A DNA stretch of 58,898 nt from Kiloniellales bacterium (GTDB lineage Bacteria; Pseudomonadota; Alphaproteobacteria; Kiloniellales; JBOHKJ01). The stretch spans positions 1 to 58,898 of the forward strand of contig JBOHKJ010000288.1 in NCBI GenBank assembly GCA_050728975.1, written 5' to 3'. The notes under the pieces were generated by a model, which made no database searches, was not told the origin of the DNA, and saw only the letters and a program-made list of their open reading frames with translations. The position numbers and the translations under genes are program-made. Within the stretch, counting starts at the first letter, position 1; every line of letters begins with the position of its first letter. This document shows positions 1 through 58,898 of the stretch, piece by piece.

Positions 1-2
1 GC

Positions 3-533
3 GACACGCTGCCGCGCGACTATCTGCGACGTCATCCCTTCGCCCGCGTGCCGCTGCTGCAGGACGGCGACTTCGAGCTCTACGAGACCGCGGCGATCGC
101 TGCCTATCTCGATGAGAGCTTTCCACAGCCGCCGTTACAGCCGACAGCACTTCACCAGCGGGCGCGGCTGCGCCAGATAGTCCATGCAATCGATAGCTAT
201 GCCTATTGGCCGATGGTCCGTGAAGTCTTCGTTCAGCGGGTCCTGGTTCCACAGCGAGGCGGAACAGCGGACGAGGCGGTGATCGCAAGCGGTCTGACCG
301 CGGCACGAACTGCGCTCGACGCCATCGAGCGCCTGGCCGCGCCCAAAGGCCACTTGACCGGTCTGCAGCTCACGCTCGCCGATCTACACCTGGCGCCGAT
401 GGTCTACTATTTCACGCAAGCCCCGGAGGGCGCTGCTGGCTTTGCGGAATTCGGCAAGCTGGGCCGCTGGTGGTCGGCAATAAAAGAACGGCCTTCGGTG
501 GCGGAGGTCTGTGTTCCACTGGAGATGTCGTGA
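3..533 (+). CDS. Glutathione S-transferase family protein (5' end outside window)
   Basis: Frame is open from the window edge. DTLPRDYLRRHPFARVPLLQDGDFELYETAAIAAYLDE matches the GST N-domain G-site region and is followed by a helical C-domain. Stop TGA at 531-533. Confidence 0.85.
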   Translation, partial: DTLPRDYLRRHPFARVPLLQDGDFELYETAAIAAYLDESFPQPPLQPTALHQRARLRQIVHAIDSYAYWPMVREVFVQRVLVPQRGGTADEAVIASGLTAARTALDAIERLAAPKGHLTGLQLTLADLHLAPMVYYFTQAPEGAAGFAEFGKLGRWWSAIKERPSVAEVCVPLEMS

Positions 534-1384
534 GCCAGCCGCGGGACCCGTGTGCCTGGATCGGTCGTAGCGAGAGCCAGGAAGACATTCTGGAACTGGC
601 GCGCACCTGGGCCCTGCAGGCGACGCTCGACGATAGCGGTCCGGGGCTCCGTTCGGGCGACCCTTTGCCGCCGCTTTGGCACTGGGTCTATTTCTGGCAG
701 CCGGCGCCGACCGCCAGCCTTGGCCCCGACGGCCATGCGGCGCGCGGCGGGTTTCTGCCGCCGATCGCACTTCCGCGACGGATGTGGGCTGGCAGCCGGT
801 TCCGTTTCGAGAAGCCGCTGCTCCTGGGCGCGAAGGCGACGCGACGCTCGACCGTCGCATCGGTCGAAGAGAAGGACGGCCGCAGCGGGCGCCTCGCTTT
901 CGTAACGGTGCGTCACGAGTTCTCCGACGAGGCTGGCGGCCGCGTGTTGGAAGAGCACGACATCGTCTATCGGTCCGCGCCGGTTCAGGGTGCGCCCTCG
1001 ATCGCTCCCGAGCCCGCGCCGCCGGAAGCGTACGCCGCGCCCTGGCATCGCGAGCTTGTGCCCGACGCACTGCTGCTGTTCCGCTATTCGGCGCTGACCT
1101 TCAACGGTCACCGAATCCACTACGACCTCGCCTATGTGCGCGAGGTCGAGGGCTATTCCGGCCTGATCGTGCACGGCCCACTGATCGCCACCCTGATGGC
1201 CGAGCTGGTGCGCCGCGAGCGACCGCGCGGCGTCGCAAGCCGCTTTGCGTTCCGGGTGCGTGCGCCGCTCTTCGCCGGAGACAGGGTCGTTGTCGCCGGT
1301 GCGCCCGACAGAGCGGGGGCGAAGCTATGGATGATCGGGCCGGGCGGGAGACTCGTCGCCGAGGGCGAGATTGCCTTCGCCTGA
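530..1384 (+). CDS. MaoC/HTD2-like double hot-dog (R)-enoyl-CoA hydratase family protein
   Basis: ORF 470..1384. Likely start is GTG 530, overlapping the GST stop (GTGA). The C-terminal block HYDLAYVREVEGYSGLIVHGPLIATLM is typical of MaoC-type dehydratases. Confidence 0.7.
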   Translation: MSQPRDPCAWIGRSESQEDILELARTWALQATLDDSGPGLRSGDPLPPLWHWVYFWQPAPTASLGPDGHAARGGFLPPIALPRRMWAGSRFRFEKPLLLGAKATRRSTVASVEEKDGRSGRLAFVTVRHEFSDEAGGRVLEEHDIVYRSAPVQGAPSIAPEPAPPEAYAAPWHRELVPDALLLFRYSALTFNGHRIHYDLAYVREVEGYSGLIVHGPLIATLMAELVRRERPRGVASRFAFRVRAPLFAGDRVVVAGAPDRAGAKLWMIGPGGRLVAEGEIAFA

Positions 1385-1395
1385 AAGAGTCCGCT

Positions 1396-1890
1396 CTAGC
1401 GGTAGAGCGGCGAGAGCGCCATCACCACCACCACGTTGCCGCCGATGATCGCAAAGACCATGAAGGTCAGCAGGATGTAGCGGTGGAAGTTGGCTTCAAG
1501 CGAAGACTTGACCGCGCGTATGTCGCGCGCGAGGTTCGAGAGCTGAGCGGCGATGCGGCGCAGCTTCTCGCGCTCGACGTTCTGCCAAGTCTGATAGATC
1601 GCGAGTGCATAGATCGCGCAGGCCGATACCAGAAAGGTGCTGAAGGCGACGCCCTGGGCCAGAACCACTTCGCGCGAAAAGAGATAGCAGATCGCAATCA
1701 GGGCGAGGAAGGTGAGCAGCGTGGAGCCGAGCGTCTTCCACTGCTGGCTCTTGGCGAAGCGGATGGTGTGTGCCGATTCCTCATAGAGCGACAGCATCTC
1801 TCTGTGTGTCGGCTCGTCGAGCGGAGAGGGGGCGACCTCGAACGGCGCTTCCTCTTCGGCGTCCGGTTCTCTCGCTTCGGCGACAGCCAT
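1396..1890 (-). CDS. Hypothetical integral membrane protein
   Basis: 164-aa ORF with an acidic N-terminus, several hydrophobic helices (LGSTLLTFLALIAICYLF, FSTFLVSACAIYALAIY, ILLTFMVFAIIGGNVVVVMAL) and coding-like composition. No family recognised. Confidence 0.6.
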   Translation of the reverse strand: MAVAEAREPDAEEEAPFEVAPSPLDEPTHREMLSLYEESAHTIRFAKSQQWKTLGSTLLTFLALIAICYLFSREVVLAQGVAFSTFLVSACAIYALAIYQTWQNVEREKLRRIAAQLSNLARDIRAVKSSLEANFHRYILLTFMVFAIIGGNVVVVMALSPLYR

Positions 1891-2085
1891 GGCTGCAGCT
1901 CCATCGTTGGGCCGCTCTCGCGGCCTAAGGGCAATGGGTCGCGACAGCGGCCCTGCAGATAAGGCTGGCAGAATATGGTAAAGAAGCGGTAAGTCCCCTG
2001 GCCCGGAAGCGGGCGGGCGTCCTTGACCGCCGTGGTCTCCCAGTCACAATGGCGGTGCAACCTCAGGGAGAGCGGGAAGACACCG

Positions 2086-2469
2086 ATGGCAGAGGGCGAC
2101 GAGCAGGTATTGGCGCTGGTGGCGAGCGGCGATCACGAAGGGCTTGCTGCCGCTCTCGGACAGGGCGCCAGGGCCGATGCCGCTGACCGCTGGGGCGTCA
2201 CTGCTCTGATGCGGGCCGCCGCCCGCGGCGACCTGTCGATTGCCGAATTGCTTCTGGAAAGCGGGGCCGACCCCAGCAAGACCAGCGGGGTAGGCAATTC
2301 GCCGCTGATGATGGCGGCGGCTGCCGGCCAAGCGGCAGTCTTGAAGCGCCTTTTGGCGGCCGGCGCAACGTCTGAGGCGCGCAATCGCTGGGGATTGGGA
2401 CCGCGGGAGTGGTCACGCTGGGCGGCCGATCAGGGCGAGATCTCGGCTTTGCTATCTGCCGGGCGCTAG
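2086..2469 (+). CDS. Ankyrin-repeat protein
   Basis: Ankyrin consensus blocks: GVTALMRAAARGDLSIAELLLESGADP and GNSPLMMAAAAGQAAVLKRLLAAGA. I prefer ATG 2086 over the upstream TTG 2023 reported in the ORF track. Confidence 0.75.
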   Translation: MAEGDEQVLALVASGDHEGLAAALGQGARADAADRWGVTALMRAAARGDLSIAELLLESGADPSKTSGVGNSPLMMAAAAGQAAVLKRLLAAGATSEARNRWGLGPREWSRWAADQGEISALLSAGR

Positions 2470-2483
2470 GGCCCGGCGCCGAA

Positions 2484-3212
2484 TTATTGCGGCAGCGGGC
2501 CGATGCTAGCGTAGCGCAGCCGATCGGGTATGAGTGCCAGGGCGCCTCTTTCGGCGGCGATCCGCGCATCGGCGATCGCTCCGGCGAGACGGCTGCTCGG
2601 CACCCCGACTTCGATGGCTTGCCTACGGCCAGTTCGGTTGGCCGCATGGCGCTCGGCCCGCCAGGCTCGCGACACCTTGAGGCGATAGCGGTTGCTGAGT
2701 GTCGGCGTTCTGGAGTGGTAGTGGCCGATGGCCACGGTCCAGGAATTTGCCTCGCGCCTCAGGGCGGCAAGGAAGCGGGCGGCATAGGCGGCGTTAGCGG
2801 CCGGATCGAAGGCCTCCTCTAGCGAGACGAAGGCCTCGGGGTGGTAGGCTAGGTTGACCTGCAGGCAGCCGACATCGATGTTGCGTATTCCGCGCGCCTT
2901 GAGCGCCTCGACCTTGGCAATGGCGGCGGCCTTGGTGGGCAAATAGCGGCCTTTGCCCTCGGCAGTGACGGTCCAGGGCCAGGCACGAAGTTCCCCCCTG
3001 TCCTTGCTCCAGAGCCCCGATTCCACCTTCGCGATGGCTGGCAGGAGGTGGGCAGGTAGGTTCTCGCCGGCCGCTGCGGCAACGGCATGGCGGGCGCACA
3101 GCTCCCACGGCTCGGCGGTCCCTGAAGCGGCGGAAACCGGGGCCGGCATAGCCGCTAGAAGCGCGAAGGCTGCGAACAGGCAGCGGAGCGAAAAACGGGG
3201 GCTGGCAGGCAT
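2484..3212 (-). CDS. Lytic transglycosylase (SLT domain), secreted
   Basis: N-terminal signal peptide (LFAAFALLAAMPAPVSAA). SLT catalytic region LLPAIAKVESG...WPWTV...DVGCLQVNLAYH. Confidence 0.85.
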   Translation of the reverse strand: MPASPRFSLRCLFAAFALLAAMPAPVSAASGTAEPWELCARHAVAAAAGENLPAHLLPAIAKVESGLWSKDRGELRAWPWTVTAEGKGRYLPTKAAAIAKVEALKARGIRNIDVGCLQVNLAYHPEAFVSLEEAFDPAANAAYAARFLAALRREANSWTVAIGHYHSRTPTLSNRYRLKVSRAWRAERHAANRTGRRQAIEVGVPSSRLAGAIADARIAAERGALALIPDRLRYASIGPLPQ

Positions 3213-3386
3213 GGGTCGGCGGTATCCTCCGCCTGTGGGGACGCAAGCTCCATGCCAGCCTCAGCCCGGGTTCCGCGCAGCGCCGGAAAGTCCCCTTCGC
3301 GATGCAGCAAATATTCCCAGGCCTTTGAAGGGGGTCGCCGAGTTCGGCGAAATATCCGTGTTAAATCAGATGTGTAAATATCTCTC

Positions 3387-3415
3387 TTGTCAACTTTGAG
3401 CCGGCCACCCATATT
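3387..3415 (+). promoter_or_regulatory. Sigma70-like promoter candidate (TTGTCA-N17-CATATT)
   Basis: TTGTCA at 3387-3392, a 17-nt spacer, then CATATT at 3410-3415. It lies in an AT-rich patch of an otherwise GC-rich intergenic region. Confidence 0.35.
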
Positions 3416-3419
3416 GTGC

Positions 3420-3518
3420 AGCGCGGCAAACATGAAGCGCCGCTTCGTCCTTTGCCGCAACGCCTGCTAGGCGTTTCCTCCCTAAACTTGGGCTGTGCTT
3501 CTGCACGGCCCTTTTTTT
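3420..3518 (+). ncRNA. Candidate small RNA: three hairpins, single-stranded UCCUCCC, intrinsic terminator
   Basis: Stem 3423-3430/3451-3458 (GCGGCAAA/TTTGCCGC) with inner stem 3434-3438/3442-3446. Stem 3459-3464/3470-3475 (AACGCC/GGCGTT). Linker TCCTCCCTAAACTT at 3476-3489. Terminator stem 3490-3497/3504-3511 followed by T7 at 3512-3518. Confidence 0.45.
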
Positions 3519-3530
3519 GGTTAAATGACC

Positions 3531-4067
3531 TTAGTCGCGACCCGGCGCGGTTTCGGCGCCGGGGCCGAGCGAGCGCTGCATCAAGACCGAATCGACCCAG
3601 CGGCCGAATTTGTAACCGATGTCGGTCAGGACCCCGGTCTCGCGGAAACCGTGGCGCGCATGCAGTCTGATCGAGGCTTGGTTGGCGCTGTCGCCGATCA
3701 TCGCGACCATCTGCCGGTAGCCACCGGCAGTTGCCCGGGAGATCAGCTCGGCGAGCAACAGGCTGCCGATACCGCGGCCGGCAAAGTCCGGGGCGACATA
3801 AACCGAGTCCTCCAGAGAGAAGCGGTAAGCTGGCCTAGCGTGGTAGGGGCCGGCGTAGGCATAGCCTGCGATGCGCCCGGCCGCTTCGGCGACCAGATAG
3901 GGCAGGCCCTGCGCCAGAACTGCGGCATAGCGGCGGCGAATCTCGGCGAGGTCGGGCGGTTCGAGCTCGAAGGAGGCGAGGCCGCTTGCGACGTGGCCAG
4001 CGTAAATCTGCTGGATCGACGCCAAGTCCCCCGCGCCAGCCGGTCGCGAGCGGCAAGCCGTCGTCAT
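3531..4067 (-). CDS. GNAT family N-acetyltransferase (phosphinothricin/methionine-sulfoximine acetyltransferase-like)
   Basis: Uses the internal ATG of ORF 3531..4478 (MTTACRSRPAG...). Motifs: IYAGHVASGLASFELEPP, YVAPDFAGRGIGSLLLAELI, IRLHARHGFRETG. The start overlaps the upstream stop (ATGA at 4064-4067). Confidence 0.85.
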   Translation of the reverse strand: MTTACRSRPAGAGDLASIQQIYAGHVASGLASFELEPPDLAEIRRRYAAVLAQGLPYLVAEAAGRIAGYAYAGPYHARPAYRFSLEDSVYVAPDFAGRGIGSLLLAELISRATAGGYRQMVAMIGDSANQASIRLHARHGFRETGVLTDIGYKFGRWVDSVLMQRSLGPGAETAPGRD

Positions 4068-4981
4068 TCGGCCGCCGCCGGGCGGGCTTGCGGATAGAGG
4101 TCGACCGAGCCGAGCGCGGCCAGGACCGCCGCCATGTCGTCCCGCACCGTGGAGAAGCCCGGACTCTGCGCGATCCGCGTCTCGTCCATGTAGAGCGCGC
4201 GATTGATCTCGATCTGCACCGCATGGACCTCGTGGTTCGGGCGGCCATAGTGACGCGTCACGAATCCGCCGGAATAGGGCGAGTTGAGCACCACTCGATA
4301 GCCACGCCCTGTCAGGAGGCGCTCGATCGTCGCTGTGACGCTCGGCGCGCAGGCAGTACCGAAGCAGTCGCCCAACACTATGTCTGCGACGCCCTCGCCC
4401 CTGGCGCCCGCCGCGCGTCCGCTGGACGGTGCACCGAGTCCGCTGGATGGCATGGAGTGGCAGTCCAGCAGGATGCAAAAGCCAAAGGCGCTCTTGGTGG
4501 TTTCGACCAGCGCCCGCAGCGCCGCGTGATAAGGCCAGTAGCAGCGGCGCAGTCGCGCCAGCGCTTCGGCGAAGGCGAGCTTGTTGGCGTAAATCGGGGC
4601 GCCCGTCGCTACAACTCGGGCGATGGTGCCGAGACCGGCTACAACGCGCGCCGAGCGGGTATTCGCGTAGCTCGGCAGCTCGTCCTCGAACATCGTCGGA
4701 TCGAGCTCGAAGGGCTCGCGATTGGGATCGACGTAGGCACGTGGAAAGAGCGCACGCAGCAGCGGCGCGCCGAGCTGCGGCCCGCTCTCGAACAAGAGAT
4801 CGACGAAGCTGTCCTCCGAGCGCCTCAGCGTGACGGGATCGAGGCAGGATTGTTCGAGAAAGGCCGGTGCGTAGTGACAGCCGCTATGCGGCGAGGCGAC
4901 CACGAGCGGCAGCCGCTGCCAGTCGGGCATCAAGACCTCGTGTCCGCGCGCCGTTTCGCTCTCCGAGACCCGTGCCTCCAT
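4064..4981 (-). CDS. N-formylglutamate amidohydrolase family protein
   Basis: VVASPHSGCHYAP...RSEDSFVDLLF...FPRAYVDPNREP...LLDCHSMPS is the FGase family pattern. Confidence 0.85.
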   Translation of the reverse strand: MEARVSESETARGHEVLMPDWQRLPLVVASPHSGCHYAPAFLEQSCLDPVTLRRSEDSFVDLLFESGPQLGAPLLRALFPRAYVDPNREPFELDPTMFEDELPSYANTRSARVVAGLGTIARVVATGAPIYANKLAFAEALARLRRCYWPYHAALRALVETTKSAFGFCILLDCHSMPSSGLGAPSSGRAAGARGEGVADIVLGDCFGTACAPSVTATIERLLTGRGYRVVLNSPYSGGFVTRHYGRPNHEVHAVQIEINRALYMDETRIAQSPGFSTVRDDMAAVLAALGSVDLYPQARPAAAE

Positions 4982-5219
4982 CGTCCAATCACTCCCGGTG
5001 GTGGTATATCAGCTTGCCTGGACCCGTCTGCGAGCTTAGCGGCAAACCTCGGTTGCTGTCATCGCCGCCGCGACGGTCGCGCGAGGAAAGGCTCCTCGAA
5101 GCCGTTAAGGCCTGTTTAGGCCGCTCCCCTTATAGACTATAGTTCCGGGCGCCGGCCTTGGGGCCAAGGATTCTCAAACCGAGGCCAGCGAAACAGCAGA
5201 ACCAGGTCCGAGCCGCTTC

Positions 5220-5579
5220 ATGGCGAACATCCTCCTAGCCGAAGACGACGATTCGATGCGCGAGTTCCTGGCGACGGCGCTGCGCCGTGCCGGGCACGAG
5301 GTGCGCACCGCTTCGGACGGCATGGAGGCGCTTTCGGCCTTGACCGCCGGCCCGGTCGACCTGCTGCTGGCCGACGTTGTCATGCCGGGCCTCGACGGCA
5401 TCGAGCTGGCGCGCCGGGCGGCGAGCGAGCGCCCAGGGATAAAGGTCATGTTCATTACCGGCTTTGCTGCCGTGGCGCTCAAGGCGCGCAACCAGACCCC
5501 CGCGGGAACCCGCGTGCTCTCCAAGCCGTTCCACCTCAAGGATCTGGTCAGCCAGGTCGAAGTGATTCTCCACAGCTAA
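5220..5579 (+). CDS. cpdR: Single-domain response regulator, CpdR-type
   Basis: 119 aa, receiver domain only. ILLAEDDDSMREFL...LLLADVVMPGLDGIELARRA...KVMFITGFAAVAL...VLSKPFHLKDLV closely follows my recollection of Caulobacter CpdR. Confidence 0.8.
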   Translation: MANILLAEDDDSMREFLATALRRAGHEVRTASDGMEALSALTAGPVDLLLADVVMPGLDGIELARRAASERPGIKVMFITGFAAVALKARNQTPAGTRVLSKPFHLKDLVSQVEVILHS

Positions 5580-5638
5580 GCGCAGGCCGCTTATTGTGGC
5601 CACTTGCGGGCCCGTCGCCCTTGCTTTAGACGGGTCGC

Positions 5639-8638
5639 ATGCTCCCGAACCCCTTCGAGACGGTCCGTGAAGAGGTCGAGGTTGCGCCTGTCGTTTCCGA
5701 CGAGATCAAGAAGACTACCTGCTACATGTGCGCCTGCCGTTGCGGCATTCGGGTGCATCTCAAGGACGGCAAGCTCCGCTACATCGAAGGCGATTCCGAC
5801 CATCCGGTGAACCGCGGCGTCCTTTGCGCCAAAGGCTCGGCCGGGATCATGAATCAGCTTTCGCCGGCACGGCTCCGCAAGCCTTTGTTGAGGATCGGCG
5901 AGCGCGGCGAAGGCCGTTTCAAGGAGATCGAGTGGGAGGAGGCGCTGCAACTCGCGGTGTCCTGGCTCCGAAACGTCCGCGAGCAGGATCCCAAGAAACT
6001 CGCCTTCTTTACCGGGCGTGACCAGAGCCAAAGCTTGACCGGATTCTGGGCGCAGCAGTTCGGCACGCCCAATTACGCCGCGCACGGCGGCTTCTGCTCG
6101 GTCAACATGGCTGCCGCTGGACTCTATACCCTGGGTGGCTCGTTCTGGGAGTTCGGCGAGCCCGACTGGGCGCTGACACGCTATTTCATGCTGTTCGGTG
6201 TCGCCGAGGATCACGACTCCAACCCGATCAAGATGGGCCTCGGTCGTCTCAAGACGCGTGGCGACGCCAAGTTCATTTCGGTCAATCCGGTGCAGACCGG
6301 CTATTCGGCAATTGCCGACGAGTGGGTTCCGATCCGTCCGGGAACCGACGGGCTCTTCGTGCTGGCGCTGATCCACGAGCTGCTGAAGCGCGATCGATTC
6401 GACGCCAACTATCTGGTCCGTTACAGCAACGCGCCCTGGCTGGTGATCGATGAGCCGGGCCTGCCCGAGGACGGTCTCTTCGCCCGCGACCAGGACGGCG
6501 ATCCACTGGTCTTCGACCTCGCAAGCCAGTCTTTCCGCAAGGCGCAGGAGATCGACATCAAACCGGCGCTGGTGGGCCCGCGCAAGGTGGCCGGTGGGCG
6601 GCGAGTCAAACCAGTGTTCCAGCTGATCGCCGAGCGATATCTCGATCCCGCCTACGCGCCGGAAGCAGTGGCGGCGCGCACGGGCCTTTCTGCCGCGCGC
6701 ATTCGCCGCATCGCGAGAGAGCTGGCCGAGGCCGCCTTCGAACAGGAGATCGCGCTGGAACAACCTTGGACCGATTGGGCCGGGCGACGCCACGAGCGCA
6801 CCATCGGCCGTCCGGTTTCGCTGCACGCGATGCGCGGCATCTCAGCGCACTCCAACGGTTTCCAGACCTGCCGCGCGCTACATCTGCTGCAACTCTTGTT
6901 AGGTTCCGTCGATGTGCCGGGTGGCTGGCGTCATCAGGCGCCTTATCCGAAGTACGTACCACCGGGCCCTAAGCCGGCGGGTAGGGCGCCGCGACCGCAG
7001 GCACCGCTCGAAGGCATGCCGCTCGGTATTCCGGCGGGACCGCAGGACCTGCTGTTTGACGACGACGGCACGCCGATTCGCATCGACAAGGCTTTTTCCT
7101 GGGACTATCCGCTGGCGCTCCACGGCCTGATGCACAGCGTCATTCACAACGCCTGGGCGGGCGATCCCTATCGGGTCGAAGTGCTGTTCCTCTACATGGC
7201 CAACATGGCCTGGAACTCCTCGATGAACCTGGGCGCGACAAAAAAGTATCTGACCGAGCGCGACCCGGAGACAGGCGACTACAAGATTCCCAAGATCATC
7301 TACAGCGACGCCTTTCATTCCGAGACAGTCGCCTTCGCTGACCTAGTGCTGCCCGACACGACTTATCTCGAGCGCCACGACTGCATCTCGCTGCTCGACC
7401 GGCCGATCTCCGACGCCGACGGCGTCGCTGACGCGATCCGTCATCCGGTGGTGAAGCCGGATCGCGACGTGCGCCCCTTCCAGGACGTGCTGATCGACCT
7501 CGCCGCGCGGCTCGGCTTGCCCGAATTCGTCAAGGCCGACGGCTTGCCCAAGTATCCCGGCGGCTACGCGGACTACGTGGTCAACCACGAACGCCTGCCG
7601 GGCATCGGCCCGCTCGCCGGCTGGCGCGGCGAGGGCAACCTCGAGGGTGTCGGCAAACCCAACCCGAAGCAACTCGAACGCTACATCGCAGAGGGTGGCT
7701 TCTGGCGCCATGAGCTGCCGCCCGAGCAGCGCTACTACCGTCATGCCAACCGCGACTACCTCGCCTACGCCGAGCGCATGGGATTCATACCGGCAGCGCT
7801 GCCGATCGTAATGCAGCTCTATTCCGAGCCATTGCAGCGCTTTCGCCTCGCCGCCCGCGGCCACGGCGCGGTGCAGCCGCCGGATCGGGTGCGCGAGCGT
7901 ATCGAGACCTATTTCGATCCGCTGCCCTTTTGGTATCCGCCGCTGGAGGAAGAGCAATTCGGCGGCTTGGACTTCCCGCTTCATGCTGTGACCCAGCGGC
8001 CGATGCAGATGTATCACTCCTGGGGTTCGCAGAACGTCTGGCTGCGCCAGATCACTGCCGAAAATCGGCTCTATGTGAACGATGCGACTGCCGCACGTCT
8101 CGGCCTCGCCGACGACGACTGGGTTTGGATCGAGAGCGCGCATGGCCGCGTCAAGGGCCAGATCCGCACCATGGCCGGGACCAATGCCGAGACCGTCTGG
8201 ACCTGGAACGCGATCGGCAAGCGCAGCGGAGCCTGGGGTCTCGAGGACAAGTCGCCCGAGGTGCAGCGGGGCTTTCTGCTCAATCATGTGATCGCCGATC
8301 TGCTGCCGGAGCGCGAAAGCGGCCTGCGCTATGCCAACGCCGATCCGGTGACAGGCCAGGCCGCCTGGTATGATCTGCGGGTACGCCTCGTCAAATGCAA
8401 CGCGGCGGAAGCCGGCGAAACTGCGCCAATCTGGTCCGCGCAGGAGGCTTTGCCCGGGGCGCCGGCGCAACCGGCAACGCTCTCATTCGGCGCGGACGTC
8501 AAGGGGAGGTCGAGCGGCAGGATGGGGATTCCACACCGCGAATGGCTCGGCAACCGCGATGAGCTGTCGCTCTGCCTCGAGGGCATCGCCGCCGGCCACG
8601 GCAATCGCGTCGAGCCCGAAAGGGGCGGGACCGAATGA
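5639..8638 (+). CDS. Molybdopterin (Mo-bisPGD) oxidoreductase catalytic subunit, no Tat signal
   Basis: 999 aa. N-terminal 4Fe-4S motif TCYMCACRCG...CAKG (CX2CX3C...C), then DMSO-reductase-family blocks throughout. No RR motif before the cluster. Confidence 0.9.
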   Translation: MLPNPFETVREEVEVAPVVSDEIKKTTCYMCACRCGIRVHLKDGKLRYIEGDSDHPVNRGVLCAKGSAGIMNQLSPARLRKPLLRIGERGEGRFKEIEWEEALQLAVSWLRNVREQDPKKLAFFTGRDQSQSLTGFWAQQFGTPNYAAHGGFCSVNMAAAGLYTLGGSFWEFGEPDWALTRYFMLFGVAEDHDSNPIKMGLGRLKTRGDAKFISVNPVQTGYSAIADEWVPIRPGTDGLFVLALIHELLKRDRFDANYLVRYSNAPWLVIDEPGLPEDGLFARDQDGDPLVFDLASQSFRKAQEIDIKPALVGPRKVAGGRRVKPVFQLIAERYLDPAYAPEAVAARTGLSAARIRRIARELAEAAFEQEIALEQPWTDWAGRRHERTIGRPVSLHAMRGISAHSNGFQTCRALHLLQLLLGSVDVPGGWRHQAPYPKYVPPGPKPAGRAPRPQAPLEGMPLGIPAGPQDLLFDDDGTPIRIDKAFSWDYPLALHGLMHSVIHNAWAGDPYRVEVLFLYMANMAWNSSMNLGATKKYLTERDPETGDYKIPKIIYSDAFHSETVAFADLVLPDTTYLERHDCISLLDRPISDADGVADAIRHPVVKPDRDVRPFQDVLIDLAARLGLPEFVKADGLPKYPGGYADYVVNHERLPGIGPLAGWRGEGNLEGVGKPNPKQLERYIAEGGFWRHELPPEQRYYRHANRDYLAYAERMGFIPAALPIVMQLYSEPLQRFRLAARGHGAVQPPDRVRERIETYFDPLPFWYPPLEEEQFGGLDFPLHAVTQRPMQMYHSWGSQNVWLRQITAENRLYVNDATAARLGLADDDWVWIESAHGRVKGQIRTMAGTNAETVWTWNAIGKRSGAWGLEDKSPEVQRGFLLNHVIADLLPERESGLRYANADPVTGQAAWYDLRVRLVKCNAAEAGETAPIWSAQEALPGAPAQPATLSFGADVKGRSSGRMGIPHREWLGNRDELSLCLEGIAAGHGNRVEPERGGTE

Positions 8639-9390
8639 CCAGCCTTCCGTCCGCCCCGGGAGAAACCAAGCTCGGTCTCGTTATCGATCTCGACATCTGC
8701 GTCGGCTGTCACGCCTGTGCGGTCAATTGCAAGGAATGGAATGCCGGGGGCCATAGCGGGCCCTTGACCGATCTGTTGCCATATGGCGAGCGGCCGTCGG
8801 GAGTCTGGTTCAATCGTATCCATTCCTTCGAGGTCGAAGAGGAAGCGGGGGAGTCGCGGACGGTCTATTTCCCCAAGTCCTGCCTCCACTGCGAGGATGC
8901 GCCTTGCGTCACCGTTTGTCCGACCGGGGCCTCCTACAAGCGCGAGTCGGACGGCATTGTGCTGGTCAACCCAGACACCTGCATCGGCTGTAAGCTCTGC
9001 TCCTGGGCCTGCCCCTATGGCGCGCGCGAGTTCGACGAGGAAGACGGCGTGATGAAAAAGTGCACGCTCTGCGTTGACCGCATCTACAATGGAACCCTGC
9101 CGGTCGACATGCGCGTGCCGGCCTGTGTTTCCACCTGTCCAGTGGGTGCGCGCCACTTCGGCGATCTCGGCGACCCTGGCTCCGAGGTTTCGCTGCTGGT
9201 GGCGGCGCGCGGCGGCTATGCGCTGATGCCAGAGCAGGCTTGCCGCCCGATCAACCGCTATCTGCCACCGCGACGGCGCGAAAGCGCGCGCGGCGATCTC
9301 GAGCAGAGCGATGTCGTGACCAGCGGCAGTGAAGCCTCGAGCCTCCCCGCTTTCCTGACGCGCTGGCTCGAGCGCGCGTTCGCCCGCTAG
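8635..9390 (+). CDS. 4Fe-4S dicluster electron-transfer subunit (DmsB/PsrB-like)
   Basis: CVGCHACAVNC, CLHCEDAPCVTVCP, CIGCKLCSWACP and CTLC...CVSTCP ferredoxin motifs. ATGA overlap with the catalytic subunit gene. Confidence 0.9.
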   Translation: MTSLPSAPGETKLGLVIDLDICVGCHACAVNCKEWNAGGHSGPLTDLLPYGERPSGVWFNRIHSFEVEEEAGESRTVYFPKSCLHCEDAPCVTVCPTGASYKRESDGIVLVNPDTCIGCKLCSWACPYGAREFDEEDGVMKKCTLCVDRIYNGTLPVDMRVPACVSTCPVGARHFGDLGDPGSEVSLLVAARGGYALMPEQACRPINRYLPPRRRESARGDLEQSDVVTSGSEASSLPAFLTRWLERAFAR

Positions 9391-9406
9391 GAGTGGCCGC
9401 GCGCCC

Positions 9407-10336
9407 ATGCACCCGGCGAAGTCGGTCATTTTCTTCACCGTCGCGTCGGGCGCCGGTTATGGCCTGCTGGTGGCGCTGGCGGTGGCCGCGCTGGCCGAAG
9501 CACTACCGCCCGAGCCGGCTTTCGCGCTTTTGGCATTCGGGATTGCGCTCGCTCTGGTGGCTGCTGGGCTTCTGGCTTCGACCTTTCACCTCGGCCATCC
9601 CGAGCGCGCTTGGCGCGCGCTCAGCCAGTGGCGCAGCTCCTGGCTGTCGCGCGAGGGCTTGGCGGCGCTGGTGACCTTCCTCCCTGCCGGTGCCTTCGCG
9701 CTGCTGAAACTGGCCGGCGCCTCGGCTCTGCCGGTCGCGCTCGCCGCGCTGTTGACCGCAGCCGGCGCGTTCGTCACGGTCTACTGCACGGCGATGATCT
9801 ACGCTTCCTTGAAGCCGGTCCCGGCCTGGCACAGCCGCTGGACCGCGCTGGCCTATCTTGTGCTTTCGTTGATGAGCGGCGCGCTGCTGCTGGCGGCGCT
9901 GCTGGCGAGCTTCGCCGCGCCGGCCGCCGGCCCGGCGACCTTGGCGGCGTTGCAGTTGGTTCCAATTGGGCTGCTTGCCAAGCTCCGCTATTGGCAGGCG
10001 ATGCGGCGACGCCCCGCGCGCTCGAGCGTCGGCAGCGCTACCGGGCTCGGTTCTGGCCGCATTCGGCCCCTCGATCCGCCACACACCCAGGAGAACTACC
10101 TGATGAAGGAGATGGGCTTCCGCTTGGCACGGCGCCACGCGCACCTGCTGCGCTGGAATGCGGTTGCACTCGCCTTCGTGCTGCCGTTCGTTCTGCTGCT
10201 GGTCGCCAGCGCGGCGGGCGGCGCGCTCACCGCCTGGGCCGCGGTACTATCGGCGACGCTTGGCCTGCTGGTCGAGCGCTGGCTGTTCTTCGCCGAAGCC
10301 AAGCATGTGGTGACGCTCTATTACGACCGCGTTTGA
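9407..10336 (+). CDS. DmsC/YnfH-like membrane anchor subunit
   Basis: 309 aa and highly hydrophobic, about 8 predicted helices. Sits third in the operon after the Mo and FeS subunits. Confidence 0.8.
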   Translation: MHPAKSVIFFTVASGAGYGLLVALAVAALAEALPPEPAFALLAFGIALALVAAGLLASTFHLGHPERAWRALSQWRSSWLSREGLAALVTFLPAGAFALLKLAGASALPVALAALLTAAGAFVTVYCTAMIYASLKPVPAWHSRWTALAYLVLSLMSGALLLAALLASFAAPAAGPATLAALQLVPIGLLAKLRYWQAMRRRPARSSVGSATGLGSGRIRPLDPPHTQENYLMKEMGFRLARRHAHLLRWNAVALAFVLPFVLLLVASAAGGALTAWAAVLSATLGLLVERWLFFAEAKHVVTLYYDRV

Positions 10337-10342
10337 TCGCAG

Positions 10343-10375
10343 CACCGTGCGCCCGCCGGCGTTGCCGGCGGTGCA
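10343..10375. terminator. GC-rich hairpin between convergent genes
   Basis: CCGCCGGC (10353-10360), loop GTT, GCCGGCGG (10364-10371), extended by GCAC/GTGC. Only a weak T-tract follows. Confidence 0.35.
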
Positions 10376-10397
10376 GCGTTTGGTCAGTCGGTGAAGG

Positions 10398-10535
10398 CTA
10401 GAGTTGCGACAGCCAACCGAAGACAATGAATACCAGGACGAAGACAACGACACCAATGCCGACGCCTTCCGCCCAGTGGACGTGCTTCTTGCGCCCCTCG
10501 TTCGTCTGCTGACTGGTCTGAACCGATCTATACAT
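10398..10535 (-). CDS. Small (45 aa) tail-anchored membrane protein, hypothetical
   Basis: MYRSVQTSQQTNEGRKKHVHWAEGVGIGVVVFVLVFIVFGWLSQL. GGGAGG Shine-Dalgarno lies about 5 nt upstream of ATG 10535. The longer ORF-track version (to 10652) is Arg-rich. Confidence 0.45.
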   Translation of the reverse strand: MYRSVQTSQQTNEGRKKHVHWAEGVGIGVVVFVLVFIVFGWLSQL

Positions 10536-10892
10536 GCATGCCTCCCGCCGGCTTTTTCCGGTGCCGCTCGGCCGCGTTCGCTTCTGCTGGCGAAACTGAC
10601 GGCGCCGAGGGGGGTGCCGGAGGGCCAAGCCCTCGCTATGTCTTGGCAGCAAGTCTAGCAGGAGCGGCCGCCCGGCCCAAGTGCCACGCCGTTAACCAAG
10701 AGTCCCCTCGGCGCGCTTGACCCCGGCCTGCCTTGCCAAACAGCGGCCATTGGTGCTACTTGGCGCTTCTCTGGCGGGGCTTTCACGACTCCCTCCAGGC
10801 CCGGACTCCGCCAGGGGGACGGCAGGTGGCGGGGCACCGGACAGTGGCCCGTCGCATCGGTTGAAAACGCGCGAGGCGCGTTGGGGCCGATA

Positions 10893-10967
10893 GGGCGCGT
10901 AGCTCAGCGGGAGAGCACTACGTTGACATCGTAGGGGTCGCTGGTTCAATCCCAGCCGCGCCCACCA
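10893..10967 (+). tRNA. tRNA-Val (anticodon GAC), CCA encoded
   Basis: Cloverleaf folded by hand: acceptor GGGCGCG/CGCGCCC, D arm GCTC/GAGC, anticodon arm CTACG-TTGACAT-CGTAG, T arm GCTGG-TTCAATC-CCAGC, discriminator A, CCA. Confidence 0.9.
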
Positions 10968-11099
10968 TATAACAAACTGTAGGAGAAGGACGTCCCTAAC
11001 CGCTCGAGCTAGCCAGCGGAATAAAAACGAGTCCAGATTAAAGATCAGGTTCAAGAATTGTCGCCGCGGGCACTACCCGGATCGATGGGCCATCCGCTC

Positions 11100-12332
11100 C
11101 TAGGCACCGTAGAGCGCAACCGTAATACTCCTCGGTGCCCGCCCGGAAAACTCCCTGGAAGGGATTGTCAGACGTCGTTCGGGCAACACATGCAACCGCC
11201 GCGACCATACTTCGGTGCCGTCGGCCACGACCGAGAGACGGCCCCGTAACTCGTGCGATGCCCTGGCGTTGAAGGACCACGAGCCGAAGGTGTCGTCAGG
11301 GAACGAAACAAGCGCTGGGCAGAGGTATCGTAGGGCGCCGGCGGTCGAGACGCGGACGCGCGACTGCGGAGTCGGCAACCGCGCCGACAGATCGGCGATG
11401 ATCGCTTTCGCGCAGCGGAGACCGTCGCGGTAGCAACGTCCCGCGGTCTCGACTGGGTGGATCAGATTGCCAGTTGCGAAGTAGGCTGGATCCGAGCAGC
11501 GCCCGTACTGATCCGCCAAGGGCCCTCCGGTACAGGGATCCGAGATCAGGTGGCTCGACTCCAGAAGAGCGCTTTCCGGGCGGAAGCCGCCCGTAAACAC
11601 CACTCCATCACATTCGATTTGTCGTCGAACGCCCCGCGATTCCACGACGACGCCAGTGATGTGGGATCCGCCCTCGATCGCCACCAGCTTTGTTTCGGTC
11701 AAGACCGGCACGCAAAAAAGATAGCGTGCAATCAAGTCGCCCGGCCGCCGTGCCGTGATTCGTGCGTTCTCTTCGATCATCGCCACCGGGTTTATGCGAC
11801 CTGAGCGCATGGTCAGCAGCGTCGAGAAGGAAACCAACTCGCTGCCGACGATCACCGCGCGCGAGAAGGGACGCAGGCCCGCAAGATAGACCAACTGTTG
11901 CAAGGCACCAGTTGTGGTCACACCCCACGGTCGCGTGCCGGAGATCAGGCGAGGCGCTCGCGGGGTCTCTCGAACGCCCATCGCCAGAAGAACCCGCCGG
12001 CCGACGATCTGCTGCGGCCCGTCAGGAGTCGCGAGCCGCAGCCGCCCGCCTGGCTCCAATGCGCTCACCGTGACCGCGGTTCGTATTGTCGCGCCCGTGG
12101 CGGCGGCCGCACTTCGGCGCGCAAAGGCAGGTCCACTCATAAGGCGTCCGAATTCGCGCAGGCCGAAACCGGTATGACCGCAGTGGCGCGGCACGCCACC
12201 AGCCTCGTCCTCACGGTCCAGGACGACAACATCCTGGATTCCCGCTGCTACCAGACCTCGTGCGGTGGCCAGACCGGCCGGGCCCGCGCCGACGATCACG
12301 ACATCGTGGGTTTCGACGTCGATCGCACTCAT
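11100..12332 (-). CDS. NAD(P)/FAD-dependent (pyridine nucleotide-disulfide family) oxidoreductase
   Basis: Uses the internal ATG (MSAIDVETHDVVIVGAGPAGLATA...) of ORF 11100..12719. Rossmann GxGxxG motif. The start overlaps the upstream stop (ATGA 12329-12332). Confidence 0.8.
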   Translation of the reverse strand: MSAIDVETHDVVIVGAGPAGLATARGLVAAGIQDVVVLDREDEAGGVPRHCGHTGFGLREFGRLMSGPAFARRSAAAATGATIRTAVTVSALEPGGRLRLATPDGPQQIVGRRVLLAMGVRETPRAPRLISGTRPWGVTTTGALQQLVYLAGLRPFSRAVIVGSELVSFSTLLTMRSGRINPVAMIEENARITARRPGDLIARYLFCVPVLTETKLVAIEGGSHITGVVVESRGVRRQIECDGVVFTGGFRPESALLESSHLISDPCTGGPLADQYGRCSDPAYFATGNLIHPVETAGRCYRDGLRCAKAIIADLSARLPTPQSRVRVSTAGALRYLCPALVSFPDDTFGSWSFNARASHELRGRLSVVADGTEVWSRRLHVLPERRLTIPSREFSGRAPRSITVALYGA

Positions 12333-13759
12333 GACGCGATCTTGGTGGCGAGTGGCGGGGAAAAATACCCAGCGGTCATTTCGGCAATCCGACCGGAGCA
12401 ATAGAAGCCCTGGCAGCGTCCCAGCATGCAACGGGTGCGGCGGCGGAGACCTCCGAGATCGCGGGCCGGCAGAGGGCCGCCGAGTGCCGCTGCTATCTCG
12501 TTGCGCGTCACTCCTTCGCAATGACAGACGATCTCGCCTGCTCCCCGCATTTGGTAGGGGCGCAACTCGGCCTCGCAGAGATTCGGGACCCTCACCCACT
12601 TCGGATCCGGGCGCATCCGCAAGGCGCCGAAATGGGATTCGTAGAGCCTGGTGACGTATCGTGCGATGCCGAGAGAGCCTGTCAGACCGGTCGAACGAAT
12701 GCCGCCCACGGTGATCCACCGCCGCGCCGGTACCGCTTCTATCTGGTAGTCGGAATGCTGCGAGGCGGGGCGCAATCCGGCAAAGGTGGCGGTCACGGTG
12801 TGATTGCCGAGCTCCGGCACGATGCGTCGGCCGCGCTCCAGAAGTTGGGCGAGAATGTCCGATTCGACGGTAGCCAGGGCGCGGTCGTCTTGGTCCTCGG
12901 CGGTGGGACCGAGCAGCAGGTTACCGAACGCCGTGCGGGCCAGCAGCACGCCCTTGGTCCGTTCGTTCGGCACCGCGAGGATCGTCGCCGTAAGCAGGCG
13001 CGCGGCGGGTTTGTCGAACACGATGAACTGGCCTTTGCGAGGCCTGATGGCAAACGGGCTCGGCCGGCAGATCGCTTCGATCAAGTCGCCGTAGAGGCCG
13101 GCGCAATTGATTACCGTCCGTGCGCGGACGAGGCCGTGGCTGGTCTCGAGCCGCCAGACGCCGTCGATCTGCTGCCCACCGGTCACCGCGCAATTGCGCC
13201 GAATCGATGCGCCGTTGGCCAGGGCCTGCAGGGCATAGGCGAGGGGTGTCGACCAGGGGTCTATCACGTGCTCGCCTGGAACGACGACGCACTGCAGCGC
13301 ATCGCGCGCCAGATGCGGCTCGCGCCGATAGAGCTCCTCCCGGTCGATCTGCCTTACATCGGAGACGCCGCAGCGATGGGCGCGTTCGACGATTGTGGGC
13401 AGACGTCTCACTTCGTCCTCGTTCCAGGCGACCATGATCGCCGAGGTCTCCAGAAGCGGCAGGCCGAGCCGCTCGCGGATCGCCAGATACTCGGCATAGC
13501 CGTCGCGAACGCAGCGCAGTTCCAAGCTGTCCGGCGCGGCGTCGTATCCGCTATGCAGCAGCGCGCTGTTGGCCTTGCTGGCCCCACTCAGAATGTCCGC
13601 GCCGCGCTCGAGCAACACGGGCTCAAATCCAGCCAAAGCGAAGGCACGCAAGACCGCACAGCCGACTACGCCGCCACCGATCACCGCGATCTCGCAAGCC
13701 TGCTCCGCTACGCCGTCTTCCGCACCACGGGCTGAAGGCCTGTCCCCGGGCATTGTCAT
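12329..13759 (-). CDS. FAD-dependent oxidoreductase, GlpA/LhgO-like, with C-terminal BFD-like [2Fe-2S] domain
   Basis: EIAVIGGGVVGCAVLRAF...SKANSALLHSG (DAO-type FAD fold). C-terminal IVCHCEGVTRNEI...RRRTRCMLGRCQGFYC (BFD-like Cys motif). Start taken at the MTMPGD methionine. Confidence 0.85.
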   Translation of the reverse strand: MTMPGDRPSARGAEDGVAEQACEIAVIGGGVVGCAVLRAFALAGFEPVLLERGADILSGASKANSALLHSGYDAAPDSLELRCVRDGYAEYLAIRERLGLPLLETSAIMVAWNEDEVRRLPTIVERAHRCGVSDVRQIDREELYRREPHLARDALQCVVVPGEHVIDPWSTPLAYALQALANGASIRRNCAVTGGQQIDGVWRLETSHGLVRARTVINCAGLYGDLIEAICRPSPFAIRPRKGQFIVFDKPAARLLTATILAVPNERTKGVLLARTAFGNLLLGPTAEDQDDRALATVESDILAQLLERGRRIVPELGNHTVTATFAGLRPASQHSDYQIEAVPARRWITVGGIRSTGLTGSLGIARYVTRLYESHFGALRMRPDPKWVRVPNLCEAELRPYQMRGAGEIVCHCEGVTRNEIAAALGGPLPARDLGGLRRRTRCMLGRCQGFYCSGRIAEMTAGYFSPPLATKIAS

Positions 13760-13790
13760 GAGCTGGGTCCGGTCGCGGGCTGTCGCTGCT

Positions 13791-14630
13791 TCAGGCCGCG
13801 GACCCGGCCGACAGAAAGTCCGGACCGGCGGCACCCACATCTGATCCGGCCAGCACGACCTCGACCTCGGCGCGCTGCAATTCGCCGTTGACCTCCGGCG
13901 GCAGGCTCTCGGTCACTAGAACGTCGAGGTCGGCGAGCGGCACGGCAGATATCCTGGCCCGCCAGGCGAACTTTGCGCTGTGTACGAGCGCCACCCGGCG
14001 CTTTGCCTTGGTCGTCATCTTGCGGGCGAGCGCGGCGTCCTCGGCATTCATGAAGCACATACCGTCGGTCGCATTGAAGGCATCGCACGACAGGATCGCG
14101 AGGTCGGCGTTGATCTGCTCGACCATGCGCTCGGCAAAGGGCCCGCCGGTCGCCAGCGAGGTCGGGCGGATGAAGCCGCCCAGCAGGCAGATCGAGATTG
14201 CCGGGTTGGCCACCAGTATGCTCGGCAAGTTGACGGCCGGCGTGGCGACGAAGGCTTCGATATCAGAGGCGGCAAGCTCGCGCGCTACCGCTAGGATGCT
14301 CGAGCCGTCGTTGAGGAACACGGTGTCGCCGGCACCGATCAGTCGCACCGCCACCCGCGCGATCGCCCGCTTGGCGTCCACGTGCTTCTGCTCGCGGACC
14401 GCCAACGCTTCTTCGGCCGGCCGAACGCTTCGCGCAGAGGCGCCGCCGTAGCCGCGCTTGATCGCGCCCTCGTCCTCCAGGGCGGCGAGATCGCGCCGAA
14501 TCGTGGCCGGCGAGGCGCCGAGCAGGTGGCAAAGCTCGGCAACCGAGGCCGCGCCGCGGATCGCGAGCTCGCGCTCGAGGGCCCGGCGGCGCAAAAGCGG
14601 GCTACGTGTCAGGTCGCTCATAAGCGTCAT
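13791..14630 (-). CDS. DeoR/GlpR family transcriptional regulator
   Basis: N-terminal HTH (RRRALERELAIRGAASVAELCHLLGASPATIRRDLAALEDEGAIKR) followed by a DeoR C-terminal sugar-phosphate sensor domain. Confidence 0.9.
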   Translation of the reverse strand: MTLMSDLTRSPLLRRRALERELAIRGAASVAELCHLLGASPATIRRDLAALEDEGAIKRGYGGASARSVRPAEEALAVREQKHVDAKRAIARVAVRLIGAGDTVFLNDGSSILAVARELAASDIEAFVATPAVNLPSILVANPAISICLLGGFIRPTSLATGGPFAERMVEQINADLAILSCDAFNATDGMCFMNAEDAALARKMTTKAKRRVALVHSAKFAWRARISAVPLADLDVLVTESLPPEVNGELQRAEVEVVLAGSDVGAAGPDFLSAGSAA

Positions 14631-14817
14631 ATTCGGTTACGCCAAGCGGGCAGTCAATCAAGATTGGTCATGAATCGATCATAAAAATCTATCTAGACTG
14701 GCAATATAGATCGCTCTATGCTCCATCTGGCGCCAAAAATAATCAATAAGGCGCTATGCATTGCGCGTTGTCGCGCAGCCGTAGCCCCTACCAGGGGGAG
14801 CAGACAGGGAGAGAGAC

Positions 14818-16845
14818 ATGCTGGATTCAATTACAAGCGCCCGCTCGGCAGCGCGCGCCGCTACGGTCCTGGGAGCCGTTATCCTGGGCGGCGTGGGCTC
14901 GGCCGCGTTTGCAGCGACCTGCCCAACGGCCAAGGATCCTCAGGGCATCGAGACCTCGGCACCCAACCAGCTCGACCTGCCCGATTACGAGAAGCAGGTC
15001 GGACACGAGATCGAGCTGCAAGGGAACCCGCTGTTCGCGGCCATGGTCAAGAGTGGGAAGCTGCCCCCAGCCGAGGAGCGCGTGCCCGAGGACGCACTGG
15101 TCTATCTGCCTTACGAGGACTGCGGCCGCTACGGCGGCGTATTGCGCGGCCTATCGAAGGCGCTCGAGTCCGGCACCTCGGAGTTCCTCAGCTGGCGCCA
15201 AGTCAACCTGGTGCGACTGAGCGACGATTTGCAGACGATGGTCCCCAACGTCGCGAAGTCCTGGCAATGGAACGACGACTACAGCGAGATCACCTTTACG
15301 CTGCGCAAAGGACACAAATGGTCCGATGGCGCACCCTTCACCGCCGACGACGTGGTCTTCTACATCGATGACATCATCAAGAACGAGGATATACACCCGA
15401 CGATACCAGGCGACTGGGTGGTGCAAGGCAAGCCGGTCGAAATCGAGAAGCTCGACGATCAGACCTTCACCCTGACGTTCGGTGGACCCTATCCGGGATT
15501 CCTGCACTACCTGGCTACGGGCGGTTCGTTCTTCGCGCCCTACGCCCCGAAGCACTTCTATGCCAAGTATCACGCCAAGTACAATCCGGAAGCGGACGCC
15601 GAGGCCAAGGCCGCTGGCCACGAGAACTGGGTAAAGCGGTTCCAGCTGATCTGGCACAAGTGGAAAGACGCGGAAACCATTCCGCCGCTCGCCCTCGAGC
15701 GTCCAACACTGGAAAGCCACGTCCTGGAGCTGGAAACCAACACCCAGCGCAGACAATTCGTCGCCAACCCTTACTATTTCAAGATCGACTCGGCGGGCAA
15801 TCAATTGCCTTACATCGACCGCCACCACGAGCGGTTCCTCGACCAGGAGCTCTTCGTGCTCAGCATCATCAATGGTGAGGTCGACCAGAAGGCGCAGAAC
15901 GTTGGACTGAGCAACTATCCGGTGCTCAAGGAGAATGAAGCCAAGGGCGGCTACAAGGTGCTGATGCCGCCCGGCGCCTCCGGCCCAACCTTCGCTTTCA
16001 ATCAGACACATCCCGATCCCGTGCTACGAGAGATCTACGGCGATGCACGCTTTCGCACCGCCATGTCTCTGGCCATCAATCGCGACGAGCTCAACGAAGT
16101 ACTGTGGTTCGGTCTCGGTCGGCCGCAGCAGGCGCTCCCGCTGGGTGTGTCCTTCGTGACCGACGAAAATCGCAATTACATGATCGACTACGATCCGGCG
16201 AAGGCGAACGCCTTGCTGGACGAGATGGGCCTGAAGCGCGGAGCCGACGGAATGCGCCTGCGGTCCGACGGCAAGCCTTTGACGATCCTCTGGGAGTACT
16301 CGATCCAGTTCAGCGGCGGGTCCTCGGAGTTCGTGACGCTCGTCTCCGACTACTGGAAGGCGGTCGGCGTCAATGTGCTGCCCAAGGAGGTGACCACCCA
16401 GCTGACCCGCGAAAGAGCCACGGCCAACCAATCGGACATCAACATGGAGTGGGACACACCCTACGAGCCGAATCTGGTTAGCCAAATCTCGCTCTATATC
16501 CCGCCTTATTCCGATCTCTCACCGCTGGTCGGAGTGCCCTGGCGTGACTGGTTCAACAGCCAGGGCGCCGAGGGCGAAGAGCCGCCAACCTGGGTCAAGG
16601 AGCTCTATGCCCTTGCCGAAGAGTGGAAGACGGTCCTGCCGGGCAGCGATCGCTACAAGGAGATCGGGCGCCGGATGGTGGAGATCAACCTGAAGCAGAT
16701 GACCTTGATCGGCACGATCACCGATCTGCCGGGTCCGACTGTGGTCAAGGACAGCCTGCGCAACGTCACTGCCTGGACCGTGCAGCACTACAACTACGGC
16801 CGGACTTACCCCTTCCGCCCGGACCAGTGGTACCATGCCGAATGA
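14818..16845 (+). CDS. ABC transporter substrate-binding protein, family 5 (peptide/opine/nickel type), unusually long
   Basis: Signal peptide (AATVLGAVILGGVGSAAFA) followed by SBP_bac_5-like blocks. 675 aa. Confidence 0.9.
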   Translation: MLDSITSARSAARAATVLGAVILGGVGSAAFAATCPTAKDPQGIETSAPNQLDLPDYEKQVGHEIELQGNPLFAAMVKSGKLPPAEERVPEDALVYLPYEDCGRYGGVLRGLSKALESGTSEFLSWRQVNLVRLSDDLQTMVPNVAKSWQWNDDYSEITFTLRKGHKWSDGAPFTADDVVFYIDDIIKNEDIHPTIPGDWVVQGKPVEIEKLDDQTFTLTFGGPYPGFLHYLATGGSFFAPYAPKHFYAKYHAKYNPEADAEAKAAGHENWVKRFQLIWHKWKDAETIPPLALERPTLESHVLELETNTQRRQFVANPYYFKIDSAGNQLPYIDRHHERFLDQELFVLSIINGEVDQKAQNVGLSNYPVLKENEAKGGYKVLMPPGASGPTFAFNQTHPDPVLREIYGDARFRTAMSLAINRDELNEVLWFGLGRPQQALPLGVSFVTDENRNYMIDYDPAKANALLDEMGLKRGADGMRLRSDGKPLTILWEYSIQFSGGSSEFVTLVSDYWKAVGVNVLPKEVTTQLTRERATANQSDINMEWDTPYEPNLVSQISLYIPPYSDLSPLVGVPWRDWFNSQGAEGEEPPTWVKELYALAEEWKTVLPGSDRYKEIGRRMVEINLKQMTLIGTITDLPGPTVVKDSLRNVTAWTVQHYNYGRTYPFRPDQWYHAE

Positions 16846-16865
16846 AACTTGAGCGTCTTGCGAAA

Positions 16866-16890
16866 AAGGGGCGGACAGCGTCCGCCTCTT
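16866..16890 (+). terminator. Stem-loop after the SBP gene (attenuator or partial terminator)
   Basis: AAGGGGCGGAC-AGC-GTCCGCCTCTT: 11-bp stem including one G-U pair, followed by GTCGTTTGG. Confidence 0.4.
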
Positions 16891-16935
16891 GTCGTTTGGC
16901 TCGACACCTACGCCCAGCAGTGATTTTGGAGCGGG

Positions 16936-17940
16936 ATGGTGCTGCGACTCCTGATTCATCGTCTTTTCTACATGGTCGCGACGCTGGTCGCTGTCTCGGT
17001 CGTCGCCTTCGTCGTGATTCAGCTGCCCCCGGGCGACTACGCCGATGCCTATGCCAACAAGCGCCAGCAGGCCGGCATACCGGTAACCCAGCAGGAAATG
17101 GACGCGATGCGTCACACCCTGGGCCTCGACCGGGTCTGGTATGTGCAGTACGCGCGCTGGGCCGGCGCCATCGTGCTCGAGGGCGACCTCGGCTATTCCT
17201 GGGAGTGGCGGCGTCCGGTCGCCGACGTGATCGCCGATCGCATGCCGCTCACCCTGCTGATTGCCTTCTCGACGCTATTCCTGATGTACGCGCTAGCGCT
17301 GCCGATCGGAATCTACTCCGCAGTGCGTCAATATTCGCTGATCGACCACGGACTCACGATCCTCGGTTACATCGGCCTCGCGACGCCAAATTTTCTGCTC
17401 GCCCTGGTTCTCATGTACATCGGCCAGCAGTGGTACGGACAGAGCGTCGGCGGCCTTTTCTCGCAGCAATACGCAGACGCTCCCTGGAGCTGGGCCAAGC
17501 TGGTCGACCTGCTGCAGCACCTGTGGATTCCGGTGATTGTGCTCGGGACGGCTGGCACCGCGTACCTGATCCGCACTATGCGCGCGACCTTGCTGGACGA
17601 GCTCGACAGGCTGTACGTCATGGCGGCGCGCGCGGGCGGCCTTTCGCCGGCCCGGCTGCTCTGGCGGTATCCCGTGCGCATGGCTCTCAATCCGGTTGTG
17701 GCCACGCTCGGCTGGCGGCTGACCTACGTCATCTCGGGCGCGCCCATCGTCGGCGTCGTGCTGTCGCTGCCCGATAGCGGGCCGCTGTTCCTGCACGCGC
17801 TGCTCAATCAGGACATGTACTTGGCCGGGGCCATGGTCCTGATCTACTGCGCGCTAACCGTCATCGGCACTTTCGTCTCCGACCTTCTTCTGGCCCTGCT
17901 CGATCCGCGCATCCGGATCGCCGGACAGGAGCTGGCATGA
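16936..17940 (+). CDS. ABC transporter permease (DppB/OppB-like)
   Basis: BPD_transp_1-type permease with an N-terminal helix plus periplasmic loop. 334 aa. Confidence 0.9.
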   Translation: MVLRLLIHRLFYMVATLVAVSVVAFVVIQLPPGDYADAYANKRQQAGIPVTQQEMDAMRHTLGLDRVWYVQYARWAGAIVLEGDLGYSWEWRRPVADVIADRMPLTLLIAFSTLFLMYALALPIGIYSAVRQYSLIDHGLTILGYIGLATPNFLLALVLMYIGQQWYGQSVGGLFSQQYADAPWSWAKLVDLLQHLWIPVIVLGTAGTAYLIRTMRATLLDELDRLYVMAARAGGLSPARLLWRYPVRMALNPVVATLGWRLTYVISGAPIVGVVLSLPDSGPLFLHALLNQDMYLAGAMVLIYCALTVIGTFVSDLLLALLDPRIRIAGQELA

Positions 17941-19085
17941 TGGCGCTGAGAAACGCCCTCGCGATGGAGGGGCGCAGCGGTCTGTGGCACCGCAGGAAGC
18001 GCCGCCGGCCCGAGGTCGCCACCCAGTGGCAACTCATGTGGTGGAAGTTCCGCAAGCATCACATGGCGCTGATCGGCATCGTAGCGCTCGGCCTCCTGAC
18101 CCTGGTCTCGCTTTTTGCCGAGGCGATCGGCCCGGTTTCGCCGCAAGCACGCAATTCGCAGTATCTGGCCGGCCCGCCCATGGGCATTCACTTCTTCGAC
18201 AGCGACGGCCGCTTCCATCTGCGTCCCTTCGTCTATGCTCGCACGACGGAGCGCGATCCGGTGACGCTGCGCAAGATCCCGATCGTCCAGGAAGCCGTCC
18301 GCTGGCCGGTCCGCTTTTTCGTCCAGGGCGACAGCTACCGCCTTTGGGGGCTGATCGAAAGCGATGTCCATCTCTTCGGCGTCCAGGGCGGCTTCCTTCA
18401 TCTGTTCGGCACGGACACCCTGGGCCGCGATCTCTTTTCGCGCACGCTGCATGCAACCCGGGTCTCGCTCTCGGTTGGCCTGGTCGGTGTCACCCTGGCC
18501 TTCGCGCTCGGCGCGATCATCGGCGGCATTGCAGGATACTTCGGCGGCTGGATCGACAACGCCATCATGCGCCTGATCGAGTTCATACGCTCGATTCCCA
18601 GCCTGCCGCTCTGGCTGGCGCTCAGTGCCGCCCTGCCGCGGGATTGGACTTCGCTACAGGTCTATCTGGCGATCACGCTGATCCTGGCGTTGCTCGGTTG
18701 GACTCACCTGGCGCGCACGGTGCGCAGCAAGCTCCTGGCCCTGCGCCAGGAAGATTTCGTGCTTGCCGCGCGACTCTCGGGCTGCTCGGACGCCCGCATC
18801 ATTTGGCGCCATCTCTTGCCCGCATTCCTCAGCTACATGATCGTCGACGTTTCGATCGCCTTTCCGGAGATTCTGCTGGCGGAGACATCCCTGAGCTTCC
18901 TCGGACTTGGACTGCGCGAGCCGGTCGAGAGCTGGGGGGTCTTGCTGTACGCGGCTCAGAACATTCGCTCGATTGCGCACATGCCGTGGTTGTTGATCCC
19001 GGGCCTCTGGGTGATCGTGGCGGTGTTGGCCTTCAACTTCGTCGGCGACGGTATGCGCGATGCCGCCGACCCCTATTCGAAGTGA
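17937..19085 (+). CDS. ABC transporter permease (DppC/OppC-like)
   Basis: ATGA overlap with the preceding permease gene. EAA-like region LAARLSGCSDARIIWRHLLP. Confidence 0.9.
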   Translation: MMALRNALAMEGRSGLWHRRKRRRPEVATQWQLMWWKFRKHHMALIGIVALGLLTLVSLFAEAIGPVSPQARNSQYLAGPPMGIHFFDSDGRFHLRPFVYARTTERDPVTLRKIPIVQEAVRWPVRFFVQGDSYRLWGLIESDVHLFGVQGGFLHLFGTDTLGRDLFSRTLHATRVSLSVGLVGVTLAFALGAIIGGIAGYFGGWIDNAIMRLIEFIRSIPSLPLWLALSAALPRDWTSLQVYLAITLILALLGWTHLARTVRSKLLALRQEDFVLAARLSGCSDARIIWRHLLPAFLSYMIVDVSIAFPEILLAETSLSFLGLGLREPVESWGVLLYAAQNIRSIAHMPWLLIPGLWVIVAVLAFNFVGDGMRDAADPYSK

Positions 19086-19093
19086 GCGGCGGC

Positions 19094-20098
19094 ATGTCAT
19101 CAGACACGCCCTTGCTGGAGGTCAGAAACCTGCATATTGCGCTCCGCGCCGACGACGAGCGGTTCCCTATCGTCGAGGGAATCGACTTCGCCGTCGCGCC
19201 GGGCGAAGTCCTGGCCCTGGTCGGGGAGTCGGGCTGCGGCAAGAGCGTGACGGCGCAGAGCCTGCTTCAACTGCTGCCGCGCGAGCTCGAAATCGCCTCC
19301 GGCGAGATCCTGTTCCGCCGGTGCCAGGCGTCGCCGGCGGTCGATCTCGCCCGATTGCCCAAGGACGGCAGGGACATCCGACGCATCCGCGGCAACGAGA
19401 TCGCAATGATCTTTCAGGAGCCGATGAGCTCCTTCTCGCCCTTGCATACGGTCGGTGCCCAGATTGTCGAGGTGTTGCGGCTCCATCTCAAGCTTGGAAA
19501 GGCGGCGGCCCGGGCGCGCACCATCGAACTGCTCGACCTGGTGGGGATCGGCGATCCTGACCGCGCCGTCGATCAGTACCCCTACGAATTCTCCGGGGGC
19601 ATGCGCCAGCGCGCGATGATCGCCAAGGCGTTGTCCTGCAACCCGGCTCTGTTGATCGCCGATGAGCCGACCACGGCGCTGGACGTGACGATCCAGGCGC
19701 AGATTCTCGAGTTGATGCGCGACCTGCAGCGCGAGCTCCGCATGGCGATCGTCTTCATCACGCACGACCTTGGCGTTGTGGCTCAGCTCGCCGACCAAGT
19801 CGCCATCATGTACATGGGCCAGATCGTCGAGCGAGGGGTTGTGCGCGACGTGTTCAAAGACCCCAGGCACCCCTACACCGTGAACCTCATTCGCGCCATC
19901 CCGCGCCTCGGCGACTTGAAGGCGAGACGCCAGCTCGAGCCGATCCGCGGCAGTGTGCCGAGCCTGCGCGATCGGCCTGACGGCTGCAGCTTTCATCCAC
20001 GCTGCGACGCCTTCATGGCCGGGCGATGCGATTCGCTCGCGCCGACGAGCCGTGGCGTCGCGCCCGCTCACAGCGTGAGCTGCCATCTCTATGGTTGA
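19094..20098 (+). CDS. ABC transporter ATP-binding protein (DppD/OppD-like)
   Basis: Internal ATG 19094 of ORF 17984..20098. Walker A GESGCGKS, signature FSGGMRQR, Walker [14 protein letters not shown]-terminal oligopeptide-type Cys motif. Confidence 0.9.
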
Positions 20099-21209
20099 GG
20101 GCGATCGGACCGGCGGCATGGACACCATCCTGAAGCTCGAGGACCTGCAGGTCCATTTCCCGATCGGTGAGAGCGGCTTGTTCAAGCGTCGCACGGGCGC
20201 GCTACGCGCCGTCGATGGCGTCGATCTGGAAATCCGGCGCGGCGAGACCCTCGGCCTGGTCGGGGAAAGCGGCTCCGGCAAGACCACACTGGGGCGCGCT
20301 CTGCTGCGCGCAATCGAGCCGACCGCCGGCCGCATCCTCTACGATCTGGGCGGCGAGCGCGGCGACCTGCGTGCTCTCGGGCGCCGCGCCTTGCGGCAGC
20401 AGTGGCGCAGGATGCAAATGGTCTTTCAAGATCCCTATTCGTCGCTCAACCCGCGCATGACCGTGCGGGATGTGATTGCCGAGCCGTTGGTCGCCAACCG
20501 TCTGGCGCGCGGCAAGGCGCTGGACCGGCAGGTCCGCGAGATCGCTGGCCTGTGCGGCCTGCGCGCCGATCATCTGGGGCGCTTTCCGCACGCGTTCAGC
20601 GGCGGTCAGCGCCAGCGTATCGCTATAGCCAGGGCCCTTGTACTGCGCCCGCTGTTCATCGTCTGCGACGAGCCGGTCTCGGCGCTCGACGTCTCGATCC
20701 AGGCGCAGATTCTCAATCTGCTGAAAGAGCTGCAGCAGGAGCTGTCGCTCACCTACCTGTTCATCGCGCACGATCTCGCCGCAGTTGCCTATGCCAGCGA
20801 CCGGGTAGCCGTGATGTACCTGGGCCAGATCGTCGAGTTGGCGCCGACGGAGCAACTCTACTATGGGCCTAGGCACCCCTATACCGAAGCACTCATGTCC
20901 GCGATTCCGGCGGCAGACCCCGACGAGCGCATGGCGCCGGTGCTGCTCCAGGGCGAGCGCCCGAGCCCGGCCAACCCGCCAAACGGCTGCCGCTTCCACA
21001 CGCGCTGCCGCTACGCCCAGGCGCGCTGCAGCAGCGAGGCGCCGGCGCTGCGCGAGATCGCAACGGGGCACCTATCCGCTTGTCACTTCGCAGAGACGCT
21101 GACGCTCAAGGGAGCGCGGGAGCTGACCGATAGCGCCGCCGCGCCGGCCGCGCCGCCGCGCGCCGGGCAGACCGTGAAGAACACCACTATCGGAGAGAAG
21201 TCCAGATGA
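20091..21209 (+). CDS. ABC transporter ATP-binding protein (DppF/OppF-like)
   Basis: Walker A GESGSGKT, signature FSGGQRQR, Walker [13 protein letters not shown]. Alternative start at ATG 20118. Confidence 0.9.
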
Positions 21210-22768
21210 CCAACATTCTCCTGATTACCGCCGACCAGTGGCGCGGAGAGTGTCTGTCGGCGCTCCGGCATCCAGTCGTTCGCACGCCGCAGCTCGACGC
21301 GCTCGCGGCCGATGGCGTGCTGTTCCGCAACCACTTTGCGCAATGCGTGCCCTGCGGGCCGAGCCGCGCCTCCCTGCTCACCGGTACCTACCTGATGAAC
21401 CATCGCTCGGTGGGTAACGGAACGCCCCTCGACTCGCGCTTCACGAACATTGCGCTCGAGATGCGCAGGGCCGGCTACGAGCCGAGCCTGATCGGATACA
21501 CCGACACCTCGGCCGATCCGCGCAGCCGCGACCCGCGCGATCCCCTGGTCGCGCGCTACGAGGGCGTCTTGCCCGGTTTTCGGGAGATTGTGCCGGGCAG
21601 CGAGCTGCACTATGCCTGGGCGCGCAGCCTGGCCGCCAAGAGCTATGCGCTTCCGCCTGCGGGAAGCGACTTCTACCGCTGGTTCACGCCCGAGCCCACC
21701 CCTTCGGACAGCGGCCCGACCCGAGCCGCGGCCCGCTACAAGGCCGAAGACAGCGATACGGCCTTCGCGACCGATCGCGCTATCGAATTCGTCACCCACT
21801 CGGTTCGACGGCCCTGGTTTCTGCACCTCTCCCTCCTGCGCCCGCATCCGCCATTCGTGGCGCCCGCGCCGTACAATGCGCTCTACGGGCCCGAGGAGGT
21901 GTCGTGGATTCGGGGCGCCGCCTCGCCCGAGGCCGAGGCGGCGCTGCATCCCCATGTCGCCCACGTGCTGCGCCACCACTATGCCTTCGACGGCCACGAT
22001 CCGGCGCGTCACCCGGCCGAGGAGGGTGCCATACGACAGCTCCGGGCCACCTACTACGGGCTGATGAGCGAGGTCGACGACAATCTCGGCCGCCTCTTCG
22101 CAGCGCTCCGCGCACAGGGCCAATACGACGACACTCTGATTGTCTTCACTTCCGATCATGGCGAGCAGCTCTGGGATCACTGGATGCTGGGCAAGAGCAG
22201 CTTCTTCGACCAGAGCGTCCAGGTGCCGCTGATCGTCAATCCGCCAGTCTCGCTCGGCGGCACGGCGAAAGGCCATATCGTCTCGGCCTTCACGGAAAGC
22301 GTCGACGTTATGCCGAGCGTCCTGGAGGCGGTCGGTCTGGAGGCGCCGTTGCAATGCGACGGCGAATCGCTCCTGCCATTCCTGTGCGGCGCTGCGCCGA
22401 AAGACTGGCGTCAGCAGGTGCATTGGGAAATCGATTTTCGCGACGTTTACCACCGCCGCGCCGAGCGGGATCTCGGAATTCCCCTGGATCTCTGCTCGCT
22501 CTCCGTTGTCCGGGACGAGTGTTACAAGTACGTCTACTTCGCTGCACTGCCGCCGCTGCTCTTCGACCTGCGGGACGATCCCGACGAGCGCATCGACCGG
22601 GCGGCGGACCCCGCTCTTGCCCGCACCCAGCTGGACTACGCGCAGTCGATGCTGTCCTGGCGTCTGGCGCATGCCGAGCGAACTCTCACTGGCATTCGTC
22701 TGGTAGCCAAGGGACCGCACGAGGTTCCGCGATCGGACCGGCTGCATGCCTACCGGCCCTCGGCGTGA
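21206..22768 (+). CDS. Sulfatase/alkaline-phosphatase superfamily enzyme, phosphonate monoester hydrolase (PMH)-like, Cys-type formylglycine motif
   Basis: No signal peptide. ILLITADQWRG, CVPCGPSRASLLTG (C-x-P-x-R), FTSDHGEQL, YKYVYFAALPPLLFDL and SWRLAHAERTLT track my recollection of rhizobial PMH. Confidence 0.8.
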   Translation: MTNILLITADQWRGECLSALRHPVVRTPQLDALAADGVLFRNHFAQCVPCGPSRASLLTGTYLMNHRSVGNGTPLDSRFTNIALEMRRAGYEPSLIGYTDTSADPRSRDPRDPLVARYEGVLPGFREIVPGSELHYAWARSLAAKSYALPPAGSDFYRWFTPEPTPSDSGPTRAAARYKAEDSDTAFATDRAIEFVTHSVRRPWFLHLSLLRPHPPFVAPAPYNALYGPEEVSWIRGAASPEAEAALHPHVAHVLRHHYAFDGHDPARHPAEEGAIRQLRATYYGLMSEVDDNLGRLFAALRAQGQYDDTLIVFTSDHGEQLWDHWMLGKSSFFDQSVQVPLIVNPPVSLGGTAKGHIVSAFTESVDVMPSVLEAVGLEAPLQCDGESLLPFLCGAAPKDWRQQVHWEIDFRDVYHRRAERDLGIPLDLCSLSVVRDECYKYVYFAALPPLLFDLRDDPDERIDRAADPALARTQLDYAQSMLSWRLAHAERTLTGIRLVAKGPHEVPRSDRLHAYRPSA

Positions 22769-22791
22769 CCCTTCAGGCGAAGCCGGAGCTC

Positions 22792-23475
22792 ATGTCGCGC
22801 TTCATCGATCTGTCGCATGAGCTGAAAGACGGCATGACCGGCCCGCGAGTCCGTCTGCCCGACGGCACGCTGCTCGACGGAAGGCCCCTCATCCGCCCCT
22901 GGCTCACGCGCGAGCAATCCGCCGCAGTGCTGAAGGAGCAGGCGTCATTCGAAATTTCGGAGATGCGCTTCGTGGCCTCGACCGGGACCTATCTCGACTC
23001 TCCCTACGGCCGCTATCCGGACGGGCGGGATATCGCCGATCTCCGGCTGGACGAGCTCGTCCTGCCCGGCGTGGCTTTCGATCTGCGCGAGCGGCCACCC
23101 GGCGCTGCGGTTGGGCCGGAGATTTTGCAGCCGGGGCTGGAGGTCGCGGGAGCCGCGGTCTTGTTCAACTTCGGCTGGGATCGGCACTGGGGCACCGAGG
23201 CCTATCGACGCCATCCGCATATCTCACCGGCACTGGCCGACCGCCTGGTGGAGCGTGGCGCACGCTTGCTCGCCTTCGACACCGGCAACGCCGATGCCCC
23301 CGATACGCCGGCACATCCGGTCCACTCGAGCCTGTTGGCCAAGGATGTCCTGATCGCGGAGAATCTTACCGGGATCGAGCGGCTGCACGGCCTGTCGTTT
23401 CGCTTCTTCGTGGTTCCCGTCAAAGGTCGCCGAGTATCCTCCATGCCAGTCAGGGCCTTTGCAGAGATCCTCTGA
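22792..23475 (+). CDS. Cyclase/kynurenine-formamidase family protein with a degenerate metal motif
   Basis: Internal ATG 22792 of ORF 21904..23475. FIDLSHEL...STGTYLDSPYG...VLFNFGWD...HPHISPALADRLVERGARLLAFD fits the PF04199-like layout. Confidence 0.75.
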   Translation: MSRFIDLSHELKDGMTGPRVRLPDGTLLDGRPLIRPWLTREQSAAVLKEQASFEISEMRFVASTGTYLDSPYGRYPDGRDIADLRLDELVLPGVAFDLRERPPGAAVGPEILQPGLEVAGAAVLFNFGWDRHWGTEAYRRHPHISPALADRLVERGARLLAFDTGNADAPDTPAHPVHSSLLAKDVLIAENLTGIERLHGLSFRFFVVPVKGRRVSSMPVRAFAEIL

Positions 23476-23704
23476 ATGCCGCTCTATCTCAACCTGATCG
23501 AGTGATGACCAGCAGCGGCATGTCGCTCAAGGTGGCCGTGCACGACTTCGACCCGAAGGTTCGATGCGGCCGTTGCTGCTCGAAGGCTAGCGGCCTGATC
23601 CCGCCTATCCTCCGCCCGGCTAGTCCCTCCAAACTCACTGCCACTATTCGGCCGGACTGTGTCGGGTCGAGCCACCACCGCTGCGTCCCGTCGCGGCTGG
23701 CTTT

Positions 23705-25210
23705 GTGATCGCGGCGATGGAGCCTATCGGCCGCGGAGCATCTCCCAGGGATCGTGTCGTCGCCATCGATCAAGGCACCACGGCGACCAAGGCCTTCGCG
23801 CTGAATCGGCAAGGCGATTTTGAGGCCATAGCGAAGCTCTCGCACCGGCAGATACTTCCGCGCTCCGGCTGGGTCGAGCACGATCCCGAGGAGTTGCTTG
23901 GAAATCTGCAGCGCTGTCTGAAGCGGTCGGGGCCCGGTCTCGCTGTCGGCCTCGACAATCAGGGCGAGACCGTGGTGGCGTGGGACGCCCGAACCGGCCG
24001 ACCAGTCTATAACGCCATCGTATGGCAGGATACGCGCACCAAGGCCATGATCGAACAACTCCGGTCCACGGGCGCCGAAGCCGAGACCAAGGCGCGCGCC
24101 GGCCTGCCGCTCGATTCCTATTTCTCCGCCGCCAAGCTGCGCTGGATCCTGGACAATGTAGCCGAAGCCAAGGTCCTGGCGCGGGAGAAAAGGCTGCGCC
24201 TTGGGACCAGCGACGCCTATTTCCTCGATCGTCTCGTTGGGCACTACGCGACCGACGTTTCGACGGCCGCGCGCACCAGCCTGATGAATCTCGACACGCT
24301 CGAGTGGGATGCAACTCTCTGCGAACTCTTCGGTATTCCCGGAGAATTATTGCCGGAAATCCGCCCGACAACCGGAGAATTCGGCGAAGTTGCCATCGAA
24401 GGCGGGACAGCACCGATCACCGCCAGCGTCGTCGACCAGACAGCCGCACTCTTCGGGCACCGCTGTTTCGAGCCTGGACGAGCCAAGATCACCTTTGGGA
24501 CCGGCGCCTTCGCGCTCAGTGTAACCGGAACGGCGCGAGCCGACGTTGCCGAGAGCGGGCTCTTGCCCGTCGTTGCTTGGAAGCTGGGCAACGCCCCGGC
24601 GATCTATGCTATCGACGGCGGTGTCTACAGCGCAGGATCGGCGGTCGACTGGGCACGATCGATGGGCCTTTTCGGTGGCTTCGAAGAGATCGACTCATTC
24701 CAAGCGCCAAGTGCGATCTCGCGCGGCTTGGCCTTCGTTCCAGCGCTTTCGGGGCTGGCCTGTCCCTATTGGGACCGTGAGGCAGCAGGGCTCTTTATCG
24801 GCATGGGCCTGGAGACCACACAGTGGGATCTCTGCCAGTCGGTGCTGGAGGGGATAGCCTTGCGCGCGGCACAGGTGATCGCGGCTATGGCTGACCTGTC
24901 CGGAATAGGGCCGGAGGTGTCCATCGATGGCGGCCTGTCGCTCAACCTCTATTTCCGGCGATTCCTGGCAGATGCGCTCGACCGAAGGGTTGTCGTGCCC
25001 TCCACTCCCGAAGCGACCAGTCTGGGTACGGCCTGGCTTGCCATGCTGGGCGCTGGCCTGGTCGCCTCGTTGGATGAGCTGCCGAGTCGCGATGCAAACG
25101 CGGTAATTGAGAAGCCGCAGGAGCCCGTGACTCCGGGGCAGCATGCCTGCTTTGCCGAGGCGGTCGCGCGAGCGCGTGGCTGGCGACGAGATTTACGCCC
25201 GAGCTTATGA
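23705..25210 (+). CDS. glpK: Glycerol kinase (FGGY family)
   Basis: VVAIDQGTTATKAF...GWVEHDPEE...AIVWQDTRT...YFSAAKLRWILDNV are GlpK-type blocks. About 500 aa. Alternative start at ATG 23717. Confidence 0.8.
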   Translation: MIAAMEPIGRGASPRDRVVAIDQGTTATKAFALNRQGDFEAIAKLSHRQILPRSGWVEHDPEELLGNLQRCLKRSGPGLAVGLDNQGETVVAWDARTGRPVYNAIVWQDTRTKAMIEQLRSTGAEAETKARAGLPLDSYFSAAKLRWILDNVAEAKVLAREKRLRLGTSDAYFLDRLVGHYATDVSTAARTSLMNLDTLEWDATLCELFGIPGELLPEIRPTTGEFGEVAIEGGTAPITASVVDQTAALFGHRCFEPGRAKITFGTGAFALSVTGTARADVAESGLLPVVAWKLGNAPAIYAIDGGVYSAGSAVDWARSMGLFGGFEEIDSFQAPSAISRGLAFVPALSGLACPYWDREAAGLFIGMGLETTQWDLCQSVLEGIALRAAQVIAAMADLSGIGPEVSIDGGLSLNLYFRRFLADALDRRVVVPSTPEATSLGTAWLAMLGAGLVASLDELPSRDANAVIEKPQEPVTPGQHACFAEAVARARGWRRDLRPSL

Positions 25211-25393
25211 GGCAGCGTAAACACGAGTTCTGGCAGGCAGCGTCAGCTCGAACGTGCCGTCTATGCGGCTTTGGGGCTGTCGCCGGAACCTCCAAGCAAC
25301 CGAATACCTGCTCCGGCGTTGAAGAGATCCTCGGGAGGTGACGTCAATGGCCAGATTGCCTGGCGTCACCCGATTGGCCCGCTGGGGCGCGAC

Positions 25394-26329
25394 CTAGCGC
25401 GCCTTTGCTTGACGCAACCGTGCGGTGCGTGCTTGCAGGTTATGCTCCGCCTTGAGAGCCCGCGCGACCGTAAAGAACTCTCGGACCAGACGCGAGTCCT
25501 TGCGCTCGGTCAGGCAATTCACATGGGCAGTCGTGAAGATCTCGGCACCTTTGACCTCGACAACGCGGAGCGCAGGATGAGGGATGTATTCGATGTCGGA
25601 GACGGCGCCGATTCCGATGCCGCGTACGACCGCCAGCCAGACTGCCTCCCGGCTACCGATCTCCATCACTGGATTCACCGTGACCCCTGCTCTGCGAAGC
25701 GCTGCCTCGACGGCCAGACGGGTGGTCGAGCCGGTCTCGCGTAGCACCATCCGTTGACCTTCGAGCTCCTCGATCTGGATACGCCGCCGGCCCTGCTTTG
25801 CCCAGGGATGGTCGGTATTGACGAATATAACCACCGGGTGGCGGCTATAGGGCATGGCGAAGATGCGAGGATCGTCTTCGGCATGCGCTAGCACCGCTAC
25901 GTCTACACTATAGTCGAGAAGCCGTTCCACCATGTCACGCGAATTGCCGACGGTCACGCTCAGTTGGATTCCCGGATGCCGCTCGTTGAAGGCCCACAGC
26001 ATCTCGATCGCGTGATAGGGACCGACGGCACCAACCTTGATGTGCCCGGTGTGAAAACCGCCATAGGCATTGAGCAGGTCCCGGACCTCTTCCTCGAGAA
26101 CCATGATGCGCTGGGCAATCTGAAAGAGCTCGCGGCCGGCGCTCGTGAGTTCGACGGACCGCCCCCTTCGGTAGAACAGCTCCACGGAGAAATAACGCTC
26201 CAATGCGCGCACTTGGCTGGTGATCGTTGGTTGCCCTATCCCTAAGGTCCGAGATGCAGCCGTGAATCCGCCCTCGGCCGCCACTGCGTGAAATGATCGA
26301 AGCTGCGTGTAAATCATCGATTTAAGCAA
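25394..26329 (-). CDS. LysR family transcriptional regulator
   Basis: N-terminal HTH (QLRSFHAVAAEGGFTAASRTLGIGQPTITSQVRALE) plus a LysR substrate-binding domain. Divergent from the ADH/phn genes. Confidence 0.9.
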   Translation of the reverse strand: MLKSMIYTQLRSFHAVAAEGGFTAASRTLGIGQPTITSQVRALERYFSVELFYRRGRSVELTSAGRELFQIAQRIMVLEEEVRDLLNAYGGFHTGHIKVGAVGPYHAIEMLWAFNERHPGIQLSVTVGNSRDMVERLLDYSVDVAVLAHAEDDPRIFAMPYSRHPVVIFVNTDHPWAKQGRRRIQIEELEGQRMVLRETGSTTRLAVEAALRRAGVTVNPVMEIGSREAVWLAVVRGIGIGAVSDIEYIPHPALRVVEVKGAEIFTTAHVNCLTERKDSRLVREFFTVARALKAEHNLQARTARLRQAKAR

Positions 26330-26438
26330 TGAGTATGATCGAAATTTTGCATTGGATCAATAGTGAGGAGCATGGGAGCATCGCTCCAGTGGGAGAGGCC
26401 CAGCCGGATCTGGCGCGCAAGCGGGAGAGTAAGCAGCG

Positions 26439-27557
26439 GTGTGGACTTACGCCAATCCGGTGAAAGTTCATTTCGGCCCCGGGGCGGTCGACGGGGTCGC
26501 TGATGTCCTCAGCGGTCGCCCCTATGCGATTGTCACTTACCACGAAGTTCTGTTCCACGAGATCGCCGCGCGAATTGCCAGCCGCGCGGGCCAACCGGCT
26601 GTCGTTATAGATGGCATAGCGCCAAACCCCGACTACCCCATGCTGCATGCTGCCTGTCGGCAGTTTGCCACTGCCAAGGACATGCCCGGTGTGATTCTGG
26701 CGCTGGGAGGTGGGTCGGTGATTGACGCCGCAAAGGTGATTGCGGCGGGTGCCGGCGGATTTGCGCCGGTGCAGGCGTATCTGGAAGGCTCTGTCGACGT
26801 TGGCGCGCTGACCGCCGTTCCTATCGTTGCGGTTCCGACCACTGCCGGCACTGGAAGCGAGGTCACGAGTTGGGCGACGGTCTGGGACAGGGAAAGCGGC
26901 CGAAAGCGGTCGCTTGCGCACCAGAGCCTCTATCCCACCGATGCGGTCGTAGACCCCGATCTTATGACCGGAATGCCGGGCGGCCTCACTATCAGCACGG
27001 CGCTCGATGCGCTCTCGCATAGCCTGGAAGCCATCTGGAACGTCAATGCCAATCCAGTATCGACGAACCATGCGGTCTTTGCGGCCTGCGAGCTGTTGGA
27101 ATGCCTGCCGCGCTTAGTCGAGGATCTGGACAACCGTACCCTGCGCATGCGAATCGCTCGCGCTGCGCTGCTCGCTGGCCTTGCTTTCTCCAACACGAAA
27201 ACAACGCTGGCGCATTCCATCTCGTATCCCATCACCTTGCGTCACGACATGCCGCACGGTTTTGCTTGCTCGTTCAGCCTGGCGATGGTCATGCGCAGTG
27301 TCATCGGGGTGAGCCCCGACTGCGACGAAGCTCTGCGACGCATCTTTGGCAGAGATCTCCACTCTGGTGCCAGCCGGTTGGAGCGGTTCCTGGTCGGGCT
27401 GGGTGTATCGGTCCGGCCAGCCGACCATGGTATCGCCGGGGATGAATGGCAGAGCATCGTTATGGACGCGATCGGCGGCGAGCGCGGGCGCAACTTCATC
27501 GGCAGCAGGGAGCGGATCGTGGACAGCTTGATCGCAGGAGGAGGGCGAGGAGCGTAA
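26439..27557 (+). CDS. Iron-containing (group III) alcohol dehydrogenase, phosphonoacetaldehyde-reductase-like
   Basis: GTG start. MWTYANPVKVHFGPGAV...LALGGGSVIDAAK...VPTTAGTGSEVT...HSLEAIW...LAHSISYP are Fe-ADH motifs. The phosphonate assignment rests on context only. Confidence 0.75.
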   Translation: MWTYANPVKVHFGPGAVDGVADVLSGRPYAIVTYHEVLFHEIAARIASRAGQPAVVIDGIAPNPDYPMLHAACRQFATAKDMPGVILALGGGSVIDAAKVIAAGAGGFAPVQAYLEGSVDVGALTAVPIVAVPTTAGTGSEVTSWATVWDRESGRKRSLAHQSLYPTDAVVDPDLMTGMPGGLTISTALDALSHSLEAIWNVNANPVSTNHAVFAACELLECLPRLVEDLDNRTLRMRIARAALLAGLAFSNTKTTLAHSISYPITLRHDMPHGFACSFSLAMVMRSVIGVSPDCDEALRRIFGRDLHSGASRLERFLVGLGVSVRPADHGIAGDEWQSIVMDAIGGERGRNFIGSRERIVDSLIAGGGRGA

Positions 27558-27678
27558 GGAGTCGTCGTGTTGTCGCGCTGGGCAAGGATGCCCACCTGAT
27601 CGCGTAGGCGACCAAAAAACCTGACGGAAGCTCAGGGACACAATCAATCGTCAACATCACCACGGGAGGACGTACACC

Positions 27679-28617
27679 ATGAAAAGATGCAAGAAACGAT
27701 ATCATCCGAGTTCGTTCAGCATGACGAACGGCCTCGCCGCCGCGCTCGCGCTCGCCATAGTTGCGGCCTCTGGAGCCCTGACGGGAGCCAAGGCCGCCGA
27801 GTGCGAGAACCCCGAGGCGCTTCGCTTCTCGATCATTCCGACGGAGGAAACGATCCAGGAGCTCACGATCTACAAACCGGTCATCGATCTGCTGTCCAAG
27901 AATACGGGAAAGAAGATCGAATTCTACATGCCGACCTCCTACGCCTCGGTCGTCGAAGCTATGATCGGCGGCTGGGTGGATATTGGCGTACACGGGCCGA
28001 ACTCCTACGTGCTGGCCCGCGAGAAGGACCCTACCATCGAGGTCTTCGCAACTTACGCCAAGCGCCCTGGCTATCTTCAGGAAGAAGGACCCGGATACCG
28101 GGCGGTGCTGATCGTCAGGAAAGACTCGAAGTTCGACAGCATCGAATCCTTGAAGGGCACCACGATCGGCCTCACCGATCCGGCCAGTACTTCGGGCAAC
28201 CTGATCCCGCGCGTCCTCTTTTCCAAGGAAGTCGGCACCGAGCTCGAAGAGTACTTCGATAAGGTCGTTTACACTGGCGAGCACGACAAATCGACGATTG
28301 CCGTTTACGAGAACAAGGTTGATGCGGCCTTCGTTGCCACGCATCGCTTCGATAACGTAGTCGAGCGTGGGCTCGTGAAGCTGGACGACTTCGAAGTCCT
28401 CTGGAAGTCACCGCCGGTTCCGCAAGATCCTTTTACATACCGCGGTGCGCTCTGCGACGACCTTAAGGCCAAGATCAAGGAGACATTTCTGACCTTGCAG
28501 GATCATCCGGAGGCGAAGCAATTCCTGGAGAACGTGAACGCGAACAAGTTCGTGGAGATGGAGGATGCCGACTACGACATCATCCGCGAGCTTCGAGCGG
28601 CCAAGGAGAAGATGTAG
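27679..28617 (+). CDS. phnD: Phosphonate/phosphite ABC transporter substrate-binding protein
   Basis: Signal peptide. LRFSIIPTEE...YASVVEAMIGGWVDIGVHGPNSYV...GLTDPASTSGNLIPR is PhnD family. Alternative start at ATG 27721. Confidence 0.85.
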   Translation: MKRCKKRYHPSSFSMTNGLAAALALAIVAASGALTGAKAAECENPEALRFSIIPTEETIQELTIYKPVIDLLSKNTGKKIEFYMPTSYASVVEAMIGGWVDIGVHGPNSYVLAREKDPTIEVFATYAKRPGYLQEEGPGYRAVLIVRKDSKFDSIESLKGTTIGLTDPASTSGNLIPRVLFSKEVGTELEEYFDKVVYTGEHDKSTIAVYENKVDAAFVATHRFDNVVERGLVKLDDFEVLWKSPPVPQDPFTYRGALCDDLKAKIKETFLTLQDHPEAKQFLENVNANKFVEMEDADYDIIRELRAAKEKM

Positions 28618-28630
28618 CTGTAAAGCCGAG

Positions 28631-28680
28631 GTACCTTGGCGGGTCTGGGCGATTAGGCGCCTATCCGGACCCGCCGGTAC
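28631..28680 (+). other. Long interrupted stem-loop between phnD and phnC
   Basis: GTACC..GGCGGGTC (28631-28645) pairs with GACCCGCC GGTAC (28668-28680). 13 bp in total with a TT bulge. Confidence 0.4.
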
Positions 28681-28702
28681 TGCCTATGCCGAGGGAAATT
28701 CC

Positions 28703-29473
28703 ATGCAGGGCGACAGCAAACGTGTCATCCTCGAGGTGGACGATCTCAAAGTCCGCTACGCTTCAGGCGGCCCAGAGATCTTGAAGGGGATCTCCTTTGC
28801 GGTAGGCGCGCAGGACTTTGCGGCGATCATCGGCCCCAGCGGGGCTGGCAAATCGACCTTGATCCGCTGCATCAACCGGCTTGTGGAGCCGACCTCCGGT
28901 CGAATCTATCTCTATGGCCAGGAGGTCACCAAGCTCTCGCAGCGCGGGCTCAGGCAGATACGGCGCAACATCGGCATGATCTTCCAGGAATTCAATCTCG
29001 TGAACCGGATGTCGGTCATCGACAACGTGCTTTCCGGGCGGCTCGGCTACGTGGGCAACATGCGAAGCCTGCTCCGTCTGTTCCCGCGCGAGGATATCTC
29101 TCGGGCCCTCGCGCTTCTCGATCGCGTTGGCTTGATCGATCACGTGGATAAGCGCGCCGATGAGCTGAGCGGTGGCCAAAGGCAGCGTGTCGGCATTGCG
29201 CGAGCACTTATGCAGGACCCGAAGCTACTCCTCGTGGACGAACCGACGTCCAGTCTCGATCCGAAAATATCACGGGAGGTCATGGGGCTGATCAAGGAGG
29301 TCGCGACCGAGTTCGAGGTTCCAGTCTTGTGCAATATACATGACGTCCAATTGGCTATGGACTTCTGCAACAAGATAATCGGACTCCAAGACGGCGTGAA
29401 GATGTTCGACGGCCCAACGGCTCAAATGAACCGCCGGAGACTCGACGAAATCTACGCCATGGAAGTCCTCTGA
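28703..29473 (+). CDS. phnC: Phosphonate ABC transporter ATP-binding protein
   Basis: Internal ATG 28703 preceded by GAGGGA. Walker A GPSGAGKST, signature LSGGQRQR, Walker B LLLVDEPTSSLD. PhnC-like NVLSGRLGY block. Confidence 0.9.
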   Translation: MQGDSKRVILEVDDLKVRYASGGPEILKGISFAVGAQDFAAIIGPSGAGKSTLIRCINRLVEPTSGRIYLYGQEVTKLSQRGLRQIRRNIGMIFQEFNLVNRMSVIDNVLSGRLGYVGNMRSLLRLFPREDISRALALLDRVGLIDHVDKRADELSGGQRQRVGIARALMQDPKLLLVDEPTSSLDPKISREVMGLIKEVATEFEVPVLCNIHDVQLAMDFCNKIIGLQDGVKMFDGPTAQMNRRRLDEIYAMEVL

Positions 29474-29493
29474 GCGTCGCGGGCGGAGAGACG

Positions 29494-30318
29494 ATGTCCG
29501 GAACTATGGCTAGCCATTCCATCACAGTCGACGGCGTGATCGCCGATCGCAAACGGGGCGGAATGTTCCGGGCAGCGCTCTTGGCTGGCCTCCTGATTCT
29601 GGTTGCCTGGAGTGTCGAGGCGACGATCATCGAGGATACCGACTGGTACCGTCTCGGCTCCTTTGCAGACGTGATGCGCGCGGTGGGCCGCTTTGTCGGT
29701 ATCGACTGGTCATTGGTCCCGCACCTGTTCCGGCCGATGGTGGAGACGTTTATGATGGCCTGCCTCGGCACCTTGCTCGGCTGCGTCATCTCCTTGCCGG
29801 TAGCTTGGTTCGGCGCCATCAACGTGACGCCGAGCAAGTTCATCGTGTATCCGCTCGGGCGTTTCCTCATGACGCTTAGCCGCTCGACCCACGAGATCGT
29901 CTGGGCCCTGATCTTTGTCTCGGCCGTGGGTCTCGGATCGCTGCCCGGGATCCTGGCATTGGCCTGCCGCTCGGTGGGTTTTATTTCGAAGATATCGGCC
30001 GAGGCCATCGAAAATATCGACCGCAAACCGGTCGAGGCGATCCGGTCGGTCGGCGGCAGTAACTTCCAGGTCATGTACTACGGCATAGTTCCGCAAGTGC
30101 TGCCGGTCGTCCTGGGAACCATAGTATTCGAATGGGACATCAACATTCGACGCTCGGCGATCATGGGGCTGGTCGGTGCGGGCGGCCTGGGGCTGACGTT
30201 CCATCGTCAGATGGTGATGTACAACTACCCGGGCGTCACCACGGTCATCCTCGCCATCCTGGCGCTCATCGTGATTGGCGAGATCTTCTCGCACCGCGCC
30301 CGGAAAGCGGTGATTTAG
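29494..30318 (+). CDS. phnE: Phosphonate ABC transporter permease
   Basis: PhnE-type permease with the blocks ETFMMACLGTLLG and EAIENIDRKPVEAIRSVGGS. Confidence 0.85.
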   Translation: MSGTMASHSITVDGVIADRKRGGMFRAALLAGLLILVAWSVEATIIEDTDWYRLGSFADVMRAVGRFVGIDWSLVPHLFRPMVETFMMACLGTLLGCVISLPVAWFGAINVTPSKFIVYPLGRFLMTLSRSTHEIVWALIFVSAVGLGSLPGILALACRSVGFISKISAEAIENIDRKPVEAIRSVGGSNFQVMYYGIVPQVLPVVLGTIVFEWDINIRRSAIMGLVGAGGLGLTFHRQMVMYNYPGVTTVILAILALIVIGEIFSHRARKAVI

Positions 30319-30322
30319 CCCG

Positions 30323-31195
30323 ATGCAGCCGTTGCGCGACATGCGATCGATGAAGGCGGCTCCGCCCCCGGACCGGGCGAGAGACAAATGGCCGCCTCTC
30401 AGCTGGAGCCGATTCAAGTACCCGGAGTCGCTTATCCGCTTCGCAGTGCTGCTCGGTATCCTGGTCTTCCTCGGCTATTCGCTGGTCTTCCTGGACGTCC
30501 GCATCGAACGGCTGGCATTCCTCTTCTCCCGCCTCGGCGCTCTGCTGGCCGATCGCTACTATCCACCAGACCTGGAATTGCTGACCGACAGCGGTTATCT
30601 CGAATCCGTCGTCGAAACCGTTCAGATGGCCTATCTCGGCGCGCTCTTCGGGCTACTGCTGTCGGTTCCGCTTGCTTGGTTCGCTTCGTTCAACGTGACG
30701 CCTCACAAGCTCCTCTACCCGGTCGGACGGCTGTCGATCATGGGGTGCCGCGCCGTACACGAGATGATCTGGACGATCCTTTTCGTCTCCATTCTCGGCT
30801 TTGGCATGCTTCCCGGGGTGTTGGCGCTCACGCTGTTCTGTGTCGGCTTCGCCGGTAAGTTGTTCGCCGAGGAGGTCGAATCCGTCGACAGAGGACCTGT
30901 CGATGCGATTCGTGCAACCGGCGCGAGGCCCCTGCAGGTTTTCGTTTTTGCGGTCCTGCCTCAGGTGCGCGTCGCCTGGGCCGGGATCGCGATCTATACC
31001 TGGGACGTTGCTTTCCGGGCTGCAACCGTTGTGGGTTTCTTCGGCGCCGGGGGCATGGGCTGGTATCTCCAACGCTACGTCCAGCAGCTTGAAAGCCAAA
31101 GGGTCGCGGCGATTCTGATCTCCATCGTCGCACTGGTCGTAGTCGCCGAAGTTCTCTCGGCTTGGGCCCGTGCCGCGGTGAATCGAATGAAGTGA
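30323..31195 (+). CDS. phnE: Phosphonate ABC transporter permease (second copy)
   Basis: Paralogous layout: ETVQMAYLGALFG and EEVESVDRGPVDAIRATGAR. Confidence 0.85.
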   Translation: MQPLRDMRSMKAAPPPDRARDKWPPLSWSRFKYPESLIRFAVLLGILVFLGYSLVFLDVRIERLAFLFSRLGALLADRYYPPDLELLTDSGYLESVVETVQMAYLGALFGLLLSVPLAWFASFNVTPHKLLYPVGRLSIMGCRAVHEMIWTILFVSILGFGMLPGVLALTLFCVGFAGKLFAEEVESVDRGPVDAIRATGARPLQVFVFAVLPQVRVAWAGIAIYTWDVAFRAATVVGFFGAGGMGWYLQRYVQQLESQRVAAILISIVALVVVAEVLSAWARAAVNRMK

Positions 31196-31382
31196 CCGTG
31201 GCGCTGTCGGTTCGGCTGCATGTCATGCAGTCTCGAGCACAACGCAGCGCACAAGTTAGCTAAGACCGAAGGCCTATCCAGGCCGGGTAAGGGACTAGGG
31301 CAGGGCGCCCCTTGTTTTCTACTAGCTGGAGACCTCTTAAACTGGACAGGAACCTTTCCCGTTCTCGCGCATCGGAGGGAGC

Positions 31383-32117
31383 ATGGCTTTGCCGGATAGC
31401 TCGGTCCTTGATCCGAATCTGGAATCCCGCTCGCGGAATGGCGATGGCTTGACCGATGAAGACTTGGTTCGCCGCCTGCGGGGCGGAGATGCGGTCGCTT
31501 TCGAGCTCGTCATCCGACGCTACAACCGCCGCCTCTATCGCCTAGCGAGGGGAATTCTGAGGAACGGCCCGGATGCCGAGGACGCGGTGCAGGAAGCCTA
31601 TGTGCGCGCCTTTACCCATATTGCCGAATTTACCGGGCCTTCCGGTTTTGCAAGCTGGTTGTGCAGGATCGCCGTCAACGAGTCGCGCGGCAGGTTGCGG
31701 CGGCGCAGGCGGGTCGCCTCCTTCGACGACCACCCGGATCGAAGGCAAGGCAGCGGCGACATTCCACGGCTCGATGCCGTGAGAGGCGAGGAATTCAGCC
31801 CCGAGCGGCAGGCGACAAGCAGCGAGCTTCGAATACTGCTTGAGAAAGCGATCGACTCCTTGCCGGAAGAATTCCGTATCGTGTTCATCATGCGGGCCAT
31901 AGAAGGCATGAGCGTCGCCGAAACCGCGGAAGCTCTCGAGTTGCAGCAAGCTGCGGTCAAGACCAGATTCCACCGCGCCCGCCGACAACTACGGCACGCG
32001 CTGGGCGAAAGGATCGACGCGCTCTTGCCATCAACCTTCGAGTTTGGCGGCGCGCGCTGCGACAAGATGACCGAGCGCGTGCTGGCTCGCCGCCAATTTA
32101 TCGCCAGGAACGCCTAG
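31383..32117 (+). CDS. ECF-type RNA polymerase sigma-70 factor with a C-terminal tail
   Basis: Region 2 (FELVIRRYNRRLYRLARGIL...AEDAVQEAYVRAF) and region 4 (MSVAETAEALELQQAAVKTRFHRARRQLR), then about 35 extra residues. Confidence 0.9.
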   Translation: MALPDSSVLDPNLESRSRNGDGLTDEDLVRRLRGGDAVAFELVIRRYNRRLYRLARGILRNGPDAEDAVQEAYVRAFTHIAEFTGPSGFASWLCRIAVNESRGRLRRRRRVASFDDHPDRRQGSGDIPRLDAVRGEEFSPERQATSSELRILLEKAIDSLPEEFRIVFIMRAIEGMSVAETAEALELQQAAVKTRFHRARRQLRHALGERIDALLPSTFEFGGARCDKMTERVLARRQFIARNA

Positions 32118-32360
32118 ACCACCCGACCTGCAGCCGGCGAGAGCGATCGCTCAGGCGCTCCGTTCGGAGCGACGTCGTGCCGTTCACGTTGCCTGCGGCG
32201 TCTTTTCAGCTCTAACGCTCGATTTGGCGACCTGCAACAGGCCTCCGGGCATGCAGTAGAATGCACAGCCGCGCAATGTGACAACCGCCTCTCGGTTTAT
32301 GCGCCTGCCAATTGCACCGGGGTAGGATAGCTATGCGTGCGGAGTCCGGTCAGGCCGGCT

Positions 32361-33044
32361 TCATCCGGAGCTCGTCGTTGTCGCGGGCTCCGCCGACCGA
32401 ATTACCCCGCCGCTCGAGCCGCTGCCATACTCCACCGTGGTGACCGTCAACTCGTCGTTCGCGGGTCCCGCCGTCGCAGTCACCTCGACCTGGTTCCAAT
32501 AGAGCGGATAGCGCTCGGCCCAGCGCTTTCTGTCGTCGACAGAGTAGGGGCGCATGCCGAAATCCGTGGGGCGCAGGCTGACGAAGATCAGATTGGTCTG
32601 GCCAACCTCCAGCGGGCCGAATTTGATCGTCGCGTTGCGCCTGCCGGACCCACCGTTCGTGAGCTGCGGCGGATCGTAGGGCGAGATCTCGAAGGTCTCG
32701 CCGCTCGAGCTGCTGACGAAGATATCCTGGATGATGGCCACCGTCGAAATCCTGGCAACCACTTGGTCGACATCGCTGGTGCCCTCGCTGGTGAGGCGCA
32801 GCGTCATCCAGAGCTGATCTTCGAGATCGCTGTCTTGTGCATTGTTTTTGGCGGCTTTCCATACTTTTCGAAGGTCGGCCGGAACGCCGGGCACCAGCGA
32901 TGCCCGGACCAGCGGCCGGTCGAGCCGCTGCTCTTGAGCTGTCACGGTCTCCTCTAGGCTGCCGAGCCAGCCATGGTGCAATGCGGCGGCACCCGCCAGC
33001 GCGACGACGAAAATCCAAAGCGCGATTCGCTCAATTCCATGCAT
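32361..33044 (-). CDS. Hypothetical N-terminally anchored or secreted protein
   Basis: 227 aa. N-terminal helix IALWIFVVALAGAAAL. Balanced amino-acid composition, unlike the overlapping Arg-rich frame 32350..33018. Lies downstream of the pentapeptide gene on the same strand. Confidence 0.6.
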   Translation of the reverse strand: MHGIERIALWIFVVALAGAAALHHGWLGSLEETVTAQEQRLDRPLVRASLVPGVPADLRKVWKAAKNNAQDSDLEDQLWMTLRLTSEGTSDVDQVVARISTVAIIQDIFVSSSSGETFEISPYDPPQLTNGGSGRRNATIKFGPLEVGQTNLIFVSLRPTDFGMRPYSVDDRKRWAERYPLYWNQVEVTATAGPANDELTVTTVEYGSGSSGGVIRSAEPATTTSSG

Positions 33045-33231
33045 TCATCAAAACTCCCTCATCAAATCGCCGATTGGCTCGCCGCGCTGCGCAGTCCCCG
33101 ATCTTAGGGGCAGCCCGGTCAACGGGAGCCTAACGATGAGGTGGTTTCTCGCAACGAAATGTGTCGACATCCGGGCGCTGGCGCCGATTCTCCTTTGCTG
33201 ACCGATAGAATCGGCCAGCGATCTCAGGGCT

Positions 33232-33915
33232 CTACGAGCCACCTTCCGCGTCGCGCGCGGCCTTGGCGCCGCCTGGAGCCGTGGAGTCCTCGGTGCAGGT
33301 CCCGATCGAGCCGTCGCCGCAGGTCCGGCCGTCGATCCAGATGGCACCTTCGAGATCTGCGCCCGGCACCCATTCCGACCCGGAAAAGTCAGTTCCGACA
33401 ACGGTCGCGCCGGTCAAGTTAGCGTCGTTCAGGCGCGCGGCCTGGAGTCGGGCGCCGCTGAGATTGGCCCGGCGCAGATCGGCGTCCTGGAGGTTGGCGC
33501 CGACCAGATTCGCTTCGGAAAGATCGGCCCCGGCCAGGTCGGCGCCACGCAGCCAAGCCTTCTCCAAGTCCGCACCGGACAGATCCGCATCCTTTAGGTG
33601 GGCTCCATTGAGCGAGGCGCCGCGCAGGTCGGCATTCGATAAGCTGGCGCCCTGCAACCTGGCGCCGCGCAGATTGGCGTCCGACAGGTCGGCGCTCGAC
33701 AGATCGACCCCGGTCAGGGTTGCGTCGGACAGATTAATGGAGGACAGCGGCCTGCCGGAGAGACTGGCGCCGGTCAGGTCCGCGCCGGAACAGTTGGCAA
33801 AAGCCCTTGGCTCGCAAGCCGCCCTGGCGCCGTTCGCTCCCCATCCGATCAACAGGAGATAGATCGCCAATGCCGCCAAGGGTAGGTGTCTGCCATCCGC
33901 TCCGGTCACTGGCAT
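33232..33915 (-). CDS. Secreted pentapeptide-repeat protein
   Basis: Signal peptide (LAALAIYLLLIGWGANGARA), then about 30 A(D/N)LxG-type pentapeptides (ADLTGASLSG...ANLRGARLQGASLSNADLRGASLNGAHLKDADLSGADL...) and a Cys-containing tail. Confidence 0.85.
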   Translation of the reverse strand: MPVTGADGRHLPLAALAIYLLLIGWGANGARAACEPRAFANCSGADLTGASLSGRPLSSINLSDATLTGVDLSSADLSDANLRGARLQGASLSNADLRGASLNGAHLKDADLSGADLEKAWLRGADLAGADLSEANLVGANLQDADLRRANLSGARLQAARLNDANLTGATVVGTDFSGSEWVPGADLEGAIWIDGRTCGDGSIGTCTEDSTAPGGAKAARDAEGGS

Positions 33916-34323
33916 AAAGACTCCTGCTCGCTTCTCGTCCGGCCGACAATGCGCCGCCGGAGGATCGAAATAATATGCGCCTTAGCGCGCTCCAGCGGCG
34001 TCATACCTGATTGCCGCATCTCGTGAGTTAGGTTGATCGGCTCGATTGGGCCACCTGTTCAAGCAAGGGGTAGCTCGATTGAATCTATTCAAGCATCTCC
34101 GGATTGCCACCCCTAACTCGACCGGCCAGCCGCGCTGATTGCGACTTTCCAGTGAACAGGGGGTCCCGAAAGGCGCGGCTATAGCCAATTGGACGTCGGC
34201 GGCCAAAGTCGACCGATACTGAAAGTGCACGGACAGGAATAGATCGAGGGGTTATGCTTGGCCGGCAGGGGTAAGTCGGCAGCCGATAGCGACGCTTCTT
34301 TAGGAGGTGTCTCGTCATGAAGG

Positions 34324-34539
34324 GTGCAGCTGGATTTCTCTCGTGCTTCTGCGGTGCGGCAATCTGGTGGGACCGGAATCGGGAACGCTTGCGCGCCACG
34401 CAGTGGCGTCACTGTCGTCGGCGGGATGCTGGCTGCCACCGTGATCGGACTCTTTGTTATCCCGACGCTGTTCGTGGCGATACGGCGAATTGCCGAATGG
34501 GGTGCTCGCAAGCCCGCGAGCGAGAAGCCGGCTGAGTAG
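34324..34539 (+). pseudogene. Relic of the 3' end of an RND (AcrB-type) efflux permease gene
   Basis: [36 protein letters not shown] parallels the AcrB C-terminus [30 protein letters not shown]. About 1000 codons of upstream coding sequence are absent. Confidence 0.6.
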
Positions 34540-34546
34540 CGCGCCT

Positions 34547-36376
34547 ATGCCCCAGGCAAGGCCGAGCAGTTGGCTCGATCGTCCGGTCGACGAAGCGTTC
34601 GACCATGTCCTCGGCGCGCCTGACGCGCCAATCACCCTTGTCGAATACGGCAGCTATGCCTGCCCGCATTGCCGGGCTGCCAATGAGCGCATTGCCGAGG
34701 TCCGCGACCAGTTGGGCGATCGCCTGCGCTACGCATTCCGGCATCGCCCGGTCCCCGGGAGCGACGTCGCTCGTCGCGCCGCCGAATTGGTGGAGCGCAC
34801 CGGCGATCCCGAGCACTTCTGGAAGGCGCATGTCGAATTGATGACGCGCTCGGAAACGCTGACCGAAGACGACTTGCGTGCCGTGGCCGGCGATTTGGCC
34901 CTGGCGCGGGAAAGCTTCGATGCCACCGAAGATGCCGGCAGACGCGCGCAGGCGCGGGTCGATGTCGACGTGAACAGCGCTAGCGCCAGCGGGGTGCTGA
35001 TCACGCCGACCTTCTTCATCAATGGCCGCCGCTACGACGGTCCGTGGGACGAAGTGTCGTTTTCCGACGCGATGCTCGGCACGCTGGGCCATCGCGTGCG
35101 TTCGGCGGCGCTCGACTTCGCAAGATGGGGACCGTCGGCCGGCGCGCTGCTTCTGGCCGCCACGCTCCTGGCGGTCGTGCTGACCAACACGTCGCTGGGT
35201 CCCGAATTCGAGGCAATCTGGCAGCAGAATTTCGGCTTCACACTCGGCGACGCCAGTTTCCGCCTGTCGTTGCTGCAATGGATCAACGACGGTCTGCTGA
35301 CGATCTTCTTCCTGGTTGTGGGGTTGGAGATCAAGCGTGAATTTACCGTCGGTCATCTGGCCAGCCGGCGTTCCGCGGCTCTGCCGATCGCCGGAGCCAT
35401 CGGCGGCATGGTCGTACCGGCGGCCTTGTACATACTGGTGATTCCACAAGGGCCCTGGTCGCATGGCTGGGGCATACCGATCGCGACAGATACCGCCTTC
35501 GCGGTCGCGCTGATCGTGACGATGGGTCGGCGGGTGCCGATCGAGCTGCGTATCTTTCTGACCGCCGCCGCTATCGTCGACGACATCGGCGCAATTCTGT
35601 TGGTGGCGGTCTTATATTCGGCCGACCAGCAGATCGGATACCTCGCCGTAGCCGCTGCGATAGTTGGCGGGTTGGCGCTGCTCAATCGGGCCCGTATCTA
35701 TCGCCTGTTTCCGTACATGCTGTTGGGTATCGCGCTTTGGGCTTGCATACAGGCAGGCGGTCTGCACGCCACCTTGACCGGCGTGCTCCTGGCGCTGTTT
35801 ATCCCGACACGACCGCCACCGAATCTGAATGGCTTGATGGCGCAGGCGAATGCAATTATGGCGGCTGACGCGCGGCAGGGCGGCGAGGTACTTCGGCATG
35901 GCCCTTCGCTGCCGGTGCTGCACGCGCTCGACGCAATCCACGACCGGCTGGAATCGCCGGCGGCCCGCCTCTTGAGGCACGCCGGCTCGCGGTCGAGCTA
36001 TCTGGTGTTGCCGCTCTTCGCCTTGGCCAATGCTGGGGTCGCCCTGACGGTGGCGGTCGTGAGCGGCCACCAGCAATTGATGCTCGCGATCGTTGTTGGT
36101 CTGGCGATCGGCAAGCCGCTCGGCATGGTGTCGGTTTCTGCGTTGACGGTCTGGCTGGGTATTGCCGTCAAGCCAGAGGAGTACTCCTGGCGCCAGCTGG
36201 CAGGCGCCGGTACCCTGGCCGGCATTGGCTTCACCATGTCATTGTTCATTGCCGGCCAGGCCTTTCCGGTGGCAGCCGACTTTGCAGCCGCCAAAATTGC
36301 CGTGTTCGTCGCCTCGGTGCTCTCCGCAGTCGTCGGCGTGACGCTGCTATGGGGCGCCGGGCGCGATTCGCGCTAG
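34547..36376 (+). CDS. nhaA: Na+/H+ antiporter NhaA with an N-terminal DsbA-like thioredoxin-fold domain
   Basis: ATG 34547. N-terminal domain [17 protein letters not shown]...[17 protein letters not shown] (CxxC). NhaA core follows: [42 protein letters not shown]. Confidence 0.85.
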
Positions 36377-36462
36377 AGAAGAGTCTGCCGCCAATGATCC
36401 GCCGATGACGGGTTGCGCAAGCCGCAGCAGCCTAACCGTTTGCGGGAGGCTTCCTCGACGGT

Positions 36463-36576
36463 CTAGAGACCGAGCAGAAGCAAAGGGAGAAAGAAGATCA
36501 CGGCCAGAATGCACCAGGCCGCGATTACGTCACGCAGCGAGACGTTTGCTTCGCGCTCGAGTTTGTCGCTGACCAC
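36463..36576 (-). CDS. Possible 37-aa tail-anchored membrane peptide
   Basis: GTG start preceded by AGAGGA. (M)VSDKLEREANVSLRDVIAAWCILAVIFFLPLLLLGL. Below the ORF-track length cutoff. Confidence 0.3.
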   Translation of the reverse strand: MVSDKLEREANVSLRDVIAAWCILAVIFFLPLLLLGL

Positions 36577-36684
36577 GGGGTAGTCCTCTATTTTGCCTGA
36601 CGACTTCAATTTGTCCGTCCTGAGTTGGAATAGGTTCCGTTGGAACGGATTGCCGGTGATGCTGAGCCTTTCAGCGGCGAGTGA

Positions 36685-36702
36685 CTGTGGGATTTGGCAC
36701 AG
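36685..36702. promoter_or_regulatory. CRP/Clr-like palindrome CTGTG-N8-CACAG
   Basis: CTGTGGGATTTGGCACAG has perfect 5-bp arms with CRP-type spacing (TGTG-N8-CACA). It lies about 215 bp upstream of the cyclase gene start. Confidence 0.3.
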
Positions 36703-36781
36703 CTCGGCAGACCGTGATCGGGCCTTTCAGGCAGTGCGGCAAGTGGGACATGCGCTGGCGCCGGAGGCGCCCTAACTGGTT

Positions 36782-36812
36782 GCAAAAAAATACGGTTTCA
36801 GGAATTTTTTGC
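36782..36812. repeat. AT-rich inverted repeat GCAAAAAA-N15-TTTTTTGC
   Basis: 8-bp perfect arms at 36782-36789 and 36805-36812, in the cyclase upstream region. Confidence 0.8.
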
Positions 36813-36917
36813 GATTCCGAGGTCGCGCGTTTGCCTGTAGAATGACCCAGGTCGTGAGGATCGACCTTTGCGGCCCCCCTCCCGCAAGGCGCCGGTGCAG
36901 CGGCGCGGACTAAGGGG

Positions 36918-39900
36918 TTGAAAAGAATGAGATGTCACTATTGCGGCGCGGCGGTTCGCGATCGAGATGACATCTGCAGTTCCTGCGGCCGTGACCTGAC
37001 ATTGGCCTTCGCCAAGTGCTGGTCGTGCGGCGGCGCCAATCCCGGGAACCAGAAATTCTGCGGCCATTGCGGAGCCTTTCTTTCCGCAGGCCCGCCCAGT
37101 GCTTCGGAAGAGGTTCTGCCGCCGGCGGCGCAACGGGGCAGCGATGCAGCCTCCGATCGCCGGCAGGTCACGGTTCTGTTCGTCGATCTAGTCGGCTCGA
37201 CGGAGATTTCGCGCCGCCTCGATCCCGAGGATCTGAGCGAACTGCTCGGCGCGATACAAAAGTGCTGCGACGAGGTCATCACGCGATTTGAGGGCTTTAC
37301 TGCTCAGCTCCTGGGCGATGGCATCCTTGCCTACTTCGGCTATCCGAAGGCCCATGAGGACGATCCCGAGCGGGCAGTGCGGGCGGGGCTGGGTGTCATT
37401 CAGGCCATGGGGGCCGTCAGCCGCCATTTCGATCAGGATATCGCGCTTCGGGTCGGCATCGCGACAGGTACGGTTCTGACGGGCAACCGGACTGTGCTAG
37501 GCGGCCCGGTGTCCCTCGCAGTTGTCGGCGATACGCCCAATCTGGCCGCCCGGCTTCAGGGCATCGCGAGACCGAACAGCGTCGTCGTCTCGCAATCGAC
37601 CAAGGACATCTTGCGGAAGCTGTTCGACTTCAAGGACCTCGATCGGCAAAGGCTGAAGGGGTTCGGCGACCCGGTCGGCGCCTGGGAGGTCACCAGCGAG
37701 CGCCCCGTAATGACCCGCTTCGAAGCGCTCAGATCCGATGTTCATGCACCGCTGGTGGGCAGGCGGGAAGAACTGGCGTTGCTGAATAGCCGCTGGGATC
37801 TGGCGAAGAGAGGAACCGGTCAGATCGTATTGTTGACCGGAGAGGCGGGCATCGGGAAATCGCGGATCATCGAGAATTTTCGACGCGCGACAGCGGCCGA
37901 TGGGATGATTCTCGTCTTTCAATGTTCGTCCCACTACGCCAACAGCGCGCTGTTCCCGGTCATCGCACAAATGGAGAAGACGATCGGCTTGCTGCCGGAG
38001 GATGGCAAGGAGGCACGTCTCGAGAAGCTCAAGAAGAGCATATCTGCGGTGCTGGCCGACTCCAGCCTCGCTGTGCCGCTCTTTGCGAGGCTGCTGTCGA
38101 TTCAAGTCGATGGGGACGAGTCGGCCGCGGCAATGAGCGCGCAGCGCTGGAGGGAGGCGACCTTCCGCGTGCTTCTTGGCTACCTGGAAGCTCTGTCCAA
38201 GACCGAGCCTCTCCTCGTGATTGTCGAAGACGCTCATTGGATCGACCCCAGCACGCTCGAGCTGATCGAGTTGATGAGGGGCTGGATCCGTTCGGCTCGT
38301 GTGCTTTTGATCGTCACGGCGCGGCCCGAGTTCATGCCGTCTTGGACGACAACGCCCGGACTCTCCATGTTGACGCTCAATCGATTGAGCGCAAGCGAGA
38401 GCGCGACCTTGGTGCGCGGCTTGCCCGGCTCGGGCAGCTTGCCGGAGGACGTCGTGGCAAAGCTTTGCGATCGGGGTGACGGCGTGCCGCTGTTCATCGA
38501 GGAGCTTGCCTTGTCGCTCCTGTCATCGGGAAGCCAAGACGATCCGGCATCGGCGTCGGTCCGGCAGAACAAGGAGTCGGGATTCTCCATTCCAGCCACC
38601 CTCCAGGATTCCCTGATGGCCAGACTGGACATGCTCGGTCCGAGCAAAGACTTGGCACAGATCGCTGCGGCAATCGGCAGAGACTTCAGTCTCGATCTCC
38701 TGGAGGAGATTGCCGAGCGGCCGATTGCAGAGCTTCAAGGTGCCATGGATTCCATGATCCGCGCCGCTTTGATCTATAGCAGCGGCGTACCGCCGCACTG
38801 GAACTACAGCTTCAAGCACACCCTGGTGCAGGATGCGGCTTATTCGAGCTTGCTGCGAGGGCGCCGGAAGAAACTGCACGGCCGGATCGCAGAGGTGCTC
38901 GAGGGCCGGTTTCAGCGCAGCAAGCCGGAACTGATCGCCCATCACTACACGCTGGCTCGCAACCCGCAAAAGGCGATCGAGTACTGGGAGGAGGCGGGTC
39001 GGCGGGCGCTTCGCAGCTCGGCCGACCGCGAGGCTGTCGGCCATTTCGAGCGCGCAACCCAATTGCTAGGCGAGTTGCCCAGCACGATCGCGACCAAGAG
39101 CCGGGAGCTGTCCCTGAGAATCTTGTTCGGTCCGGCCATGATCAACACGCTGGGGCCCATGAGTCGAGAAGTGCAGGGGAACTACCGGAGGACGGACCGG
39201 CTGTGTCAGGAGCTTTCCGAAAGTTCGGAGCACTTTGCTGCGATCTGGGGCTCCTGGCGCATTACGCGAAGCTTCGAGAAGAAACGCGAGATCGCCGATC
39301 AACTCCTTCGGCTTTCGAATCGGTTGGACGACGAAGGGCTCCGCTTGCAGGCCCATCACACCCAGTGGGCCACGCTCTTTCATCTCGGCTTGCATGAGGA
39401 ATGTGTCCGGCACGTCGACGAAGGCATGCGACTATACAGGCTGCAGGACTATCGGGCGCATGCGTCGCTCTACGGCGGACACGACCCGAAAGTCTGCGGC
39501 TGTGGAGAGGCGGCATTTTCGCTGTGGCTCATGGGGCAGCCACGCGAAGCGCTACTCCGCTCGCGTGACGCGATGGGCTGGGCGCGGCTGATGGCGCACG
39601 CTGGCAGCATAGCGCACGCACTCGACATGAACCTAGTTCTCCAGTTCTTCAGGAGGAACGTGGTGGGCACCATCGAACGCTCCGAGCAGCTGTTGCGCTT
39701 CGCGGAGGAGGAGGGCTTCCCCATCCACAAGGCAAAAGGCAGTATCTACCGCGGATGGGCAATGTGCCGTATGGGGGACGTCGAGCGCGGGTTCAAGCTG
39801 ATGCAGCAGGGCCTCGACTCACAGAAGGAAACCGGCACACGCGAGGATTTTCCGCTCTTCTACAGCATGTTGGCTGAAGTCTTCAGAATGCGTGAGGAGT

Positions 39901-40238
39901 TCGATCGCGGAATTGGTGTCGTGGATCAGGGCGTGTCGGAAGCGGAGGATAGCGGTCTGCAGTACTGGATGGCGGAGCTTTATCGCTGCAAGGGCGAGCT
40001 CCTTCATGCGCGCGGCGATGCCACCGACGAAGCCGAGAAGGTGCTGCAGTTTGCCTGCCGAGTTGCCTCCCATCAAGGCGCATCGCTTCTGGAGCTGCGC
40101 GCCACCAAATCGCTGGCTCGGCTATGGGCGCAAACCGGGCGGCCGAGCCAGGCTCGGGATATACTGGCAACGACGCGGCGCGCGCTCGCCGCCCGCGTGA
40201 AACGTAATGGCATCGACAAGATAGAGGCGCTGCACTGA
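36918..40238 (+). CDS. Double zinc-ribbon / class III adenylate-guanylate cyclase / AAA(STAND) ATPase / TPR multidomain protein
   Basis: CHYCGAAV...CSSCG...CWSCGG...CGHCG. Cyclase domain RRQVTVLFVDLVGSTE...GDGILAYFGYP. P-loop LLTGEAGIGKSR. Long helical-repeat C-terminus. TTG 36918 or ATG 36927 start. Confidence 0.9.
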   Translation: MKRMRCHYCGAAVRDRDDICSSCGRDLTLAFAKCWSCGGANPGNQKFCGHCGAFLSAGPPSASEEVLPPAAQRGSDAASDRRQVTVLFVDLVGSTEISRRLDPEDLSELLGAIQKCCDEVITRFEGFTAQLLGDGILAYFGYPKAHEDDPERAVRAGLGVIQAMGAVSRHFDQDIALRVGIATGTVLTGNRTVLGGPVSLAVVGDTPNLAARLQGIARPNSVVVSQSTKDILRKLFDFKDLDRQRLKGFGDPVGAWEVTSERPVMTRFEALRSDVHAPLVGRREELALLNSRWDLAKRGTGQIVLLTGEAGIGKSRIIENFRRATAADGMILVFQCSSHYANSALFPVIAQMEKTIGLLPEDGKEARLEKLKKSISAVLADSSLAVPLFARLLSIQVDGDESAAAMSAQRWREATFRVLLGYLEALSKTEPLLVIVEDAHWIDPSTLELIELMRGWIRSARVLLIVTARPEFMPSWTTTPGLSMLTLNRLSASESATLVRGLPGSGSLPEDVVAKLCDRGDGVPLFIEELALSLLSSGSQDDPASASVRQNKESGFSIPATLQDSLMARLDMLGPSKDLAQIAAAIGRDFSLDLLEEIAERPIAELQGAMDSMIRAALIYSSGVPPHWNYSFKHTLVQDAAYSSLLRGRRKKLHGRIAEVLEGRFQRSKPELIAHHYTLARNPQKAIEYWEEAGRRALRSSADREAVGHFERATQLLGELPSTIATKSRELSLRILFGPAMINTLGPMSREVQGNYRRTDRLCQELSESSEHFAAIWGSWRITRSFEKKREIADQLLRLSNRLDDEGLRLQAHHTQWATLFHLGLHEECVRHVDEGMRLYRLQDYRAHASLYGGHDPKVCGCGEAAFSLWLMGQPREALLRSRDAMGWARLMAHAGSIAHALDMNLVLQFFRRNVVGTIERSEQLLRFAEEEGFPIHKAKGSIYRGWAMCRMGDVERGFKLMQQGLDSQKETGTREDFPLFYSMLAEVFRMREEFDRGIGVVDQGVSEAEDSGLQYWMAELYRCKGELLHARGDATDEAEKVLQFACRVASHQGASLLELRATKSLARLWAQTGRPSQARDILATTRRALAARVKRNGIDKIEALH

Positions 40239-40285
40239 GCGGTCGGTGGATCGGCGACCGGGATCAAGACAGGGGCATCGGCGAG

Positions 40286-41569
40286 ATGAATGGCTCGGCT
40301 ATAGCGCCGAGAGAAGCAGTCGGGAGAAGGGAGCTCTCGCAGGGCATCGCTCGTCCTGGGGATCGAAAGCGCTATCTCACCGGCACGCACCGGGTTCTGG
40401 CGCCCGCGTTGACCTTGGATCTGGTCCGACCTCACCTCGACGCCATGGGAATTACGCGGATCGCCAACGTGACCGGACTCGATGTCATCGGCATCCCCGT
40501 CGTCATGGTCTGCCGCCCCAACTCCCGCTCCATCTCCGTGGCTCAAGGAAAAGGCGCGACGCTCGAGGCGGCGAAGGCATCTGGCGTCATGGAGGCGATC
40601 GAGACCTTCCACGCGGAGCGCCTGGAAGGGCCTGTATGCGTCGCAAGCTACAGCGAGCTCCGGCAGGAGTTGCCGGTCGTCGACGTGCGACGCTTGGCGC
40701 AATCGCCCAAGACCAGATTCCACGGGGACCTGAGAATTCCTTGGGTGGCGGGCCGCGAGGTGACGACAGGCGAGGCGATCTGGCTGCCCTACGAGGTCGT
40801 GCACACCGACTACAGCCTACCCTTGCCCGAGGGAAGCGGCTGTTTTCCGGCGAACACCAATGGTCTGGCGTCGGGCAATTGCGTTTCGGAGGCGATCAGC
40901 CACGGAATTTGCGAGGCGATTGAGCGGGATGCGGTGACGCTCTGGAAGCGTCGCGGTCGCTCGCTGGGCGATGCGATGGCGATAGATCCCGATTCGGTCG
41001 ACGACCCCCTCTGTCAGGAGCTTCTCGTGAAGTTTCGAGAGGCCGATCTCGACGTCTGCATCTGGAACGCGACTTCGGATATCGGCGTTGCCACCTTCTA
41101 CTCCTTGATCGTGGGGCGTCGCCCCGGCTTCGCCGATCCCGAGTTCGGTTCCGGGTGCCATCCATCGCGGGCGATCGCCCTGGCGCGCGCCCTGACCGAA
41201 GCGGCGCAGGCCCGCACCACCTACATCGCTGGCGTCCGGGACGACTATCTGCCGGAGCTCTACAACGAGGAGGTGCGATCGCGCCGCTTGCAGCACTGTC
41301 GGCGCGCGCTCTCCACCCATCGGCCGATCGATGATTTCCGCAAAACGCCGGACTTCGGCGGAGAGTCCATCGTGGACGATGTCGACTGGTTGACCGACCG
41401 GCTTCGCGAACGCGGACTTGATCAGGTGATCGCGGTCGATTTGACGCGTGAGGAGCTCGGCATTGCAGTCGTCAAGGTCGTCGTTCCCGGCTTGGAGGGA
41501 CCGGACAAGGGCCGCGATAGCGACTATTCGCCCGGGGCGCGGGCACGAGCCCTTAGCGAGGGGCACTAG
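40286..41569 (+). CDS. YcaO-domain protein (ATP-dependent amide-activating enzyme)
   Basis: GIPVVMVCRPNSRSISVAQGKGATLEAAKASGVMEAIE and FPANTNGLASGNCVSEAISHGICEAIERDAV are hallmark YcaO blocks. 427 aa. Confidence 0.9.
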   Translation: MNGSAIAPREAVGRRELSQGIARPGDRKRYLTGTHRVLAPALTLDLVRPHLDAMGITRIANVTGLDVIGIPVVMVCRPNSRSISVAQGKGATLEAAKASGVMEAIETFHAERLEGPVCVASYSELRQELPVVDVRRLAQSPKTRFHGDLRIPWVAGREVTTGEAIWLPYEVVHTDYSLPLPEGSGCFPANTNGLASGNCVSEAISHGICEAIERDAVTLWKRRGRSLGDAMAIDPDSVDDPLCQELLVKFREADLDVCIWNATSDIGVATFYSLIVGRRPGFADPEFGSGCHPSRAIALARALTEAAQARTTYIAGVRDDYLPELYNEEVRSRRLQHCRRALSTHRPIDDFRKTPDFGGESIVDDVDWLTDRLRERGLDQVIAVDLTREELGIAVVKVVVPGLEGPDKGRDSDYSPGARARALSEGH

Positions 41570-41571
41570 AG

Positions 41572-42570
41572 ATGTCTGCCTATGTCTTCCTCGGACCGAC
41601 CTTGCCGGCGACCGAGGCGCGATCGATCTGCGAGGTCCGGATTCTGCCACCCGTGAGACAGGGCGACCTCTATAGGTTGGTCGAGGCCGAGCGGCCGGCG
41701 GCAGTCGGAATCGTCGACGGCGCCTTCCAGCACGTTCCGGCGGTCTGGCACAAGGAAATCCTCTGGGCAATGAAGCGAGGCGTGTATGTCGTCGGAGCGG
41801 CGAGCATGGGTGCGCTTCGGGCCGCTGAGCTCGAAGCCTTCGGCATGAAGGGCGTCGGTGCGGTGTTTGGAGCCTACCGCGATGGCGTTTTGGCCGGCTA
41901 TGACGATGAAGCTTTCGAAGACGACGACGAAGTCGCGGTCATACACGGCCCGCCGGAAACCGGCTACCTGCCGCTTTCCGAAGCGCTCGTCAACATTCGC
42001 GTCACGCTGCGCGCGGCCGAGGCGGCGGGAGTCTTGTCGAGCGCCTTCAGGAGGCGCCTCGCCGCGATCGCCAAGGCGACCTTCTACCAGGAGCGCAGCT
42101 ACGACGGCCTGATTGCGGCGGCCTCGAAGGACGGTTCCCCACCGCACGAGCTCGAAGCCTTCGCCGCCTGGCTGCCAGAATGCCGGATCGATCAGAAACG
42201 GGCGGACGCTCGGTTCCTGTTTTCGACCCTGAAAGAGTGGCTCGAAGGCGACCGCGAGCCGGCGCGCAACTCCTACCGCTTCGTTCATACCACGCTTTGG
42301 CAGAGCGCCATCGAGCGGCTCGAAGCGGGCGCGGCCACGACTCCGGCGAGTGGAACGCCCGACCTCGGTACCGGCGTGGCGGCGCTCGCCGCCCTGGTCT
42401 GGTATTTCGAAGATCGTCTCGGACAAGCGATCCCCCACGATCTGGAGCTTTATGCGAGAGCGCAGGGCTACCGCGATCATCAGGACTTCCGCGACGCCGT
42501 GGCACGTGACTATCGCCGCGCACGGCTCGCCCACGGCATCGACAGCCGGGGCAATGAGGTGGATGCATGA
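41572..42570 (+). CDS. TfuA-like protein with a C-terminal extension
   Basis: YVFLGPTLP...ILPPVRQGDLYRL...AVGIVDGAFQHVPAVWHKEILWAMKRGVYVVGAASMGALRAAEL is the TfuA domain pattern. The gene starts 2 nt after the ycaO stop. Confidence 0.85.
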   Translation: MSAYVFLGPTLPATEARSICEVRILPPVRQGDLYRLVEAERPAAVGIVDGAFQHVPAVWHKEILWAMKRGVYVVGAASMGALRAAELEAFGMKGVGAVFGAYRDGVLAGYDDEAFEDDDEVAVIHGPPETGYLPLSEALVNIRVTLRAAEAAGVLSSAFRRRLAAIAKATFYQERSYDGLIAAASKDGSPPHELEAFAAWLPECRIDQKRADARFLFSTLKEWLEGDREPARNSYRFVHTTLWQSAIERLEAGAATTPASGTPDLGTGVAALAALVWYFEDRLGQAIPHDLELYARAQGYRDHQDFRDAVARDYRRARLAHGIDSRGNEVDA

Positions 42571-43919
42571 CGATGGCGGCGTTTCACCGACTGGACAGCG
42601 AGCTTCAAGGGCGCGGAACCCGTTTTCGGCTCTATCCGCAGATAGCTACCGAAGCGTCATCGCAATCAGAGATCGTTTGGACCTCTCCGCGCCCTGGAAG
42701 TGTTGGTCCCGGACCGAGCGATCGGCGTATGTATGTGGTGCATCCGACGTCCAAACTGGAGCCCTACGAGTTTCCCTTCCTGCCGCCCTACCGGGGGCCG
42801 AGATTCCCGGATGCTCTACCCGATCGTTTTGGACATTTTGACTATCTCGAACCGGGGACGCCGGCCTTCAACGCCGCGCATCTTTACGGCGCAGTACGCC
42901 GCGTGCTCGATATCTGGGAAGCCTATTTCGAGCGCGAAATCCCGTGGCGGTTCCGCGCGCCGCGCAGCCGCCTGGAGTTGATTGCTTTCGTGGATTGGAA
43001 CAACGCCCAGTGCGGTTACGGATATCTCGAGGTCGGCTACGGAGAGTCTGAAACCGGCGGCGCACGGTTGCCCTACTGTCTGAATTTCGATGTGCTGGCC
43101 CACGAGACCGGGCACGGGATCATCTATTCGGAGCTGGGAGTTCCAGCCACACATGCGGTCACTACCGAGTACCGGGGTTTCCAGGAAGCCTCGGCTGACC
43201 TGGTGGCTTTGATCTCCGCTATGCATTTCGACTCGGTCGTCGATCGCGTTCTGCTGAAATCGGCGGGCAACATCTACGCCGAGAACGAGCTCAATCGGAT
43301 CGGCGAGCTGTCGGAAACCGAGCAGATCAGGCATGCGAGCAACGAATACAAGATGTCGGACGTTCCCGACGTGAGGATTCCGCCGGAACTGCTCTCCCAA
43401 CCGGAACTTCATCTTGCCGGGGAGCCATTGACTGGCGCGGGCTTCGACATTCTGGTCGAGATCTATCAGGAGTTGCTGGTAGAACTCGGGCTGATCGATG
43501 GTCGTACCGCCGATCTGTCTTATCACGTTCCCCAGAACCAAGATTCGGCAGGCCTGATTCAAGAGCGTTTCGATCGCGCCTATCGAGGGCGTCATGCCGG
43601 CTTCGCGCTGGCGTTGAGGCAGGCGAGGGACTGCGTCGGGCGCATCCTGGCCTTGGCCTGGTCCGGCTTGAGTCCGGATTTCCTCAGCTATCGTGGCGTC
43701 GCAGCTGCGTTGCTCGACGCCGAGCGGATCGTTTCGGGCGGCCGATTCCGGAGACTCATCGAGGAAAACCTGGCCTGGCGGGAGATTCCCCTGCCGGAGC
43801 CGGCCGGCCGCGCGACATCGCGCGAGGACCTCGCGGGCCCGGCCGCGGCGCGCGCGATCGCCGCCCGGATTCGCCGTCGAGGGGTAAGCGCCCTTCGAAG
43901 GGGTTTTTTGTTGGTATAG
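42567..43919 (+). CDS. Hypothetical zinc-metallopeptidase-like protein (HExxH...ExxxD, gluzincin pattern)
   Basis: ATGA overlap with tfuA and a GAGGTGG SD. VLAHETGHGIIYSELG...FQEASADLVALISAM resembles the thermolysin HExxH plus downstream Glu helix. No signal peptide. Confidence 0.7.
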   Translation: MTMAAFHRLDSELQGRGTRFRLYPQIATEASSQSEIVWTSPRPGSVGPGPSDRRMYVVHPTSKLEPYEFPFLPPYRGPRFPDALPDRFGHFDYLEPGTPAFNAAHLYGAVRRVLDIWEAYFEREIPWRFRAPRSRLELIAFVDWNNAQCGYGYLEVGYGESETGGARLPYCLNFDVLAHETGHGIIYSELGVPATHAVTTEYRGFQEASADLVALISAMHFDSVVDRVLLKSAGNIYAENELNRIGELSETEQIRHASNEYKMSDVPDVRIPPELLSQPELHLAGEPLTGAGFDILVEIYQELLVELGLIDGRTADLSYHVPQNQDSAGLIQERFDRAYRGRHAGFALALRQARDCVGRILALAWSGLSPDFLSYRGVAAALLDAERIVSGGRFRRLIEENLAWREIPLPEPAGRATSREDLAGPAAARAIAARIRRRGVSALRRGFLLV

Positions 43920-43954
43920 AGATAGCGCCCGAGCGCAAACAGAGGAGGTCGTGT

Positions 43955-44533
43955 ATGCAAGAAAACCTTTTGTCTCCGTCAAACATCGTGCTGTTCGGCA
44001 GGCCATTTCCCTTGTCTGTGGACAAAAACTCCATTCCCAAGGGCTTAGGCGAGAATCGATTCCTGGAAAGACAGCTCGGCGCCGTGGGAGCGCGCTTCGC
44101 CAGGATCTACGCCTTTTCCTACGAAGGCAGCTTCTACAACCTCCCAAAGCCGGCCATCTATCTGGTGCACGGCAGGGGCCGGTCGTTGGATCAACTTCCA
44201 GGAGGCAGTTCGAAGACAAAGGATTTCCGTGCTCAGAACATCGGTGCAAGCGTGGACGAAACCGATGTGGTGGCAAAGGAATTCGACTTCCAATCGGGAT
44301 TGATGTTCTGGGAGTACGACAAGTGCGATATTTCGATGCGGATCGATATCGTATCGGGAGCCCTCGACAATGTCCTCCTGGATGCAGCGCTGTCGGTGAC
44401 GGCGCCGGATGCCTTGACGTCGCGTTCGGATCTGATCGCGCGCTCGGATTTAACCTCGCGCTCCGATCTCACGTCCCGCTCGGATCTCTCCTCGCGGTCA
44501 GATTTGACGGCGCGGCATCGCTTGAAAGGATAG
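43955..44533 (+). CDS. Hypothetical 192-aa protein with a C-terminal six-fold hexapeptide repeat (candidate modification substrate)
   Basis: GAGGAGG lies 7 nt before the ATG. Balanced composition. Visibly less GC-rich at the 5' end than its neighbours. Tail: TSRSDL IARSDL TSRSDL TSRSDL SSRSDL TARHRL KG. Confidence 0.7.
   Translation: MQENLLSPSNIVLFGRPFPLSVDKNSIPKGLGENRFLERQLGAVGARFARIYAFSYEGSFYNLPKPAIYLVHGRGRSLDQLPGGSSKTKDFRAQNIGASVDETDVVAKEFDFQSGLMFWEYDKCDISMRIDIVSGALDNVLLDAALSVTAPDALTSRSDLIARSDLTSRSDLTSRSDLSSRSDLTARHRLKG
44417..44524 (+). repeat. Six in-frame 18-bp tandem repeats
   Basis: acgtcgcgttcggatctg / atcgcgcgctcggattta / acctcgcgctccgatctc / acgtcccgctcggatctc / tcctcgcggtcagatttg / acggcgcggcatcgcttg. 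Confidence 0.95.
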
Positions 44534-44598
44534 AGCTAAATCGAATCGCCCGATTCTCGGCGGCAATGGTGGACAGACATCGCGCTACAGGCTTGCCG

Positions 44599-45294
44599 CT
44601 AGATCCCCAGAACGTCTTCCACCAGCCGGGACAGACGGTGCACATCGTTGACCACGATCTTGTTGCCCTGTCGCTCGATGAGTCCCGACTTGGAAAGTTT
44701 GCTCAGCTCGCGAGTGACGGCCTCCCGATGCGTGCTGATGCGGCTTGCTATCGCACTGTGGGTCGGAGCCGGAGAGATTGCAGCGCGATTCTCGTTCAGC
44801 ATGTTGGAGCGCGCCAGCCGCAGGAGCTCGGCGTGAATCCGGTTGCGGACGCTGAGGGCCGAAACCTCGAACACTCGCTCGGAGAGTGAGCGGACGGTTT
44901 CCGCCAGGCGCTTCAGGGTTACCACCGCGAAATCGGGATGCTCGTGTAGAACGCGCCCGAACTGCTGCGCCGTCAGCGACGCGATCGTGCAATTGGAAAG
45001 GGCGACAACGCCGGCCGATCGCGGCTTGCCGTCGATTGCCGCCAATTCCCCGAACATCTCGCCGGCGGCCATGTCGCGAAAAGTGACCTCTTTGCCTGCA
45101 GGCGAGTAGACCGTGACGCGCACGCTGCCAGAGACGATGAAGAAGACGTCGGACGATTCGTCTTGGTGCCCGATAATTTGCTGGTCGCGCAGGTACTCGT
45201 GCCACCGCACCAGGCGCTCAAGAGCCGTGATCGTGTCGGGCGCGACCGACTCGAGTGCGCGCAGCTTGCTCAAGGATTTGTCGGACTGCGGCAT
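44599..45294 (-). CDS. Crp/Fnr family transcriptional regulator (cNMP-binding domain plus HTH)
   Basis: cNMP-binding fold FFIVSGSVRV...FGELAAIDGKPRSAGVVA. C-terminal HTH THSAIASRISTHREAVTRELSKLSKSGLI. No N-terminal Fnr-type Cys cluster. Confidence 0.9.
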   Translation of the reverse strand: MPQSDKSLSKLRALESVAPDTITALERLVRWHEYLRDQQIIGHQDESSDVFFIVSGSVRVTVYSPAGKEVTFRDMAAGEMFGELAAIDGKPRSAGVVALSNCTIASLTAQQFGRVLHEHPDFAVVTLKRLAETVRSLSERVFEVSALSVRNRIHAELLRLARSNMLNENRAAISPAPTHSAIASRISTHREAVTRELSKLSKSGLIERQGNKIVVNDVHRLSRLVEDVLGI

Positions 45295-45603
45295 CTGGCT
45301 CGTCAGGGCCCCTCGCCAGTTCGTCCGGAGATAAGAAGAGATGACGCCCTGGGGGGCCGATCATTCCTGCATCGTCGCAATGGGTCAACGATCTTGCCGC
45401 CAAGCTCGGCGGCCGTCGGTCGACGGAAGGCCGCTTAGGCCCGGGTGTTCGCGCGATGTTCCCTTTGGGGTGGACGCTAGGAGCCGGAGCGCGGCGATGG
45501 AAGCCTCCAGGATTTGGGAGGGGCGAGCGCCTGATCTTTGAGTGAAAATGGGACTCTCGGGAATCTCGTTGCCCTGGGACCGGCGAGCGGGAGGTCAGCT
45601 GCG

Positions 45604-45963
45604 ATGGCGCGAATCCTTCTGATGGACGATGACGATCTGGTCAGCGCGACCATCAAGGATGCGCTGGTTGCGGCAGGTCACGACGTTGCGAGCGTACCCA
45701 ACGGGCGCTCAGGGCTCGACCGCTTGGCGGCCATCGACTTCGACTTGATCGTCATCGACCTCGTGATGCCGGAAGTGGACGGCATCGAAGCGATCCGGCA
45801 GATCAGAGCGCGCGACCGAGCGACGCCGATCATAGCCATCTCAGGCAGCAGCGGAGCGGAAATCTATCTGAGTGCCGCGCAGGCGCTCGGCGCAACGACG
45901 ATACTCAGGAAGCCTTTCGCCAATGACCGGCTCGTCCGGGAGATTGCGAGCGCATTGGATTAG
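45604..45963 (+). CDS. Orphan single-domain response regulator (receiver only)
   Basis: ATG 45604 with a GGGAGG SD. ILLMDDDD...DLIVIDLVMPEVDGIEAIRQIR...PIIAISG...LRKPF. Confidence 0.85.
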   Translation: MARILLMDDDDLVSATIKDALVAAGHDVASVPNGRSGLDRLAAIDFDLIVIDLVMPEVDGIEAIRQIRARDRATPIIAISGSSGAEIYLSAAQALGATTILRKPFANDRLVREIASALD

Positions 45964-46140
45964 GGCCCACGCGCACCGGTCACCACGACAGTATAGTCGA
46001 TCGAACAGCCAGGGCGGCGGAACCACCGCCACCACAAGGTGACCGCGCACCTTAACGAGGCCGGCACCTGGATGAAGGAGATCACCGCCGATGTCGAGGC
46101 CCGGCACGGCTGGGCGTAGCTCGCCGAGCTGACGGGCGGT

Positions 46141-46170
46141 GCCTTGTCGGGCGTTGCCTTGTCGGGCGTT
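46141..46170. repeat. Perfect 15-bp tandem direct repeat (GCCTTGTCGGGCGTT x2)
   Basis: Read directly at 46141-46155 and 46156-46170, inside a 386-bp non-coding gap. Confidence 0.9.
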
Positions 46171-46349
46171 ATTGTCGCTGCTTCCCTGTCCGTTCGCGGG
46201 ACGCGGAGGTAAGTGCCCTGCAGCGGATGCTGCCGCCCTTCGCTCTCCTGCAATTCTGCGCCGATTCAACGGCTTGCTATGCCCAACCGATCGCCCGATG
46301 GGCCTAGGTGGCCTTCTGCCTGCCTAGAGGGCACGCCAAGGCTTCACAA

Positions 46350-47600
46350 ATGTCGGCTCAAGCACCGATAATTCCGGACGGCACCGGCCGGACCATCGAA
46401 TTGCGACCGGGGCGGGCCGGAAAACAAGAGAGGACCAGAGCGACACCTATGCCTGTCATCGTCGAGACGCTGAACGGCGAGAACGGCCTGGCGATCCGCT
46501 GGCGCGGTCGCGGCGAGACGCTTTTCCCCTGGTTCTGGCTGCGCGACCACGGCGAGGACGAGGCCAGCCTCGACCCCGGCACGCTGCAGCGCCGAGTCGA
46601 CACTTTTGCGATTCCCGAGGGCGTTTGCGGCACCGCGGCCGCTATCCTCGACAATGGACGCGCGCTCGAGGTCACCTGGTCGGACGGCGGTCCGCCGAGC
46701 CGCTATAGTGCCGGCTTCCTCGCCCGCATGGCCGGACACGAGCCCGGCGAGAACAGGCTCCTGTCCCAAGGCGCGCGATGCCTGTGGTCGGCCCGCGCGC
46801 CGATCGAGGCGCCGCCGCCGCTCGCCGCCGCCGACGTTATAGAGACGCCAGAGGGCCTCAGTGCCTGTCTCGAGCGAATCCATCGGTTGGGCTTCGCCGT
46901 CGTCGCCGGCGTGCCGAGCGACGAGGCCGCGGGGCGGCGGCTTTTTACCCGCCTTGGTTATGTGCGCGAAACCATTTTCGGCGGCTTCTGGACTCTGTCG
47001 GCCGAAGTCAAGGACCACGGCGACACCGCCTATACGACCCAATATCTCGAACCCCACACCGACGCCACCTACAGTCACGACGCGCCAGGCCTTCAGTCCT
47101 TCCTCTGTCTGCAGTTCGATGGCGAGGGCGGCGAGTCGATCCTGGTCGATGGCCTCGCGCTTGCCGAGGAGATGCGTGCCGAGCGCCCGGAGCTGTTTCG
47201 GGTGCTGAGCGAGACCTCGGTGCCCGGCCGCTACCTCGAGCCGGGCGTTCATCTGCGCGCCGAGCGGCCGGCAATCCGACTCGACGCCAAAGGCGCGGTA
47301 GAGCAGGTGAGCTTCAACAATTACGATCGCGCGCCCTTCATCCTGCCGCTTGAAAAGATGACGGCCTTTTACAAAGCCTATGGCGATCTTCACCGGCGGA
47401 TCGTCGAACGCGCCAACTGGCTCACCGTTCCACTGCGACCCGGCATGGCACTCATTTTCGACAATTGGCGACTCCTGCATGGGCGGATGGCCTATGTGGG
47501 CAAACGTGTCTTCTGCGGCTGCTATCACAACCGCGAGGACTTCGAAAGCGCACTCCGCACCCACGGAGCGACGCAAACAGCAGGGAGAGATCAGGTATGA
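46350..47600 (+). CDS. Gamma-butyrobetaine hydroxylase-like Fe(II)/2-oxoglutarate dioxygenase (DUF971 + TauD fold)
   Basis: N-terminal domain LAIRWRGRGETLFPWFWLRDH. HTDATY...(HxD facial triad)...ALIFDNWRLLHGR. The start is uncertain (46308, 46350 or later). Confidence 0.8.
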   Translation: MSAQAPIIPDGTGRTIELRPGRAGKQERTRATPMPVIVETLNGENGLAIRWRGRGETLFPWFWLRDHGEDEASLDPGTLQRRVDTFAIPEGVCGTAAAILDNGRALEVTWSDGGPPSRYSAGFLARMAGHEPGENRLLSQGARCLWSARAPIEAPPPLAAADVIETPEGLSACLERIHRLGFAVVAGVPSDEAAGRRLFTRLGYVRETIFGGFWTLSAEVKDHGDTAYTTQYLEPHTDATYSHDAPGLQSFLCLQFDGEGGESILVDGLALAEEMRAERPELFRVLSETSVPGRYLEPGVHLRAERPAIRLDAKGAVEQVSFNNYDRAPFILPLEKMTAFYKAYGDLHRRIVERANWLTVPLRPGMALIFDNWRLLHGRMAYVGKRVFCGCYHNREDFESALRTHGATQTAGRDQV

Positions 47601-48427
47601 AAGACCTAGTAAGACTCTCGACCGCGGCCTTGCTGGCCGCGGCGATCGCCGCTCCGGCCGCGCTGGCCGGCGAGACACTTGACCGTGTGACGTCGACCAA
47701 GACGCTCACCATGTCCTCGGATCCGGAGTATCCGCCGCAGTCGTTCCTCAATAGCAACAACGAGATGGACGGCTTCGACGTCGACGTCGGCAAGGAGATC
47801 GCCAAGCGCATGGGCGTCGAGCTGAAGATCGTTACCCCCTCATGGGACATCATCACCGGCGGCAGCTGGGGCGGACGTTGGGATATGTCGGTCGGCTCGA
47901 TGACTCCGACCAAGAAGCGCGCTGAAGTGCTCGACTTCCCGGCCGTGTATTATTACACGCCGGCCTCCTTCGCTGTGCACGAGGATTCGAAAATCGACAG
48001 CCTCGACGATCTCAACGGCAAGGTGATCGGTACCTGCGGCGGCTGCACCTACCATTCCTACCTTTTGAAGGACCTCGAGATCGACGCCGAAGGCGCGCCG
48101 CCCTTCGAATATCAGGTGACGGCCAAGGAGATCAAAACCTACGAGACCGACACCCATGCCTTCGACGACCTCCGGCTTGGCGACGGCGTGCGCCTCGATG
48201 CGGTATTCTCGGCGCTGCCGACCATTAAGGAAGCGATCGAAAGCGGATATCCCATGAAGGTGGTCGGAAAGCCGGCGTTCTACGAGCCGCTCTCGGTCGC
48301 GACCGACAAGGGCGATCCCGAGTTCGACGCCAAGATCGCCGACATCGTCAGCGCCATGAAGGCCGACGGCACGCTGACCGAGCTGTCCGAAAAGTGGTAC
48401 GGCGTCGACCTCACCAGCGTCGAGTAG
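47597..48427 (+). CDS. Amino-acid ABC transporter substrate-binding protein (family 3)
   Basis: ATGA overlap with the dioxygenase gene. Signal peptide. LTMSSDPEYPPQSF...GFDVDVGKEIAKRMGVEL. Confidence 0.9.
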   Translation: MKDLVRLSTAALLAAAIAAPAALAGETLDRVTSTKTLTMSSDPEYPPQSFLNSNNEMDGFDVDVGKEIAKRMGVELKIVTPSWDIITGGSWGGRWDMSVGSMTPTKKRAEVLDFPAVYYYTPASFAVHEDSKIDSLDDLNGKVIGTCGGCTYHSYLLKDLEIDAEGAPPFEYQVTAKEIKTYETDTHAFDDLRLGDGVRLDAVFSALPTIKEAIESGYPMKVVGKPAFYEPLSVATDKGDPEFDAKIADIVSAMKADGTLTELSEKWYGVDLTSVE

Positions 48428-48440
48428 GGAGGCCGTAGCG

Positions 48441-49427
48441 ATGATGGACTACGCCCGCGAGCGCCCCTGGGCCTCGCGGGCGATTGTCTTCCTGCTGGTG
48501 GCGGTTGCGCTGGCCGTCATGCAGCTCGGAGGAACCGCGGCAGGCAATCTCTTCGCGCCGTTGATCGGCCTTGCCGACCCAAATCAGAGTTCCGGCCTCG
48601 GCCGCGACCTCCTGGTGGCGGCGTTGTTGGCCGGAGTCTTCGTTGCCAACCTGGAGCTCATAAGGCTCTTGCCGTTCACGGTTCAGATCGGCGTGATCTG
48701 GGCGGAGCTGCTGGCGATCTTCTTCATTTTCGTGCGCAGCTTCGACCGCGACTTTGGCGTTCTTTTTGAAACCAGCGATTCGGGCGTCACAAACCTTGCA
48801 TTCCTGATCACTACCGGCGCCTTCACGACACTCTACATATCGTTGATGTCGATCGCGATCGCCTGCTTGTTGGCGCTGCTGGGCGCGCTCGCCAGGTTGT
48901 CGACCAACTCCATGGCCTTCGCCATCTCCACCTTCTACGTTTCTTTCTTCCGCGGCACGCCGCTGCTGCTCCAGGTAGTGCTGATCTATACCGGCTTGGC
49001 GCAACTCGGATTCATCATCGAGGCGGTGCCAGCGGGCATTACCGCACTGTCGCTCTGCTATGGCGCCTACATGGCCGAGATCTTCCGCGCCGGCATCCTG
49101 GGTGTGCCTAGCGGCCAGCGAGAAGCGGCCAAGGCGTTGGCGCTCAAGCCTGGCATCACTTTCCGCAAGATCATTTTCCCCCAGGCCATGCGCCTCATCG
49201 TGCCGCCGACCGGCAATCAGTACATCGCGATGCTGAAGGACTCCTCACTGGTCTCCGTGGTGGGAGTCTGGGAGCTCACCAAGACCGCCCAGGTCCTCGG
49301 CAAGCGCGACTTCCGGGTCTTCGAGTTTCTGATCGCCGCCGCGGTCGTCTACTGGATCATGTCTTTTGTCTTCGAGCTGATCCAGGCCCGGATCGAAAAG
49401 CATTACGGCAAGAGCGACCGCCGCTGA
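48441..49427 (+). CDS. Amino-acid ABC transporter permease (HisM/GlnP family) with an extended N-terminus
   Basis: FRGTPLLLQVVLIY...YGAYMAEIFRAGILGVPSGQREAAKALAL...PPTGNQYIAMLKDSSLVSV. Confidence 0.85.
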   Translation: MMDYARERPWASRAIVFLLVAVALAVMQLGGTAAGNLFAPLIGLADPNQSSGLGRDLLVAALLAGVFVANLELIRLLPFTVQIGVIWAELLAIFFIFVRSFDRDFGVLFETSDSGVTNLAFLITTGAFTTLYISLMSIAIACLLALLGALARLSTNSMAFAISTFYVSFFRGTPLLLQVVLIYTGLAQLGFIIEAVPAGITALSLCYGAYMAEIFRAGILGVPSGQREAAKALALKPGITFRKIIFPQAMRLIVPPTGNQYIAMLKDSSLVSVVGVWELTKTAQVLGKRDFRVFEFLIAAAVVYWIMSFVFELIQARIEKHYGKSDRR

Positions 49428-49504
49428 GCGGGCCTGGATTGCGGCGGGCGGGATGCCCACATCGATCGCATGCCCTCCTAGGTAGTTTGCCGGAGAGACA
49501 GCCC

Positions 49505-49747
49505 ATGAAGAGATGGATCGTAATTTTCGCAGGCGCTTGCGGCGGCCTGGTGGCGCTGGCGCTTCTGGCGATCTTGGCCTTCGCCGGCTTCGAGGACTCT
49601 GAGCTTGGATTCCACGGCACGCTCGCCCTCCTGCTAGGGGTGCTGCTGTCGGCGGTTATGGCCATCGGATTGATGGCGCTGATCTTCTACAGCAACCGCA
49701 GTCGAATCGACGAAGAGGTCCATCGCGCCGATCTGCCTCCCGAGTAG
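49505..49747 (+). CDS. Small two-helix membrane protein, hypothetical
   Basis: MKRWIVIFAGACGGLVALALLAILAFAG...LALLLGVLLSAVMAIGLMALIFY. Uses the internal ATG of ORF 49439..49747. Confidence 0.5.
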   Translation: MKRWIVIFAGACGGLVALALLAILAFAGFEDSELGFHGTLALLLGVLLSAVMAIGLMALIFYSNRSRIDEEVHRADLPPE

Positions 49748-49873
49748 CAGCGCTCGAAGGCTTCGGGCGTTGCCCGGCGGCACGCGAAGGGCGACAATGC
49801 AGCTCTTGGCGACGCGCCGACCGTATGGGGCGGTCATTCGTCGTCGTTTCCAATAGATTTCTGGAGATTTGCG

Positions 49874-50341
49874 ATGAAGGGCGACAAGGGCGTTATCGAT
49901 CACCTCAACAGCGTGCTCAAGAATGAGCTGACGGCGATCAACCAGTACTTCCTTCACGCGCGGATGCTGAAGAACTGGGGTCTCGGCAAGCTCGGCCAGC
50001 ACGAGTACGAGGAATCGCTCGACGAGATGAAGCATGCCGACAAGCTGATCGAGCGGATTCTCTTTCTAGAGGGCCTGCCGAATCTTCAGGACCTCGGTAA
50101 GCTGCTGATCGGCGAGGACGCCAAGGAGCTTCTGGAGTGCGACCTCAAGCTCGAAATGGCCGCCATGCCGAAGCTGCGGACCGCGATCGCGCATTGCGAG
50201 AAGGTCAGCGACTACGTCAGCCGCGAGCTTTTCGAGGACATTCTGGAATCGGAGGAAGAGCATGTCGATTGGCTGGAGACCAATCTCGAGCTGATCGAGA
50301 AGATGGGTCTCCAGAACTACATCCAGTCCCAGACCGGCTGA
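49874..50341 (+). CDS. bfr: Bacterioferritin
   Basis: [31 protein letters not shown]...[22 protein letters not shown]...EEEHVDWLE is the canonical Bfr sequence pattern. Confidence 0.95.
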
Positions 50342-50536
50342 TCCGCTTTAGGGTCGAAGGTCGTTCCCGGCTGCGACGATAGGATGTCCGCCGCTCTCGG
50401 TCGGACGCCGCTCACTGCCTGATGCCGCTCCCGCGCGCTCGCCGCGCTTCCTGGCTTGCAGCAGGCCAGCAAGGGCCTGGAGGATCGTCTTCGCGCGCAG
50501 CTGCTGCCAGATCATCATGGGGCGCGACGCCTCCGG

Positions 50537-50770
50537 TTACTCGGCAGCCAGTGCCGGCCGTGCGCCGACGAGTGCCGCCAGCTCGTTGCGCGCCGTCGCC
50601 CTGTCGCTGCGGCGCGCCTGGTCGATCACCTGCTGGGCGACCGGCAGGCAGCGGCCGCAGTTTGGCCCCTGCCCCAGGTGCTTGTACGCCTGGACCGCGC
50701 AGGCGATGCCGTCGCGCGCCAGTTCGCGCAGCTCCGAATCCCGATAGCCGTTACAGATGCACACATACAA
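50537..50770 (-). CDS. bfd: Bacterioferritin-associated ferredoxin ([2Fe-2S], BFD-like)
   Basis: MYVCICNG...GQGPNCGRC provides the four Cys of the Bfd fold. Confidence 0.85.
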   Translation of the reverse strand: MYVCICNGYRDSELRELARDGIACAVQAYKHLGQGPNCGRCLPVAQQVIDQARRSDRATARNELAALVGARPALAAE

Positions 50771-50867
50771 AGGGGTCGCTCCTGTTGGGCGCCGCCGCAG
50801 CTCTTCTGAGTTGTTGGGCGGGACCCCTCGACAAAACTATCCCAGCGCTCCTAACAATCAATGAAAG

Positions 50868-50882
50868 TGATAATCATTATCA
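50868..50882. promoter_or_regulatory. Fur box (perfect 7-1-7 TGATAAT-C-ATTATCA)
   Basis: TGATAATCATTATCA read directly. The 13-nt core GATAATCATTATC equals the 3' part of the classical 19-bp Fur consensus. It sits between divergent bfd and the imelysin operon. Confidence 0.6.
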
Positions 50883-50986
50883 TTGTCAAGCGATCTCTCA
50901 TGGCCTAAAGATCGACCAGAGGACGCCCGGGGAAACGGGCTGCTTACTGCCAGGACAACGCTAAGGGAGCAACAGGAGACAAGGCG

Positions 50987-52300
50987 ATGATGGAACAAAA
51001 AATCGAGGGGAATCAGGCTGGTAGTAGAGGCCGACAGCTTCTCTGCGGGGCCGTGCTTGGCGTGGCCCTGGCTGTTGGGCTGGCCCCTGCCGAGGCAGCG
51101 ACCGACAAGCGCGCGGTACTGGACACCTACGCAGATATCGCCCAGGCGACCTATGAGGACGCCCTGGCGACCGCCAAGAGCCTCCAGCAGGCGATCGCAG
51201 CACTGGGCATGCAACCCTCCGAGGCCACCTTGAAGGCGGCACGCGCGGCTTGGCTGAAAGCCCGCGATCCCTACATGCAGAGCGAGGCCTTCCGCTTCGG
51301 CAATCCGGTGGTCGACGACTGGGAGGGCAAGGTCAACGCCTGGCCGCTTGACGAGGGCCTGATCGACTACGTCGCCGCCTCCTATGGCGAGGCCTCGGAC
51401 GGGAACCTCTATTACACCGCCAACGTGATCGCCAATCCCAAGCTCGAGCTAGGCGCGGAGACGATCGATGCCTCGACGATCACGCCGGCCCTGCTGGAGA
51501 CGCTGCAGGAAGCCGGCGGCGTGGAGGCCAACGTCGCTACCGGCTATCACGCGATCGAGTTCCTGCTCTGGGGCCAGGACCTGAACGGCACCGGTCCCGG
51601 CGCCGGCGCACGTCCCGCCAGCGACTTTGCCTCAGGTGCCGCCTGCACCAACGGCAACTGCGCGCGCCGTGTCGAGTACCTGAAGGCGGCAAGCCAGCTC
51701 CTCATCGACGATCTCACCTGGATTGTCGCCGAGTGGGCACCAGGCGGCGAGGCCCGCGACACGTTGCTGAAAGGCGATGCGGACGCCGGTATCGCCGCAA
51801 TGTTGACCGGTCTCGGTAGTCTCTCCTATGGCGAACTGGCCGGCGAGCGCATGAAGCTCGGCTTGCTGCTCCACGATCCTGAGGAGGAGCACGACTGCTT
51901 CTCCGACAACACCCATAACTCGCACTACTACGATGTAGTCGGCATGATGAATGTCTTTAACGGCCAATTCGTCAGACTCGATGGAAGTAAGGTGAGCGGC
52001 CCCTCGCTGTCCGATCTGCTGGCTGAGAAGGACGCTGCAGTGGAGCGCGAGCTCGGCAGCCGGCTCGAGGCGACCGAACAGGGTATGCTGGCGATCAAGC
52101 GTCGCGCCGAGGGTGGCGAGTCCTACGACCAGATGATCGGACCGGACAATCCCGAAGGTAACGCGGTGGTCCAGGCGGCGATCGTTGCGCTCACCGCGCA
52201 GACCAAGGCCATCGAGGCGGCGGTTGCAGTGCTCGCCCTGGAGCCGATCGCCTTCGAAGGATCCGACAGTCTCGACAACCCCGAAGCCGTGTTTCAATAG
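50987..52300 (+). CDS. Imelysin family (peptidase M75 / IrpA-like) periplasmic protein
   Basis: Signal peptide. VLDTYADIAQATYEDA...GYHAIEFLLWGQD (HxxE). Confidence 0.85.
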   Translation: MMEQKIEGNQAGSRGRQLLCGAVLGVALAVGLAPAEAATDKRAVLDTYADIAQATYEDALATAKSLQQAIAALGMQPSEATLKAARAAWLKARDPYMQSEAFRFGNPVVDDWEGKVNAWPLDEGLIDYVAASYGEASDGNLYYTANVIANPKLELGAETIDASTITPALLETLQEAGGVEANVATGYHAIEFLLWGQDLNGTGPGAGARPASDFASGAACTNGNCARRVEYLKAASQLLIDDLTWIVAEWAPGGEARDTLLKGDADAGIAAMLTGLGSLSYGELAGERMKLGLLLHDPEEEHDCFSDNTHNSHYYDVVGMMNVFNGQFVRLDGSKVSGPSLSDLLAEKDAAVERELGSRLEATEQGMLAIKRRAEGGESYDQMIGPDNPEGNAVVQAAIVALTAQTKAIEAAVAVLALEPIAFEGSDSLDNPEAVFQ

Positions 52301-52356
52301 ACCCTGGGTGCAGGGGGCCGGCGCGGGGGACGCATCGGCCTCTGACCCGGCTCCAA

Positions 52357-53886
52357 ATGTCGATTGGCTGCATGACTGAAGGATACCTTCGCACCACGAT
52401 AGGGGTCCTCGCCCTGTCGCTCGCAGGGGCAATGCTTCCGGCAGTGTTGGCCGCCGCCAAGATGGATGACGACGAGCGGGCGCGTGTCGAAGCCGTTGTC
52501 CGCCCGACAGACGACTTCTCGAAGCCCGAGAGATACGAGCAGTGGCCTGCCGGTGCGGCGACCGTCTTCGGGCCGCCCAACCGCGACGCCTTCTCGCGGC
52601 CTTCGGGCAACATGAGCTTCGAGCGCGAGCTCGAATTCAAGGTCGGCAACGGCATATTCAGGAAGCTCTGGGTTTCGGCGCCCTCCTCGACCAGCTCCTC
52701 CGATGGCCTCGGGCCGCTGTTCAATGCGCGGGCCTGCCAGAGTTGCCATCTGAAGGACGGGCGCGGCAGCCCGCCGGCAGCGGGCGAGGCGGCGGTCTCA
52801 CTGTTCCTGCGTCTATCCATCCCGCCGCAATCCGACGAGCAGCGCGTGGCGCTCGCCGAACACCGCATCGCCGTGGTGCCGGAGCCGACCTACGGCACGC
52901 AGTTTCAAAACTTTTCGATCCAGGGAATTCCCGCCGAGGGCGAAATGGCGATCGAATACCAGGAGCTGCCGGTTGTGCTCGCCGATGGCGAGGGTGTCTC
53001 GCTGCGCGAGCCGCGCTATGCGGCCAGCGGCCTCAACTATGGGCCGCTTCATCCGGATACCATGCTGTCGCCGCGCGTGGCGCCTCCGATGATCGGCGCC
53101 GGCCTGCTGGAGGCGATCGCCGAGGGCGATATCCTGGCCCAGGCCGACCCCGAGGATCGCGACGGCGACGGCATCTCGGGCCGGCCAAACCTGGTCTGGA
53201 GCGACGAGAAGGACGCGGTTGTGCTCGGTCGCTTCGGCTGGAAGGCTGGCCAGCCGAGCGTCGCGCAGCAGGCGGCCGCAGCCTTCGCCGGCGACATCGG
53301 CATCTCGACACCGCTCTATCGCAAGGCTAGCGGCGACTGCACCGCGGCTGAAACCGAGTGCCTTGCCGCGATTGACGGCGGCGCTTCGGCCGAGGACACG
53401 ATAGAGGTGACGCAAGACCTGTTCGATCTGGTGGTCTTCTACAGCCGCAATCTCGGCGTTCCGGCACGCCGCGCTCTCGATGTGCCACAGGTGCTCGACG
53501 GCAAGCGCCTCTTCTATGCTTCCGGCTGCACCGGCTGTCATCGGCCGAAATTCGTGACCGCGCGCGACCCCACACGGCCGGAGCAGTCGTTCCAGCTCAT
53601 CTGGCCCTACACCGACCTGCTGCTGCACGAATTGGGCGCGGCGCTGGCCGACCATCGCTCCGAGGGCGTCGCGACTGGCAGGGAATGGCGCACACCGCCG
53701 CTGTGGGGCATTGGCCTCACCGAGACGGTGAGCGGGCACACTTTCTTTCTGCACGATGGGCGGGCGCGCAACTTGTTGGAAGCGATCCTCTGGCACGGCG
53801 GCGAAGCCCAAGCGGCGCGTGATCGTGTGGCGGCGATGACCGGGTCCGAGCGCGAAGCGTTGCTGGCGTTCCTCAATTCTCTGTAG
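52357..53886 (+). CDS. Di-haem cytochrome c oxidoreductase (DUF1111 family)
   Basis: Two CxxCH motifs (CQSCH, CTGCH). NGIFRKLW...LGPLFNARAC... is the typical DUF1111 layout. Confidence 0.85.
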   Translation: MSIGCMTEGYLRTTIGVLALSLAGAMLPAVLAAAKMDDDERARVEAVVRPTDDFSKPERYEQWPAGAATVFGPPNRDAFSRPSGNMSFERELEFKVGNGIFRKLWVSAPSSTSSSDGLGPLFNARACQSCHLKDGRGSPPAAGEAAVSLFLRLSIPPQSDEQRVALAEHRIAVVPEPTYGTQFQNFSIQGIPAEGEMAIEYQELPVVLADGEGVSLREPRYAASGLNYGPLHPDTMLSPRVAPPMIGAGLLEAIAEGDILAQADPEDRDGDGISGRPNLVWSDEKDAVVLGRFGWKAGQPSVAQQAAAAFAGDIGISTPLYRKASGDCTAAETECLAAIDGGASAEDTIEVTQDLFDLVVFYSRNLGVPARRALDVPQVLDGKRLFYASGCTGCHRPKFVTARDPTRPEQSFQLIWPYTDLLLHELGAALADHRSEGVATGREWRTPPLWGIGLTETVSGHTFFLHDGRARNLLEAILWHGGEAQAARDRVAAMTGSEREALLAFLNSL

Positions 53887-53898
53887 CGGGGCGGCAGC

Positions 53899-55014
53899 AT
53901 GGCTTCTTTTCGAACCACGATGATCGCCCTGGCGCTCGCAGTTGCGTTTGCGGCTGTGGCGTCCGGCCAGGACAAGATTCCGGCCGAGGCCTATCGGCAC
54001 GTCAACGAGGCGCTGGTCGCGAACCACGTCGTGCCGCGCTACCAGGCGCTCGCTGCCGCAACAGGGGCGCTGGAGACGGCGGCCGACTCATTCTGCGCCG
54101 CGCCCGAAAAGGCAAAGCTCGAGGGCCTGCGCGCGCGTTTCCACGAGACCATGGACGCCTGGATGGCAGTCCAGCATCTGCGTTTCGGCCCGGTCGAGCT
54201 CTTCATGCGCGCCCAACGCCTCTATTTCTGGCCCGAGGCGCGCGGCAGGATCGAGGACGCGGTGCGCCAGATCGTCGCCGCGGCAGACAGCACGGCGCTT
54301 TCGCCGGACCAGTTCCGCCGCGCCAGCGTTGCCGCGCAAGGCCTGCCGGCGATCGAGGTGCTGCTCTACGGCGAGGGCGGCGGCCTTCTGCTCGCACCGG
54401 GCACTGGAGGGTTCCGCTGCCGTCTGCTGGAAGCGGCAAGCGCCAACGTCCATTCCATGGCGGCGGAGATCGTCGAGGGTTGGCGCGGCGGCGAGCTCGA
54501 CTACGCGGCCAAGGTCATCGAACCGGGAGAGACCAACCTCTATTACCGCACCGCGCGCGAGGCAACGCTCGACCTTTTCAAAAGCCTGCACAACGGCCTG
54601 CAGCTGATCGCCGACGTGAAGCTCCTGCAGGTCGTCGGTTCGTCGAAAGAGGCTGCGCAACCGCGCAATGCCGAATCGTCGCTGTCGGGCCGCGCGCTCC
54701 GGAACATTGCGATCAATCTGAAGGCCCTGCAGGCGCTCTATCTCGGCGAGGGCGGGGTGGGCCTCGGCGACCTGGCACGCGAGCAGGGCAGCGATCCGGA
54801 GCTCGACCCGCTGCTGCGTCGCGCATTCGATATCACGATCGCAACCGCGCGCTCGATTCCAGGCGAGCTCGGCGCGGCGGTGGTCGATCCCGAGCGGCGA
54901 CCGAGTGTCGAAAAGCTCTCGACCCAGGTTCTGGCCTTGAAGCAGATCGTCAAGACGCGGCTTTCGGCCGTACTCGACCTTTCGGTAGGATTCAATGCAC
55001 TCGACGGAGATTGA
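53899..55014 (+). CDS. Imelysin-like protein (second copy)
   Basis: Signal peptide plus a helical imelysin-like fold. Sits in the conserved position after DUF1111. Confidence 0.75.
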   Translation: MASFRTTMIALALAVAFAAVASGQDKIPAEAYRHVNEALVANHVVPRYQALAAATGALETAADSFCAAPEKAKLEGLRARFHETMDAWMAVQHLRFGPVELFMRAQRLYFWPEARGRIEDAVRQIVAAADSTALSPDQFRRASVAAQGLPAIEVLLYGEGGGLLLAPGTGGFRCRLLEAASANVHSMAAEIVEGWRGGELDYAAKVIEPGETNLYYRTAREATLDLFKSLHNGLQLIADVKLLQVVGSSKEAAQPRNAESSLSGRALRNIAINLKALQALYLGEGGVGLGDLAREQGSDPELDPLLRRAFDITIATARSIPGELGAAVVDPERRPSVEKLSTQVLALKQIVKTRLSAVLDLSVGFNALDGD

Positions 55015-56116
55015 TCGCAGAAGTCTGCTCGCGGCGCTCGCTGGCGGACTGACGGCCTCCCTGCTGCCACGCCGCCTGCGGGCGGAGACGGCGCACGCGC
55101 TCTATCTCGCCGCTCGGGCCGATGCCGTAGGCGGCTTCCGGGTCAGCGGCTTCGACGCGGCTGGCGAGCTGCGCTTGGATCTGCCGCTGCCGGCCCGCGG
55201 TCACTCCTTCGCGCTCCACCCGAGCCGGCGCATCGCGGTGCAGTTTGCCCGCCGGCCCGGCACCTTCGCCAAGGCGGTCGATCTTGCCGCGGGGACGTTT
55301 CTGGCGGAGTTCGAGACGCCGTCGGATCGCCACTTCTATGGCCATGGCGTCTTCGGTCCCGACGGCGCGCTGCTCTACGCCACAGAGAACGACTTCGAGG
55401 CCGGGCGCGGCGTGATCGGCGTCTATGACGCGCGCGACGGCTACAGGCGCCTCGGCGATCTGCCGTCCCACGGCGTGGGGCCGCACGAACTGCGGCTGCT
55501 CGGCGACGGCACCACGCTGGTGGTGGCGAACGGCGGGCTGGCCACGCGGCCCGACCTGCCGCGCATCGTTCTCAATCTGCCGACCATGGCGCCGTCGCTC
55601 GCCTATGTCGACCGGCGGGACGGCCGTCTGCTGCTCGAGCTGAAACTGTCGGCGGAGCTTCATCAGCTCAGCCTGCGCCATCTGGCGCTGGGCAAGGACG
55701 GCTTGGTTGCGGTCGTGGCGCAGTATGAGGGACCGAAGGGTGACCAGGTGCCGCTGATCGCGTTCCACGACGGCCGGGGAGCGCTGCGCCCCCTCGAAGG
55801 GCCGGCGGCAGCGCTACGGGCCATGAAACACTACTGCGGCAGCTGCGCGTTCGACAGCAGCGGCACCGTGCTCGGCATCTCGTCACCGCGCGGCGGGGTT
55901 GCGGTCTTCTGGGACGCGGCCGAAGGCCGCTTACTCCATTCCGTCGAGCTCCCCGACGTCTGCGGCATCGCGCCGGGAGAGGAGCCCGGGACGTTCCTGG
56001 TCAGTAGCGGCTTGGGCGGTGTGTTCCGGGTCGCGAGCAGCGGCGCGGTCGCGCGTCTGACCGGTGCCGCGCTGCTCGACGCCAGCCAGTGGGACAACCA
56101 CATGGTCCGCGTCTGA
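54995..56116 (+). CDS. DUF1513-family periplasmic protein (Tat-type signal)
   Basis: DRRSLLAALAGGLTASLL twin-arginine-like leader. Beta-propeller-like repeats. Fourth gene of the known imelysin/DUF1111 cluster. Confidence 0.75.
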   Translation: MHSTEIDRRSLLAALAGGLTASLLPRRLRAETAHALYLAARADAVGGFRVSGFDAAGELRLDLPLPARGHSFALHPSRRIAVQFARRPGTFAKAVDLAAGTFLAEFETPSDRHFYGHGVFGPDGALLYATENDFEAGRGVIGVYDARDGYRRLGDLPSHGVGPHELRLLGDGTTLVVANGGLATRPDLPRIVLNLPTMAPSLAYVDRRDGRLLLELKLSAELHQLSLRHLALGKDGLVAVVAQYEGPKGDQVPLIAFHDGRGALRPLEGPAAALRAMKHYCGSCAFDSSGTVLGISSPRGGVAVFWDAAEGRLLHSVELPDVCGIAPGEEPGTFLVSSGLGGVFRVASSGAVARLTGAALLDASQWDNHMVRV

Positions 56117-56122
56117 GCGCAG
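56057..56122 (+). repeat. Direct repeat copy A (3' end of the DUF1513 gene)
   Basis: ctgaccggtgccgcgctgctcgacgccagccagtgggacaaccacatggtccgcgtctgagcgcag. Confidence 0.9.
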
Positions 56123-56219
56123 CGTACTATCGTTGGCACAGGCTTCGCCCTCCCCAAGGCACCATCCGCGGCGTTAAGATCGCCCACCGGTCGCCACAGG
56201 TCACAGGAGGGCCGATCCC

Positions 56220-56759
56220 ATGCGCGTTGGCCTTGTTGTCATGCTTCTCGCCGGCGCCGCTGCCGCCGGGCCTGCGACGCCGCCGTCGTCGCCCTATGCC
56301 GGACTCGATGCGCGGCCTCTCAATGCCTTTTCGGAGCAAGAGGTGGCCGACCTCGAGAGCGGGCGCGGCATGGGCCTTGCCCTGGCCGCCGAGCTCAACG
56401 GCTATCCGGGTCCGCGCCATGTGCTGGATCTGGCCGAGCCGCTCCAACTGACCGCGATGCAACGCAACGAAGCCGCGCGGTTGTTCGCTAAGATGGAGAG
56501 CGGAGCCGTCGCGCTGGGCGGGAAGCTCTTGGCGCGCGAGCGGGAGCTGGACGCGCTCTTCGCCGAACGGCGCGCCACGGCGGAAACGATTGCCGCGGCG
56601 AGCGCGGCAGCGGCGGACGCGCGCGGGGCCCTGCGCACCCACCACCTGACATATCATCTGGCGATGGTGGAACTGCTGAGCCTGCACCAGCTCGAAGCCT
56701 ATAAGGTCTTGCGCGGCTACGACGGTGGGAACGGGCGCGGCGGACACGGCAGGCACTGA
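56220..56759 (+). CDS. Spy/CpxP-family periplasmic protein (LTxxQ-type motifs)
   Basis: Signal peptide MRVGLVVMLLAGAAAAG. LQLTAMQRNEA and LSLHQLEAY repeats. His/Gly-rich C-terminus. Confidence 0.65.
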   Translation: MRVGLVVMLLAGAAAAGPATPPSSPYAGLDARPLNAFSEQEVADLESGRGMGLALAAELNGYPGPRHVLDLAEPLQLTAMQRNEAARLFAKMESGAVALGGKLLARERELDALFAERRATAETIAAASAAAADARGALRTHHLTYHLAMVELLSLHQLEAYKVLRGYDGGNGRGGHGRH

Positions 56760-56815
56760 CCGGAGCCGCGTTGCTCGACGCCAGCCGGCGGGACAACCAC
56801 GGGGTCCGAGCGCAG
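56756..56815 (+). repeat. Direct repeat copy B (non-coding, starts at the Spy-like gene stop)
   Basis: ctgaccggagccgcgttgctcgacgccagccggcgggacaaccacggggtccgagcgcag. By hand alignment it differs from copy A by 6 substitutions and one 6-nt gap. Confidence 0.9.
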
Positions 56816-56856
56816 GCCGGCATTGTCTGCCGGTCGGCCGACTGGCGGTGGCGTAG

Positions 56857-56870
56857 TTTTTTGCAAAAAA
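56857..56870. repeat. Perfect palindrome TTTTTTGCAAAAAA
   Basis: Read directly. Lies in the 397-bp non-coding region upstream of tctC. Confidence 0.9.
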
Positions 56871-57156
56871 TTGCGAACTGCGATTGCCCTACTACCGAAA
56901 GATTCCTGTAACGCAAGCTCGCGGAAGGTCCTATAGTTATCCACGCGTGACGAACTCAGGGCGGACACGAGGCGCGTCGGACGCCCGGCAACTGGAGCGC
57001 CAGAAGGAGCAACGTAAGCTGCCGGCCGATGGGCCCTAGCATGCGTCACACTCCCCTAACCTGAGACGATTCGAAGCAGATCTAAACTTGGTTGGCGCTA
57101 CCGGCTTTTTCCTGGGGCGCATGACGCTACTTGTGCGTTTATTGGAGGGAGGAACC

Positions 57157-58173
57157 ATGTCGACCATCTCATTGCCTAGCAGGGTCCTTGCCGTAGTGGC
57201 GGGCGCTCTTTGCATTCTCGGCACCGCCTCGCTTCCGGCGGCCGCCGAGTGGAAGCCTACCAAGACGATCGAGTTCATCGTGCCTGCGGGTTCCGGCGGT
57301 GGCGCCGACCAGATGGCCCGTATGATTCAAGGCATCGTTCAGAAACACGGCCTGATGGACGAGGCCGTCGTGGTCATCAACAAGTCCGGCGGCGCCGGCG
57401 GTGAGGGCTTCCTCGACGTCAAGGCCTCGGCCGGAAATCCACACAAGATAATTATTACGCTCTCGAACCTCTTTACGACGCCGCTCGCGACTGGAATCCC
57501 GGTCCGGTGGACCGAGTTGACTCCGGTGGCCATGCTGGCTCTCGACGAATTCGTGCTGTGGGTCAACACCGAGAGTCCCTATAAGACCGCGGGCGAGTAC
57601 CTCGACGCAGTAAAGGCCGGCGAAGACAAGGCCTTCAAGATGGGTGGTACCGGCTCGAAGCAGGAGGACCAGATCATCACCGTCGCTATACAAGAAGCGG
57701 TGGGCAAGAGCTTCTCCTACGTCCCCTTCAAGGGTGGCGGCACCGTGGCGACCCAGCTGGTCGGCAACCACATCAATTCCAGCGTCAACAACCCGATCGA
57801 GGGAGTTGCGCATTGGCGGTCAGGCGCGCTGCGGCCGCTCTGTGTCTTCGACGGCAAGCGAATCCAGATGACCGACAAGATTACCGACACCATGTCGTGG
57901 GGCGATATTCCGACCTGCAAGGAAAGCGGCGTCGACTTCGAGTACACTATGCTGCGCGGCATTTTCATGCCGGGCGACGTTCCCCAGGAGGCGGTCGACT
58001 ACTACATCGAGCTCTTCAAGAAGGTGCGTGAAGCACCTGAGTGGAAGGACTTCATGCAGAAGGGCGCCTACAACCAGAGCTTCATGACCGGCGATGACTT
58101 CAAAACGTGGCTCACGAGCGCAGAAGATCTGCATCGCGGTTTGATGGAAAAGGCGGGATTCCTGGCCAAGTAG
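57157..58173 (+). CDS. tctC: Tripartite tricarboxylate transporter substrate-binding protein (TctC/Bug family)
   Basis: ATG 57157 with a GGAGGGAGG SD. Signal peptide. KTIEFIVPAGSGGGADQMARMI is the Bug-family signature. Confidence 0.9.
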   Translation: MSTISLPSRVLAVVAGALCILGTASLPAAAEWKPTKTIEFIVPAGSGGGADQMARMIQGIVQKHGLMDEAVVVINKSGGAGGEGFLDVKASAGNPHKIIITLSNLFTTPLATGIPVRWTELTPVAMLALDEFVLWVNTESPYKTAGEYLDAVKAGEDKAFKMGGTGSKQEDQIITVAIQEAVGKSFSYVPFKGGGTVATQLVGNHINSSVNNPIEGVAHWRSGALRPLCVFDGKRIQMTDKITDTMSWGDIPTCKESGVDFEYTMLRGIFMPGDVPQEAVDYYIELFKKVREAPEWKDFMQKGAYNQSFMTGDDFKTWLTSAEDLHRGLMEKAGFLAK

Positions 58174-58266
58174 TCCAGCTGATATCGCCAAAAGCAGGCT
58201 CCCAACGGTGGCCGTCCGTCGTTCTGGCGGACGGCCACCTCCGAATCCAATCTTCCGGAATGACCC

Positions 58267-58761
58267 ATGACCACGTCTAGCGATCAAGCGAAGCCTTCCT
58301 ATCGCACTATGGAGATCGTCGTCGCCTCGGCGCTGGTCTGCGTCGGCCTGCTTGTCGTCGTCGACAACTACCTGCTCGGTGCGAGTTGGCAGGCCGACGG
58401 ACCGGAGGCCGGATACTTTCCCTTCTACTGCGGTCTCTTTCTCCTCGTTTCGAGTCTCGTGACGATCAGCCGGGCGATCCGTGCGGGGTCGCCCCAAGGC
58501 TTCATAAATCGTGCATCTTTTCTGCGAATCCTGCAGGTTCTCGTGCCTTCGACAGTTTTCGTGGCGCTGATTGCTATGCTCGGGATCTACGTTGCTTCTG
58601 GCATCTTCATCGCCTTTTGCATGCGGCTCTTGGGTCGCTTCGGTGTCGTTCCCGTCGCCGCGGTCTCGCTTGGCGTACCGCTCGCCCTTTTCTCCCTGTT
58701 CGAGCTTTGGTTCCACGTCCCGATGCCGAAGGGGCCGCTTGAGGACTTTCTGGGGTACTGA
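58267..58761 (+). CDS. tctB: TctB-family small membrane subunit
   Basis: 164 aa with four hydrophobic helices. Located between tctC and tctA. Confidence 0.75.
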   Translation: MTTSSDQAKPSYRTMEIVVASALVCVGLLVVVDNYLLGASWQADGPEAGYFPFYCGLFLLVSSLVTISRAIRAGSPQGFINRASFLRILQVLVPSTVFVALIAMLGIYVASGIFIAFCMRLLGRFGVVPVAAVSLGVPLALFSLFELWFHVPMPKGPLEDFLGY

Positions 58762-58815
58762 GCGCCTCGTCGCCGCTAGCTTATCGTCATCGTCATCGTT
58801 GTCGGAGTCGGTCAC

Positions 58816-58898
58816 GTGCTCGAATCGATCAACTCACTGCTCCATGGCTTCGCCGTCCTTTCCGATCCTTTCAATCTGCTCCTCATGTTGGTGGGTAT
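58816..58898 (+). CDS. tctA: TctA-family large permease subunit (5' fragment, runs off the window)
   Basis: GTG 58816 after GGAG. VLESINSLLHGFAVLSDPFNLLLMLVG matches the TctA N-terminal pattern. Confidence 0.7.
   Translation, partial: MLESINSLLHGFAVLSDPFNLLLMLVG

Follow-up and report, generated by a model that had tools for sequence, protein, structure and literature searches.

Gene content and organization of the locus

The window, i.e. the whole stretch of 58,898 nt that was analysed, carries a ycaO and a tfuA gene together with three genes here called g0, g3 and g4, which encode a STAND-type signalling protein, an HExxH protein and a repeat-tailed protein, respectively. The features of the region are:

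36918..40238, + strand: g0, STAND-type signalling protein (1106 aa) with a double zinc ribbon, a class III nucleotide cyclase, an AAA_16 NTPase and a TPR-like C-terminal region
40286..41569, + strand: YcaO, ATP-dependent backbone-amide activating enzyme (PF02624, E 5e-83)
41572..42570, + strand: TfuA partner protein (PF07812, E 2e-44; core residues 1-225)
42567..43919, + strand: g3, predicted cytoplasmic thermolysin-fold (M4/M36-like) zinc metallopeptidase (motif, AF2 model and Foldseek)
43877..43915, + strand: GC-rich hairpin with U-run (terminator-like match), within the 3' end of g3 and just 5' of the g4 ribosome-binding site
43943..43949, + strand: Shine-Dalgarno sequence GAGGAGG of g4 (direct reading)
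43955..44401, + strand: g4 N-terminal domain (residues 1-149), folded and beta-rich, candidate leader/recognition domain (family alignment)
44402..44533, + strand: g4 C-terminal tail, candidate core peptides (repeat units, predicted disorder)
44599..45294, - strand: Crp/Fnr-family cNMP-binding transcription regulator, convergent with g4 (cNMP_binding 7e-20, HTH_Crp_2 3e-13)

The first-pass annotation had described a block of four packed forward-strand genes, and these are all present, with ORFs of 427 aa (40286-41569), 332 aa (41572-42570), 450 aa (42567-43919) and 192 aa (43955-44533) on the + strand. The junctions also read as described, i.e. TAG-AG-ATG at 41567-41574 (2 nt gap between ycaO and tfuA), gcATGAcg at 42567-42570 (4 nt overlap of tfuA and g3) and a 35 nt spacer before g4, in which GAGGAGG lies 5 nt 5' of the ATG at 43955, and the motifs quoted for the first three genes were found in their translations. 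The count of four nevertheless left out a fifth conserved gene, the STAND cyclase upstream: as judged from gene neighbourhoods, the conserved unit comprises five genes in the order g0-ycaO-tfuA-g3-g4. No further small ORFs were found in the cassette spacers (47, 2, -4 and 35 nt). Shine-Dalgarno sequences of the GGAGG type precede g4 in ten related loci, and hairpins without U-run occur at the equivalent position in L003, L008 and L011.

YcaO and TfuA are related to archaeal thioamide-forming pairs

YcaO matched PF02624 over the entire profile (positions 1-325 of 325) with 279.5 bits (cutoff 25.7) and TfuA matched PF07812 with 150.8 bits (cutoff 30), so that the Pfam check proposed for these two genes places them in the YcaO superfamily and the TfuA family. 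The genes are adjacent and co-oriented in the window and adjacent in 48 related loci, which makes this a TfuA-associated YcaO. The best NCBIfam model for YcaO was TIGR03266 (McrA-glycine thioamidation YcaO), with 239.5 bits and thus under the cutoff of 365, while the TOMM SagD model scored lower (145 bits) and the NF040716-type model, representing the group of E. coli YcaO, gave only 28 bits. MJ1094 (6PE3/6PEU) is the best solved relative (E 5e-35), nearer than LynD or TruD, and its sequence aligns with YcaO at the ATP-site motifs EAIE.F and EAIERDA. For TfuA, residues 3-225 align with the solved TfuA 6XP8 (PDB; E 2e-36), and NF033432 gave 200.4 bits, under its cutoff of 235.2. The pair is thus related to the McrA equivalogs without belonging to them, the cutoffs of TIGR03266 and NF033432 not being reached. 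The two proteins are genuine YcaO and TfuA, and by sequence comparison their nearest relations are with the thioamide-forming pairs of archaea, the TOMM enzymes that form azolines being more distant.

In most cassettes the C-terminus of TfuA is extended by ~200 aa of uncharacterised sequence, and in the window protein this extension is shortened by an in-frame gap of ~130 aa relative to its relatives in the alignment. The g4 subtype co-varies with the presence of this extension, a pattern that suggests a direct interplay of the two proteins.

g3 is a predicted thermolysin-fold metallopeptidase

The residues H179-E180-x-x-H183, E207 and D211 of g3 form the HExxH...ExxxD zinc site of M4 peptidases and are invariant in 29 homologues. 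Its AF2 model (pLDDT 81.5, pTM 0.85) has the two-domain thermolysin-like fold, and M4 and M36 peptidases account for all of the top 30 Foldseek matches in the PDB (E 2e-6 to 6e-4, probability 1.0, TM 0.55-0.65 normalised to target). The earlier proposal of a protease is therefore upheld, as a thermolysin-fold gluzincin in the predicted model. No Pfam or NCBIfam model reached its threshold (PF01447: E 0.11, 13.3 bits, cutoff 22.4), i.e. g3 is a remote, clan-level relative of M4 and not a member of that family. It is taken to be cytoplasmic because neither a signal peptide nor an FTP/PepSY propeptide was seen, with no signal-like segment at the N-terminus by eye. While NCBI annotates the protein as 396 aa, the 450 aa start is backed by N-terminal conservation (GTRFRLYPQ, residues 17-25).

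g4 combines a conserved domain with a hypervariable repeat tail

The tail of g4 begins with a degenerate APDALT, continues with SRSDLI, ARSDLT, SRSDLT, SRSDLS and SRSDLT (44420-44509) and ends with ARHRLKG and the stop codon. The 192 aa ORF with a repeat tail had thus been read correctly, but not the six hexapeptides attributed to it: there are five copies of a canonical unit [S/A]RSDL[T/I/S] and two degenerate flanking units (TRF: period 18, 5.4 copies, 70% DNA matches). Synonymous codon changes distinguish the units (Arg CGT/CGC/CGG; Ser TCG/TCC/TCA; Leu CTG/TTA/CTC/TTG); therefore, the peptide has been kept by selection and does not reflect recent DNA duplication. In the predicted structure, residues 10-80 and 110-145 have pLDDT values of 80-93, and the tail, which is predicted to be disordered, has values below 50. 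The N-terminal domain had no fold match in the PDB and no match in Pfam or NCBIfam, nor any detectable relation to known leader domains.

Although the protein collection does not contain the exact protein of the window, its family comprises 583 clusters at 50% identity and evolves under purifying selection (dN/dS 0.13-0.23, dS saturated), which confirms the repeat-tailed ORF as a real protein; its GC3 of 0.70 is like that of the neighbouring genes. A chance juxtaposition or a spurious, non-coding g4, for which only the missing database annotation of g4 speaks, was considered and has a negligible probability given these values, the conserved Shine-Dalgarno sequence and the co-occurrence in 48/48 loci described below.

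Across the family the N-terminal domain is conserved and the tails are hypervariable, with 1-24 tandem units of 5-8 residues such as SRSDLT, SRAMMQ, SRAVMA, SRGAAA, SGAGV, ARVSG, ARISGAE and others. Arg is invariant in the period-6 class and is preceded by Ser or Ala. Most units contain Ser or Thr, but some types, e.g. GGRVA and GGGKV, lack Ser, Thr and Cys. This family-wide hypervariability, a point missed by the first-pass annotation, is the strongest argument for regarding the units as core peptides.

The five-gene cassette is conserved across genomes

The neighbourhood of g3 was compared in 58 species-representative loci with enough flank around homologues of this gene. In 48 of them YcaO and TfuA lie directly upstream of g3, and in all 48 a repeat-tailed ORF, frameshifted in one case, lies directly downstream, so that the linkage of HExxH protein and repeat-tailed ORF to YcaO-TfuA, proposed earlier as a test, was retained throughout (48/48). 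The first-pass interpretation is thus supported in every part that in silico analysis can address. All 48 cassettes have equivalent g4 tails with other unit sequences. g0 was found in 46/48, and the g0-ycaO-tfuA-g3-g4 order is repeated inside unrelated flanks. One locus (L084) has TfuA, g3 and g4, with no YcaO detected upstream. Relatives of g3 occur in 269 species-representative genomes, and at least one cassette carrier has been cultured (Aestuariispira insulae CECT 8488). In nine genomes of other phyla, e.g. Fibrisoma, Clostridium, Scytonema and Actinoplanes, the g3 family is found without YcaO, TfuA or g4 within 8 kb; therefore, the protease is not intrinsically tied to this pathway.

In agreement with the absences claimed before, neither an E1-like/Ocin-ThiF partner nor an FMN dehydrogenase nor a dedicated exporter turned up in Pfam searches of the window flanks and of four independent related loci. 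No cassette contains a conserved exporter or immunity gene, and no sulfur-carrier gene is a cassette member. Among PADLOC anti-phage defence models, YcaO, TfuA, g3 and g4 had no match and g0 gave only generic cyclase-domain matches to PycC (E 9e-14). We found no paper describing the five-gene cassette, which is conserved and apparently undescribed.

The STAND cyclase and the adjoining Crp-type regulator

The listed start of g0 is TTG, with an in-frame ATG at 36927. Its Pfam domains are Guanylate_cyc (1e-23), AAA_16 (1e-20) and DZR (2e-7), and weak TPR matches occur in the C-terminal 600 aa. Across loci, 48 have a cyclase as effector domain and three have a sigma-54 activator. Against TIGR03903, g0 scored 548 bits, under the cutoff of 705.75, and matched only model positions 270-1266, without the kinase, i.e. 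it is not a member of that family.

The Crp-type regulator, which frequently adjoins the cassette, had been overlooked in the first reading. Close orthologues (E 1e-58 to 1e-81) adjoin the cassette in L003, L004, L008, L029, L035, L040, L073 and L078, and a Crp-like gene lies within 8 kb in 15/48 cyclase-type compared with 0/3 sigma-54-type loci. The regulator is probably an accessory read-out of the g0 cyclase, and a signalling role is hinted at by the STAND cyclase that constantly accompanies the cassette.

Proposed function and alternative explanations

On balance, we find it somewhat probable that the block is a RiPP-like cassette of five genes, in which YcaO/TfuA would thioamidate, and g3 process, a multi-core precursor with a leader domain, namely g4. 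The folded N-terminal domain of ~150 residues would act as leader or recognition domain and the tail would supply tandem cores, here the five SRSDLT-type hexapeptides. YcaO would activate backbone amides of the tail with ATP, and TfuA, described as a thiocarboxylate hydrolase (PMC13063428, PMC8939145), would supply sulfide taken from a thiocarboxylated carrier of the ThiS type whose gene lies elsewhere, so that each unit acquires one or more thioamides. If thiovarsolin is a guide, the modified amide may be that on the N-side of the invariant Arg. g3 would then cleave the modified tail, either releasing it whole or dicing it into thioamidated peptides of 5-8 residues, and g0 and the Crp regulator would control, or respond to, the pathway. 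We thus infer the identity of the YcaO substrate (g4), the thioamide nature of the product, the cleavage of g4 by g3 and the part played by g0. Several points speak against parts of this reading: g4 greatly exceeds usual RiPP precursors in size, the cassette has neither a sulfur-carrier gene nor an exporter, the Ser/Thr in most units would by sequence also allow azoline chemistry, and YcaO and TfuA score under the McrA equivalog cutoffs.

The lack of a conserved exporter or immunity gene and the sizeable folded domain would also fit g4 being an intact or trimmed intracellular protein that bears thioamides and binds a metal or a partner through its tail, with g3 as maturation or turnover protease. 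Whole-protein thioamidation has precedents in McrA (PMC5589413) and, by the E. coli YcaO, in the ribosomal protein uL16 (PMC13063428), tails end in His/acid-rich segments such as HQDDDED, HEDWEE and GYHGHDDS, and some units are rich in Met (SRAMMQ). We nevertheless regard this as unlikely: the SRSDLT units of the window lack metal-binding residues, a dedicated endopeptidase is strictly linked, and a conserved domain bearing units of hypervariable sequence, length and copy number is the signature of core peptides and not of a structural element. That co-occurrence is silent on which protein is modified leaves room for g4 serving only the protease or the STAND sensor, as substrate, inhibitor or adaptor, with YcaO and TfuA modifying g3, g0 or an unlinked protein, and both the g3 family without YcaO elsewhere and the YcaO-less locus L084 would be in line with this. 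Since the disordered tail is the sole hypervariable, peptide-like element, the spacers hold no other small ORF and g4 subtype co-varies with the TfuA extension, we consider it very unlikely.

Slightly less probable again is a different amide-activation chemistry on the tail, i.e. an oxazoline at Ser/Thr or a new nucleophile, with TfuA in a non-sulfur or accessory function. The Ser or Ala before the invariant Arg, the Ser/Thr in most units, the scores under the thioamidation cutoffs and the uncharacterised TfuA extension would be compatible with it, but every characterised TfuA-associated YcaO makes thioamides, an E1-like/RRE partner or dehydrogenase is absent, units such as GGRVA and GGGKV offer no Ser, Thr or Cys, and MJ1094 is a closer relative of YcaO than LynD or TruD are.

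Returning to the precursor reading, one may speculate, as a quite unlikely extension of it, that the diced thioamidated peptides are ligands of the TPR-like sensor of their own STAND protein, which would signal via the cyclase to the adjoining Crp regulator or, in the sigma-54 variants, would itself directly activate a divergent sigma-54 promoter, as a self-contained peptide-signalling circuit of a kind undescribed in Gram-negatives. Such protease-resistant peptides of 5-8 residues with Arg at position 2 would by their size and pattern recall the Phr peptides bound by TPR receptors of Firmicutes.

Significance

TfuA-associated YcaO pairs are abundant in Proteobacteria (~60-70% of clusters in a 2021 global survey), while all thioamidated RiPPs known at that time were actinobacterial (PMC8120280), with McrA and uL16 as protein substrates besides. 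The supplement of that survey already lists the TfuA encoded by the A. insulae cassette, with precursor and protease unmentioned (PMC8120280). The cassette provides a concrete, testable substrate candidate for one widespread proteobacterial TfuA-YcaO group. It also defines three families without Pfam or NCBIfam model, represented by the precursor with its leader domain, by the M4-like cytoplasmic protease and by the C-terminal extension of TfuA. Systems of this kind could escape precursor finders that are geared to short peptides. Should the products be small thioamidated peptides, the diverse units found in nature would offer a ready library for studying YcaO/TfuA substrate rules.

Comparison with known systems

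The archaeal McrA thioglycine system (TIGR03266/NF033432; MJ1094, 6XP8) supplies the best models and structures, its genes are adjacent or overlapping, and the backbone O to S chemistry is presumably shared. However, the scores stay under the cutoffs, McrA is absent from these bacteria and its target is a single site on a large enzyme. The E. coli YcaO that modifies uL16 (PMC13063428) is likewise a Pseudomonadota enzyme acting on a full-length protein and not on a short peptide, but it works without TfuA, is not clustered with its substrate and belongs to another YcaO group.

The TIGR03903 'TOMM system kinase/cyclase fusion protein' shares with g0 the cyclase-AAA_16-TPR body and the location beside YcaO-type RiPP clusters. 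Its N-terminal kinase is replaced in g0 by a zinc ribbon, and the family goes with cyclodehydratase/NHLP clusters, not with TfuA pairs. Thermolysin and fungalysin (MEROPS M4/M36) share the predicted fold and the zinc site of g3, while identity is 10-14% and g3 carries additional beta structure at the N-terminus and additional helices at the C-terminus. In cyanobactins, several cores per precursor are cut out by cluster-encoded proteases (cited also in PMC6511847), which resembles the multi-core precursor and dedicated protease proposed here; however, their cores are spaced by recognition sequences and the proteases are the subtilisin-like PatA/PatG, whereas the units of g4 abut and g3 is a thermolysin-fold metalloenzyme.

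In the thiovarsolin system (var) of Streptomyces varsoviensis, VarA (1-5 repeats), VarY (YcaO) and VarT (TfuA) suffice for Ala-Pro(thio)-Arg peptides, i.e. the thioamide is on the amide before Arg and the products are released as small peptides (PMC6511847). Both systems have adjoining YcaO and TfuA beside a precursor with C-terminal tandem short repeats, no E1-like partner, a varying copy number (1-24 here) and an Arg per unit. In contrast, var is actinobacterial, and VarA is short and, to judge by its description, apparently unrelated to g4. The var cluster has no protease, host peptidases being invoked, whereas the present cassette has a dedicated M4-like protease, a folded leader domain of 150 aa and a STAND cyclase. 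The heme-oxygenase-like VarO, ATP-grasp, amidinotransferase and MFS exporter of var have no counterpart here, none of these Pfam families occurring in the window or related loci. The earlier statement that the product could be matched to no characterised RiPP class missed the thiovarsolins with their repeating precursor. The cassette works like the thiovarsolin family without being a member, and the thiovarsolin system is its closest precedent.

Organization of the cassette

The four genes that the first-pass annotation had read as a YcaO-TfuA-HExxH-repeat-protein operon are all present on the forward strand of the contig, which belongs to a Kiloniellales MAG, with a further gene, here called g0, directly upstream of ycaO and a convergent regulator gene beyond the repeat-tailed ORF, as follows.

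Genes of the cassette and the convergent regulator gene
36918-40238, g0, STAND cyclase protein
40286-41569 (+), YcaO, 427 aa
41572-42570 (+), TfuA, 332 aa (accession number MGH6947581.1)
42567-43919 (+), g3, HExxH protein, 450 aa
43955-44533 (+), g4, repeat-tailed protein, 192 aa
44599-45294 (-), Crp/Fnr-family regulator (accession number MGH6947584.1)

Direct reading of the sequence reproduced each of the tight junctions claimed, i.e. a 2-nt gap between ycaO and tfuA (TAG-AG-ATG), an ATGA overlap of tfuA and g3 at 42567, and a 35-nt spacer between g3 and g4 in which GAGGAGG ends 5 nt 5' of the g4 ATG. Directly 5' of this ribosome-binding site, within the last g3 codons (43877-43915), a 9-bp GC-rich hairpin is followed by GGGGTTTTTTGTTGG; relatives have a hairpin at the same place, but without the U-run. 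As a terminator it is therefore not conserved and this reading was rejected; the hairpin could adjust how much precursor transcript is made relative to enzyme transcript.

A scan for sigma-70-like promoters returned one site against 1.6 expected by chance, and a regular-expression search for CRP/FNR palindromes of the E. coli consensus found none in 36300-45400; therefore, no regulatory site can be proposed. Rfam gave zero matches in 36000-45600 at E values up to 1.

The flanks of the cassette encode an NhaA-thioredoxin fusion, a pentapeptide-repeat protein, an ECF sigma factor, a response regulator, a TauD-type oxygenase and parts of an ABC importer, and contain no E1-like protein, dehydrogenase or exporter. 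The fusion protein, upstream of the cassette (34454-36376), is an NhaA Na+/H+ antiporter with an N-terminal thioredoxin/DsbA-like domain, and the pentapeptide-repeat gene lies beyond it (33232-33915, -); neither was seen beside the related cassettes whose neighbours were inspected.

YcaO and TfuA

The first two genes of the proposed operon are YcaO and TfuA according to Pfam (E 5e-83 and 2e-44, respectively). The best NCBIfam model for YcaO was TIGR03266 (McrA-glycine thioamidation) with 239 bits, below its cutoff of 365, the TOMM SagD model scoring lower (145 bits). Among solved structures, MJ1094 was nearest (E 5e-35), and LynD and TruD were more distant. TfuA scored best against NF033432 (200 bits, cutoff 235), and the solved TfuA 6XP8 aligns with its residues 3-225 (E 2e-36). 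YcaO enzymes ATP-activate backbone amides and, when paired with TfuA, have a thioamide as their characterised outcome (PMC8120280, PMC6511847, PMC13063428, PMC8939145, PMC5589413), with TfuA supplying sulfide from thiocarboxylated ThiS (PMC13063428, PMC8939145).

Across the related loci, the g4 subtype co-varies with TfuA: where TfuA is extended at its C-terminus by about 200 aa (190-250 aa), g4 is canonical, and where this extension is lacking, g4 is longer and divergent, of the SRAMMQ, SRAVMA or SRAAMA types. The closest relatives of the TfuA studied here carry the extension; in an alignment with one related locus (L003:7125-8507), about 130 aa of it are missing in frame at residues ~255-270 (42250-42400).

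Conservation of the gene neighbourhood

A scan with the g3 alignment across 185,579 species genomes identified 269 with a relative, and the best 80 loci were analysed by ORF calling and HMMs. Among the 58 of these 80 with sufficient flank, 48 carried YcaO and TfuA directly upstream of g3, and 46 of the 48 also g0. A repeat-tailed or g4-HMM ORF was found automatically in 45 of the 48 and by eye in the other three, intact in L061 and L070 and frameshifted in L064. The HExxH gene and the repeat ORF are thus strictly linked to ycaO-tfuA (48/48 loci), so that the converse case, a gene pair that never keeps these neighbours, does not apply. The order g0-ycaO-tfuA-g3-g4 was identical in four contigs with g4 homologues and unrelated flanks; for a g4 family member with a repeat period of 5, TfuA, a g3-sized gene and g4 follow in the same order, the gene ahead being cut by the contig end.

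Most carriers are Alpha-, Beta- or Gammaproteobacteria, and Rokubacteria and Chloroflexota MAGs also occur among them. One carrier is available in culture, Aestuariispira insulae CECT 8488, whose locus (L027) has about 12 or more SRAVMA units. The frameshift of L064 (9240-10300; Defluviicoccus SSA4) falls inside the repeat region of the g4 homologue. In L084 (3500-8000), TfuA, g3 and g4 are present and an upstream YcaO was not detected.

The repeat-tailed protein g4

Of the claim that g4 ends in six tandem hexapeptides, the repeat tail stands, whereas the number does not: five canonical units (SRSDLI, ARSDLT, SRSDLT, SRSDLS and SRSDLT; 44420-44509) are preceded by a degenerate APDALT and followed by ARHRLK-G. 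Synonymous codons for Arg, Ser and Leu vary from unit to unit, so that it is the peptide repeat that is maintained. The dN/dS ratio of g4 was 0.13-0.23 against three relatives, with dS saturated, its GC3 (0.70) is similar to that of the neighbouring genes, and a GGAGG-type Shine-Dalgarno sequence precedes it in 10/10 loci examined; a chance juxtaposition of genes or a spurious g4 ORF is refuted.

Searches of g4 against Pfam (including E up to 10), NCBIfam, PADLOC and PDB sequences gave no significant match. It has 49 close homologues, and a profile search retrieved 583 clusters (50 % identity), of which 445 had E values of 1e-10 or lower. In the AlphaFold2 model, the N-domain is confident and beta-rich and the tail of low confidence. 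A search with the model fold against solved structures yielded no match (best E 1.2), and a relation to the known leader domains NHLP, Nif11 or RRE is therefore unsupported.

The architecture of g4 is precursor-like. Within the family (263 members), the N-domain is conserved and the tail varies in unit sequence, period and copy number (1 to about 24), with units such as SRSDLT, ARSDLA, SRADLT, SRAALT, SRAMMQ, SRAVMA, SRGAAA, SRSAAA, SRMAMA, SRGDMT, SGAGV, ARVSG, ARGMN, ARISGAE and VRSGQGLD. The period is 5, 6, 7 or 8 residues in 59, 95, 29 and 11 of the 263 members, respectively. All 95 period-6 members have an Arg at the same unit position, with Ser or Ala directly ahead of it in 90 of them, and position 5 of every period-6 unit is a conserved Leu, Met or Ala. 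The last residues of the tails form a short segment containing His, e.g. RHRLKG, GPHQD or HEDWEE. Hypervariable short tandem units behind a conserved recognition domain are the hallmark of multi-core RiPP precursors.

The predicted peptidase g3

The proposal that the HExxH gene encodes a protease is supported, with a predicted thermolysin fold and zinc-site residues invariant among 29 homologues (H179, E180, H183, E207 and D211, the HExxH...ExxxD gluzincin signature), even though no significant match to g3 came from Pfam (including E up to 10), NCBIfam, PADLOC or the PDB sequences. The AlphaFold2 model (pLDDT 81.5, pTM 0.85) retrieved exclusively M4 and M36 peptidases among its top 30 Foldseek matches (E 2e-6 to 6e-4, probability 1.0), i.e. 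elastase, thermolysin, vibriolysin, aureolysin, ProA and protealysin (M4) and fungalysin (M36), making g3 a relative of these peptidases at clan level, outside the families. As neither a signal peptide nor a propeptide was seen, g3 looks like a cytoplasmic thermolysin-fold endopeptidase.

In the NCBI record, g3 begins only at Met55 and has 396 aa, leaving out 54 upstream codons (42567-42728). Since GTRFRLYPQ, N-terminal to Met55, is conserved in all g3 homologues, the annotated start probably lies too far downstream and the 450-aa start is favoured.

Stand-alone homologues (42-47 % identity) with no YcaO, TfuA, g0 or g4 within 8 kb and with heterogeneous neighbours were seen in L042, L054, L056, L066, L072, L074, L081, L082 and L085, and also in L075 and L086, which were left out of the count because of too little flank. 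Among the hosts are Fibrisoma limi, Clostridium hydrogeniformans, Scytonema sp. HK-05, Actinoplanes spp., Saccharicrinis, and MAGs of Scalinduaceae and Riflebacteria. As the nine counted homologues belong to other phyla, the peptidase family is broader than the cassette.

The upstream STAND cyclase protein g0

The g0 protein combines a zinc ribbon, a class III cyclase, an AAA_16 NTPase and a TPR-like region. Its score against TIGR03903 ('TOMM system kinase/cyclase fusion protein') stays below the cutoff; the match is to the body of that model, and g0 is a relative of the family without the kinase. By eye, the cyclase motifs FVDLVGST, GDG and NLAARL appear intact, making it plausible that a cNMP output of g0 is read by the Crp regulator. 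Metal-binding and transition-state motifs were likewise seen in the cyclase (37150-37700). Adenylate cyclases usually carry an adenine-specifying Lys three residues before GDG, where g0 has Gln (AQLLGDG); given this residue and PADLOC matches to pyrimidine cyclases (PycC), it would be premature to take cAMP as the nucleotide product. The combination of STAND and cyclase could also be read as a defence system, which was rejected because the PADLOC similarity is limited to the generic cyclase domain.

In some other cassettes, g0 has a sigma-54 activator AAA+ domain and HTH_8 in place of the cyclase. A Crp gene was nearby in 15/48 cyclase-type versus 0/3 sigma-54-type loci; with so few sigma-54 loci, this is at most suggestive of co-variation with the g0 effector type. 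At sigma-54-type loci (L001:1646-1775, L013:700-1100), a consensus TGGCAC-N5-TTGC promoter, located shortly upstream of g0 and in the opposite orientation, faces a divergent gene for a protein of ~190 aa. The gene is homologous between L001 (two copies) and L013 and may be the regulated target. The one copy scanned (L001 1067-1645) had no Pfam match, and one L001 copy shows a hydrophobic N-terminal segment by eye. Nothing equivalent to this arrangement occurs in the window.

Proposed mechanism and alternatives

Comparative genomics supports the interpretation as a candidate thioamide-type maturation system, for which we infer the product chemistry. The g4 N-domain (residues 1-149, the candidate leader) would dock the enzymes, YcaO and TfuA would thioamidate one or more amides per unit, and g3 would subsequently cut the modified tail. 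Thermolysin-type enzymes favour a hydrophobic P1' residue and, considering the conserved residue at unit position 5, one g3 cut per unit, e.g. ...SRSD/LTSRSD/L... (slashes marking cuts), can be conceived, though this is speculative. Thiovarsolin, Ala-Pro(thio)-Arg (PMC6511847), suggests by analogy that thioamidation may fall on the amide preceding the invariant Arg.

That g4 instead remains a protein, working with a thioamidated tail, is unlikely, though the lack of an exporter and the McrA (PMC5589413) and uL16 (PMC13063428) precedents speak for it; that g4 is not the YcaO/TfuA substrate at all seems more improbable still. Other chemistry by YcaO, for instance conversion of Ser/Thr to azolines, is disfavoured by the presence of TfuA, the absence of the azoline partner proteins and the existence of unit types with neither Ser nor Thr.

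Comparison with known systems

A full-text literature search found no description of the cassette, and a prior mention in subscription-only papers is possible. A 2021 global survey (PMC8120280) lists the TfuA from the cassette in A. insulae in its supplement, so the enzyme pair was already catalogued; the survey does not discuss a precursor, protease or STAND partner for this cassette, and the word 'repeat' is absent from its main text. The cassette YcaO and TfuA are related to the archaeal McrA enzymes, yet fall outside those equivalogs. The thiovarsolin system (PMC6511847), in which YcaO and TfuA likewise go with a precursor made of repeats, works in a similar way, but its published description sets it apart in accessory genes, phylum and precursor size and architecture. 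Against this background, we rate the cassette as a putative YcaO-TfuA thioamide RiPP system whose precursor, protease and regulator belong to new families.

Follow-up and report, generated by a model that had tools for sequence, protein, structure and literature searches.

What is encoded by an open reading frame whose C-terminus repeats nearly the same six amino acids, and why does it lie beside genes for a YcaO protein, a TfuA protein, and a peptidase? The ORF is at 43,955–44,533 (+ strand) of the window, by which we mean the whole stretch of DNA that we analyzed (58,898 nucleotides from a Kiloniellales bacterium). Its 192-amino-acid translation ends with TSRSDL-IARSDL-TSRSDL-TSRSDL-SSRSDL-TARHRL, and the six 18-nt units, which begin at 44,417, are followed by AAA GGA TAG (KG and a stop codon). 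We propose that the ORF encodes a multi-core precursor of short peptides that are probably thioamidated, and that it represents a new family; we give this proposal somewhat better than an even chance. Judging from the neighboring genes, enzymes encoded beside the precursor probably modify it with sulfur and cut out many copies of one short peptide.

The reading frame itself is clear. A Shine-Dalgarno sequence (GGAGG, 43,944–43,948, +), read from the sequence, lies 6 nt 5' of the ATG. The five tandem 18-nt units TSRSDL, IARSDL, TSRSDL, TSRSDL, and SSRSDL (44,417–44,506, +), which are putative iterated core peptides, are followed by the C-terminal cap TARHRLKG and the stop codon (44,507–44,533, +), and the cap is conserved in orthologs. 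Tandem Repeats Finder reported a period of 18 (5.4 copies, 70% matches, score 82) and also a period-36 super-repeat (score 93). When the five RSDL units are compared to each other, they are 72% identical as nucleotides versus 82% as peptides; the differences at codon positions 1, 2, and 3 number 14, 4, and 32, and the differing codon pairs are 28 synonymous versus 11 non-synonymous. The first-pass annotation had described six in-frame 18-bp repeats that differ mainly at third positions, and both statements hold: the translation matches exactly. Its lists of codons (Leu as CTG, TTA, CTC, CTC, TTG, TTG; Arg as CGT, CGC, CGC, CGC, CGG, CGG; Ser as TCG, TCC, TCA) are right as well, and the TTA codon that it called unusual accounts for just 2 of the 298 Leu codons in six genes of the cluster. 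The frame, the Shine-Dalgarno sequence, and the third-position variation all favor the 192-amino-acid ORF being a real gene. It is likely to be unannotated in its source, as exact look-ups in the protein collection found neither this sequence nor the 312-amino-acid alternative ORF nor the Crp ORF (see below). A terminator-like GC hairpin with a T-run (43,877–43,910, +; from a consensus scan only) falls within the final codons of the peptidase gene, immediately 5' of the precursor's ribosome-binding site.

The frame and the architecture of the tail recur in 49 database homologs, at 68 genomic loci, and in 584 representatives at 50% identity. At this level of clustering, the family comprises at least 584 clusters from several phyla (most of the 584 profile matches come without taxonomy). 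Cultured members include Rhizobium, Mesorhizobium, and Paracoccus denitrificans; no actinobacterial sequences were among the 68 genome loci. The family's layout is a conserved N-terminal domain of about 145 amino acids (the N-domain) and then 1–10 tandem units of 4–12 amino acids each. There are 62 unit types family-wide, so that the N-domain is constant while the tail is swapped. Pro makes up 0.3% of the residues over the 62 unit types, and Cys occurs in none of them. The motif R-S-D-L, on which the first-pass annotation had focused, is indeed kept by the orthologs, in frame and, in this clade, in 1–6 copies per protein, but it belongs to just one of the 62 unit types. The sixth unit, which had been called degenerate and a possible terminal cap, is a conserved cap: Burkholderiales and relatives as far away as Rokubacteria and Chloroflexota share the form xRHR(L/I/F)K, and every member of the 6-mer clade, even a single-unit one such as P0046, has an xRHRxK(G/S) cap.

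Members of the family are labeled "hypothetical protein" in RefSeq. The 192-amino-acid protein did not match any family in Pfam, NCBIfam, or PADLOC. (A lenient Pfam scan of 24 aligned members gave only a weak match to PhiKZ_gp85, with E of about 0.005–0.01; this match is over the low-complexity tail, and we regard it as spurious.) We did not find a description of the family in the literature on YcaO, TfuA, multicore repeats, Rhizobium, Paracoccus, or metalloproteases, nor any mention of the printed repeat strings. From sequence comparisons, the repeat-tailed proteins appear to form an undescribed and widespread precursor family that lacks a Pfam or NCBIfam model.

Could the repeat be a neutral product of slippage (a VNTR), or could it be non-coding or translated in another frame? 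Slippage can make tandem arrays with variable copy number, and the copy number does vary here, from 1 to 10. But at most loci, the units are 100% identical as peptides while being 61–91% identical as DNA. Across the family, 56% of the codon pairs for the same residue in different units are different codons, versus 66% expected from independent draws given the local codon usage. Within a protein, the units are near synonymous saturation as DNA. Also, the rate of non-synonymous changes per codon is lower in the tail than in the N-domain, both in Mesorhizobium (0.031 vs. 0.054) and in Rhizobium (0.08 vs. 0.235), while the synonymous rate between species in the rhizobial tail is at least that of the N-domain. 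In rhizobia, purifying selection is stronger on the tail than on the N-domain. The codon pairs and the rhizobial rates bear out the earlier suggestion of selection on the peptide rather than recent slippage. As for the frame, it is kept in 584 clusters. We rejected the alternative ORFs at 43,951–44,889 (+) and 44,233–44,472 (−), which have no homologs and have implausible compositions; the translation of the former is rich in Arg and Gly, and it overlaps the convergent Crp gene. The near-saturated codons, the selection on the tail, and the retention of the frame contradict a neutral origin, and we are nearly certain that neither slippage nor a wrong frame accounts for the repeat. The peptide units are kept identical until their codons are almost randomized, yet the units differ entirely from one lineage to another; how, then, does an array switch from one unit to another throughout its length? 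Arrays that mix SGANL and SGANV units are found at L051, L055, and L061.

The gene order upstream suggests what might happen to the tail. The YcaO protein (427 amino acids; 40,286–41,569, +; Pfam YcaO, E = 5e-83) is followed by TfuA (332 amino acids; 41,572–42,570, +; Pfam TfuA, E = 2e-44), which has a C-terminal extension of about 110 amino acids. The stop codon of tfuA overlaps the start of the peptidase gene, and the repeat-tailed ORF follows on the same strand, 35 nt 3' of the peptidase gene. Among NCBIfam models, the YcaO protein is most similar to the YcaO for thioamidation of glycine in McrA (TIGR03266, 239 bits, below the cut-off). It scores lower against the SagD azoline type (145 bits, also below the cut-off). 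TfuA scores 200 bits against ThioGly_TfuA_rel, for which the cut-off is 235. In our proposal, the co-transcribed YcaO and TfuA would introduce one or more backbone thioamides into each unit: YcaO would activate the amide with ATP, and TfuA would deliver sulfide from a ThiS-type thiocarboxylate. (PMC13063428 describes TfuA as a thiocarboxylate hydrolase, citing Liu et al. 2021.) Since the genes of the operon overlap or are separated by at most 48 nt, there is no room for a second small precursor. We did consider other small ORFs in and around the operon, but besides these short gaps, the ORFs upstream of the regulator were unconvincing.

YcaO-TfuA and the precursor are found in the same order at 31 loci, from Pseudomonadota, Rokubacteria, and Chloroflexota (at L071, the gene order is the same as in the window). 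Every non-rhizobial lineage with enough flanking sequence carries YcaO-TfuA, the loci that lack YcaO form one nested clade, and YcaO-TfuA looks ancestral in the family. At the cultured Rhizobium and Mesorhizobium loci, YcaO-TfuA was absent within 8 kb in every case. This implies that the family can do without thioamidation, unless YcaO-TfuA is encoded elsewhere in these genomes. Conversely, at the locus of Paracoccus denitrificans, no match for the peptidase was found, though YcaO-TfuA and the precursor are present. (A 394-amino-acid ORF after the Paracoccus precursor was rejected as the peptidase: its translation is rich in Arg and Gly and has no HExxH.) So, the units do not strictly co-occur with either enzyme. 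The first-pass annotation took the units to be recognition or core elements for the adjacent YcaO/TfuA and protease; those neighbors are there in the window, but the rhizobia do without the one and Paracoccus without the other. These natural combinations of modules (both sets of enzymes, no YcaO-TfuA, or no peptidase) make each step dissectable, and plasmids of the Rhizobium leguminosarum group, Mesorhizobium, and Paracoccus denitrificans offer tractable hosts. Native loci include those of Rhizobium ruizarguesonis RCAM1026 (plasmid pRL10, BSO17_RS26825–26840) and of Paracoccus denitrificans HAMBI_2443 (L073).

The closest precedent is thiovarsolin from Streptomyces varsoviensis, whose precursor VarA is a substrate of YcaO-TfuA and has 0–5 repeats that give rise to short thioamidated peptides (PMC6511847). 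The first-pass annotation was right about this repetitive multi-core precursor (PMC6511847). As with VarA, VarY, and VarT, a YcaO-TfuA pair lies beside a precursor with imperfect C-terminal repeats of variable number (PMC6511847). Also, thiovarsolins are very short thioamidated products that contain Arg (PMC6511847), and the units in the window contain Arg as well. We consider the window's precursor to be analogous to VarA in its architecture. The differences are substantial. The thiovarsolin pathway is actinobacterial and its precursor has an ordinary short leader instead of a conserved N-domain of 145 amino acids. The core of thiovarsolin is APR or GPR, while the units in the window are xxRSDL and do not contain the A/G-P-R motif. 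No dedicated protease is known for thiovarsolin, for which housekeeping peptidases are invoked, whereas here there is an M4-like peptidase. The heme-oxygenase-like VarO, the ATP-grasp protein, and the amidinotransferase of the thiovarsolin pathway have no counterparts here (by Pfam, in the cluster and its flanks). And regulators with cNMP and STAND domains are a feature of the window's system. By analogy, what would be new relative to thiovarsolin is the precursor family, the dedicated peptidase, and the cNMP-linked regulation.

Other systems share fewer features. The thioamitides (thioviridamide and thiostreptamide) also rely on a TfuA-associated YcaO, with the expected chemistry of exchanging backbone O for S, but each has just one core, is further tailored by many other enzymes, and comes from Actinobacteria. 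Up to the time of PMC8120280, no thioamidated RiPP from Proteobacteria had been characterized, and all of the characterized ones with YcaO-TfuA were actinobacterial; the family described here could yield the first proteobacterial thioamidated peptides. Many cores, excision by a protease, and variation in copy number are also found in cyanobactins (PatE with PatA/PatG), in fungal KEX2-processed ustiloxin and phomopsin, and in plant BURP/lyciumin systems, but these systems rely on unrelated enzymes (subtilisin-like or Kex2 proteases, macrocyclases, or copper enzymes). And in cyanobactins, hypervariable cores lie between conserved recognition sequences, whereas here the units themselves are conserved and abut directly.

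The enzyme that would release the peptides is encoded at 42,567–43,919 (+), directly upstream of the precursor. We identified this 450-amino-acid protein as a thermolysin-fold (M4/M36-like) zinc peptidase from its motif, its AlphaFold2 (AF2) model, and Foldseek. It contains HETGH, then 23 residues, and then EASAD. HExxH was present in all 37 orthologs tested, and HExxH-x23-E(A/S)xxD in 36 of them (the peptidase at L020 keeps HExxH but has no match to E(A/S)xxD). Sequence searches found little: there was no match to Pfam (Peptidase_M4, M4_C, or M36) or NCBIfam models at E up to 0.01, and single-sequence and profile searches against the PDB matched ACE and fungalysin at the level of motifs only, so a fold search was needed to place the protein. 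The AF2 model has a pLDDT of 83 and a pTM of 0.86, and its best 30 Foldseek matches are all M4/M36 proteins (probability 1.00, E from 3e-6, and target-normalized TM-score of up to 0.66). The protein has its fold and its HExxH...ExxxD zinc site in common with the M4/M36 families of MEROPS. Unlike those enzymes, to which it is about 10–15% identical, the window's peptidase has no signal peptide (inspection of its N-terminus, MTMAAFHRLDSELQGRGTRF, showed no hydrophobic signal segment) and no FTP or PepSY propeptide domain (by Pfam); it appears to be cytoplasmic and is linked in an operon to one putative substrate. The peptidase gene is directly 5' of the repeat protein at 58 of 61 loci.

Where would it cut? 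Thermolysin-like enzymes (family M4) prefer large hydrophobic residues at P1'. At least one L, I, V, M, or F is present in 57 of the 62 unit types, and exactly one in 42 of 62. In the window, one Leu follows another at intervals of 6 residues, starting with the "DAL" ahead of the array and continuing through the cap. We propose that the cytoplasmic peptidase cuts at the large hydrophobic residue that occurs once per unit, here Leu, which would give several 6-residue products per precursor. A hydrophobic residue in phase with the units, one period 5' of the array, was found in only 19 of 42 cases, versus a background of 28%, and so is no more than suggestive of the proposed register of cleavage.

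It might be that the protein stays uncut. Its tail, which is disordered in the AF2 model (pLDDT under 50), could serve for multivalent binding or as bait, or the protein could be a target of thioamidation like McrA or uL16, in which case the peptidase would only degrade or activate the protein, as a regulatory switch. This would fit with the large, folded, and highly conserved N-domain, with single-unit members (such as P0046 and the "HYSGQKVRIR" forms), with the lack of export machinery, and with the modification of full-size proteins such as uL16 by YcaO enzymes (PMC13063428). Indeed, in the formation of thioglycine in McrA and in the modification of E. coli uL16 (PMC13063428), the substrates are folded proteins instead of small peptides, and the McrA-type YcaO and TfuA models are the ones that score best here. 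However, those substrates are housekeeping proteins modified at a single site, with neither a repeat tail nor a peptidase, and the window's proteins score below the cut-offs for the equivalogs. Furthermore, an identical unit that is present up to 10 times, along with a gene for a dedicated endopeptidase, is the pattern of a multi-core precursor. Copy number is free to vary among close relatives while the unit's sequence is fixed, and the phylogeny of the peptidase tracks the unit type. We consider an uncut protein to be rather unlikely.

The N-domain (residues 1–154, 43,955–44,416, +) is the putative leader or docking domain. In our proposal of a multi-core precursor, this folded domain would be the constant handle, the disordered tail would be the iterated short core (here, x-x-R-S-D-L five times), and the basic cap TARHRLKG would close the tail. 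The AF2 model of the 192-amino-acid protein is confident at residues 10–80 and 110–148, with a low-confidence insert of about 25 residues. Alignment of 24 sequences gave 21 invariant columns, such as ARIY, EG, LP..LVH, and W.Y...R.D. The N-domain is far larger and far more conserved than ordinary leaders, which weighs against the precursor reading; it could have an independent function. For instance, it might be the class-defining catalyst or scaffold that acts in cis on its own tail, as in borosins or BURP-domain fusions, with YcaO-TfuA as an optional tailoring pair. The N-domain and the tail alone are common to every variant of the system; the invariant polar residues E57, H72, R129, and D131 would be unusual for a leader; and Foldseek found no fold match in the PDB or BFVD at E ≤ 0.001. 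But Pfam, NCBIfam, and Foldseek did not link the N-domain to any enzyme family or fold, and 145 amino acids, some of them in the low-confidence insert, would be few for a catalyst. An optional role for YcaO-TfuA also fits poorly with its apparent ancestry in the family and with the restriction of YcaO-less loci to one nested clade. We view catalysis in cis as improbable.

The remaining question is what the peptides are for. We found no exporter or immunity gene in the cluster or the flanking genes (by Pfam), and the 192-amino-acid protein has no evident signal peptide, so an extracellular antibiotic is not indicated. We also rejected a role as a defense system, as the resemblance to PycC is limited to the generic cyclase domain. 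That domain is part of a 1,106-amino-acid regulator (36,918–40,238, +) with a double zinc ribbon, a class III nucleotidyl cyclase, and an AAA_16 (STAND) ATPase (Pfam: DZR; Guanylate_cyc, E = 1e-23; AAA_16, E = 1e-20). Its TTG start is uncertain, and its long helical C-terminal region has no TPR that is recognized by Pfam. The regulator scores 548 bits against TIGR03903 ("TOMM system kinase/cyclase"; the cut-off is 706), and the alignment begins at position 270 of the model: the kinase part is absent. As in TOMM clusters with TIGR03903, a large cyclase-STAND protein lies beside a YcaO cluster; unlike in TOMM clusters, there is no kinase domain, no E1-like or docking partner, no dehydrogenase, no NHLP/Nif11 leader, and no Cys in the units. 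The other putative regulator is a convergent Crp/Fnr-family protein (44,599–45,294, −) with cNMP-binding and HTH_Crp_2 domains (Pfam, E = 7e-20 and 2.5e-13). We propose that the cyclase-STAND protein and the Crp-family protein would act as a pair to regulate the operon through cNMP.

The constant link to a cyclase or STAND protein opens the possibility of peptide signaling. The released peptides could be signals rather than antibiotics, as ligands that the adjacent STAND/cyclase regulator would bind with its TPR or helical sensor. The regulator would turn the level of peptide into cNMP that is read by Crp, or would act directly with a sigma54 activator as its output. Such a cassette of peptide and receptor in Gram-negative bacteria would be RRNPP-like, and it would refine the multi-core proposal rather than contradict it. 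A cyclase/TPR or cyclase/STAND gene is beside the precursor at 53 of the 68 loci, and nearly all of the others have truncated flanks. The same regulator gene is upstream in L002, L004, L005, L008, L071, and others. Besides the N-domain, a cyclase or STAND regulator is the constant partner of the units: it stays where YcaO-TfuA is missing (rhizobia) or the peptidase is missing (Paracoccus), with cyclase+TPR proteins in its place in both. The first-pass annotation had taken neither the N-domain nor this regulator into account. At L069, its place is taken by a sigma54-activator/AAA_16 protein, so that the output domain is swapped and the STAND module is kept, as a regulator might behave. A Crp-family gene is in the same position as in the window in L001, L071, and L072, downstream in L073 from Paracoccus, and nearby in L013, L017, and L018. 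The absence of an exporter and of an immunity gene also fits. Finally, the units, with sizes of 5–8 amino acids and often one Arg, resemble Phr-type pentapeptides.

In the RRNPP/Phr systems of Firmicutes, peptides of 5–8 amino acids, typically Arg-containing pentamers, are likewise made from a pro-protein that is encoded beside a TPR-type receptor. Cyclase+TPR proteins occur at the rhizobial and Paracoccus loci; in the window, the unassigned helical C-terminus of the regulator had no Pfam match to TPR. And the window's system is Gram-negative, lacks a Sec signal and a nearby Opp-type importer, and would have a cyclase or sigma54 activator as its output. Also, STAND regulators are common beside ordinary biosynthetic clusters, and TIGR03903 was itself defined next to TOMM clusters. 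Overall, we consider it unlikely that the peptides are signals. The full version of this idea, in which the peptidase mints 5–8-residue ligands, optionally stabilized by thioamides, for a STAND receptor that reprograms transcription, seems slightly less likely again. If signaling were the role, then the 62 unit types would be private "languages" that diversify along with the proteins that process and sense them. Both Asp residues that bind metal are present in the cyclase domain of the window's regulator, as is the Asn/Arg pair, with Gln at the specificity position.

The repeat array at 44417-44524 consists of six 18-nt units in frame with a 192-amino-acid ORF (43955-44533, + strand). Reading and translating the sequence gave the unit order TSRSDL-IARSDL-TSRSDL-TSRSDL-SSRSDL-TARHRL, followed by KG and the stop codon. 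Tandem Repeats Finder reported a period of 18 (5.4 copies, 70% matches) along with a super-repeat of period 36. Among the five RSDL units, peptide identity is 82% versus 72% for DNA; 14, 4, and 32 differences fall at codon positions 1, 2, and 3; and codon-pair differences are synonymous in 28 cases versus non-synonymous in 11. In this array, pairs of codons for the same residue differ at a frequency of 0.50, versus 0.70 expected from local codon usage. The first-pass annotation, which had described the six units from sequence alone, was correct in every detail when checked by translation, Tandem Repeats Finder, and codon counts, and of the 298 Leu codons across the six cluster genes, just 2 are the TTA that it considered unusual. 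We found no support for either of the alternative-frame ORFs that it named. The sequence GGAGG lies 6 nt 5' of the precursor's ATG. We also noticed that the Asp codon is GAT in 5/5 units (44417-44506), while the cluster genes use GAT and GAC equally (80 versus 84), and that unit position 2 tends to alternate between Ser and Ala in orthologues, which gives the 12-residue (36-nt) super-repeat that Tandem Repeats Finder also scored.

The 192-amino-acid ORF is a real gene and belongs to a large unnamed family. In a protein search we recovered 49 homologues, none with a Pfam domain or any name other than "hypothetical." Their tails all follow the same logic, and every one finishes in a conserved sequence resembling ARHRLKG. 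Scanning a single genome for each species yielded 68 loci. A profile search of 1.84 billion representatives gave 584 clusters at 50% identity (E up to 1e-3), and 449 of these reach E up to 1e-10. Conservation is strong over the N-terminal ~145 residues (21 invariant columns across 24 sequences). AlphaFold predicts a folded alpha/beta domain for this region and a disordered tail (pLDDT <50). The N-domain matches no fold in the PDB or BFVD and none of the models in Pfam, NCBIfam, or PADLOC. In RefSeq, the family's genes from Rhizobium are annotated only as "hypothetical proteins." The 192-amino-acid sequence is absent from a collection of 15 billion proteins that does contain the neighboring peptidase from the same contig; therefore, the source MAG probably lacks an annotation for this gene.

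Selection on the peptide, rather than recent slippage, had been suggested for the array, and the family bears this out. Units within one protein usually have 100% peptide identity and only 61-91% DNA identity. Across 27 loci (1890 codon pairs), 56% of same-residue pairs use different codons, versus 66% for independent draws from local codon usage. Because codon choice differs this much while the peptide is identical, the arrays are old and are maintained by peptide-level selection. We also considered that the array might be a neutral VNTR. This is ruled out by comparisons between cultured species: non-synonymous changes per codon are fewer in the tail than in the N-domain (0.031 versus 0.054 in Mesorhizobium and 0.08 versus 0.235 in Rhizobium), and synonymous change is equal or higher in the tail.

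Our tally gave 62 distinct units, 4-12 residues long (most often 5 or 7) and present in 1-10 copies, among them xSRSDL, TSRADL, SRAELx, SGAGV, SGANL, GMNAR, GANVR, GRSGGAM, SGAHARV, and SGMDLRT. Across the 62 types, G, S, A, or R make up 64% of residues; 57 types have at least one L/I/V/M/F residue (42 have exactly one), 49 have at least one basic residue, and none contains Cys. The tail is the variable yet intensely selected part of the protein. Some loci (L051, L055, L061, and L047) have mixed arrays (SGANL with SGANV, SGASL with AGASL). These look like intermediate stages of unit-type change inside one array, and they bear on how arrays switch units without DNA-level homogenization. At other loci (L025, L028, L052, L049, and L067), some copies read as frameshifted or truncated, with Arg/Trp-rich tails or an ORF of only 52-58 amino acids; either they are pseudogenes, or long-read MAG assembly has introduced indel errors within the array.

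In the window, the precursor is preceded by tightly packed genes in the same direction (36918-44533): a zinc-ribbon / class III cyclase / AAA_16 STAND protein (36918-40238) with the cyclase catalytic residues present, YcaO (40286-41569), TfuA (41572-42570), and a 450-amino-acid HExxH protein (42567-43919, + strand). A Crp/Fnr regulator is convergent (44599-45294, - strand). The flanking genes, which encode a pentapeptide-repeat protein (33232-33915, - strand), a DsbA/thioredoxin-fused NhaA Na+/H+ antiporter (34454-36376, + strand), and a stand-alone response regulator receiver (45538-45963, + strand), look unrelated to the cluster, and inspecting them revealed no exporter or immunity gene adjoining the operon. 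A GC hairpin with a T-run behind it, resembling a terminator (43877-43910, + strand; a consensus match only), lies within the peptidase's 3'-terminal codons, directly 5' of the precursor's Shine-Dalgarno sequence. This element could determine the ratio of precursor to enzyme, or it could act in RNA processing or stability.

Of 37 tested orthologues of the HExxH protein, 36 have the motif HExxH-x23-E(A/S)xxD. The best 30 PDB matches of its AlphaFold model (pLDDT 83, pTM 0.86) are all M4 or M36 peptidases (thermolysin, ProA, vibriolysin, LasB, aureolysin, and fungalysins). Sequence profiles fail to place it in M4/M36, it falls outside the sequence definition of canonical M4 peptidases, and it has neither a signal peptide nor a propeptide. 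Its family includes over 790 proteins labelled "hypothetical," and in essentially every one of the 68 loci its gene directly precedes that of the repeat protein. The peptidase tree as a whole follows unit type. The source MAG record annotates this protein (MGH6947582.1) with 396 amino acids instead of 450; the deposited start is probably too far downstream, because the extra N-terminal part holds orthologue-invariant residues (G17, T18, Q25, E35, G49, P50, and D52).

The units had been read as serving the adjacent YcaO/TfuA and protease. This tie is strong but not universal. The loci with a YcaO-TfuA pair number 31 and come from Alpha-, Beta-, and Gammaproteobacteria, Rokubacteria, and Chloroflexota. 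No cultured Rhizobium or Mesorhizobium locus has YcaO-TfuA within 8 kb. In the peptidase tree, the loci without YcaO group into a single nested clade, which points to one loss or relocation of the pair. In 18 of these rhizobial loci, a small ORF of 110-122 amino acids (two sequence clusters, no Pfam match) lies 3' of the precursor (such as L019:8637-8984, L074:6624-6956, and L032:8564-8932, which overlaps the precursor's stop). The converse arrangement is found in a model organism, Paracoccus denitrificans HAMBI_2443 (L073, NZ_CP141053.1 87922-106422), with YcaO, TfuA, the precursor, a divergent cyclase-TPR protein, and Crp; no M4-like peptidase was detected there. Its precursor tail is ARGMSVHGMSVRGMSVNSDNKD (RGMSV x3), and PLSDB's gene table has no entries there.

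A cyclase-type regulator is found with the precursor in 53 of 68 loci, and most of the others have truncated flanks. In the lineage of the homologue P0040 (L069:1775-5944), the cyclase-STAND protein is replaced by an upstream protein of 1389 amino acids with Sigma54_activat, HTH_8, and AAA_16 domains. This is a sigma54-activator/HTH output swapped onto the same STAND chassis, which marks the STAND protein as a regulator and not a biosynthetic enzyme. We think it unlikely that the adjacent STAND/cyclase sensor binds the unit peptides as its ligands, which would make the locus a Gram-negative peptide-signalling cassette.

The closest precedent is thiovarsolin, which has the same logic of repeat precursor, YcaO, and TfuA. 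As the first-pass annotation noted, the thiovarsolin precursor is repetitive: VarA has 0-5 imperfect repeats, VarY (YcaO) and VarT (TfuA) are needed, the product is N-acetylated thioamidated APR/GPR tripeptides, and the cluster has no protease (PMC6511847). However, our locus differs in its precursor family, unit motifs (no Pro), dedicated peptidase, regulators, and taxa, so it does not belong to the thiovarsolin family. The definitions of TOMM/TIGR03903 systems and of RRNPP cassettes do not cover it either. Genome-mining surveys noted many proteobacterial TfuA clusters but did not describe a precursor of this family (PMC8120280), and our literature search on repeat strings and combined relevant terms found no description of the family. 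We read the locus as a probable YcaO-TfuA multi-core RiPP-like system whose precursor belongs to a new family.

A multi-core precursor is the best-supported model. We propose that the N-domain is a constant handle for docking and that the tail strings core peptides together in an array, with the conserved basic cap at its end. The first-pass annotation's interpretation is thus partly supported: peptide-level selection, the multi-core logic, and the terminal cap are well supported, and its tie to YcaO-TfuA and the peptidase is strong but not universal. Since TfuA-associated YcaOs make thioamides, YcaO-TfuA would thioamidate the backbone. Both proteins have their top scores to McrA-type thioamidation models, and TfuA is described as having a role in sulfide delivery (PMC13063428). 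The thermolysin-fold peptidase would excise the units, and the cyclase/STAND protein and Crp would regulate the operon. At P1', thermolysin-like enzymes favor large hydrophobic residues. The presence of one L/I/V/M/F residue in almost every unit fits this preference, as does the Leu at every sixth residue from the "DAL" before the array into the cap. The cleavage register is inferred; when we looked for a hydrophobic residue in phase upstream of the array, the outcome was only weakly positive.
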